A stretch of DNA of 36,540 nucleotides from a virus (Duplodnaviria > Caudoviricetes), in IMG/VR virus record IMGVR_UViG_3300047669_001410, positions 1 through 36,540 of that record. One strand, 5' to 3'. Positions 1-36,540 of this stretch are shown here, in pieces (position 1 is the first letter of the stretch; each line of letters opens with the position of its first letter). A program made the position numbers and the translations under genes. The notes beneath the pieces are model-generated. The model had not been told where the DNA came from. It did not search any database and was given only the letters and a program-made list of their open reading frames with translations.

Positions 1-155
1 TTTCAATAACGTTTAACAAGTTTAAAGAACGTCTTAATAATCGTTCATCTTTTCCCCATGTTTCGTTTTCCATGTTTTTTAATACAATTAAAAATTCAGC
101 TAGCTTTGGAAGAGATGAATAAATGTGAGTTTGCTCAAATTGTATAAACGTTTGC
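1..155 (+). repeat. Terminal direct repeat, copy 1 (circular assembly overlap)
   Basis: Bases 1-155 match 36386-36540 except A29 vs G36414, and a reading frame continues across the join. Confidence 0.95.
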
Positions 156-715
156 TTAACCATCGTGTCTGGATAATGCTGTAAAGCGTCATAGTATGCT
201 GTCATGCCAATTGGCTCTGGCATTTCTTTAATCATCATTGTCGCTCTAAAATTATCAAAATATATAGCAATTGTTTTTCTATATTTTTCTTGAGAAGCGA
301 GATCGTGATAAGGAATTAAATCTTGTTGGTGTTTGTAAATTCTGTTTAACATCAACGTGCATTTTTCTTTAACTTTATAAAACTCGTTTTCATTTAGTTC
401 TCTAAATTTAGTTACCGTATCTGTTTGTGATAGATAATCCGTCAAAGAGTTTTTTTCTGTTAGGCTGAATGGTGGAACCAAACTTTTTGATTTGGGTCGG
501 AAGTCTTGTAACTGCCCGAAACGATTTTGCTTTTGTGTGTTTTCTAAAGGTTGCGTACCAACTTTTACGCTGAGTTGTTTTGCCTGGTCCTTCTGTCCAG
601 TAATCGATAAATTCTGCAAGCAAGTCTCTGGAGTTGATTGTTGGAAAGTCTTTTTCCAATCTATTGAACTCTTTATCTGTTGGAGTCCATGTTGTTGAGC
701 AATAGTTTCCTTCAT
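1..715 (-). CDS. Junction-spanning ORF, 5' part; C-terminal half resembles phage helicase loader/inhibitor (G39P/P-like) proteins
   Basis: Not in the ORF track. The frame is stop-free from ATG 715 (alternative starts TTG 445 or later) through base 1 and on to TGA 36353-36351, up to 249 aa. Contains YYDALQHYPDTMVKQTF...SLPKLAEFL, and its stop overlaps the next ATG (ATGA). Confidence 0.7.
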   Translation of the reverse strand, partial: MKETIAQQHGLQQIKSSIDWKKTFQQSTPETCLQNLSITGQKDQAKQLSVKVGTQPLENTQKQNRFGQLQDFRPKSKSLVPPFSLTEKNSLTDYLSQTDTVTKFRELNENEFYKVKEKCTLMLNRIYKHQQDLIPYHDLASQEKYRKTIAIYFDNFRATMMIKEMPEPIGMTAYYDALQHYPDTMVKQTFIQFEQTHIYSSLPKLAEFLIVLKNMENETWGKDERLLRRSLNLLNVIE

Positions 716-722
716 TTTTCAT
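408..722 (-). CDS. DnaT-like ssDNA-binding / replication initiator C-terminal domain protein
   Basis: Pattern W-T-P...LAEFIDYW...G...RKSWYATF is typical of DnaT DNA-binding and phage initiator C-terminal domains. AAGGA lies 7 nt upstream of the ATG. Confidence 0.65.
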   Translation of the reverse strand: MKNEGNYCSTTWTPTDKEFNRLEKDFPTINSRDLLAEFIDYWTEGPGKTTQRKSWYATFRKHTKAKSFRAVTRLPTQIKKFGSTIQPNRKKLFDGLSITNRYGN

Positions 723-1218
723 CTCTCCATCCTTTTGCTAATGCAATTAATGCTGCTTCTGCTCGGCCATCATCTTTTACTCTTTGCCAATATTCGTTTG
801 TTCCAAAGATTTTAGTTGCCATAGCTCGACTAGCATTTTTGTCTTTTGTTAATGCTAATTGTTTTTTCCAGCTTTGTGGACTAATTAATGTAATTTTATG
901 AGATAACCCAGCAAGCACTCCCTCAATTACACCTTTCGTTCTGCCAAATTTAAACATAGAAGCAACGCCTTGATTAGGCATCGAATGAACATCTTCTAAA
1001 ACAAAAAGAGAAATGTGATAGGGTCCCAAAGCTCGAGTGTGTCTTCTAATTATTGAAGACAGCATATAAGGGCATATATGTTTTTTGGTTTGCCCTGCTA
1101 ATACTGGAATATCGTTTATTACCATAATAGTTGGAGGATCTAACTTTATTGTTGCTACTGCCCCCGTCAATCCAGGGTCTATTCCCATAATAAATTTCAA
1201 GTTCTTGGCTCCGTTCAA
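712..1218 (-). CDS. ruvC: RuvC-like Holliday junction resolvase
   Basis: Motifs MGIDPGLTGAVA, VLEDVHSMPNQGVASMFKFG, PQSWKK and DGRAEAALIA. Confidence 0.9.
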   Translation of the reverse strand: MNGAKNLKFIMGIDPGLTGAVATIKLDPPTIMVINDIPVLAGQTKKHICPYMLSSIIRRHTRALGPYHISLFVLEDVHSMPNQGVASMFKFGRTKGVIEGVLAGLSHKITLISPQSWKKQLALTKDKNASRAMATKIFGTNEYWQRVKDDGRAEAALIALAKGWRDEK

Positions 1219-1567
1219 TTAAATCTTCAAGGCTTTCAAAGCCTAATGTAGTTGCCCAACACAAAAGAGCAAATTCAGAAGGACATCTGTTTCTGCATTC
1301 CCATTTGCTAACTAATCGCTCTGAATAGCCTAAATGTTCGTTTAAATTATCTTGTGTGATATTAAGATTTATTCTTTTTAATATCAGGCAAACAATTACT
1401 TCTTGTTTTAATTTGCCCCAACGAGTTATAAATATTTCTGATTTATCAGTTGGACAATAAGCTCCGGTTTTTAATTCTGTTGATTTTGTTACTTGTTTTT
1501 CTCTTAATTTAGAATTAAAAAGATGTCCCATAAATTCATTTGTGCAACAACTAATGTTTTTTTGCAA
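1046..1567 (-). CDS. XRE-family helix-turn-helix regulator (start uncertain)
   Basis: KRINLNITQDNLNEHLGYSERLVSKWECRNRCPS matches the HTH_3 pattern. The C-terminal tail overlaps ruvC. Confidence 0.75.
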   Translation of the reverse strand: MQKNISCCTNEFMGHLFNSKLREKQVTKSTELKTGAYCPTDKSEIFITRWGKLKQEVIVCLILKRINLNITQDNLNEHLGYSERLVSKWECRNRCPSEFALLCWATTLGFESLEDLIERSQELEIYYGNRPWIDGGSSNNKVRSSNYYGNKRYSSISRANQKTYMPLYAVFNN

Positions 1568-1618
1568 GCGTTATGGTGAATTTGTTTTAGAAAAAGTAGA
1601 TTTTATGCAATAACAAAT

Positions 1619-2308
1619 TTACCATATTGAAAGCTTATCCTGCGCCAAGGCTGAAGGTGACGATAAATAATCATAATCCCAAAGAATAGCTTGGGTTGTT
1701 ATATCCATTAATCTTGCTGACCACCCACCAATAAAAGTAGGGTTATCTGCTGTTATTTTAGCGTAATGTTTCATGCGTAGCGCAGAAAAATAACTTAAAA
1801 ACATTAAATATTCATGGCAATTGTTTCTGCCGTTAATGTGAGATCCTGATACTCCTTTTTTCTGAAGAGCATCTATAACATAAAGAAATCTAATATTTGT
1901 TTTGTTTCCGTAATGCCCGTCTTCAATTAAAGGAACATTATGTTTTAGATTATTAAAAGTTAATTGTGTTTTTTGCATATAATTAATTGTTTTTTGCAAT
2001 CTTTTAGTTGTTCCACGCAGACCTTGATTAATTGATCCGTCTAAAACAAGCAAAGCAAGACCACAATTCATTGACGATATGTTTAATGGGTTTCCATAAG
2101 TTTTAATTAAATAATTCCAAGCTGTATCTTTGTTAAGATTTAACAATTCTGCGCGAGTCATGTTTGTGCGGTTTAATGCAATGCCGTGATTAGTTTCTCC
2201 TCCAGAATCGTTAGGGTCGTGAACATAACCACCTTCCCATTGCTCAATTTTGTTGCGAATAAAAGCTAACTTTTGTTCTTCAATTCGGATAAAAGACAAT
2301 TGATCCAT
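1619..2308 (-). CDS. Endolysin, glycoside hydrolase family 108 with peptidoglycan-binding C-terminus
   Basis: EGGYVHDPNDSGGETNHGI catalytic motif, plus EDGHYGNKT and FIGGWSARL. Confidence 0.9.
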   Translation of the reverse strand: MDQLSFIRIEEQKLAFIRNKIEQWEGGYVHDPNDSGGETNHGIALNRTNMTRAELLNLNKDTAWNYLIKTYGNPLNISSMNCGLALLVLDGSINQGLRGTTKRLQKTINYMQKTQLTFNNLKHNVPLIEDGHYGNKTNIRFLYVIDALQKKGVSGSHINGRNNCHEYLMFLSYFSALRMKHYAKITADNPTFIGGWSARLMDITTQAILWDYDYLSSPSALAQDKLSIW

Positions 2309-2330
2309 ATTATTATCCTGTTTCTAGTTG

Positions 2331-2588
2331 TTATTTTTGGTTTTTATCTTTGTAAACAATATCTGTTATGTATTTAGAAAGGCTTAAATTTGAACTAGTT
2401 AAAAATAACCAAAATGGAGTAATTATATAACTAATAACAATAGCCGCAACAAACGTAGGGTTAACGTTAAGGCCCATTAAAATCCAAAAGATAATAAAAG
2501 TTGTAAGCATATGAAGAATGCAAAACACACCAACTCTTGCAGTAAATAATCGTAAAAATGTTGTTTTAAAGAAACTAGCGATAAACAT
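2331..2588 (-). CDS. Small membrane protein, holin candidate
   Basis: AGGAG precedes ATG 2588 (MFIASFF). Two hydrophobic segments and a charged C-terminus, directly upstream of the endolysin. Confidence 0.55.
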   Translation of the reverse strand: MFIASFFKTTFLRLFTARVGVFCILHMLTTFIIFWILMGLNVNPTFVAAIVISYIITPFWLFLTSSNLSLSKYITDIVYKDKNQK

Positions 2589-2596
2589 TGTGGCTC

Positions 2597-2701
2597 CTAA
2601 TCTAGTAATTCGTTTGCAGTCTCCCCTTGGCAACACATATCAATGTCTTTTCCGCAAGCGCATTGCAGTTTGCCGTTTACATAATGTTGTTGGTTGCTCA
2701 T
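2597..2701 (-). CDS. 34-aa Cys-rich peptide
   Basis: Manual translation: MSNQQHYVNGKLQCACGKDIDMCCQGETANELLD. Its stop overlaps the next SD. Confidence 0.55.
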   Translation of the reverse strand: MSNQQHYVNGKLQCACGKDIDMCCQGETANELLD

Positions 2702-2806
2702 GTTTTTAACACGCCCACATTTGCTGCATACAACAGGGGCTACAAAAGAAAGGGGTTTTATAGAATCTACCATTTTTAGATAATGAAATAACTAAATGCT
2801 AAAGAT

Positions 2807-2813
2807 TACGCAC
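2807..2813 (-). promoter_or_regulatory. GTGCGTA motif, putative late promoter for the lysis genes
   Basis: Intergenic. AAAAGTGCGTAA is identical to the copy before the tail fibre gene. Confidence 0.55.
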
Positions 2814-2830
2814 TTTTCATTTAAATTTAA

Positions 2831-3094
2831 TTAAATCTTTTTTTGTAGAATTTTAGACATAACTTTAACATCTTCATATAGCTCAAGAGCTTTTGTTATT
2901 TGTTTTTGAAGAGATTTAAGTTCTTCTTTTTTAAACCATAAACGAAGTTTTGTGTCTATAGATTCTGATTTTTCTTTAAGACGAACTGATTCACTAAGTG
3001 ACACAATAAACTTTAAATTTGTGTCAACACTTTCGTGGGGAGCAAATTTAACAGATGTGTGGTTAAAACTATTGGTTCCGTTGCATATAAACAT
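2831..3094 (-). CDS. Hypothetical protein
   Basis: 87-aa ORF with GGAGG SD, directly behind the upstream gene. Confidence 0.7.
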   Translation of the reverse strand: MFICNGTNSFNHTSVKFAPHESVDTNLKFIVSLSESVRLKEKSESIDTKLRLWFKKEELKSLQKQITKALELYEDVKVMSKILQKKI

Positions 3095-3095
3095 T

Positions 3096-4094
3096 TTATC
3101 CTCCTATATAATCGTTAAATATTTCATTGCTTACGCCTAAAAGCTCTACATAACCGGAATAATCTTCTGTTAACAAACTAAAAAAATTAAATTCTAAATC
3201 AATTCTTGTGTAATCTCCATTTTCTGATGAAATTTCTGATATAATTAAAGATTTTTCAACAAACCCATTATCTAATATCGTGGAATCATCCCAAGCCCAT
3301 TTTGAAAGGTTGCTGTCTACTACATTTTCTATTGGAGAACCAAATATTGCAAGTTCATCGCCTTCTGAAGGATCAAAATCTTCAATAATTGTTTCTCCCC
3401 AGCCGCCGCCTGTGGAGCTTTGTAAGCCGTCTAGCCTGTATATATTAAATGTATCTGCTCCGTTTCCTCCATATAACTTTATTGGTTCGCTGTTACTAGT
3501 TTTATGATGACTTATGTTGATTGTATCATCACCATTTCCTGCATCAATATATTCTCTTTTTTCCAAGACGAAGCCATTTGTTCCAACAAAATTAATAACA
3601 TCATTTCCTTCATGCGCTGAAAGAGCTGTGTTTCCAGAGGAAAAATCTATAACGTCATCGTTTATTGTTCCTTCAATTCTAGGCGAAACTGGATTAGCTC
3701 CAAAGCTTGAGTTATTTATTGTTAAATGAGACAAATTATCTGAAATAAAGCTCATTTCTGTTTGGTCATTCGTATAAAAGAATGATCCATTTTCATGTTG
3801 GTAACGTGCTACGCCACTTGTTGTGTCAGTAGTGAAAGCAATGCCTTCATAGTTCCATTCATTTGAAAGATTATCGATAATATTGTCTTTTTCAGTCTCG
3901 TCTGAAGAAAGAAGATGTCTGCCATCTATTTTATTAAAAAAGCGAAAAACGTTAACGTCGCCGTCAACAGTTTCCCATTTTGCTCCTTCGTAATTCCAAT
4001 CTGTGTTTTCCCTTAAACTGGCAATTTCATTTTTGTCTGTGGTGTAATGATGATTGGTTGATGTTGGGTTATAAAACCTGAATACTGTAGCCAT
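3096..4094 (-). CDS. DUF5648-repeat protein with RTX/hemolysin-type Ca-binding repeats
   Basis: Three repeats of VFRFYN...H.YT...E...WNYEG, the third degenerate. RTX-like IDAGNGDDTI and LYGGNGADTF, plus IIEDFDPSEGDEL. Confidence 0.8.
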   Translation of the reverse strand: MATVFRFYNPTSTNHHYTTDKNEIASLRENTDWNYEGAKWETVDGDVNVFRFFNKIDGRHLLSSDETEKDNIIDNLSNEWNYEGIAFTTDTTSGVARYQHENGSFFYTNDQTEMSFISDNLSHLTINNSSFGANPVSPRIEGTINDDVIDFSSGNTALSAHEGNDVINFVGTNGFVLEKREYIDAGNGDDTINISHHKTSNSEPIKLYGGNGADTFNIYRLDGLQSSTGGGWGETIIEDFDPSEGDELAIFGSPIENVVDSNLSKWAWDDSTILDNGFVEKSLIISEISSENGDYTRIDLEFNFFSLLTEDYSGYVELLGVSNEIFNDYIGG

Positions 4095-4107
4095 TTTTCA
4101 TCTCCTT

Positions 4108-4500
4108 TTAATATTCGCTAGGCAACATATAAGTAAAAGAATTAAGTTCGTTTTTAATCATCCAAATTGTTAGCATAAATTTAGGCAAATCAGCATAGCC
4201 GTAATATTGGCTAACAAAATGATTTCCGTTGCCATCGCTGATTCGCAAATTTGCGCCTTTTTCTGATGAGTTTTTTGATATAGTTGTTTCGTCTTGTTTT
4301 ATTATAGCAACTAGCATTGACTCAGCTTGCATTAATTTATTCTTATTGCCCGCTATAAGATGTGCATCAATATCTGTAATAAGCCAACTGCAATTACCTT
4401 TTTGGCAAAGGTGCATAATGCCTTCAGTAGCAATTGATTTAGAAAAAGCGTTAAATTTGAAAAATTCAGAACTTCCAGTAAATTGGTTTAATTCTAACAT
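4108..4500 (-). CDS. DUF6876-like protein
   Basis: LNQFTGS...TEGI..L...WL..DI...Q.YGYADLP...MLPSEY matches the family pattern as I recall it. AGGAG SD. Confidence 0.7.
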   Translation of the reverse strand: MLELNQFTGSSEFFKFNAFSKSIATEGIMHLCQKGNCSWLITDIDAHLIAGNKNKLMQAESMLVAIIKQDETTISKNSSEKGANLRISDGNGNHFVSQYYGYADLPKFMLTIWMIKNELNSFTYMLPSEY

Positions 4501-4562
4501 TTTTATGCTCCTGGTTGATTGTTAAAAAGGCACTTGATTGTTGAAATGGATGGCCGTCACGC

Positions 4563-4607
4563 AAAAAAAAAGGAACGACCCCACCCGTATTTTATGGGCA
4601 GGGCCGC
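4563..4607 (-). terminator. Rho-independent terminator closing the first early operon
   Basis: GCGGCCCTGCCC-9nt-GGGTGGGGTCGT stem with G-U pairs, followed by TCC and T9. Confidence 0.8.
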
Positions 4608-4616
4608 AGGGAGCTT

Positions 4617-5216
4617 TTATTTAAGACCTGACAATTGAGCGTTAACTTCGTTAGCTGTTAATTTGCGGCTTTCATGAGCTGGTTTCCAAGGCTCCCATTC
4701 TTTGCCCATTAACGATGAATAAATTTCTTTGCCAGCTTTAGCAAAAGAAACGGCAAGATGTCGTTCAAGCTCATTGGCTTGTTGCTGCGCTTTTAACCTT
4801 GCAAGCTCTACTGCGTCAATTTCACCTGTCGCTACTGCTCCAGCTCTGAATTTAGCACTTACTCGTAAAAGCATTGCCTCTCTTTCATTAATGCGTTTTT
4901 CTGCTCTATCACAATTTCCAATAATTGATGATGCAATTGTGCCGATAAAAAACGCTAAAGGAGGACGTGCTTCTTCGCCTACCATATATTCTCCCGAACA
5001 ATTAGTGTCCGATATTGATTTAAGCAAAGCCATAATGTCACGACAATCCTCAAGAATTACTTGCTCGGATTCCATGCAAGCTGCTCTTTCAAGCGATTCA
5101 TTCTTTTCATGCCGCGCTTGGAGAGCTTGTAAACTCTTTGGCTTATCTTTAGCAAAATTAAAAGCTTCTAAAAGTGATTGACCTTTTTTCTGAACAAATG
5201 ATGTATCTAAGCTCAT
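4617..5216 (-). CDS. Helical protein resembling the N-terminal region of alphaproteobacterial DUF2493-containing mobile-element proteins
   Basis: GEIDAVELARL...IYSSLMGKEWEPW...RKLTA resembles the G.E..SVELERL...TG..W.P...LTAA pattern, recognised from memory. Confidence 0.55.
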   Translation of the reverse strand: MSLDTSFVQKKGQSLLEAFNFAKDKPKSLQALQARHEKNESLERAACMESEQVILEDCRDIMALLKSISDTNCSGEYMVGEEARPPLAFFIGTIASSIIGNCDRAEKRINEREAMLLRVSAKFRAGAVATGEIDAVELARLKAQQQANELERHLAVSFAKAGKEIYSSLMGKEWEPWKPAHESRKLTANEVNAQLSGLK

Positions 5217-5395
5217 GATTTATCTCCTTTTGATGTAGATGAATTAACGTTATTTAAGCTGTCAGAAACAGTAATACTAAATGTATCTAACAATTCTTGA
5301 ACCACATCGCCCATAAAAACTGGCGAAGTTCCGCGAAATGAAGGTGAAGTTTCTTCAGCTAGATGATCTTGAATTTCTGAAATACTAAAAGCCAT
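5213..5395 (-). CDS. Small acidic early protein
   Basis: 60 aa with GGAG SD, and TAATG/ATGA overlaps with both neighbours. Confidence 0.7.
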   Translation of the reverse strand: MAFSISEIQDHLAEETSPSFRGTSPVFMGDVVQELLDTFSITVSDSLNNVNSSTSKGDKS

Positions 5396-5547
5396 TAACT
5401 TTCTCCATTCTTGCTGTCATGTAACTCGTTCAATTCGTTAACGTCACGTTTGAAGTTTATGTATGTGCAAATGGCTCCTGCAACAGCGTAACAAGCCATT
5501 AAAATCGATATGCTGTATACAAGGAAAGTAAGTACGAATGTAGTCAT
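5395..5547 (-). CDS. 50-aa single-TM membrane protein, first gene of the early operon
   Basis: Manual translation: MTTFVLTFLVYSISILMACYAVAGAICTYINFKRDVNELNELHDSKNGES. TAGGAG SD, and its stop overlaps the next start. Confidence 0.7.
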   Translation of the reverse strand: MTTFVLTFLVYSISILMACYAVAGAICTYINFKRDVNELNELHDSKNGES

Positions 5548-5586
5548 GATATTCTCCTAAGTTATTCCGATGCCCTATGCACCGGC

Positions 5587-5791
5587 GACCTCGGCGGTCC
5601 AGACTGCTAGGTGTAGTCAAGGGGTAAACTGCGTTTAGGTTTCTGCAAGGAGCTTATCGAAACTTTTGATGGGCAGGAATTACTCAGGGATAAGACAAGG
5701 TAATACTGAAATAAATCAATTAGTGCAGATTAGTGTATGAAGAATGCCGACCCCTTTACTTCACCGTTAAGTCTGGTACGATAAAGAGGTC
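5587..5791. promoter_or_regulatory. Long imperfect inverted repeat, Frpo/ssi-like ssDNA hairpin promoter
   Basis: 5587-5625 pairs with 5750-5791. The right arm has TTTACT-16nt-TACGAT with TGn, and the left arm has AGTCAA (complement of TTGACT). The -10 box falls in a mismatched bubble. Confidence 0.65.
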
Positions 5792-5940
5792 TGTGTGTGT
5801 AGTACTCTCACTCATAAAGTTCGATGTAATATCCTTTCTAAGTGTGACATAAATGCCAAATACAAAACTATTTTAAGTCGGTTAAAGTTAAGCAATGACT
5901 GAATACCTAGAGTTTTAATAAAGTGTGACAAAAGTACATC

Positions 5941-5970
5941 TTGACACTAATAAAGTAAGGGTTCACTAAT
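5941..5970 (+). promoter_or_regulatory. Possible sigma70 promoter for terS
   Basis: Perfect TTGACA at 5941-5946, but only a weak -10. Confidence 0.35.
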
Positions 5971-6014
5971 AACTCACTTTGTTGTTATCTACTTTAAGAT
6001 AAGATAAGGCAATC

Positions 6015-6443
6015 ATGAACAACGATTCATTCAATGCTCCTACTAAAGCAGTTCAACACGAATTAGATGAGCTAAGCTTGCGCTTAACTCCATTTCAGAA
6101 ACGATTCTGTGATGTCATGGCAATCGGTAATGTAAGATCCCGAAGCGAAGCAGTAAGATTAGCAGGAAGCAAGGCGAAACGACCAGCTTCAGTAGCTCAT
6201 AAACTCATGCAAAACACAGTAGTTTTGGAATATATAAGAAACGCAGTAATGAGTAAGCTTAATACAGACATGGTAAGTAGCGCAGTAGCTACGATGCAGC
6301 AATTAATCCATGAAGCAGACGAAGATAAGGTACGATTTGCAGCAGCAAAGGATACATTAGATCGTATGGGTATGAAAGTAATGGAAAGAAAGCATGTAAC
6401 TCACTCAGGAAGTGTAAGTGTACATATAGACTTAGGAGAATAA
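6015..6443 (+). CDS. terS: Terminase small subunit
   Basis: LTPFQKRFC...SEAVRLAGS...AHKLMQN HTH and VRFAAAKDTLDRMG. First gene of the structural arm. Confidence 0.75.
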   Translation: MNNDSFNAPTKAVQHELDELSLRLTPFQKRFCDVMAIGNVRSRSEAVRLAGSKAKRPASVAHKLMQNTVVLEYIRNAVMSKLNTDMVSSAVATMQQLIHEADEDKVRFAAAKDTLDRMGMKVMERKHVTHSGSVSVHIDLGE

Positions 6444-6570
6444 AAAAGAGAGAGTAAGCGTTTGCCGTAGATAGAGAGGGGGGGGGTTTAAAAACAGGAC
6501 TTATCTACACCGACTTCCCCTAGAGACACACGATATAAGCTTTTTCTATAGCTCTCAAAAAAAATATTTT

Positions 6571-6577
6571 GTGCGTA
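6571..6577 (+). promoter_or_regulatory. GTGCGTA motif, putative late promoter
   Basis: Intergenic, after an AT tract, 52 nt before the fibre ATG. Confidence 0.55.
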
Positions 6578-6622
6578 CAAATAGGAAAAATTATTTGTTA
6601 GTTCTTTATAAGCGGAGGATCA

Positions 6623-8053
6623 ATGACCAAACAAATTATAGATAATTTACAGCCAGGAACATTAGACGGTGACTCTCTTTATACTACTGCTGAAAAAGTA
6701 AACGCTAATTTTAATGATATTTATTCCCATTTTGGGGATGGCTCAGTTTTAGATGGTGGTTACACTGGCTTAAAGAGTCTAAACGCTGGTTTGATTGTTA
6801 GCCAAGGACTTAATAGCTATACCTCCAGAGAAATTAAAAGCCTGACTAGCAGCATTCAAATAACAAACGGCACTGGCGCTCAAGGCGACCCTACTCTTGA
6901 TCTTTCTTTGACAGGGGTTTTGTCTCCAGGATCAAGTCCTTTTTTAAGTGCGCAACAAGGATTTACTGTAGATGTTCAAGGCAGGATAACTAAGCTTTCT
7001 GTTCCTACGACGCTTTCTGAATCAACCGCGCAAGCAAATGCCTCGGCCGGTTCTGCGACTGTTGCCAGCACCCAAGCTACAAACGCAGCTAACAGCGCGT
7101 CGGCAGCAGCTACTTCTGCTACTACTGCTAATAATGGTATATCAACAATTGCGACAAGCTTATCTTCCGCGCAAACCGCAGCAACTACCGCGTCTTCAGC
7201 CGCGACAACTGCCAGCGGCCATAAAGATACAGCTACAACACAAGCTGGATTAGCAACAACCAAAGCTTCAGAAGCCGTAACATCTGCAAGCGCCGCCTCA
7301 ACTTCTGCTGGAACAGCAACGACTCAAGCAGGGATATCAACAACTAAAGCTAGTGAAGCGTCTGTCTCGGCGAGCACAGCTACTACAGCTAAATCTGCAG
7401 CAGAAACAGCAGCATCGGCAGCAGCCGCGTCTTTTGATAGCTTTGACGATAGATACCTTGGAGCAAAAGGCACAGCTCCTACAGTAGACAATGATGGAAA
7501 TACACTTCTTGTTGGCAGCCTTTATTTTGATACGTCGTCGAATGAATTAAAGGTTAGAACTGCAACAGTTTGGCAGGGAGGCGTAACAGCAACAGGCGGG
7601 TTTATGACCGGAGCCAGCAATTTATCAGATCTTGCAAATGCTGTTACAAGTCGAGGAAATTTAGGCATTGGAACAATTGCAACTCAAGCTGCAAATAGCG
7701 TTTCAATAACTGGTGGGTCTATTAGTGGGATTACTGACTTAGCTATAGTAGATGGAGGAACTGGATCAGGTACAGCTTCTGGTGCTCGAACTAATTTAGG
7801 GCTACATGCAGTTGCGGCTAGCGGCGCTTATTCAGATTTGAGTGGATTGCCAGCGACAGTTACCCACCTTTCTATTACAGGAGGTTCTGCCGGAACAATA
7901 CCCTATCAAACCGCCGTAAATACCACAGGAATGTCGGCAGTTGGAACAACAGGACAAGTGTTGAGTAGCAATGCGACAGGAGCGCCAACTTGGATTAATC
8001 AAGACGCGTTAAGTGCCGGTGGCGGTATTGCCTCACAAATGAAATTTTCATAG
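6623..8053 (+). CDS. Fibre protein with T4 gp9/gp10-like N-terminal domain
   Basis: N-terminus KQII...DGDSL...EKVNANFNDIY, an Ala/Ser/Thr-rich shaft, and FDDRYLGAK..APTVDNDG and NLSDL...RGNLG fibre motifs. Confidence 0.75.
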   Translation: MTKQIIDNLQPGTLDGDSLYTTAEKVNANFNDIYSHFGDGSVLDGGYTGLKSLNAGLIVSQGLNSYTSREIKSLTSSIQITNGTGAQGDPTLDLSLTGVLSPGSSPFLSAQQGFTVDVQGRITKLSVPTTLSESTAQANASAGSATVASTQATNAANSASAAATSATTANNGISTIATSLSSAQTAATTASSAATTASGHKDTATTQAGLATTKASEAVTSASAASTSAGTATTQAGISTTKASEASVSASTATTAKSAAETAASAAAASFDSFDDRYLGAKGTAPTVDNDGNTLLVGSLYFDTSSNELKVRTATVWQGGVTATGGFMTGASNLSDLANAVTSRGNLGIGTIATQAANSVSITGGSISGITDLAIVDGGTGSGTASGARTNLGLHAVAASGAYSDLSGLPATVTHLSITGGSAGTIPYQTAVNTTGMSAVGTTGQVLSSNATGAPTWINQDALSAGGGIASQMKFS

Positions 8054-8064
8054 GAACATAAAAC

Positions 8065-9768
8065 ATGGCTGATCTGGTAAAGCAAATATTTCATAAAAAA
8101 TACACTCCTGCTGAAATAGGCGCAGGCAACATTGCCTCTGTTACAACTGATGCAACAACAGCTTTAGTTATTAAAGATGTAAATGTAGCGCATAGTGATG
8201 GCTCAACTTCTCATCCTTTGGCTACGCTTTCCGTTGGGACAACTGCGGATTTAGCTGCAACCCCTAGCAAGTTTATAAATTTAGGCACAATTAGCAGCAG
8301 CACAACTAAAGGAGTTTCTGGATCGGAAATTGTTGACGTGTCATCTACTCTTTCAGTAAGAGTCCCCGCCCAGCCAATTAATTTTGTAGATTATAGACAT
8401 TCTTCACTTGCTTACATAACGACTTCAAATATTACTCAATGCCAAGGAATAGAACTTAGTGTTAATAAAATTCCAGAGCCTGTTGGAGAGCAAACAGTTC
8501 AAACATCTACTACATTTTCTGCCACTACAACTGGTGCGGGCACGATGGACTACAGCGGTAATTTTAGGCAATTTGTTACAAATACCATCACAAATTTAAA
8601 ACATTTCTTTACCGTATTAAATAACAGAGGCGGTCAAACAAATTTAATTTATACTGGAAGTTTTGATGGAACTACCCATTATCTAACTGGCCACGGAACA
8701 GGCAACAGACCTTGGGATTACGACGGTAGGTTTTTAGTTGCTCCTGACAACACAACTAGATTTCAATATCATGATCTCAAAGGCGCAGCTTCTCGAAGTC
8801 CCCACACAGGAACACACGGTTATGTGGATTTGTACAATAAAGCTGGAACGGCATTAACTCGTCCTACAATGGGGGGCAGTTACGCCATTCATAATATGGC
8901 TTATTTTTCAGATAACGGTAAACGAATGTCAGTTCACTCAAGCGCATATAACAAAGAAGTATTTTTAGTGGAATGGCCTGACTACACAACTGAATCTCTA
9001 GCTTGGTCGTCGCCAAATAATAGAACAACAGGTTTCTGGCTATTAGCAAATGCTGCTCAAACATCAAGTAACGGAAGTTACGGTCCAAACAGTAATAGAT
9101 CTTCCCCCGGATATATTCGAGCTACTTATTCACAAAGCAACTATCGACAAAACTGGTTTATTGGAACTACGGCGTACTCTAAAACCAAACGGATTTTAAT
9201 ATTTTCAAATGGACACGCAACGCAGCATTCAAATACGTTGTACTTTTTTTGGGCAGACACAGATCATATGCACCAATCAAGTTTTACATCAAGCTCAAAT
9301 TCTTACAGCGTGGACGTAAATGACGCAAACCTTCTCTTGGGTTGGCACACATCGTATCTTGCTGGTGGCAATTGGGTTAACAGCGGCAATACTGCTTCAA
9401 TAACTGCTGCTGCTTTCCGAGGCAGAACCGGATCGTCCGCAAGCTGGACACACACATCTCAATTTTATCTTGACCAAGATATTCTCACATTTACAAATAG
9501 TATGTCAGCCGGAAACGGACCTGGCCCAATCGTTTCTTGGAATATGAAAACCAATGAAGTTACTGCCGCAGGAGGTCTGACTTGGGCAAAATATGTCGAT
9601 TCAAGCGGAACCGCTTTGGCAAATCCTGGCGCAGGAGAAACCGAGGGATTTGTTATAGGCCACAGGTCGTTTGCTTCTGCCCCTTCATCTACTCAAATTT
9701 CAGGTCGCTCATATACTGTAGCCCCTGAGCTAGAAGTAAGAATAACAGCAGTCGAGGAGAGTAGATAA
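8065..9768 (+). CDS. Fibre-associated, putative receptor-binding beta-rich protein
   Basis: 567 aa rich in S/T/G/aromatic residues. Follows the fibre gene, and its C-terminus VRITAVEE resembles that of the next gene. Confidence 0.55.
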   Translation: MADLVKQIFHKKYTPAEIGAGNIASVTTDATTALVIKDVNVAHSDGSTSHPLATLSVGTTADLAATPSKFINLGTISSSTTKGVSGSEIVDVSSTLSVRVPAQPINFVDYRHSSLAYITTSNITQCQGIELSVNKIPEPVGEQTVQTSTTFSATTTGAGTMDYSGNFRQFVTNTITNLKHFFTVLNNRGGQTNLIYTGSFDGTTHYLTGHGTGNRPWDYDGRFLVAPDNTTRFQYHDLKGAASRSPHTGTHGYVDLYNKAGTALTRPTMGGSYAIHNMAYFSDNGKRMSVHSSAYNKEVFLVEWPDYTTESLAWSSPNNRTTGFWLLANAAQTSSNGSYGPNSNRSSPGYIRATYSQSNYRQNWFIGTTAYSKTKRILIFSNGHATQHSNTLYFFWADTDHMHQSSFTSSSNSYSVDVNDANLLLGWHTSYLAGGNWVNSGNTASITAAAFRGRTGSSASWTHTSQFYLDQDILTFTNSMSAGNGPGPIVSWNMKTNEVTAAGGLTWAKYVDSSGTALANPGAGETEGFVIGHRSFASAPSSTQISGRSYTVAPELEVRITAVEESR

Positions 9769-10142
9769 TGGCTTTAACGAAGATTCTAAAACCTACAGCT
9801 GAAGTTGCAGCTTCAGCTATTGCATCTGTCCCAGCAAAAACAATTGCGTGTATGAACTACACGACCGCTAATACTTTAATGTATCTTGTTCCAGAAGGAA
9901 GAAAATTTGAAGGAGTTGTGGGAGTAAATAGTGGGACCGCGGCAATGTCAATTGCTGTGGTTGGAAGTCTTCTTCAGAACTCTGTAAATGTTAACAAGTT
10001 AGATCAAACAAAAGTTCCGTTTCCTGCTTATCAGTGGGGGCTTTGGAATTTTAAATTTAAATTAAACGCTGGAGATAAAATATACAGCTCTACGTCAAAC
10101 AGCGTTCAATCACGAATTTTAGGAGTAGAAGAAGATGCTTGA
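9768..10142 (+). CDS. Small fibre-associated beta-sandwich protein
   Basis: YLVPEG...LNAGDKI...RILGVEE pattern seen in phage fibre-module proteins. Confidence 0.55.
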   Translation: MALTKILKPTAEVAASAIASVPAKTIACMNYTTANTLMYLVPEGRKFEGVVGVNSGTAAMSIAVVGSLLQNSVNVNKLDQTKVPFPAYQWGLWNFKFKLNAGDKIYSSTSNSVQSRILGVEEDA

Positions 10143-10437
10143 TTTTGCAAAATCTTATAAAGATATTCTTTGTGACGGAGTTGTTACAGTTTTGGAAAAT
10201 GAAGAAGGTTATCTTGTCACGTTGCAGACTCAGCCGGTTTTTGTAGACGCGGAAGAAAATAAAATTGAAGATCCGTATAATGGATTTACGGCAGTAAAAA
10301 AAGCAAGATTAAATCTTAATTTAAGCAATCCGCTTACTCAACGCGCGTTTAAAGATAAGGACGATGTTATACAATTTTGCGATTTGAATGTGTCAACCAT
10401 ATTTATGGAATGGTATGACGATCCAGTAGAAGAATAA
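10135..10437 (+). CDS. Acidic hypothetical protein, possible fibre assembly chaperone
   Basis: 100 aa at the end of the fibre module, with GGAG SD. Confidence 0.5.
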   Translation: MLDFAKSYKDILCDGVVTVLENEEGYLVTLQTQPVFVDAEENKIEDPYNGFTAVKKARLNLNLSNPLTQRAFKDKDDVIQFCDLNVSTIFMEWYDDPVEE

Positions 10438-10462
10438 AAAATAAACGTTAAAGGAGCAACTT

Positions 10463-10696
10463 GTGAAAGAAATTGATTTTTCAAAAATAGAACCGTATCA
10501 TTATTCTGATTGGTTAGCCTCTTTGAAATACGAAGATCTTCAAAGATTGCGCCAAGTAGTGCGAAAAATGCATATGAAAGATTATCCAAAAAGCCGCATT
10601 ACTGAACGCGAAATGGATCGCATTATTGAAGCAATTGGACCAAGGGTTGCGGAACAAAACTTAAAGGCTTTAATTGATGCTGGAAAACTCACCTGA
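10463..10696 (+). CDS. Hypothetical protein upstream of terL
   Basis: GTG start with AAGGAG SD. Overlaps the terL start. Confidence 0.7.
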   Translation: MKEIDFSKIEPYHYSDWLASLKYEDLQRLRQVVRKMHMKDYPKSRITEREMDRIIEAIGPRVAEQNLKALIDAGKLT

Positions 10697-12263
10697 AGAA
10701 CAAGGCTATAAATTTAGTTATAAGCCTGGTGGAGAAACTTTAAAGAATTTCTTAAAAGATAATTCGTTTGTGCGAGGAATGAGGGGGCCAGTTGGGTCAG
10801 GAAAATCTGTAAGTTGTTGCATTGAAGTAATGCGCAGAGCTTGTGAACAAGAGCCAGATAAAAACGGAGTGCGCCGGTCAAGATGGGGCGTAATTAGAAA
10901 CACAAATCCCCAGCTTAAAACAACAACTATTAAAACGTGGCTTGATTGGTATCCTGAAAATATATTTGGGGTTTTTAAATGGTCTGTGCCTTACACGCAT
11001 ATGGTCAGATTTGCTGACGTTGAAATAGAAGTAATCTTTCTTGCTTTAGATAGAGATGAAGATGTTAGAAAACTTTTATCTATTGAGTTCACAGGCATTT
11101 GGATTAATGAAGCAAGAGAAGTTCCTAAATCTATTATTGACGCTTGCACAATGCGCGTCGGGCGTTTTCCAAGTCGCAAAGACGGAGGCCCATCTTGGTA
11201 TGGAGTAATAATGGACACAAACGCTCCTGATGAAGATCACTGGTGGGCAATTATGTCTGGAGAAGTTCCGTTGCCTGAATACCTTACTCGTGAAGAAGCT
11301 TTAATGCTTGTTCGCCCAGATGACTGGTCTTTTTATAGTCAGCCTTCTGCGTTAAATGAAGTAAAGTCTCCAGATGGAGAAGTTATTGATTACAAGCCAA
11401 ATCCAAAAGCTGAAAATAAACACAACCTTGTTGAAACCTATTACCCGAAACTTGTAGCAGGAAAGACAAAATCATGGATAGACGTTTATGTAATGAACAG
11501 GATCGGAAACGTAGTAGAGGGGAAATCAGTGTACGCAAACTTTGCTCCAGAAATACATATGGCAAGAGAGCCAATTCCCGTAGTGCCAAATCAAGATTTG
11601 ATTATTGGTATGGATTTTGGATTAACGCCAGCCGCCGTTTTTTGTCAACGGCTCCCTACTGGGCGCTGGTTGGTTTTAGCGGAACTTGTGGCTTCGAATA
11701 TGGGGGCAGAGAAATTTTCTCAAGAAATCAAACACGTCCTCGCCAAAAAATTCCCTGACCATTTTGATGACGCTATTATTTACGGAGATCCATCTGGAGA
11801 TTATAGAGCGCAAACTGATGAGAAAACACCGTTTTCAATTTTAAGAGCCGCCGGATTGAAAGCTTATCCTGCGCCAAGCAATGATCCAAGTATAAGGATT
11901 GATAGCGTGGACGGGACTTTAACTCGCGTTGTTCAAGGTAAACCTGGATTTTTATTAGATCCTAGTTGCACTATTTTAAAACGCGGGTTTGAAGGCGGCT
12001 ACGCTTATATGAGAGTTAGAGCTTCAGGAGCAACTGAAAGATACCACGATGCTCCAGACAAAAACAAATTTAGTCACATCCATGATGCGTTGCAATACGC
12101 AATGATTGGAGGCGGGGAAAGCCGCAAAATGATGGGTCGCAACAGAGCTAACGTTGTAAATGCAAAAGCTGTATGGGACCCATTTGATAGACAAAAAGAA
12201 CGCATGAGTCCACAGAAAAAAGAGAATGATAAATGGGAACGTCTATTTCGGCGTGGTATTTAG
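10674..12263 (+). CDS. terL: Terminase large subunit
   Basis: Walker A GPVGSGKS, Walker B IWINEARE, coupling motif DTN, and nuclease motifs GMDFGL and HIHDALQY. Confidence 0.95.
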   Translation: MMLENSPEEQGYKFSYKPGGETLKNFLKDNSFVRGMRGPVGSGKSVSCCIEVMRRACEQEPDKNGVRRSRWGVIRNTNPQLKTTTIKTWLDWYPENIFGVFKWSVPYTHMVRFADVEIEVIFLALDRDEDVRKLLSIEFTGIWINEAREVPKSIIDACTMRVGRFPSRKDGGPSWYGVIMDTNAPDEDHWWAIMSGEVPLPEYLTREEALMLVRPDDWSFYSQPSALNEVKSPDGEVIDYKPNPKAENKHNLVETYYPKLVAGKTKSWIDVYVMNRIGNVVEGKSVYANFAPEIHMAREPIPVVPNQDLIIGMDFGLTPAAVFCQRLPTGRWLVLAELVASNMGAEKFSQEIKHVLAKKFPDHFDDAIIYGDPSGDYRAQTDEKTPFSILRAAGLKAYPAPSNDPSIRIDSVDGTLTRVVQGKPGFLLDPSCTILKRGFEGGYAYMRVRASGATERYHDAPDKNKFSHIHDALQYAMIGGGESRKMMGRNRANVVNAKAVWDPFDRQKERMSPQKKENDKWERLFRRGI

Positions 12264-12694
12264 TATTTATTGCAAGAAGCAACGAATATTGGTGGGATCA
12301 CGTTTTTTGCAGAGGAAAATTTAAGCATGTTGCTGCATTGGGGTATGATCCTCAATTAGACCAATGGTATCTTTATGACCACTCAATAATTGGGCTTAAT
12401 ATATATAAAATGGCAAATAAACAATTGGATAATTTTTTAATAAACATTGAGCGTCGTGGAGGGGTTGTGTTAAAAGCGCTGCCTCCTAAAACTGGCTATC
12501 GCCAAATATGTTTTCCAATGGCAACTTGCGTTTCTGCAATAAAGCATCTTGTTAAATTTAAATCATGGGCCTTTACGCCAACTCAACTTTTTTGTGCGTA
12601 TACATCAGCAGGCGCATCGGTTTCTTTTGTATCATCAGACGATTCTGCGGAGAAAACAAATGAGCCAAATTGGCGATCTATTGTCCGGTCCTAA
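12233..12694 (+). CDS. Possible permuted papain-like (NlpC/P60) protein
   Basis: His (FKHV) precedes Cys (TCVSAIK), followed by FTPTQL. Confidence 0.5.
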   Translation: MGTSISAWYLVFIARSNEYWWDHVFCRGKFKHVAALGYDPQLDQWYLYDHSIIGLNIYKMANKQLDNFLINIERRGGVVLKALPPKTGYRQICFPMATCVSAIKHLVKFKSWAFTPTQLFCAYTSAGASVSFVSSDDSAEKTNEPNWRSIVRS

Positions 12695-12884
12695 ACCAGA
12701 CACCCAATTAACAGCCGACAGGGCTGCTGCCCGTCGCTCTGCGGAAGAAGAAAAAGCAAGAGCAGACGCGAAGTCTGCTAATTTAAGAAGCGCTCGGTTA
12801 AACGGTGCTGTTGGGTACAGCAGTTTAATTTCGGCAGGAACGGCCGGTGGCGGTCAGCAAGTTAAAAAAAGTTTATTGGGATAA
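12660..12884 (+). CDS. Small virion protein preceding the portal
   Basis: GGAG SD before ATG 12660. Ala/Arg-rich with C-terminal KKSLLG, in a position typical of podoviruses. Confidence 0.7.
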   Translation: MSQIGDLLSGPKPDTQLTADRAAARRSAEEEKARADAKSANLRSARLNGAVGYSSLISAGTAGGGQQVKKSLLG

Positions 12885-12887
12885 CAA

Positions 12888-14423
12888 ATGACTCCTAAAA
12901 ATTTAAAGGAAAAAGCAGAAGCCGCTTTTACAAAAAGAGATAGATATAAATCTCTTTTTCAAGACGCTTATGATTACACTATGCCAACAAGGCAAGGATT
13001 TGACCATTCAGATCAAGTAGGCGTATCAAGAACAGATCGCATTTTTGATGAAACGGCAGTAGTCGGAGTAACAGAATTTGCTGCAGAACTACAAAGCAGT
13101 TTAATCCCTCCTTTTGCAAGATGGGCTAATTTAGTCGCTGGTTCAGATATTCCTGATGAGCAAGAAGCGGAAGAGGTTAATGCCGAATTGCAAAAAATTA
13201 CAGAAAAAGTATTTGACCATATTGCTAATTCAAATTTTGACCAAGAAATAAATGAAGCTTTACACGATTTAGCTGTTGGAACTGGCGTATTAAATATTAC
13301 AGCAGGAGATTCTGTTGACCCATTAAGATTCCAAGCAATTCCTTTAACGGAAATTGCGTTAGAGGATGGGCCAGACGGATTAGTAGACGATGTGCATTAT
13401 AGAAAATTGTGCAAGATTGAGCACCTTCCAATTATGTTTCCTGATATGCCAAAAGATGTTTGGGAAATTGTCAAATCAAGGAATCAATCCAATGACACTA
13501 TAGAAATTATGCAATCAACAATAAGAGATAGATCTTCTCCAAATGTTAGAAATTGGGACTACGTTTGTCATATTCCTTCTTTAGAAGCTGAATTGCATAA
13601 AGAAAGATATGAAGGAAGAGGATCAAATCCTTGGGTGCTATTTAGATGGAGCAAAGCCGCTGGAGAAAGCTATGGACGCGGCCCTGTTATAAATGCGCTC
13701 CCTGCAATACGAACTTGCAATCTAGTAGTTCAGCTAATTCTTGAAAACGCTGACATGAGTATTTCAGGTATGTGGCAAGCAGATGATGATGGAGTTATAA
13801 ACCCAGACAGTATTTCTCTTCGTCCTGGAATAATAATTCCTCGCGCTCCAGGCAGTCGGATTGATCCGTTGCAAACTCCAGCAAGATTTGACGTTGGCCA
13901 ACTTGTTTTAGACGATATGCGTCATAATATAAAACGCGCTTTATACAATCAACAATTAGGTAGGCCGCACGAAGCCACACCAATGAGCGCAACTGAAGTT
14001 GCAGAGCGTATGGCGCAATTAGCTCAAGAGATTGGTCCAGCCTTTGGGCGATTAATGAAAGAATTAGTTGAGCCAGTAATTCAACGAGTTGTTTATATTA
14101 TGAAGCAAAAAGGACTTATTGAGTTACCAGTAATAAACGGAAAAACAATTAAAGTTGTGTCTCAATCTCCTTTAGCCGCAGCCCAAAGAATGCAAGACGT
14201 AACAAACATGGATAGTTACATGCAGCGAATGGCACAAATTTTTGGCCCTCAAATGACACAAGTTTTAATTGACCAAGATGAAACTGCAAGATGGTATGCC
14301 GAAAGACAACAAGTCCCAATGAAGCTTTTGCGCTCTAAGGAGGAGCAAGCAAGATTGTTACAGGAAACAATTGGGCAACTTGCCCCAGCTTTAGAAGCTC
14401 AAAAAGGAGGCGAGCCTCAATGA
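12888..14423 (+). CDS. Portal (head-to-tail connector), T7 gp8/BPP-1 type
   Basis: Motifs DLAVGTG, RWSKAAGESYGRGP, MSATEVAER and SPLAAAQR. 511 aa. Confidence 0.93.
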   Translation: MTPKNLKEKAEAAFTKRDRYKSLFQDAYDYTMPTRQGFDHSDQVGVSRTDRIFDETAVVGVTEFAAELQSSLIPPFARWANLVAGSDIPDEQEAEEVNAELQKITEKVFDHIANSNFDQEINEALHDLAVGTGVLNITAGDSVDPLRFQAIPLTEIALEDGPDGLVDDVHYRKLCKIEHLPIMFPDMPKDVWEIVKSRNQSNDTIEIMQSTIRDRSSPNVRNWDYVCHIPSLEAELHKERYEGRGSNPWVLFRWSKAAGESYGRGPVINALPAIRTCNLVVQLILENADMSISGMWQADDDGVINPDSISLRPGIIIPRAPGSRIDPLQTPARFDVGQLVLDDMRHNIKRALYNQQLGRPHEATPMSATEVAERMAQLAQEIGPAFGRLMKELVEPVIQRVVYIMKQKGLIELPVINGKTIKVVSQSPLAAAQRMQDVTNMDSYMQRMAQIFGPQMTQVLIDQDETARWYAERQQVPMKLLRSKEEQARLLQETIGQLAPALEAQKGGEPQ

Positions 14424-14722
14424 CAGAAATTTCAAGAGCTGCGGTAGCGCATATTGCTAACGCTTTATTTACAGAAGGGGATGGAGAAATATTTTTAGAT
14501 TACTTGCGGTCATTAACTATTAACCAAGTTTTATCCCCGCCAATTGAAGCTTCCGAAGTAATTTATATGGAAGGCAGAAGATCTGTGTATGCAGATATAA
14601 TACAATTAATTGAAACGTCTGAAAAACTTAAATCTCAAAATGGAGTATCCGATGGAAGAAGCGTTACAAGTCTCTGGGACAGAGCAAACAGCAGAATCAG
14701 TAGAGACGATAGATCGTCCTGA
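14420..14722 (+). CDS. Bbp19-like protein
   Basis: F...DGEIFLDYL...YMEGRRSV motif, located between portal and scaffold. Confidence 0.7.
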   Translation: MTEISRAAVAHIANALFTEGDGEIFLDYLRSLTINQVLSPPIEASEVIYMEGRRSVYADIIQLIETSEKLKSQNGVSDGRSVTSLWDRANSRISRDDRSS

Positions 14723-15365
14723 CAATATCCCTGATAAGTTTTGGGATTCTGAAACAAATTCAGCAAAAGTAGATTCTATGGCTGAAGCCTATACTGCTTT
14801 AGAAAAGAAAATGTTTACTAAAAACGAAGTTTTAAGAGCCGAGTTAGCAGACGAAAGACTTGCAAGCAGGCCAGAAGATTTATCAAAGTATACAACTCCA
14901 GAACTTGAAGGTGTTGAATGGTCAGACACTGATCCACTTTTATCTTTTTGGCGAGAGCAATCTTTTACAATGGGGTTAGACAACGAGCAATTTCAATCAG
15001 GAGTAAGCGCATATATTGACGCAGTTCAAAAAAACGCCCCTAACATTGAAGCTGAAATGGCAAAGCTAGGAGATGACGCTCAAACAAGAGTAAATGCAGT
15101 AAAATCTTGGTCTGAAAAGCTTTCTACTCAAACTCAAGAACAGCTTGCAAAAGTAGCAAATTCAGCAGAAGGATTAATGGCTGTTGAAGAATTAATGGGA
15201 ATGGTAGGCAAAAGCGGTGGATTAGTTGATAGTCAAGCATCTGCTCCAGTAAAAAGAACAATTGAAGAATTGCAACAGTTAATGAATAGCCCAAAATATT
15301 GGGACCCAGCACATAGAGATCCTAAACTTATTGAGGAGATCACTCAAGGATTTGCTAGGCTCTAA
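14652..15365 (+). CDS. Capsid scaffolding protein
   Basis: Acidic, with RPDNIPDKFW...AYTALEKK and C-terminal KYWDP. GGAG SD before ATG 14652. Confidence 0.8.
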   Translation: MEEALQVSGTEQTAESVETIDRPDNIPDKFWDSETNSAKVDSMAEAYTALEKKMFTKNEVLRAELADERLASRPEDLSKYTTPELEGVEWSDTDPLLSFWREQSFTMGLDNEQFQSGVSAYIDAVQKNAPNIEAEMAKLGDDAQTRVNAVKSWSEKLSTQTQEQLAKVANSAEGLMAVEELMGMVGKSGGLVDSQASAPVKRTIEELQQLMNSPKYWDPAHRDPKLIEEITQGFARL

Positions 15366-15571
15366 TGAATAGCGGTGACATCCTCAAAGAAATGGGAAGA
15401 TTGTCAGCGCAAGTTGAACGATTACAATTAGACGTACAGCAAATAAATAAAACAGTAAGCAAACAAAACGATCAACTTGCAAGATGGAGAGGAGCAGGAG
15501 CAGTCCTTACTTTAATAGGAGCTGGAGTTGGATATTTTGGCAGTGCAATTTTAGGAAAGGTTTGGCCTTGA
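15365..15571 (+). CDS. Coiled-coil plus C-terminal TM protein (XhlA/holin-like architecture)
   Basis: Heptad N-terminus followed by RWRGAGAVLTLIGAGVGYFG. Confidence 0.65.
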   Translation: MNSGDILKEMGRLSAQVERLQLDVQQINKTVSKQNDQLARWRGAGAVLTLIGAGVGYFGSAILGKVWP

Positions 15572-15888
15572 AACAAAAATTAATAATTATTTTGTTTGTT
15601 GGAATGATCCTTGTTTTGTTATGGGCTAAATTTGCTCGTGCTGAAAATCAAAACCGCTATTGCCTGCCTATAAAAACAGCATTGCAAACTATGAAAAAAA
15701 CACATAACGAAGTGCCTGTTTTAAGAGCAACAAATCAACGTAATGAATTAATTATTATTACAGTTAATAAAAAAACACAACATTGGACAGCTTTGCAAAG
15801 CGTGAAAAATGTATGGCTTTGTTCTGTTTCTTACGGAGACTCGCTTGAGTTAATTAAAGCTTATGTTAAAATTCAAACCAGGCAATAA
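15568..15888 (+). CDS. Secreted/periplasmic protein with signal peptide
   Basis: TTG start overlapping the previous stop. Signal KQKLIIILFVGMILVLLWAKFARA and two Cys. Confidence 0.65.
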   Translation: MKQKLIIILFVGMILVLLWAKFARAENQNRYCLPIKTALQTMKKTHNEVPVLRATNQRNELIIITVNKKTQHWTALQSVKNVWLCSVSYGDSLELIKAYVKIQTRQ

Positions 15889-15894
15889 ACGCTA

Positions 15895-16062
15895 ATGGAA
15901 AACGTTGACGCTCTTTCTTGGCTTAATTCAGCAATAGCAGCTTTCGCTGTATTGGGAGGCATGGCTTATGCTATTATTAAAACTAAAATTGACGTTGAGC
16001 ATTTAACTAAAAAAGTTGAGACGCTTTTTCAATTGTGGAATAACCGGAATAAAGATAAGTAA
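15895..16062 (+). CDS. 55-aa single-TM protein
   Basis: Manual translation: MENVDALSWLNSAIAAFAVLGGMAYAIIKTKIDVEHLTKKVETLFQLWNNRNKDK. It fills the gap exactly. Confidence 0.65.
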   Translation: MENVDALSWLNSAIAAFAVLGGMAYAIIKTKIDVEHLTKKVETLFQLWNNRNKDK

Positions 16063-16070
16063 ATTAAATT

Positions 16071-16077
16071 GTGCGTA
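16071..16077 (+). promoter_or_regulatory. GTGCGTA motif, putative late promoter for the capsid gene
   Basis: Intergenic. TTGTGCGTAC is shared with the copy at 6571. Confidence 0.55.
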
Positions 16078-16109
16078 CTAACCCTTCATTTCTTTAGATA
16101 CCAATAATC

Positions 16110-16181
16110 ATCGGCCCATAACGCACAAGCTTTGGCCCTTCGGGAATAACCAAGTTAGCGACTGCCAACGGAACAACCGAT
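16110..16181 (+). promoter_or_regulatory. Structured 5' leader of the capsid gene
   Basis: Nested stems ATCGGCC...GG-AACAA-CCGAT and TTGGCCC-TTC-GGG-AATAA-CCAA. Confidence 0.6.
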
Positions 16182-16210
16182 TTGTGTTTAATTTATAAAG
16201 GAAGTTAAAA

Positions 16211-17035
16211 ATGGCGGCTCCAACAATTGACGCTACCTTTATCTCGCAATTCGAAAGCGAAGTTCACGTTGCTTTTCAGCGTATGGGTTCTAAGCTAAGA
16301 AATACAGTTCGTGAGAAAAAGGTATCTGCTACCGACGATACTTTTCCGAAAATAGGAAAAGGCGTTGCAGGACAAAAAGCAAGACACGGTAAAGTACCAT
16401 TGATGAATTTAGACCACACAAAGGTCACAGTTACAATGGATGACTATTATGCCGGTGAGCTTATTGACAAACTAGATATGCTTAAAACTAACATTGACGA
16501 ACGACAAGTAACGGTTCAAGCGATTGCTGGAGCGTTAGGCCGTAAAGTTGATGAAGTGCTTACAACATCAATGTCGGCCTGTGCAGCTGCAAACACTCAA
16601 GTTCATGGCAGTACTGGTTTGACTTTAGCAAAAATACAAGAAGTCCACACCCGAATGGGGAACCGAGATGTTCCTGATGATGGTGCGCGATTTATGCCAG
16701 TTAGTCCTGCTGGATGGAATGATTTAATTAGCATCGATCAGTTTTCTGATGCCGATTACATTGGTCCAGATCAGTTGCCTTGGCCTACTGGCATTACTGC
16801 TAAAAGATGGTTTGGTATGTTGCTCTTTACATTTAGTGGTCTTCCGGTTTCGGGAACAACTAGAACAAGCTTTGCCTACCATAGAAGCGCAATGGGTCTT
16901 GGCATGAACGCTGAACCAAACATTACCCCATCTTGGGAAAACGAATATGCTGCATGGCTTTTTGTTGGCTCTCTTGCTTTAGGATCGGTCATTATTGACC
17001 AAGAAGGTCTTGAAGCAATTGAATACACAGAATAA
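16211..17035 (+). CDS. Major capsid protein
   Basis: FISQFESEVHVAFQRMGSKLR and ALGRKVDEVL. Position after the scaffold fits a podoviral HK97-fold capsid. Confidence 0.9.
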   Translation: MAAPTIDATFISQFESEVHVAFQRMGSKLRNTVREKKVSATDDTFPKIGKGVAGQKARHGKVPLMNLDHTKVTVTMDDYYAGELIDKLDMLKTNIDERQVTVQAIAGALGRKVDEVLTTSMSACAAANTQVHGSTGLTLAKIQEVHTRMGNRDVPDDGARFMPVSPAGWNDLISIDQFSDADYIGPDQLPWPTGITAKRWFGMLLFTFSGLPVSGTTRTSFAYHRSAMGLGMNAEPNITPSWENEYAAWLFVGSLALGSVIIDQEGLEAIEYTE

Positions 17036-17047
17036 AGGGGAAAGATA

Positions 17048-17308
17048 ATGGCTTTTGAATTTAAAAAACTTTCTCGTGTAGCTTCAAGTGCTGGGTTTAC
17101 TCAGTATATGTATGTATCTGCGGATAACAAAGCAGTTGCAGACTCTTCGGGCTACTTCAATGCGGCAAGTGGGTTCTTAAATATTGGCGATGTAATCATG
17201 GCTAAATTAGGAGATGCCACAGGTCATATGGTTGTAAGTGCAAATAGTGCGGCAGGCGTTGTTGATGTTAATGACATGAATGCGTTTGCAACAACCGATA
17301 CAGATTAA
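17048..17308 (+). CDS. Putative capsid decoration/cement protein
   Basis: 86 aa directly after the capsid gene, with Y.SAD...SGYFN...L.IGDVI. Confidence 0.55.
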   Translation: MAFEFKKLSRVASSAGFTQYMYVSADNKAVADSSGYFNAASGFLNIGDVIMAKLGDATGHMVVSANSAAGVVDVNDMNAFATTDTD

Positions 17309-17329
17309 GCTGCTTACTTATTGTGGCTT

Positions 17330-17397
17330 ATAAGAGGGGGATAAATTTGGGTTTAAAGACGGCTCCTTTTTAAATCCAGTTTCCCCCTTTTATTTTT
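17330..17397 (+). terminator. Long hairpin plus T tract after the capsid operon (terminator or processing site)
   Basis: Stems 17330-17341/17382-17393 and 17348-17359/17367-17378, followed by T5. Confidence 0.65.
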
Positions 17398-17408
17398 AGG
17401 AGACTTAA

Positions 17409-17438
17409 ATGGCTTATACTAAAAAAAAGAAGAAATAA
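17409..17438 (+). CDS. 9-aa basic mini-ORF MAYTKKKKK
   Basis: AGGAG 6 nt before the ATG. Its stop lies 3 nt before the tail tubular A ATG. Confidence 0.45.
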   Translation: MAYTKKKKK

Positions 17439-17441
17439 ATT

Positions 17442-18050
17442 ATGAGTAAAACCAAAATTGACTTAGTTAATTCAGCGTTAATTTTGGTTGGCGATACACC
17501 AATTACGTCTTTAGACGATCAATCAACTCAAGCTTTAGTTGCTAATACAATATTAGAAGATGTTATTGAAGCAGAGTTATTTGAAACACGGTGGAGATTC
17601 GCTACAGAAACAACGACAACATCATTTGTTGTAAGCGTAACACATCCAACAGGACTGGGTGTATTCCAGATTCCGGTAGGAACGGTCCGTATATGGAATG
17701 TGCTTGAGCGCGGAAGAAGCATAAATGGTGAATGGGAAATGGAAGGCGACAAATTGCTTATTAATGCTGACGCAAATTCTGTGATTAGTATTGAAAGAAC
17801 AGTTGAACCGCCCGTTGCAACTTGGCCTCCACATTTTAGAATGTCTATTATTCATGCGCTTGCTGCTATGTTTTGTATGGGCTTAACGGAAAACGAAGAA
17901 AAAGCAAAATTATTGGCTTCAATTGGCGACACTTACAAGAGAAAAGCTAGATCACAAGATGGAGGTCAATCCACTCCAAGAGCAATTACTACTCAACAGT
18001 TTTTGGCTGCAAGACGTGGGCTTAGATCGGGAAATGAAGGACTGCTTTAA
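17442..18050 (+). CDS. Tail tubular protein A (T7 gp11-like adaptor)
   Basis: IDLVNSALILVGDTPITSL, WRFA and WPPHF motifs, plus synteny. Confidence 0.85.
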   Translation: MSKTKIDLVNSALILVGDTPITSLDDQSTQALVANTILEDVIEAELFETRWRFATETTTTSFVVSVTHPTGLGVFQIPVGTVRIWNVLERGRSINGEWEMEGDKLLINADANSVISIERTVEPPVATWPPHFRMSIIHALAAMFCMGLTENEEKAKLLASIGDTYKRKARSQDGGQSTPRAITTQQFLAARRGLRSGNEGLL

Positions 18051-20161
18051 TGTCGAGAGCAATGAGTTCAATAACTACGTTCTCATCTGGCGAACTAGAT
18101 CCGCGAATGCGAGGAAGAACAGATCTTAAACATTATTTGCAGGGCGCTTTGCGTTTGCGTAATTTTAGACAGCTTGCACAGGGAGGTGTCACATCAAGAC
18201 CTGGAACAGATTTAATAGATAAGTTTTATGGGGATGGAAGATTAATTCCTTTTGTGTTTTCTGAAACTCAAAGTTATTTGCTGGTTCTTACTGCACAAAA
18301 AATGACAATTTATGGTGCGCCTAACTGGAATAAAGTTGAAGTAATTGCAACGCCTTGGTCTCTTTCTCATATAAAGACTTTAGACTTTACTCAATTTGCA
18401 GACACAATGATTATTTGCCATGAAGGAATTAAGCCTCAAATATTAAAGCGTTTAACTTTAAATAATTTTAGCCTTAATGAAGTTGCTTTTGACGAAAACC
18501 AAAACAAAACAAGATTAAATCAGCCTTATCATAAATTTACTGCTCCTGAAGTGCATTTAAAATTTTCTGTGGCTGGCGGTAGTTACGTTGCTGGCGCTTC
18601 TGTAACGTGCGGTGTTTATACAAATAACAGCACAACACCCGTTGTTAATTTTTGGAACGCAGATCATGTAGGAAAAAGATTTCAAATAATTGATGATGGG
18701 GATAATAACACTTTTAAAGAATTTGAAATAACAGCAATAACAGCTCTATCTCATGATGCTACTGTAACTTTAAAATCAGCGATTTCTTCTGCGGCTGCAC
18801 TATTAACATTAGATTGGGGTGAGCCTTTATTTAGCAACCTTAGAGGCTACCCATCTACCGCTTGCTTCCGAGAAGGACGGTTGTGGCTTAACGGCCCTCC
18901 AGCACGCCCTTCTGGGCTTGTTGCAAGCAAGATAGAACAGTTTTTTAACTTTGATGTTGGAACTGCCGCATCAGACGACGCTATTGATTTTTCATGCGCA
19001 ACTTCAGAAGTTAGAAGAATACAATATATTATTCCAGGTCGTGATTTAACAATTTTAACAGATGGGGCAGAATTATACACATCAGTTGATGCCGGTGAAG
19101 CAATTACTCCATCGAACATGAATGTTCAGCCTCAAACATTTTACGGGTGCAAACGAGTTAAGCCTCACGTTTTTGATAATGCAATCTTGTTTGCTCAACG
19201 AGGTAACGGCAAAAACATTAGAGAATATCATTATAAAGATTTAAATCAAAGTTACACTTCATCGTCTATTTCAATTTTGGCAGGTCATTTAATTGAAAAT
19301 CCAATTGATAGCGCAGTTTTAACCTCAAGTGATTACCCAGAACAATATGCTTTTTATGTTATGGGCAATGGATCTATGGCAGTATTTCATTCTATTCGAG
19401 AAGAAGAAACTCGTGGATGGTCTTTATGGTTTCCTGGAAAAAATGATGCAGGCCAAACAAGCGCAAGAACATCTTATAATAACTCTACTGTTACATCGGC
19501 AAGCGAAAATCATTTTTCAAGCCAATTAAATTTTTATTCTTCAATGTCTACAGGGGATAAGTTTTTAAGTGTTGCGGCAGTAAATGATAATTTGTTTGTG
19601 CTTGTTCAAAGAAAAGTAGCAGGAACAAATCATTATTATGTTGAACGTTTTAATAAAGACAGAGTCTTTGATTTAGGGATTACAGCGACGGCTAGCAGCC
19701 CTTCTAGGACATTTAGCGAGTTGCACACCTATGCTAACCATAAAGTTGCTGTACGAACTCGGAACGCTTTTATAGGGGAATACACAGTATCTTCCCTTGG
19801 AGTGCTTACATTGCCTGATTCTGTCGAAAAACAAATATCTTTAGAAATTGGTATCCCGTTTTTGTCGTATTTAAAACCTATGCCTTTTGATGCGGCAAGC
19901 AGAGGCGGTCCATTATCAGGAAAAAAACGGCGGTTAAATAAATTAATTGTAGAAACTTATGACACAATTTCTTTGACTGCCAGCGATCAAGTTTTGCTAA
20001 CTCGAAATGTGCAAGAAAATTTATCCGGTCAACCTGATCCTTTAAGTGGCCCATTTGAATTTAAGTTTCTTGGTTATTCAAGAGAGCCTACAGTTACATT
20101 GCTTTTAACTGAACCAATGAAAGCAACAATTTTATCTATGCAAGCAGAATTGGCGTATTAA
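18050..20161 (+). CDS. Tail tubular protein B (T7 gp12-like nozzle)
   Basis: FSSGELDP...GGVTSRPGT and GYPSTACFREGRLW motifs, plus synteny. Confidence 0.88.
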   Translation: MSRAMSSITTFSSGELDPRMRGRTDLKHYLQGALRLRNFRQLAQGGVTSRPGTDLIDKFYGDGRLIPFVFSETQSYLLVLTAQKMTIYGAPNWNKVEVIATPWSLSHIKTLDFTQFADTMIICHEGIKPQILKRLTLNNFSLNEVAFDENQNKTRLNQPYHKFTAPEVHLKFSVAGGSYVAGASVTCGVYTNNSTTPVVNFWNADHVGKRFQIIDDGDNNTFKEFEITAITALSHDATVTLKSAISSAAALLTLDWGEPLFSNLRGYPSTACFREGRLWLNGPPARPSGLVASKIEQFFNFDVGTAASDDAIDFSCATSEVRRIQYIIPGRDLTILTDGAELYTSVDAGEAITPSNMNVQPQTFYGCKRVKPHVFDNAILFAQRGNGKNIREYHYKDLNQSYTSSSISILAGHLIENPIDSAVLTSSDYPEQYAFYVMGNGSMAVFHSIREEETRGWSLWFPGKNDAGQTSARTSYNNSTVTSASENHFSSQLNFYSSMSTGDKFLSVAAVNDNLFVLVQRKVAGTNHYYVERFNKDRVFDLGITATASSPSRTFSELHTYANHKVAVRTRNAFIGEYTVSSLGVLTLPDSVEKQISLEIGIPFLSYLKPMPFDAASRGGPLSGKKRRLNKLIVETYDTISLTASDQVLLTRNVQENLSGQPDPLSGPFEFKFLGYSREPTVTLLLTEPMKATILSMQAELAY

Positions 20162-20631
20162 TGGGTGATCCAATTACAATTGGCTTAATGGTTGCCAGCA
20201 CAGCAATAGCTGCCGGTGGGCAAATTAAAGCGGGAAACGTTGCAAATGCAAGAGCAAAAGAAGCGGCTGCTCAAAGAGATTTAGAAACGCAACGATCTAT
20301 TGCGCAATTAAAACGTGAGAGTCAAGAAAGACAATCAAGAAACAGAGCCGCATTTGCAGCAAGTGGAGGCAGTTCTCAAGGAAGATCTGCTTTAGCCTTA
20401 ACTGCTGAAAACCTTAGAAGAGATGCAGACAATCTTTTAGCAACAAGAGTTACTGGAAGCAGTCAAACTCGCGCATTTCTTTTGCAAGGTAAAGAAGCTA
20501 AAGTCTCAGCCTATACTGGTGCGGCAAGTACAATCCTTAGTGGGGGAAGATCCCTTTTAAAGGGTGGCGGTTCATCAGGTGGCGGTTCATCAGGGGGCAG
20601 TTCATCAGGTGGTGGATACACTCCATATTAA
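20161..20631 (+). CDS. Internal virion protein (gp14-like)
   Basis: MGDPITIGLMVASTAIAAGG hydrophobic N-terminus, AAFAASG, and synteny. Confidence 0.7.
   Translation: MGDPITIGLMVASTAIAAGGQIKAGNVANARAKEAAAQRDLETQRSIAQLKRESQERQSRNRAAFAASGGSSQGRSALALTAENLRRDADNLLATRVTGSSQTRAFLLQGKEAKVSAYTGAASTILSGGRSLLKGGGSSGGGSSGGSSSGGGYTPY
20563..20616 (+). repeat. 15-bp tandem repeat encoding a (GGGSS)-type linker
   Basis: GGTGGCGGTTCATCA twice, then GGGGGCAGTTCATCA and a partial fourth unit. Confidence 0.85.
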
Positions 20632-20666
20632 TAAAATGCGTTATTTAAAGAAAGGAGAAATTAACA

Positions 20667-23318
20667 ATGGCTTTTGAACGGGAAAAGAAAAATGTTTCAA
20701 TTGGAAACATGCCAATTGTTGCTCCTGCTTCTTCAGGGGCATTAGCTAAATTTGCTGAAAATGTGCAAACTGATCTTGTAAATGAAAGGTCACAAGCAAA
20801 AAAAGATTCTGATAATATTTTTGTTGCTCAATCAAAAGCACTAATGTTTGATAGTTTGACGCAAATTAGCCTTGCTCAAGAAACACCTTCTACATTAGAT
20901 TTTGCTAAAGAAGCAAAAGTTACTAGAGATAAAGTGCTTAAAAGCGCAGAAAATAATGAACAACGTCAAGCGCTTCAAGTTTCTTTTTCTCAAATTGTTA
21001 GTTCTTACACAAATCAAATAGCTCAAAAAGAAGCAATGCACTATTCTAATGTAGCTATAGGCGACGCAGAAACAGCCGGAATAGATATAGTTGATATTCA
21101 CAAAGCACATTCAAATGAATCATCTGGAAGCCCAGATGTTCTTGCTGGATTTGATAAGGAAATAGATGTATTAGCTGAGCAAATGCGACGTCAATCACAA
21201 GGTCGCGTTACTCCATCAAAAGCAAAATTATGGGCAAGAAATCTTAAAGGCGAAATGAGAGAAAACGTAGCTTTTAATAATTACATGGACGATCTTAAAC
21301 TATTTGGCAAAACAAAAGCAGATGAAAATCTTGGTTCGGCAGCAAAAAGCTGGGCTAAAACAGATAAAGAAAATTTTACATTTAGAAAAAGCGTTAAAGA
21401 TCATCTTAATACAATGGAAGTAAAAGGAAAAATAAAAAGCATATTTTCAGATACAATGATAAAATTTGAAGGAGCTTCTCATAAAGAGAGAATAAATATG
21501 CTTCCTGCAATGAAAGGTACTTTACCTGAAGAGCTTTATGCTAAATCAGTAAGTGTTGTTGAAGCTGGAAACAACATTGTTAGAGCAGCATCTTTTGAAG
21601 CTGCAATTGACACAGCTCTTTTATCTGTTGAAACAGAAGAAGATGCAAATAAAATAGAGCACCTCTTTGCTGAAAACACAAAAACTGCAAGAGATAAAGC
21701 AATTCTTATTAAAAAAATTGCCAACCATAAAGAACAAATAATTTCAAATGCCGTTAAAAAAAGAGCTGATGAAATAAAAATAAAAACAGAAGCGTTTCAA
21801 GCAAAAGATTTGCAAATGACATTGCGTGATATAAAAATGAATGGCGCTCCTCCAAAAAACCCAAACTCAGGTTTGCCGTCAGGAATAACTACTCATTATT
21901 CAAATGGAGAACCTATTACAAAACCATCCCACATTACTGCTATTGAAAGCGCAATAACGTCAGCAATGATGGCAGATAATGATTATACAAATTGGGTTAG
22001 TAGTGGAAGAGTTGGGCCACCTAGTGCAAATATACAAAGAGGCATTAACAATAATTTTAATAAAAGTTTTGGTCCTTCTTACAGAAATTTTTTAGAAACT
22101 GGCGATCCTGCTGTAGCAGAAAATATTAACGAATTTATAAATATTAATAAAGTTATTCCAGCAGAAATATCAAACAATTTAAAATTTAACAACCTTGTTA
22201 AAATGCCATCTAATGAAATAGCTAATTTAGCTTCTTTAATTGCAGTAACTGATGGAAACCAAGAAAAAAACTCAGGAGTTGTTCGTTCATTAGGTAATCT
22301 TGACCCTGAAACAAGAATATTTTTAAACCGATTTTCTTTAGTGCCAGAAGAAAAAAGAGATTCTTATATGAACAATTATCAAGAAATGTTAATTGAAGCA
22401 AAAAATAATCCTGCTAAAATGGGGCATCATATAATTGCAGCAGAAATTACAGCTGCTCCCGTTGAAGGAGAAGTTAGCGTAATGGAAAAAGGTTTTGTAG
22501 ATTATGTTGCCGACAGCACTGTTACTGATGTCTGGAAATCTTTTACTAATCATTTATCTTTAGAAATTCCAGTTCTTACAGATGCTAAAAATTTAGGAAC
22601 TACTTTTAACGAAACTAAATTTAGCTACATGGACACTTACATGAGGCGAGTAAATCCAACTTTGTTTTTAGAACAAAATAGAAGTTTTAAACATGGAATG
22701 ACAGTTGGTATTTTTGGGGTTGATGTAGGCGATGTTCAGCTTCATTTAGGCAAAGAAGCTAGAAAGTATTTGGGAAATCAAGCCGCGCAAACTTACATTC
22801 AAACACAAGGCGTTGGAACTACAGAAGAATTATCAAAAATAGCTTGGGAAAAAACAGCTGAAAAAATTGGTTACAGCGTTTTACAAAAACCTACTTTTCA
22901 AGGCAAAGGCGTTTCTGATGACAATGTTATTCAAGCGTTTATTCCTGAATTAACATCTGGGTTGTCTGTTCCCGATACAGCAATTGTAATGATTGAAAGC
23001 ATAGCTGCTGCTTGGAATCTTTCTGGAGAAGCTAAAGGCAATTATGAATTTAAAGATGGAACTTATAAAACAGATGGAAAAATAGATTTTGGAAAACTGT
23101 TTGATGCAGGAAAAATTATGGCTACTTCTCCTTTGCCTCAAAAAAATGGAAAAGTTTTGCATAAATTAATGATTCAAGATGAAAGCATGGAATGGAAAAT
23201 AGTTTCTAATTTTAGCTCTGCAAACGTAGCTGCTTCTGATTATTTTGATTTAGGTAATTCTAAAATTCTTAAAAGAAGAACTACCGCTAGTAGAAAATTT
23301 GATGGTTCAGGTGATTAA
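20667..23318 (+). CDS. Internal virion protein (gp15-like)
   Basis: 883 aa with helical composition. Assigned by synteny only. Confidence 0.65.
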   Translation: MAFEREKKNVSIGNMPIVAPASSGALAKFAENVQTDLVNERSQAKKDSDNIFVAQSKALMFDSLTQISLAQETPSTLDFAKEAKVTRDKVLKSAENNEQRQALQVSFSQIVSSYTNQIAQKEAMHYSNVAIGDAETAGIDIVDIHKAHSNESSGSPDVLAGFDKEIDVLAEQMRRQSQGRVTPSKAKLWARNLKGEMRENVAFNNYMDDLKLFGKTKADENLGSAAKSWAKTDKENFTFRKSVKDHLNTMEVKGKIKSIFSDTMIKFEGASHKERINMLPAMKGTLPEELYAKSVSVVEAGNNIVRAASFEAAIDTALLSVETEEDANKIEHLFAENTKTARDKAILIKKIANHKEQIISNAVKKRADEIKIKTEAFQAKDLQMTLRDIKMNGAPPKNPNSGLPSGITTHYSNGEPITKPSHITAIESAITSAMMADNDYTNWVSSGRVGPPSANIQRGINNNFNKSFGPSYRNFLETGDPAVAENINEFININKVIPAEISNNLKFNNLVKMPSNEIANLASLIAVTDGNQEKNSGVVRSLGNLDPETRIFLNRFSLVPEEKRDSYMNNYQEMLIEAKNNPAKMGHHIIAAEITAAPVEGEVSVMEKGFVDYVADSTVTDVWKSFTNHLSLEIPVLTDAKNLGTTFNETKFSYMDTYMRRVNPTLFLEQNRSFKHGMTVGIFGVDVGDVQLHLGKEARKYLGNQAAQTYIQTQGVGTTEELSKIAWEKTAEKIGYSVLQKPTFQGKGVSDDNVIQAFIPELTSGLSVPDTAIVMIESIAAAWNLSGEAKGNYEFKDGTYKTDGKIDFGKLFDAGKIMATSPLPQKNGKVLHKLMIQDESMEWKIVSNFSSANVAASDYFDLGNSKILKRRTTASRKFDGSGD

Positions 23319-26300
23319 TGGTTACAGCATTTGCAAATATGGCAACACCTACTGTTAATCAGTTAGGCGAAGACCTTGATGAAGACTTAGAATTTGGAGG
23401 GACAAATCAAGCTGACCCTTTGTCGGGATTAATTTCAGAACAAAAAGCTAAAGATGCTAGAAGGCTAAATAAACAAAGCGAAGTTTCTGTTGGGCCACTT
23501 GAAGGAGAAAGCCCTGAAGAGTTTGCAACTAGCATTGGTTTAATTGTTGAAGACGATACGTTTAATAAAGAATTAAACCCTACGCTTGCTGGGCAAAAAC
23601 AATACAACGCTCAATTTCAAGCGGAGCAATCTAACAGTGAAAATAGATCTCACCAAGCATTTAAAGAAGGCATTAAAGATTTGTTTCCTGTTATCCCACA
23701 ACATTTAATAGATCATGCAACTTATAAGATAGCAGATTTGTTTGGAGAAACTATTCCTGGTCTTAGAAACTATTTTCCCGCAGATCCTAATTACAACAAT
23801 GAAGACCAACTTAAACAAGATGGCCGAGAATCTTTAAGAATTTTATATGAAGGCGTAGATAGCTATGAAAAATATGCACAAGTAACGCATCATTTGATGG
23901 AAGGAGAAAAGCGAAAACAATTAATACGAGAAGCCCCTATGGATTATGCTCTTGGTGGAATTGCGGGAGTGGCGATGCTGCCTGAAGCATGGCTTGCTTT
24001 AGGAGTGCGCGGAGGCATTAGACAAGTTGCTAAACAATCGTTAAAAGCCGGAGCGTTTTCTGCTATTCGAAACGTAGGCAAAGCAGCTCAAGAAAAAGAT
24101 CCTGAAAAAAATCCTTATTTAAATGCAGCAAAAATAACAGGTTTAGAAACAGCAGCTGTATTTGCAATTGGTGGTTTATTTAGAGGAATAAACGTAGGGG
24201 CTGGTACTATAAAAACACGATATGGTGACGCAGTTACTTCTGAAGGAGCGTATGTTCGTCACGCTGTTGGAGAAAAAATAGCTGATGATATAGAAGTATC
24301 AGCACAAGACGGAGTAATAAAAGATATAAACGTTGAACAGCCTAAAGCTCAATCAGTAGGAGCTGAAGCAACAGGAAAGTTTTCTGGACCGCAAACATTA
24401 GGAGAAGAATTACAGTCTAACTCAATAGAAAAAACATGGGCTGGGCTAGGAAAAGTAACTCCAATTGCTAGAGTTTTATCAAGTTCAGATGTTAACGCAA
24501 AACAACTAATGTTAGACGTGTTTGAAGTTGTTCCAAAGCTAATGAAGAATACAGAAAAATTTGCGTATCAAGCAACTGAAACCGCAATAGAAACATTAGT
24601 CAGAACAAAGTATAGAGGAGATATTGGGCTATTGCATAAAGGAGTGTATGACAATTACTCTGCGCTTCTTAAAAATATAGGAGTTGGAAAAGCTGGACGC
24701 ATTGCTGGAGCAGTAGGAATAAGACCAAACAGCAAAGCTCCAACAGCATTAGAATTTAGACAGCTTGTTTCTGAAGCGAGACGATCTGGCAAGCAATCTA
24801 ATATACCTGAAGTAAATAAAACTGTTGACCAAGTTGATAAAGTTCTTACAAAGTATTTTGATGAAATGATGGAGTTAGGTATTCCTTGGGATAAACAAAC
24901 ACGTCAAATTTCAAAACTTAATAACGAATTGCTTTTAGACGATAGCGCTTTATTTAAAAGTAGAAACGCTAAAGCAGGAACTGCATCAAGTCAAAAATCT
25001 TATTTAGCTTCAGCTCGATTAGGTTTAAAAAATGAAGTCGCTAAATTAGAAAAAGAAATTGCAGATATTAAATTGGCGCTTGCAAAAAATAAATCTTCGT
25101 ATCTTCCAAGAATGTGGAGAAAAGACAAAATAGAAAAGAATTTTGATGGGCTTGTTGCAAAATTAAAAAAAGACGGAGGCTTAACTCTTGGAGAAGCTGT
25201 TGCTACCGCTAACAGATTAAAAACTTATAAAGCGTTTGTTGCTTCTGATGACACCACTAAAACTGGAACAGCAAGTGCGTTTCACGCTAGAGATCTTAAC
25301 TTTATAAAAGATGAAAATTATTCTGAATTTTTAGAATCAGATATTCTTAGCATTATGACAACTTATTCTCGAACTATGGCTCCTGATTTAGAGCTGTATA
25401 GAAAATTTGGTTCTATTGATTTGGAAACAAGCAATGTGTTTAATGGGGAAGCTGGCCCTATTGCAATAGTAAAAGCAAATTATCAAGCGCGATTAAAAGA
25501 AAACCCTTCAGAAAAATTACAAAAAGAAATGAATACAGTCATTGAAGATCTTTATGGAATGCGTGATTTAATGCGCGGAACTTATATGACTCCATTAGAT
25601 CCAAACAGTAAAATATCTTCCGGCATTCGAATAGCTAAAAATTTTGCAGCAATGACTCAACTAACCGGAGCTATGGCGGCGGCTCCAGATATAGCTAGAG
25701 TAGTTACAGCAAATGGTTTGCGTAAATCTATGGGAAGTATTTTTGAAGCATTAATGAATAACGATGTTTGGAAAAAAGGATTAGCTCAAAACCGTGAAGT
25801 AGGAGAAAGTTTTGAATTTTGGTTAAACAGTAGAGCAGCTCAAATAGCTGATGTTGGCGATACGTTTGGAATGCACAATAGATTTGAATCTAAAGTTGCA
25901 GGAATGTCTTCTTTGAATTTTATAATTAACGGTATGTCTCTTTGGAACGACTTTGCTAAAACTGCAACAGGCATTATTACTAGCACTAAAATATTAAGTG
26001 ATGTTGAATCTTTAATAGCTGGTACAGCTACAAAGTCTCAACGAGAGCGATTGGCTAAATCAGGAATTGGTAAAGAAGAAGCAGAGTCTATATTTGCAAT
26101 GAAAGATAATTGGCAAAGAACAGACGCAAACATTATAGCAAACAGTTCTGCTTGGGATAATTTAATTGCTAAAGACGCTTTTGATAATGCGTTAAGTAAA
26201 GAAGTTGGAACTGTTGTTGTTACACCTGGACTTGGAGAGCGTCCTCTTTTTATGTCAAATGAATACATATCATTAATAACGCAATTTAAATCATTTGCTA

Positions 26301-26755
26301 TGTCTAGTCATACTAGAGTTTTAATTCCCGCATTGCAGGAAGCAGATCGCAACACATTAACTCAAATAGCATTAATGACTGCTATTGGCTCTGGAGTCGC
26401 TTACATAAGAAATGAACAATTAGATGGCCCTGAAATGGATTTAGATAATTTATTGTTTGAAGGAGTAGGAAGATCGGGATGGACAGGAGCATTTATTGAT
26501 GTAGATAATGCTTTGCATACATTAAGCGGAGGCAATCTTTCAGTGCAAAATTTATTAAATCAAGGAAGATTTGTTACTGAAAAAAGCGCATTGCAAACAG
26601 TAGTAGGCCCGTCTGGTTCGCAATTTATGAATGCTGCTGAATTAGCTGGAGATATATTATCTGGTGACATTAACAGTAAAGACGTTAAAAAATTAATTCC
26701 GTACAACAGAATAGCTCATTTACAATGGATGTTTAATTCTCCGTTTGATGAGTAA
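23318..26755 (+). CDS. Large internal virion protein (gp16-like)
   Basis: 1145 aa with YLPRMW and LITQFKSF motifs, located before the tail fibre. Confidence 0.75.
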   Translation: MVTAFANMATPTVNQLGEDLDEDLEFGGTNQADPLSGLISEQKAKDARRLNKQSEVSVGPLEGESPEEFATSIGLIVEDDTFNKELNPTLAGQKQYNAQFQAEQSNSENRSHQAFKEGIKDLFPVIPQHLIDHATYKIADLFGETIPGLRNYFPADPNYNNEDQLKQDGRESLRILYEGVDSYEKYAQVTHHLMEGEKRKQLIREAPMDYALGGIAGVAMLPEAWLALGVRGGIRQVAKQSLKAGAFSAIRNVGKAAQEKDPEKNPYLNAAKITGLETAAVFAIGGLFRGINVGAGTIKTRYGDAVTSEGAYVRHAVGEKIADDIEVSAQDGVIKDINVEQPKAQSVGAEATGKFSGPQTLGEELQSNSIEKTWAGLGKVTPIARVLSSSDVNAKQLMLDVFEVVPKLMKNTEKFAYQATETAIETLVRTKYRGDIGLLHKGVYDNYSALLKNIGVGKAGRIAGAVGIRPNSKAPTALEFRQLVSEARRSGKQSNIPEVNKTVDQVDKVLTKYFDEMMELGIPWDKQTRQISKLNNELLLDDSALFKSRNAKAGTASSQKSYLASARLGLKNEVAKLEKEIADIKLALAKNKSSYLPRMWRKDKIEKNFDGLVAKLKKDGGLTLGEAVATANRLKTYKAFVASDDTTKTGTASAFHARDLNFIKDENYSEFLESDILSIMTTYSRTMAPDLELYRKFGSIDLETSNVFNGEAGPIAIVKANYQARLKENPSEKLQKEMNTVIEDLYGMRDLMRGTYMTPLDPNSKISSGIRIAKNFAAMTQLTGAMAAAPDIARVVTANGLRKSMGSIFEALMNNDVWKKGLAQNREVGESFEFWLNSRAAQIADVGDTFGMHNRFESKVAGMSSLNFIINGMSLWNDFAKTATGIITSTKILSDVESLIAGTATKSQRERLAKSGIGKEEAESIFAMKDNWQRTDANIIANSSAWDNLIAKDAFDNALSKEVGTVVVTPGLGERPLFMSNEYISLITQFKSFAMSSHTRVLIPALQEADRNTLTQIALMTAIGSGVAYIRNEQLDGPEMDLDNLLFEGVGRSGWTGAFIDVDNALHTLSGGNLSVQNLLNQGRFVTEKSALQTVVGPSGSQFMNAAELAGDILSGDINSKDVKKLIPYNRIAHLQWMFNSPFDE

Positions 26756-26757
26756 AA

Positions 26758-26764
26758 GTGCGTA
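26758..26764 (+). promoter_or_regulatory. GTGCGTA motif, putative late promoter for the tail fibre
   Basis: Intergenic, 51 nt before the ATG. Confidence 0.55.
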
Positions 26765-26808
26765 ACATTAGTTAATCCCTTGGGTCATGGTCCCTTACAG
26801 GAGGAAGA

Positions 26809-29802
26809 ATGGCAGATTTAAAAGTAACTGAAACGCCAACAAGAGTTGCGTATCAAATAGGATCTACTTCACAAACTACGTTTGCAGTTAATTTTCCGTT
26901 TTTTAAAACGTCAGATTTAGATGTATATTCTGGAACTTCGCTTAAAGGTTTAACCTCAGATTATTCTATTACAACTATTGCTGCTGACGATGGTGGTTTT
27001 ATTTCTGGCTCTGTTATTTTTAATACTGGTCAAGCTGATACAATTGTCACAATTGTTAGAAACATAACTCAAGAACGCACAACAGATTTTCCTCCTAGCG
27101 GCGGGTTTAATATTAGAGAATTAAACAGGCAACTAGATCAATTAACAGCAATTTCTCAAGACCTAGATAGAAAAATAGATCAAAAAATTGGTTTTAAAGA
27201 AACGGATTTTGATGGCGATGTTGTTAACGTTTCCGAAAGTGCTGCAAGCAGAGCGAACAAATATATTGGTTTTAGCTCTACTGGTAAGGCAATTGTCGCT
27301 AAAGAAGGCTCGACAACGGGTGTTGCTGGCACGATTGATTCATCAAAAGTGCCTTTAGAAAGAAAAATTAATACAACTGGCGGTTTAACTGGCGGCGGTG
27401 ACTTAAACGATAATAGAACGTTACAAATGGCTGTTGTCCCGAATGTATTTAGCCAGACAGCGTACACTAATCCAACTTTAAAAGTAAACGATAAAGGCCA
27501 AATTACTGAAATTAATAATGGAACTGCAGGAACTGGAGGTTCTGATATAACTGCAGGAGCTGGTTTAGAAACTGGCACAAACGAAGCAGGCAACAGAACT
27601 ATTGGCATGATAGAAACTGGAATTTCAGATGCAGATGAGTCTATTCTTGGGTTAAGCGTTAAATTCCCAACAAGAATTGATTACAACAAACTAGGCCAAC
27701 TTGAGCGAGCTATTGAAGGAGTAGAGCCAGCAGCAGGAACAAATAGAGTTATAGGTACAGGAGCTTTAACTGGTGGTGGCCCATTATCTGCAGTAACTCA
27801 ATCAATTGGAATGACAACATTATTTGGTCCACTAACTAGTGGGGCAGCAAATCCAGCAACACAGGGTACTCATTCAAACGCTACTTTAGGAATAGATCAA
27901 TACGGACGAGTAACAAGCCTTATTAGCGGAACAGCTTCTGGTCTTGGGTGGATTAACGTAGCGGACGCGCCTTATAACGCTAGTAATACTGGAGCAGACG
28001 CTAGCACAGCTATTAACGCTGCTATAGCTGCTTTAGGTCCACTTGGAGGAGTTCTGTATTTTCCTGCGGGGCTTTTTGCTTCAAGTACTCCTTTTGCTAT
28101 TACTGACAAACCTGTTCATGTCCGTGGCGCTGGTATTGATGTAACAAGAATTGAATTTACTGGAGTAAACGGTGGGTTTACTTTTAATATGTCTGGTTCT
28201 GCATCAAGGCAAGGAGGGGCGCCCACTAATGAAGCCGGTCATGAAGTTACTGTTTCAGATATGACTATTACTACTAATAAACCAGGTGGTGTAAATAATG
28301 TAGCTTTAAAATTTAACAATCCTCACTTCAAAGGAGTAGCTGATCCTAGCGTGGCAATAGATCGAGTTGCTATTTTAGGTTCCACTAATCAAGGTTTTTT
28401 TCATTACGGAATATATCTTGATGGTTGCCCTCATGCAAAAATATCTAATTGTTATTTAGATGGGCAAGCTACAAACGCTGCCAATACCGTCTCATTTAGA
28501 GGTACAGAAGCTGCAATATACATAGTTTCAGGATTTAACACTGTTAGCGGTCTACAGGTAACCCAATCGGCAACAGAAACACATATTAGTAATTGTAATA
28601 TTATATTAAACAAAATAGGAATTTATATTTCTAATCCTGTTGTGTCTGGCGTTGAATCCGAAACAGTAACTGGCACATCTGAAGGGCTTTATATAACTAA
28701 TTGTGGTTTTGTGCAAAACAACACTGCAATAAATTCAAACGTTCTAAAAGGAGCGTTAGGATTGCAAATGACAAATTGTCACTTAAATAGTCAAGTCCAT
28801 TCAATTTTTGGTAAATTTGAGCAAGCAGTTATAAGTAATAATTTGTTTTATACAGCTCCAACAGCAAATGCAGGGGTTTGTATTCATTTTACTACAGTTG
28901 ACAGTATTAAAAATCAGAATCAATCTTTTGTTATTAATGGAAATATTTTTGTTCAGAATGGAACAAACTGCTATGGCATAGTTATTGGAGATCCAGCAAG
29001 CGACTCGACTCTACAAATTCTGGGAGCAATTATAAGCAACAACCATTTTCAATGGCAGGGCAACCAACCAGCTGTATTATTGACATATAATTGTAAAAAC
29101 ATAACATTAAACGGTAATTCAGTTGAAGGTAATGGAACAAATGTTTTTCATAACGATAGTACTTTTAATATAGCTTGTTCTGTTTCTAGGCGAGCTGCTC
29201 TTTTTGTTCCAGACGGTGCTATTGATGCTTTAATTGGAACAAGAGTAGGCAATACTCCAACTTCTATTCCTAATGGTAGTATTGATATTATGCCTCAAAC
29301 ATTAACGACAATTTACGATACTGGTGACTTAATAAGCAATAAAGTAATAGGCAGTGCAGGATCTAGAACAGTTCTTGCAATTCCTTTAGATAAGTCAGTT
29401 AAATGGGTGCGAGTTGGCGTAAAAGCAAGTATGTCAAATACAAACGCAGCACTTGTGCCTACGGAAGCTAATCCTGGCGCTGTTCTTTTAATGATTAAAC
29501 ATTTTCATAGTTCTGGTGTTCATTATAAAGCAGGAATAAGTCAAGGATCTGTGCAACCAGATTATGCTTCAAGCGATGGATTTCTTAATGGGAGCAGTGG
29601 TTCAGGGCTAGACTACGAATCATGCGCTATGGATTCAGCTATTGCTTCGTCACAAAGTTCTATTGGTTTAACAGCAACTTCTGGTTTAGTTCGTGTTTAT
29701 CCAGGCGATTATTTTGGTATAGTTTTTGGCAATACTTCTGGAGCTGTTGTTGGATTAGAAAAAGGATGTCAGTTTTGGATGGAGGTAATTGAAGGGATTT
29801 AA
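26809..29802 (+). CDS. Tail fibre/tailspike with T7 gp17-like anchor and pectate-lyase-like beta-helix
   Basis: N-terminal FAVNFPFF...DLDVY...LNRQLDQLT, GLTGGG repeats, WINVAD...DASTAINAAI...LYFPAG, and Asn/Cys ladders (ISNC, ITNC, INGNIF). Confidence 0.88.
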   Translation: MADLKVTETPTRVAYQIGSTSQTTFAVNFPFFKTSDLDVYSGTSLKGLTSDYSITTIAADDGGFISGSVIFNTGQADTIVTIVRNITQERTTDFPPSGGFNIRELNRQLDQLTAISQDLDRKIDQKIGFKETDFDGDVVNVSESAASRANKYIGFSSTGKAIVAKEGSTTGVAGTIDSSKVPLERKINTTGGLTGGGDLNDNRTLQMAVVPNVFSQTAYTNPTLKVNDKGQITEINNGTAGTGGSDITAGAGLETGTNEAGNRTIGMIETGISDADESILGLSVKFPTRIDYNKLGQLERAIEGVEPAAGTNRVIGTGALTGGGPLSAVTQSIGMTTLFGPLTSGAANPATQGTHSNATLGIDQYGRVTSLISGTASGLGWINVADAPYNASNTGADASTAINAAIAALGPLGGVLYFPAGLFASSTPFAITDKPVHVRGAGIDVTRIEFTGVNGGFTFNMSGSASRQGGAPTNEAGHEVTVSDMTITTNKPGGVNNVALKFNNPHFKGVADPSVAIDRVAILGSTNQGFFHYGIYLDGCPHAKISNCYLDGQATNAANTVSFRGTEAAIYIVSGFNTVSGLQVTQSATETHISNCNIILNKIGIYISNPVVSGVESETVTGTSEGLYITNCGFVQNNTAINSNVLKGALGLQMTNCHLNSQVHSIFGKFEQAVISNNLFYTAPTANAGVCIHFTTVDSIKNQNQSFVINGNIFVQNGTNCYGIVIGDPASDSTLQILGAIISNNHFQWQGNQPAVLLTYNCKNITLNGNSVEGNGTNVFHNDSTFNIACSVSRRAALFVPDGAIDALIGTRVGNTPTSIPNGSIDIMPQTLTTIYDTGDLISNKVIGSAGSRTVLAIPLDKSVKWVRVGVKASMSNTNAALVPTEANPGAVLLMIKHFHSSGVHYKAGISQGSVQPDYASSDGFLNGSSGSGLDYESCAMDSAIASSQSSIGLTATSGLVRVYPGDYFGIVFGNTSGAVVGLEKGCQFWMEVIEGI

Positions 29803-29805
29803 TTA

Positions 29806-29961
29806 ATGCTTTGCTTTGATTGTTGGGTAAAAATTAATCCTAAAGATTTAAAAGAACAGTTTCTAATTTTTGCCAGCGGGGATTGGCGTCATTTAAGATG
29901 TTACGAAAAAGCAATGGAGATAAAAAATGCAAAGTATTATAACGCTTCTAACAAGCGGTGA
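29806..29961 (+). CDS. 51-aa putative zinc-finger protein
   Basis: Manual translation: MLCFDCWVKINPKDLKEQFLIFASGDWRHLRCYEK..., giving CxxC...HxxC. Confidence 0.55.
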   Translation: MLCFDCWVKINPKDLKEQFLIFASGDWRHLRCYEKAMEIKNAKYYNASNKR

Positions 29962-30127
29962 AGTTGGCACATGGATAAGCGCAGTTACAGGAATTGTTAC
30001 AGCTTGTACTGCTGTTACAGCTATTACTCCTTCAAAATCAGACGACGTTGCTATCAATGCTATTTTGAAAGTGTTAAATATGTTGTCAGGCAATTTTGGA
30101 AAAAATATAAATAAAGACGATAAATGA
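29927..30127 (+). CDS. Small membrane protein, holin-like
   Basis: TM segment followed by TPSKSDD. GGAG SD, and it precedes the spanins. Confidence 0.6.
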   Translation: MQSIITLLTSGEVGTWISAVTGIVTACTAVTAITPSKSDDVAINAILKVLNMLSGNFGKNINKDDK

Positions 30128-30348
30128 TTGGAATTGTTTCCAGCGTTCTAAAGATATTTGGAGCGTTATCTGGCATGTGGAGAGAAAAGAATTTAATGGA
30201 TGCTGGCGCTGCTAAGCAGATAGTAAAAGCTAAAATTGAAACAGAAAAGGTATTGCAAGATGCAAGAAGTCACGCAAAAGTTTTGCGGAATACTATTGCT
30301 AAGTCTAGCAATAACGAGTTGCGGAGCAAGTGGACTCGTAAAGACTGA
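30124..30348 (+). CDS. Putative i-spanin (Rz-like)
   Basis: Hydrophobic N-terminus and helical body, overlapped by a lipoprotein gene. Confidence 0.55.
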   Translation: MIGIVSSVLKIFGALSGMWREKNLMDAGAAKQIVKAKIETEKVLQDARSHAKVLRNTIAKSSNNELRSKWTRKD

Positions 30349-30466
30349 TATTGGTTGTCAGCTTTGGAGAGAAAACACTCCTTTAGCTAGCTCAATTGAC
30401 ACTTCAAAAACATTAAACGACATTATTATTTTTAATGAAGTTATGGATAAAGCTTGTGCTAATTGA
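30260..30466 (+). CDS. Putative o-spanin lipoprotein (Rz1-like)
   Basis: MQEVTQKFCGILLLSLAITS-C lipobox. Starts inside the upstream gene in the +1 frame and has additional Cys residues. Confidence 0.65.
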   Translation: MQEVTQKFCGILLLSLAITSCGASGLVKTDIGCQLWRENTPLASSIDTSKTLNDIIIFNEVMDKACAN

Positions 30467-31544
30467 TGAGGATGAGCTTACGCAGCTGGTTATTTTGTAT
30501 CGTAAACATAATCTTTCTATCCGGCGTACTGCTTCTGAGCTTGGTATGGACAGGAATACTACTAGCAGGAGGCTTAATAAAGCACGTGAATTGGGTCTTT
30601 TGGGGCTGGATGAAAAAACTGAATGGGGAAAAAGTATAAACATTATGGAAAAAAGCAAACCGTTAGAACCTATTTTTGAAGCTCCAGAATTAATAAGCGA
30701 AGACGTTCCAATTGAAGAATTAATTGAAAGAAAGTTATACGATTTTGAGCGCAAACAACAAGCCGCTGAAAGCAGAAAATTAATTAATATTAAAATAAAA
30801 GAAAAAGGTCCAATTGGCTTAATCACTTTTGGCGACCCTCACGTTGATGATGACGGTTGTGATTTCAAAGCTTTATTAAGAGATGTTGAAATTGCAAAAA
30901 ATACAAAAGGAATGATGGCTGGAAATGTTGGAGATCTTCAAAACAACTGGGTGGGCCGGTTATCTCGTTTATACGGAGAGCAATCTACTAGCAAACGTCA
31001 AGCTTGGCAACTTACCGAATGGTTGGCTACTGAAGTTCCTTGGTTATTTTTAATTAAAGGTAATCATGATATGTGGACAGGCACAGGAGATCCCCTTGAT
31101 TACATGAAAATTCCAGGGCAAGGCATTTTAGAAGAATGGAGTACTCGATTAGCTTTGCAATTCCCTAACGGAAAAGAAGTAAGAGTTCATTGTCGCCACG
31201 ATTTTAAAGGTCACAGCCAATGGAATTTAGCGCATGGCATTGCTAAAGCAGCTCAAATGTATTGGCACGATCATATTTTGTTAGCAGGACACAAACACGT
31301 TACTGCTTACAACATAGTTATGCAACCATCTGACGGAATGCTTTCGCATTGCATTAGGGTTGGAGGATATAAAAAATACGATACTTATGCAAAAGTTGGA
31401 AACTTTGAAGATCATAATTTTGCTTCAAGTTGTGTATGCGTTATTAATCCAGAAGCAGAAACAGAATCTGGTTTAGTTCAAGTGTTTTGGGACGTTGAAG
31501 CTGGAGCAGATTATTTAACTTATTTAAGAAAAGAATACGATTAA
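30435..31544 (+). CDS. Calcineurin-like metallophosphoesterase with N-terminal HTH
   Basis: Motifs GDPH, GDLQNN, KGNHD, RHD and AGHKH. N-terminal SIRRTASELGMDRNTTSRRL. Confidence 0.88.
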   Translation: MKLWIKLVLIDEDELTQLVILYRKHNLSIRRTASELGMDRNTTSRRLNKARELGLLGLDEKTEWGKSINIMEKSKPLEPIFEAPELISEDVPIEELIERKLYDFERKQQAAESRKLINIKIKEKGPIGLITFGDPHVDDDGCDFKALLRDVEIAKNTKGMMAGNVGDLQNNWVGRLSRLYGEQSTSKRQAWQLTEWLATEVPWLFLIKGNHDMWTGTGDPLDYMKIPGQGILEEWSTRLALQFPNGKEVRVHCRHDFKGHSQWNLAHGIAKAAQMYWHDHILLAGHKHVTAYNIVMQPSDGMLSHCIRVGGYKKYDTYAKVGNFEDHNFASSCVCVINPEAETESGLVQVFWDVEAGADYLTYLRKEYD

Positions 31545-31777
31545 CAATTTTTTAATTCTATTCTTGCTCGTCTTTGCAGCTCCCATCCTGGAACTTCTTC
31601 AATGTCGTCAACTAAAATTGCATTAAACAGTTTTCCAAAATCTATAGTATGAAAGTAAAGCTGTAACTCATCACGAAATTTATCTTTAGCAACATCTTCA
31701 GCTTCGTTGTGATCTTCAGCTATGACTTCTATTTCTTGATTATGCGTAAATTCTAATTTTACTTTGTAAGTTGGCAT
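31541..31777 (-). CDS. Hypothetical protein
   Basis: YKVKL...IEVIAEDHNEAEDVA small-phage-protein pattern, with AAGGA SD. Confidence 0.7.
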   Translation of the reverse strand: MPTYKVKLEFTHNQEIEVIAEDHNEAEDVAKDKFRDELQLYFHTIDFGKLFNAILVDDIEEVPGWELQRRARIELKNC

Positions 31778-31796
31778 TTTTTTTCCTTTGTTAGTT

Positions 31797-32114
31797 TTAA
31801 AAAGGATTTAATATTTTAAGTTTTTCTGTTCTGTCGTTATTAACTTTTATTGCTAATTGAGCTTTAGTTAAACTAACAGACTGAGAAGTTAATTTTGTTT
31901 TTGTTTGTTGAGAATTTTTAGAACAATGAATTTCCCATTCCGTTTCTAAAAACCAATCAATGTCATCAATATACCATCTGGACCCTCCAAAAGTTTTAGT
32001 TGCTTTTTTGTTAAGTTTTGAAGGTATTCTTTGTTTGTTAGCAATTCCTAACATTTTACAAACTTCAGATTTAATTAACGGAACTCGTCTGTCAATATTT
32101 GTAATGTTATTCAT
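31797..32114 (-). CDS. Excisionase/AlpA-like HTH protein
   Basis: LIKSEVCKMLGI...GGSRWYIDDIDWFL. Confidence 0.6.
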   Translation of the reverse strand: MNNITNIDRRVPLIKSEVCKMLGIANKQRIPSKLNKKATKTFGGSRWYIDDIDWFLETEWEIHCSKNSQQTKTKLTSQSVSLTKAQLAIKVNNDRTEKLKILNPF

Positions 32115-32292
32115 TAACCTTTACCTTTTTTTTTGCGGGTCTTTTCCCAGACTTAATCATATGGACGTATGGCACTGAACATTCTGCTCGATAAGCAATT
32201 TCTTTAAAAGAAATAATAGGAAACGTGTTTAGCCCTTCAAGAACTTTTAAATACTTTGTTACGTATAAATGTTCTTTCATTTTACTCTCCAT
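32107..32292 (-). CDS. Small HTH protein
   Basis: SFKEIAYRAECSVPYVHMIKSGKR. Confidence 0.65.
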   Translation of the reverse strand: MESKMKEHLYVTKYLKVLEGLNTFPIISFKEIAYRAECSVPYVHMIKSGKRPAKKKVKVNE

Positions 32293-32316
32293 TATTTAGC
32301 TATATATGTTCTTTAA

Positions 32317-32748
32317 TTATTTGTAAAAAATATGATTTCCAATTTGCATTACGTATACGTATTTCCAAGCTGGATTTACGTCAACTGCATGGTAAAATAA
32401 ACTGCCTTCTGTAATGTCTATACGCCCGTATGAGTGCCAAGCTTCTTGTGCGACCATCATTGCCTGATTGAACGCCACAGGGTCTGTAGGAGTGTCTGAC
32501 TTGCCATCACAGTAGTACGAGAACTGGCACTTGTGTTTAATCGGTTTGGACTTATTCCATGCCAAAGTCGGTCCTTCTTTAACTACATCACAGATCGTGT
32601 TAGGCCATCGACTGTCATGGGTTCTGTTAATAACTGTGTTTGCCACGGCCAATTGACCCACTAAAGGCTCTCCTCGGCTTTCATGGTACACTGTGACTGC
32701 CAGACAAGTAAGTTGTAATCCGATAGCTACCACGGCTGTTTCTAGCAT
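32317..32748 (-). CDS. SleB/CwlJ-type cell wall hydrolase (Hydrolase_2)
   Basis: CLAVTVYHESRGE...GQLAVA.TVINR, CQFSYYCDG and IGNHIFY. Confidence 0.92.
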   Translation of the reverse strand: MLETAVVAIGLQLTCLAVTVYHESRGEPLVGQLAVANTVINRTHDSRWPNTICDVVKEGPTLAWNKSKPIKHKCQFSYYCDGKSDTPTDPVAFNQAMMVAQEAWHSYGRIDITEGSLFYHAVDVNPAWKYVYVMQIGNHIFYK

Positions 32749-33132
32749 TTAATTTTCCTTTTCGTCACTGCTTTCTTTAATCTGAATTTGTAACCGTTTT
32801 TGAGCAGATATTTTTCTATCTTTATCTAAAACGTTTTGATTTTCAGCGTCTAAAAGAATGGCTACTGAAGCTGCAACATGAGCTAAATGAGGAAGCCCAC
32901 TATCAGCATCATTATCTTCTCCGTCAAACCAGCTTGTTAAATGTCGTTGCATTGCGTGATAATAAGTGCTTTCTTTTATTCTTGTTAAACGCCAATTTCT
33001 TTTTCCGTATTTTTTTGCTCCATGTTGCATAACAAGACTAATTAGCTTCATAGCAATAGGCGGGAAAAGCCCTAATGGAATTTTTTCCTCGCCTTTTTTT
33101 GCTTTGGGATTGTTGTCAGAAATAGACATCAA
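32749..33132 (-). CDS. dATP/dGTP diphosphohydrolase domain protein (DUF5664)
   Basis: VMQHGAKKYGKRNWR...AMQRHL..WFDGEDND.DSGLPHLAH. Confidence 0.85.
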   Translation of the reverse strand: MMSISDNNPKAKKGEEKIPLGLFPPIAMKLISLVMQHGAKKYGKRNWRLTRIKESTYYHAMQRHLTSWFDGEDNDADSGLPHLAHVAASVAILLDAENQNVLDKDRKISAQKRLQIQIKESSDEKEN

Positions 33133-33575
33133 AACAATATCTCATCTTCAATCATATCTTTTTTAGCTTGAGCGTCTGTTTCGTTTTTGCTCATTGTAAC
33201 AGGGTATGATTCATTTGCTGATTCTGAGTTTTTAGGCCGAGATAAAACTTCAAAATTGCCGCTGTATGCTGGAACAATAACTTCTGTTACCCAGACTTTG
33301 TCGCCGCTTTTGTTATCGTAAGAACGAGTTTTCATTTCGCCTTGAACAAGAACAAGTGTTCCTTTTCGTCCAGCTTTTTCTGCAAAATTAACTTTAGCAG
33401 GATTAAAGATAACAACTTTATGCCAAGCAGTTATATCTTTGTATTCGCCTGTTTCTTTGTCTTTGTAAGATTGGTTTGTGGCCATATTAAAATTAACTAC
33501 TTTGCCTCCGTTTTTTAATTCACGGGCTTCAGCGTCTTGTCCTAATGATCCTACAAGCGTTACTTGATTAAACAT
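33129..33575 (-). CDS. ssb: Single-stranded DNA-binding protein
   Basis: MFNQVTLVGSLGQD, WHKVVIFN and acidic tail EDEILF. AGGAG before ATG 33575. Confidence 0.95.
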   Translation of the reverse strand: MFNQVTLVGSLGQDAEARELKNGGKVVNFNMATNQSYKDKETGEYKDITAWHKVVIFNPAKVNFAEKAGRKGTLVLVQGEMKTRSYDNKSGDKVWVTEVIVPAYSGNFEVLSRPKNSESANESYPVTMSKNETDAQAKKDMIEDEILF

Positions 33576-34173
33576 TTTTTGTTTCTCCTTGTTTAAGTGC
33601 TGATAATTTTGATTCAAAAGCTTTAACTGCTGCGTGCGCTGGTTGTCCTTCGTTTATGCCAATCTTTGATAATTGACCGCCGTATTTTGCTTTAGCTTCT
33701 TGTACCGCTGCAACATTAGGGGCTTTAGAAACTGCTTCATTAAAATCTGTAATAACAAAATGTTCATTGCTTTGTTGAAGATATTTATTGTCATCAAATT
33801 TACCAAGAAATACATCTGCATTAAATCCTAAATAACTAAGGCATTTAGTCAGTCCGTCTGTAGCTGCTTTCTTAAAAGCATCAGTGTCTGGTAATTTTTT
33901 GTGGTCAATTAATGACACGCCACCAAATTGTTCAATAGTTTGATCTTTTGTCCCATGCCACAATGTTATTTTAAGAATAAGCATATTTGTGTCAGGTGGA
34001 AAAATTGGATCAGATACAGACCAACCCCAGCCTTTGCCAGCAGGGCCAAATTGTTCAGTAGCAGCTTGTATTTGTGAATGGGCATCAATAGCAGATAAAC
34101 GGCCAGCTTTTTTAACGTTTGTAGTACGAGTAATGGAAACTGCATTCCATAAATCCATATTGTTTTTAGTCAT
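33568..34173 (-). CDS. Rad52/Sak-like single-strand annealing protein
   Basis: EQFGPAGKGWG and DAFKKAATDGLTKCLSYLGFNADVF, adjacent to ssb. Confidence 0.8.
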   Translation of the reverse strand: MTKNNMDLWNAVSITRTTNVKKAGRLSAIDAHSQIQAATEQFGPAGKGWGWSVSDPIFPPDTNMLILKITLWHGTKDQTIEQFGGVSLIDHKKLPDTDAFKKAATDGLTKCLSYLGFNADVFLGKFDDNKYLQQSNEHFVITDFNEAVSKAPNVAAVQEAKAKYGGQLSKIGINEGQPAHAAVKAFESKLSALKQGETKNV

Positions 34174-34540
34174 TTAAATCTCCAGATGTTAAATAAACAC
34201 GTTCTACTCTGCCGCCTACGCCCATTGGTTTGCGCAATTTTGACGGGTGTTTGTAAATTACTCCAATGTTATGTTTGTATTTTTCTTTAAACAAATCACT
34301 AATTCTTGGTCTAATAGATAATTTTTCTCGTTTCATTAAAGTGCAAATTTCAGTGCTAGTTAAACCGTCAGGCCATTCTTGAAGTAATTTATAAACTGCA
34401 ATAGCGTCATCATTTGCGTTAGGTTGAACAACAGCGGCAGCTAATGCGGAAGCAAGGTCTTTGCCTTTGGCTACTTGAGGTTCAGTAAAAGTTAATGGTA
34501 AACTATCATGAATTGAACGTCTAAGCTCATGTCGTGTCAT
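34166..34540 (-). CDS. Winged-helix DNA-binding protein
   Basis: DGLTSTEICTLM...SIRPRISDL. ATGA overlap at 34540. Confidence 0.7.
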   Translation of the reverse strand: MTRHELRRSIHDSLPLTFTEPQVAKGKDLASALAAAVVQPNANDDAIAVYKLLQEWPDGLTSTEICTLMKREKLSIRPRISDLFKEKYKHNIGVIYKHPSKLRKPMGVGGRVERVYLTSGDLND

Positions 34541-35433
34541 TCTAATGCCTCCTTGAGTTGTGTGTTGTGTTGTGTGCAAAACCTAGACGCTTCACAATAT
34601 TTTTCGCATCTCATATAAGTTCCTGCTCTGTGCTGTACATAAAGAGAATCTTTGATTGTTTTTGTAAATTTCATATCAGGATCTGCAATCCAGTTAGTAG
34701 CTTCTTCTGCTGTATCAAATAAACGTTTAGCTTTTTCTTTTTCAGGAATCATAACAGCGTATTTTTCGTCACGAAGCCAACGTTCACTATCAGAACATTC
34801 TGGTAATTTAGTTTTTCCTGCAAGGTATTTAGCTAAACGCATTTCTAAAAATTGTCTTTGTTCTTCGACTGACCAAAGCTCAACATCGTAAGATTCAACA
34901 GGACAGCTTGGGTAATGATTTGTGCCTGCGCGACTAGCCATCCAATCATTAAATTGAACAATTACTTGAAGTGAATGAACTGGTTTTCCAGATGTTATTG
35001 TTTTTAAATAAGCGTAAAGATTAAGCTGAAATTGAACGTCTAATGGAACTCCATTTTTGTATTTAAATATACTAGACGTTTTGTAATCAGTTAAAACGCC
35101 AGCTTTGTAATGATCGTATTGTCCAGTAATCCGAACAGTTGGATAACCTTCTATATTAAATGTAAGCCCAATTCTTTCTTCAACAGTTGCACTAGGGTCT
35201 GCGTGTTTTGATAATTGGCTGTGAACTCCTATCCCTGTAAGTTGTTTTATCATGTCAGAAACATCGACAGATATATCTTCGTAATGTTTCTTTTTAAGAA
35301 CAGTTTGTCGAATAGGAGATAACAATTCAGTAACGCTAATGTCTCCTGTGTCCATGTTGGATCTTTCGGCGGCATCTGCTTTTGCCCAATTAACATAAGC
35401 GTCTGGGAGTTGATAACGATTTGTTATTTGCAT
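34537..35433 (-). CDS. PD-(D/E)XK exonuclease (RecB/Cas4-like)
   Basis: ISVTELL, G.GVH, ITGQYD...LTDYKT, QLNLYAYL and a C-terminal Cys cluster RC..YC....FC. Confidence 0.85.
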   Translation of the reverse strand: MQITNRYQLPDAYVNWAKADAAERSNMDTGDISVTELLSPIRQTVLKKKHYEDISVDVSDMIKQLTGIGVHSQLSKHADPSATVEERIGLTFNIEGYPTVRITGQYDHYKAGVLTDYKTSSIFKYKNGVPLDVQFQLNLYAYLKTITSGKPVHSLQVIVQFNDWMASRAGTNHYPSCPVESYDVELWSVEEQRQFLEMRLAKYLAGKTKLPECSDSERWLRDEKYAVMIPEKEKAKRLFDTAEEATNWIADPDMKFTKTIKDSLYVQHRAGTYMRCEKYCEASRFCTQHNTQLKEALE

Positions 35434-35447
35434 TTTAAATCCAAACT

Positions 35448-35720
35448 TTATTCATATATTGAAATGCAATTTTGCAGTTGCTCAGAAATTGCAGCAGTCA
35501 TTGCAATTGTTGAAATTAAACTGCTTTGATGTAAGTTAACTGTAACTGGATTTGCGTTTTGAACCATTCTTGCTTGATTTTGCGCAACATCAGTAAGTAC
35601 TTTTAGTTCTTCTCCAATTTTTTTAATTTCTTCCATGCAGTCTTTGTGCATTTTTTTACTTGGAAAGTATTTGTCGTAAACTTCTCTGTCGTTTTCATAA
35701 TTAATAATATCAATAGCCAT
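35448..35720 (-). CDS. Hypothetical protein
   Basis: 90-aa ORF co-oriented with its neighbours. Confidence 0.65.
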   Translation of the reverse strand: MAIDIINYENDREVYDKYFPSKKMHKDCMEEIKKIGEELKVLTDVAQNQARMVQNANPVTVNLHQSSLISTIAMTAAISEQLQNCISIYE

Positions 35721-35988
35721 AATTTAACGCCTTTTGTATGGGTTTGTAAGTATAACTAAAATAATGCAGTATAAACAATAAGAAACACCATCATAACTGC
35801 GATCATTTAAGTAAAAACAGGTTCTTTCTTCCAACTAATTCTTAGCAAAATTGCTTTGCTAAACTCCCCGTTGGTTAACTTAATTTTCATCAAATATATA
35901 AATTGATTTAAAAAAAGCAGAAAAGATTTTTATAGCTGATGCCTGTTCACCTGCGTGTGTGAAGGAGGGGGAGCAATGAATTTGAAAA

Positions 35989-36354
35989 TTAGTTAATTCT
36001 TTCTAAAGTTAAATAAGATTTATCTTTAGCTGATTTGCAAGTAATTTTTATGCAAGAATTATTTAAGACGGGTGTAATTTCATTACGTCGGGCAGCTCTG
36101 CTGTTTAATCCGTTTATTTTTCTAACTGCGTTTGTAATAGCGCTTCTTAAATTGTTTAATAAAGAATGGTCGTCAGCATATTTTCTATGCGCATAGCCCA
36201 TATTTTTACGTTCTTGTTCGTGTTTAGCTACATAAATTGTGCATTTTTCTCCAATTTTTAAATCAGTTAATAATTTCCCGTAAATAGATGAAACTGGGTC
36301 TTTTCCTTGAGATGCGTTCCAATATGCTGATTTTTGATAAGTGCATTGCGTCAT
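35989..36354 (-). CDS. Hypothetical basic protein
   Basis: 121 aa. ATGA overlap with the junction-spanning gene. Confidence 0.65.
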   Translation of the reverse strand: MTQCTYQKSAYWNASQGKDPVSSIYGKLLTDLKIGEKCTIYVAKHEQERKNMGYAHRKYADDHSLLNNLRSAITNAVRKINGLNSRAARRNEITPVLNNSCIKITCKSAKDKSYLTLERIN

Positions 36355-36540
36355 CGTCTATGCCTTTCATCTGTTATTTTTCCGTTTTCAATAACGTTTA
36401 ACAAGTTTAAAGAGCGTCTTAATAATCGTTCATCTTTTCCCCATGTTTCGTTTTCCATGTTTTTTAATACAATTAAAAATTCAGCTAGCTTTGGAAGAGA
36501 TGAATAAATGTGAGTTTGCTCAAATTGTATAAACGTTTGC
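36351..36540 (-). CDS. Junction-spanning ORF, 3' part
   Basis: Reads ...LRRSLNLLNVIENGKITDERHRR* and continues the frame from 1-715. Confidence 0.7.
   Translation of the reverse strand, partial: QTFIQFEQTHIYSSLPKLAEFLIVLKNMENETWGKDERLLRRSLNLLNVIENGKITDERHRR
36386..36540 (+). repeat. Terminal direct repeat, copy 2
   Basis: 154/155 identical to bases 1-155. Confidence 0.95.

What the first reader, a model, noticed from the sequence alone, without database searches (positions are those of the whole stretch)
5567..5791. Frpo-like single-stranded-DNA hairpin promoter aimed at the phage's earliest operon
Seen: the + strand segment 5587-5625 (GACCTC GGCGGT CCAGAC TGCTA GGTG T AGTCAA GGGGT) pairs with 5750-5791 (ACCCC TTTACT T CACC GTTAA GTCTGG TACGAT AAA GAGGTC) around a loop of about 125 nt. 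The right arm supplies -35 TTTACT, TGn and -10 TACGAT, and the -10 sits opposite mismatched GGCGGT. In dsDNA the leftward strand reads TTGACT-16nt-ACCGCC, which has no -10 box. A leftward promoter would therefore exist only when the + strand is single-stranded and folded. The predicted start near 5586 is followed at once by a hairpin that pairs fully only on the - strand (CCGGUGC-AUAGG-GCAUCGG, 5585-5567), then AGGAG and ATG 5547. A hairpin inside the loop (GCTTATCGAA/TTGATGGGC) relies on G-T pairs possible only on the + strand. Established: this is the architecture of F-plasmid Frpo/ssi promoters, which fire on transferred ssDNA in conjugative leading regions. Inference: a dsDNA tailed phage with no RNA polymerase of its own may switch on early genes through ssDNA. 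If the virion end lies near terS, 5'->3' resection of that end would expose this + strand as a 3' overhang. Alternative: the right arm is simply a rightward dsDNA promoter for terS.
Basis: partly seen in the sequence, partly recalled or inferred. Interest (0 to 1): 0.85.

Follow-up and report, generated by a model that had tools for sequence, protein, structure and literature searches.

The report
Single-strand hairpin promoter in marine phages
This marine phage and many relatives keep a long imperfect inverted repeat just ahead of their first genes; it likely folds in the DNA strand that is copied into RNA and likely acts as a promoter only when that DNA is single-stranded, a trick known from conjugative plasmids but untested in tailed phages.

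Summary
The arms (5587-5625 / 5750-5791) are real but modest alone (z -2.3; 17 of 728 genome windows fold as well). The comparative signal is strong. In the wider family, related to Pelagibacter phage Hodr, 74 of 109 non-redundant early-gene/terS junctions carry a long inverted repeat (0 of 267 control windows), in 48 of 72 sequence-unrelated groups. Mismatches favour the + (template) strand (G.T 118: A.C 26), and G.T equals G.A as in F-plasmid hairpins, unlike RNA controls. terS has its own TTGACA (63 of 72), so the right arm is not simply its promoter. The -10 lies only in the right arm in 4 of 6 close sequences, but two family-wide promoter tests were negative and a third only borderline. 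No transcript start, virion end or ssDNA state was shown. Verdict: likely an Frpo-like ssDNA promoter by architecture (0.55), not a Frpo family member. I found no paper on it in phages; this scan noted similar hairpins in at least 15 other genomes.

The parts
5587..5625 (+). Left arm of the fold-back; predicted template strand of the hairpin promoter (anti -35 at 5615-5620, mismatched anti -10 at 5593-5598)
   Evidence: covariation
5750..5791 (+). Right arm; predicted non-template strand with TTTACT (5755-5760), TG, TACGAT (5777-5782)
5622..5639 (+). Invariant core, 5' half: end of main stem, 4-bp triloop hairpin, start of inner stem (three-way junction)
   Evidence: identical in 6 of 6 aligned sequences; found with up to 3 mismatches in 16 of 226 terS loci, all close relatives
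5746..5753 (+). Invariant core, 3' half (GCCGACCC), closes the junction
5640..5745 (+). Variable inner arm; only its base (5641-5644 with 5741-5744) is conserved by compensatory change
5567..5585 (-). Stem-loop at the predicted 5' end of the early mRNA; G.U pairs work on the mRNA strand
   Evidence: better on the mRNA strand in 6 of 6 close sequences by 3.7-8.3 kcal/mol
4617..5558 (-). Predicted first transcription unit: RBS 5558-5554, ORFs 5547-5395 (50 aa), 5395-5213 (60 aa), 5216-4617 (199 aa; member of the family's usual first-gene family, helical, function not identified)
4563..4607 (-). Terminator-like 12-bp hairpin with U9 tract closing that unit
   Evidence: -21.5 kcal/mol, z -2.4; not called by the consensus scan, whose loop limit is 8
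5941..5946 (+). TTGACA, predicted -35 of a separate rightward terS promoter
   Evidence: TTGAC[AT] upstream of terS in 63 of 72 groups vs 1 of 72 inside the gene
6015..6443 (+). Terminase small subunit
6478..6570 (+). Conserved non-coding G-run / A5 motif after terS; candidate packaging or terminus signal (inferred)
   Evidence: G5/C5 run in 58 of 70 groups vs 28 of 301 control windows

Best explanation
The inverted repeat is likely a single-stranded-DNA promoter: when the + strand is unpaired it is predicted to fold so that the right arm supplies a non-template -35/-10 and the left arm the template, and host sigma70 RNA polymerase would then transcribe leftward from about 5589 into the first three ORFs. 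Shown: the arms, their conservation by structure, the strand bias of the mismatches, the lack of a -10 on the leftward dsDNA strand here, a separate terS promoter motif. Inferred: that the folding molecule is DNA, that polymerase uses it, and that re-forming dsDNA switches it off, giving a brief pulse of the first genes (the transcript could also prime the missing strand, as reported for Frpo). Weakest step: how the strand becomes single. My preferred guess is that the genome end lies at the conserved motif after terS, about 700 nt away, enters the cell first, and is resected 5'-to-3' by a host nuclease, which leaves the + strand as a 3' tail.
For: Covariation in close relatives: 93% of cells paired, 5 of 19 pairs with double changes, 0 of 500 shuffles reach the covariation score, slid controls 30-56% paired (only 3-4 lineages). 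Family: inverted-repeat score above 46 in 74 of 109 junctions vs 0 of 267 control windows (above 40: 77 vs 2), in 48 of 72 sequence-unrelated groups; in Hodr it is the top repeat of the 30 kb examined (121 vs 40). Tied to the first gene: left arm covers its ATG in 34 of 48, stem top to ATG median 78 nt. Strand: isolated mismatches on + are G.T 118: A.C 26, G.A 110: C.T 62, G.G 33: C.C 4, T.T 53: A.A 27; 41 of 48 groups lean to +; G excess is also in the left arm (90 vs 31) where the flank has no GC skew (15 loci). DNA rather than RNA: counts rank with DNA mismatch energies (rho -0.83, p 0.01; RNA -0.67, p 0.07); G.T:G.A is 13:13 in three F leading-region hairpins and 42:17 in 60 6S/SRP RNAs (p 0.008 vs phage); GCGAAGC (recalled as a DNA mini-hairpin) on + in 16 of 72, on - in 4. 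Promoter: TACGAT, GAGAAT, TATAAT, TATAAG 16-18 nt after the right-arm -35 in 4 of 6 close sequences; strand preference flips to the mRNA strand just beyond the stem base in 6 of 6; for the best right-arm site the -35 is kept in the mirror arm and the -10 lost (p 0.018 and 0.05).
Against: Two family-wide matrix tests found no better sigma70 site in the right arm than on the leftward dsDNA strand: 27 vs 20 of 48, p 0.54; -10 only, 17 vs 13 of 34, p 0.33, and the best -10 is no more unpaired than background. The supportive one search was a third, post hoc test and its totals were 17 vs 17. L001 and L007 (2 of 6) have no -10-like hexamer at 16-18 nt. In 3 of 5 arm types the dsDNA leftward -35 is closer to consensus than the right arm's, which also suits an activator-dependent dsDNA promoter. 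35 of 109 junctions, this window among them, fall at or below the repeat threshold. 'Plus strand folds better' is not diagnostic by itself: coding controls do so in 20 of 25. The spacer right of the arms has GC skew +0.15, which explains part of the mismatch bias. The RNA control rests on poor alignments of homologous RNAs (mean scores 15-19). HTVC010P-type phages Greip and HTVC100P and MEP301, with related structural genes, lack the repeat. No route to ssDNA is demonstrated.
Confidence: 0.55

Rival explanations
1. The + strand does fold as ssDNA, but for DNA metabolism: a priming site, replication roadblock or terminus-processing hairpin near the genome end, while early genes use an ordinary or activator-dependent promoter.
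For: DNA-type mismatch spectrum says nothing about transcription; position beside terS and the conserved G-run motif; phage encodes SSB, a weak Rad52-like match and exonuclease matches; plasmid ssp2 is a roadblock and Frpo transcripts prime synthesis (passages).
Against: The left arm tracks the leader, RBS and first codons of a fast-evolving first gene at a fairly constant distance; an mRNA-strand hairpin starts right at the stem base.
Confidence: 0.17
2. The folding molecule is a rightward RNA: an antisense or leader transcript that covers the start of the first early gene and is masked by its own mirror arm.
For: A + strand RNA gives the same G.T over A.C bias; an earlier scan note reached this reading for another phage (e1-6015353, unchecked).
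Against: G.A equals G.T, unlike RNA controls and RNA energies; no UUCG bias (3 vs 3 in 72 groups); no Rfam match to E 10; terS has its own promoter motif.
Confidence: 0.12
3. Two divergent dsDNA promoters arose by inverted duplication; the leftward one has a good -35 and needs an activator or host factor (the invariant core being its site), or works from a supercoil-driven cruciform.
For: Leftward -35 is TTGACT, TTGACA or TTGAAG in close relatives; terS promoters also have a strong -35 with a poor -10; family-wide promoter scores are equal on both arms.
Against: Does not explain up to 200 nt of mirror copy that follows coding sequence, one-strand mismatch bias or compensatory changes in the inner stem.
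Confidence: 0.12
4. The right arm is simply the rightward promoter of terS and the repeat is chance.
For: Right arm reads as a fair rightward promoter here and a strong one in L005; this window's repeat score is within the control range.
Against: Separate TTGAC[AT] before terS in 63 of 72 groups; repeat in 74 of 109 junctions vs 0 of 267 controls; compensatory changes.
Confidence: 0.03

Closest known systems
Frpo/ssi (ssp class 1-3) single-stranded-DNA promoters of F, ColIb-P9 and pESBL leading regions (passages of PMC9849209, PMC12672017, PMC11541004, PMC13478746; Masai and Arai 1997 seen only as cited there)
   Same: Long imperfect stem-loop on the template strand directly upstream of early genes; predicted -35/-10 in the stem; arm length (F about 150 nt; family median 128 nt); mismatch spectrum G.T = G.A > C.T, A.C.
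   Different: Sits in a dsDNA tailed phage with no known ssDNA transfer step; no sequence match in 72,556 plasmids; stem covers RBS and start codon in 34 of 48 groups whereas the three F stems end 37-47 nt before the ATG; this subclade adds an invariant three-way junction; activity untested.
F ssp2 roadblock / RNA-polymerase-primed single-strand origins (passages of bioRxiv 10.64898/2026.01.09.698686)
   Same: ssDNA stem-loop that could stall or prime complementary-strand synthesis while promoting early genes.
   Different: No stalling or priming evidence here; different replicon.
Phage N4 hairpin promoters (recalled, no call)
   Same: Early phage transcription from a hairpin on a single-stranded template strand.
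   Different: N4 uses a short hairpin and a virion RNA polymerase; this genome shows no polymerase match and the stem is 39-200 nt with sigma70-like boxes.
Pelagibacter phage EXVC031P Hodr (OQ414635.1)
   Same: Closest cultured relative (TerL 58%, portal 48%); same gene layout and a 170-nt inverted repeat at the same place with TTGTTA-16-TATATT in the right arm.
   Different: No sequence similarity in the repeat; not annotated in the record; no paper found under 'Hodr' + 'pelagiphage'.

Membership tests
Frpo/ssi ssDNA promoters | Long imperfect stem-loop on the template strand upstream of an early operon | tested here: met
Frpo/ssi ssDNA promoters | -35 and -10 reconstituted in the stem by the distal arm | tested here: inconclusive
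   4 of 6 close sequences; family-wide negative, borderline
Frpo/ssi ssDNA promoters | No working promoter for the same genes in dsDNA | tested here: inconclusive
   left-arm dsDNA site -1.3 bits or less, best leftward site in 5580-6015 6.8 bits; a rough matrix, host sigma unknown
Frpo/ssi ssDNA promoters | RNA polymerase initiates on ssDNA, not dsDNA; mapped start site | not testable with these tools
   only assembled contigs of RNA runs were available
Frpo/ssi ssDNA promoters | [quoted passage not shown] | tested here: not met
   complete podovirus-like genome, no conjugation gene among 50 ORFs scanned
Frpo/ssi ssDNA promoters | Sequence homology to a described class | tested here: not met
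   no blastn match to E 1 in the plasmid collection
N4-type hairpin promoters | Phage-encoded virion RNA polymerase | tested here: not met
   no polymerase match in PHROGs (50 ORFs) or Pfam (22 ORFs); largest ORF 1145 aa
Known structured RNAs (Rfam 15) | Match to a covariance model | tested here: not met
   0 matches to E 10 in 5300-6100
HTVC010P-type pelagiphages | HTVC010P-type terminase and structural module | tested here: not met
   portal only about 28% to Greip and HTVC100P; neither is among the 30 TerL hits shown of 37; both lack the repeat

The most novel reading that the evidence does not exclude
A large family of marine dsDNA podoviruses turns on its first genes from single-stranded DNA at the leading genome end, using host end-resection (normally an attack on linear phage DNA) or single-strand entry as the trigger, with a mirror arm that co-evolves with the first gene. 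This would be a new way for tailed phages to start and time infection.
Probability: 0.3. Interest if true: 0.9.

Novelty: new variant of a known kind. Interest (0 to 1): 0.74.

Why it matters
ssDNA promoters read by host polymerase are described for conjugative plasmids, where ssDNA entry is built in. Finding the architecture under selection in a dsDNA tailed-phage family (about 1,400-1,900 stored IMG/VR stretches match its terminase genes; estimates) implies an unrecognised single-stranded stage at the start of infection or replication. A cultured member, Hodr on Pelagibacter HTCC1062, carries a strong version, so the idea can be tested directly.

Tried and rejected
Family-wide sigma70 matrix tests: negative; the matrix frequencies are recalled and E. 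coli-like. Whole-region folding energy as a strand test: + better in 16 of 16 but also in 20 of 25 coding controls, so not used. C(GNA)G triloop counts in general: 30 vs 20 at junctions, 18 vs 10 in controls, uninformative. Family-wide mRNA 5' hairpin count (24 vs 5 of 32) and the motif count 14 vs 5 of 19 there are biased by how segments and motifs were picked; not used. RNA contigs of 4 runs cover mostly late genes; no listed piece lies in 5196-5991 and one terS piece starts at 5992 (8 pieces not shown): lack of cover proves nothing. DNA contigs of 4 runs span hairpin and terS with no listed variant in 5528-6635 apart from a one-base G-run difference, and show no terminus. Contig ends of relatives: 22 of 76 upstream ends lie within 250 nt of the terS anchor but are scattered; not interpretable. 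Function of the 199-aa protein: no PHROGs or Pfam match (27 relatives, three weak hits), Atlas best 0.77, model pLDDT 73, no fold match at E 0.001; no acidic SSB-type tail seen. Blastn of 5400-6100 against phages gave only chance hits. terS search of 185,579 genomes gave 5 MAG contigs, whose flanks I did not examine. Literature on the packaging mode of TerL relatives: nothing usable.

Full report
Context. The window is a complete circular assembly (155-nt terminal overlap) of a marine podovirus-like phage: terS 6015-6443, TerL 10674-12263, portal, capsid, tail tubes and internal virion proteins rightward; replication and recombination genes leftward; no RNA polymerase among 50 ORFs scanned. 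The closest cultured phage is Pelagibacter phage Hodr (TerL 58%, portal 48%). The finding lies in the divergent gap between the first leftward ORF (ATG 5547) and terS.

Observation. The arms, boxes and small hairpins are as described. Alone they are modest: z -2.27 on + and -2.62 on -, 17 of 728 windows fold as well, repeat score 30 against controls of mean 26, promoter score 8.5 bits, reached 132 times in the genome. The leftward dsDNA site scores -1.3 or less and the best leftward site in the gap 6.8.

Close relatives. A terS search gave 7 viral and 12 metagenome loci. Their gaps differ in sequence but keep the core at 5622-5639 and 5746-5753. It forms a three-way junction on top of the stem. 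On 6 distinct sequences, 93% of cells pair and 5 of 19 pairs change on both sides; slid controls give 30-56%. These are 3-4 lineages only, and the outer stem, which has indels, was not counted. A -10-like hexamer lies 16-18 nt after the right-arm -35 in 4 of 6 (TACGAT, GAGAAT, TATAAT, TATAAG); L001 and L007 have none at that spacing. In all 6, a small hairpin just beyond the stem base folds better on the opposite, mRNA strand, as expected if transcripts start there. The core occurs in 16 of 226 terS loci, all in this subclade.

Wider family. Three searches kept the best 80 of about 600 scanned matches each, so the sample leans to the queries. Of 226 loci with terS, 169 had 1 kb upstream, giving 109 non-redundant junctions in 72 sequence-unrelated groups. 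A long inverted repeat (score above 46, the control maximum first seen) occurs in 74 of 109 against 0 of 267 control windows; above 40, 77 against 2. It is present in 48 of 72 groups, median arm 128 nt, and covers the first gene's ATG in 34 of 48. The right arm is then a decayed mirror of the leader and first codons. Structure is kept while sequence is not. The first gene is mostly one divergent helical family (36 of 47 joined by iterative HMM, plus window ORF 4617-5216), found at 46 of 55 high-repeat and 11 of 29 low-repeat junctions (partly circular, since the HMM came from the former). Greip, HTVC100P and MEP301 lack the repeat. 35 of 109 junctions score low, this window included; 27 low-scoring groups still fold more stably than coding controls (-48.6 vs -35.8 kcal/mol), so some are probably branched versions.

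Which strand, which molecule. With one sequence per group, isolated mismatches on + are G.T 118, G.A 110, C.T 62, T.T 53, G.G 33, A.A 27, A.C 26, C.C 4; 41 of 48 groups lean to +, 4 to -, 3 tie. Skew explains part (spacer GC skew +0.15) but the left arm shows G 90: C 31 with an unskewed flank (15 loci after dropping 2 near-duplicates of 17). The + strand is the template of the early genes. ViennaRNA costs G.A like G.T in DNA (1.6, 1.5) but like C.U in RNA (3.3). The same pipeline gives 13:13 on three F hairpins and 42:17 on 30 6S plus 30 SRP RNAs (p 0.008; weak alignments, related sequences). GCGAAGC, recalled as a very stable DNA mini-hairpin and one of nine motifs checked, is on + in 16 of 72 and on - in 4 (p 0.012). 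Together this favours ssDNA over RNA without proving it.

Is it a promoter? Family-wide evidence is weak. Best sigma70 score, right arm vs leftward dsDNA: 27 vs 20, p 0.54; -10 alone 17 vs 13 of 34, p 0.33. A third, post hoc test found totals equal (17 vs 17) but the Frpo-like pattern in the parts: for the best right-arm site the mirror loses less -35 score (1.5 vs 3.4 bits, p 0.018) and more -10 score (2.5 vs 1.1, p 0.05) than for the best dsDNA site. The matrix is recalled and E. coli-like, and the hosts are unknown. terS has its own TTGAC[AT] in 63 of 72 groups, here 5941-5946. The unit downstream of the hairpin ends at a terminator-like hairpin at 4607-4563.

How could the strand be single? 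A non-coding motif with a G-run and A5 follows terS in 58 of 70 groups (28 of 301 controls), here 6478-6570. I infer a packaging or terminus signal. If packaging runs rightward from it, the hairpin lies about 700 nt from the last-packaged, first-entering end (general phage knowledge, recalled), where the + strand carries the 3' end and would survive 5'-to-3' resection. This is untested: contigs bridge the region and no raw or long reads were offered. Strand displacement or rolling-circle replication are other routes.

Known systems. Passages read: PMC9849209, PMC12672017, PMC11541004, PMC13478746, bioRxiv 10.64898/2026.01.09.698686, PMC8477408 (no mention of promoter, hairpin or terminal repeat in the main text), PMC4802629. 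No supplements were opened; the Frpo structure figures there could sharpen the box comparison. It works like Frpo by architecture but fails membership on location and homology. Searches listed no paper on such elements in dsDNA phages, judged from titles and abstract starts; the library lacks most subscription journals. The scan's own notes hold 16 similar findings in at least 15 other genomes (seen after my); they are unchecked and not counted as support. None is on look-alike DNA.

Verdict. A real, selected, strand-specific fold-back; ssDNA promoter 0.55, other ssDNA role 0.17, RNA 0.12, dsDNA promoters 0.12, chance or terS promoter 0.03. New variant of a known kind; interest 0.74.

Noticed in passing
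window 6478-6570: Conserved G-run, A5, then AC-rich and A/T-tract motif after terS in 58 of 70 groups; candidate packaging signal. Greip and HTVC100P have a C-run/ACAC/A-T tract element before their late genes.
   Followed up: partly
window 4617-5216: Member of a fast-evolving helical protein family that is the first early gene in most relatives; no annotation or fold match.
   Followed up: partly
window 5941-5970: terS promoters of the family have a near-invariant TTGACA but a poor -10, often at 18 nt; may need an activator. A TGTGAC-like motif precedes it here (5841, 5923) and in L006, L007.
   Followed up: no
window 6623-9768: Tail-fibre-like gene and a 567-aa unknown ORF sit between terS and terL, an unusual order.
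   Followed up: no
window 1-155 and 36386-36540: 155-nt terminal overlap with one mismatch: circular assembly, so the leftward genes at both ends are contiguous.
   Followed up: yes
window 3096-4094: 332-aa early ORF with DUF5648 and a repeat-like acidic C-terminal half, unusual for an early region.
   Followed up: no
L001:4560-4900, L007:4500-4900: Between the right arm and terS these relatives carry further GC-rich, hairpin-like non-coding sequence absent from the window.
   Followed up: no
loci, upstream of terS: 22 of 76 upstream contig ends fall within 250 nt of the terS anchor; a terminus or an assembly/trimming effect.
   Followed up: partly
window 30435-31544: HTH plus metallophosphoesterase gene closes the late operon, as in MEP301.
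   Followed up: no
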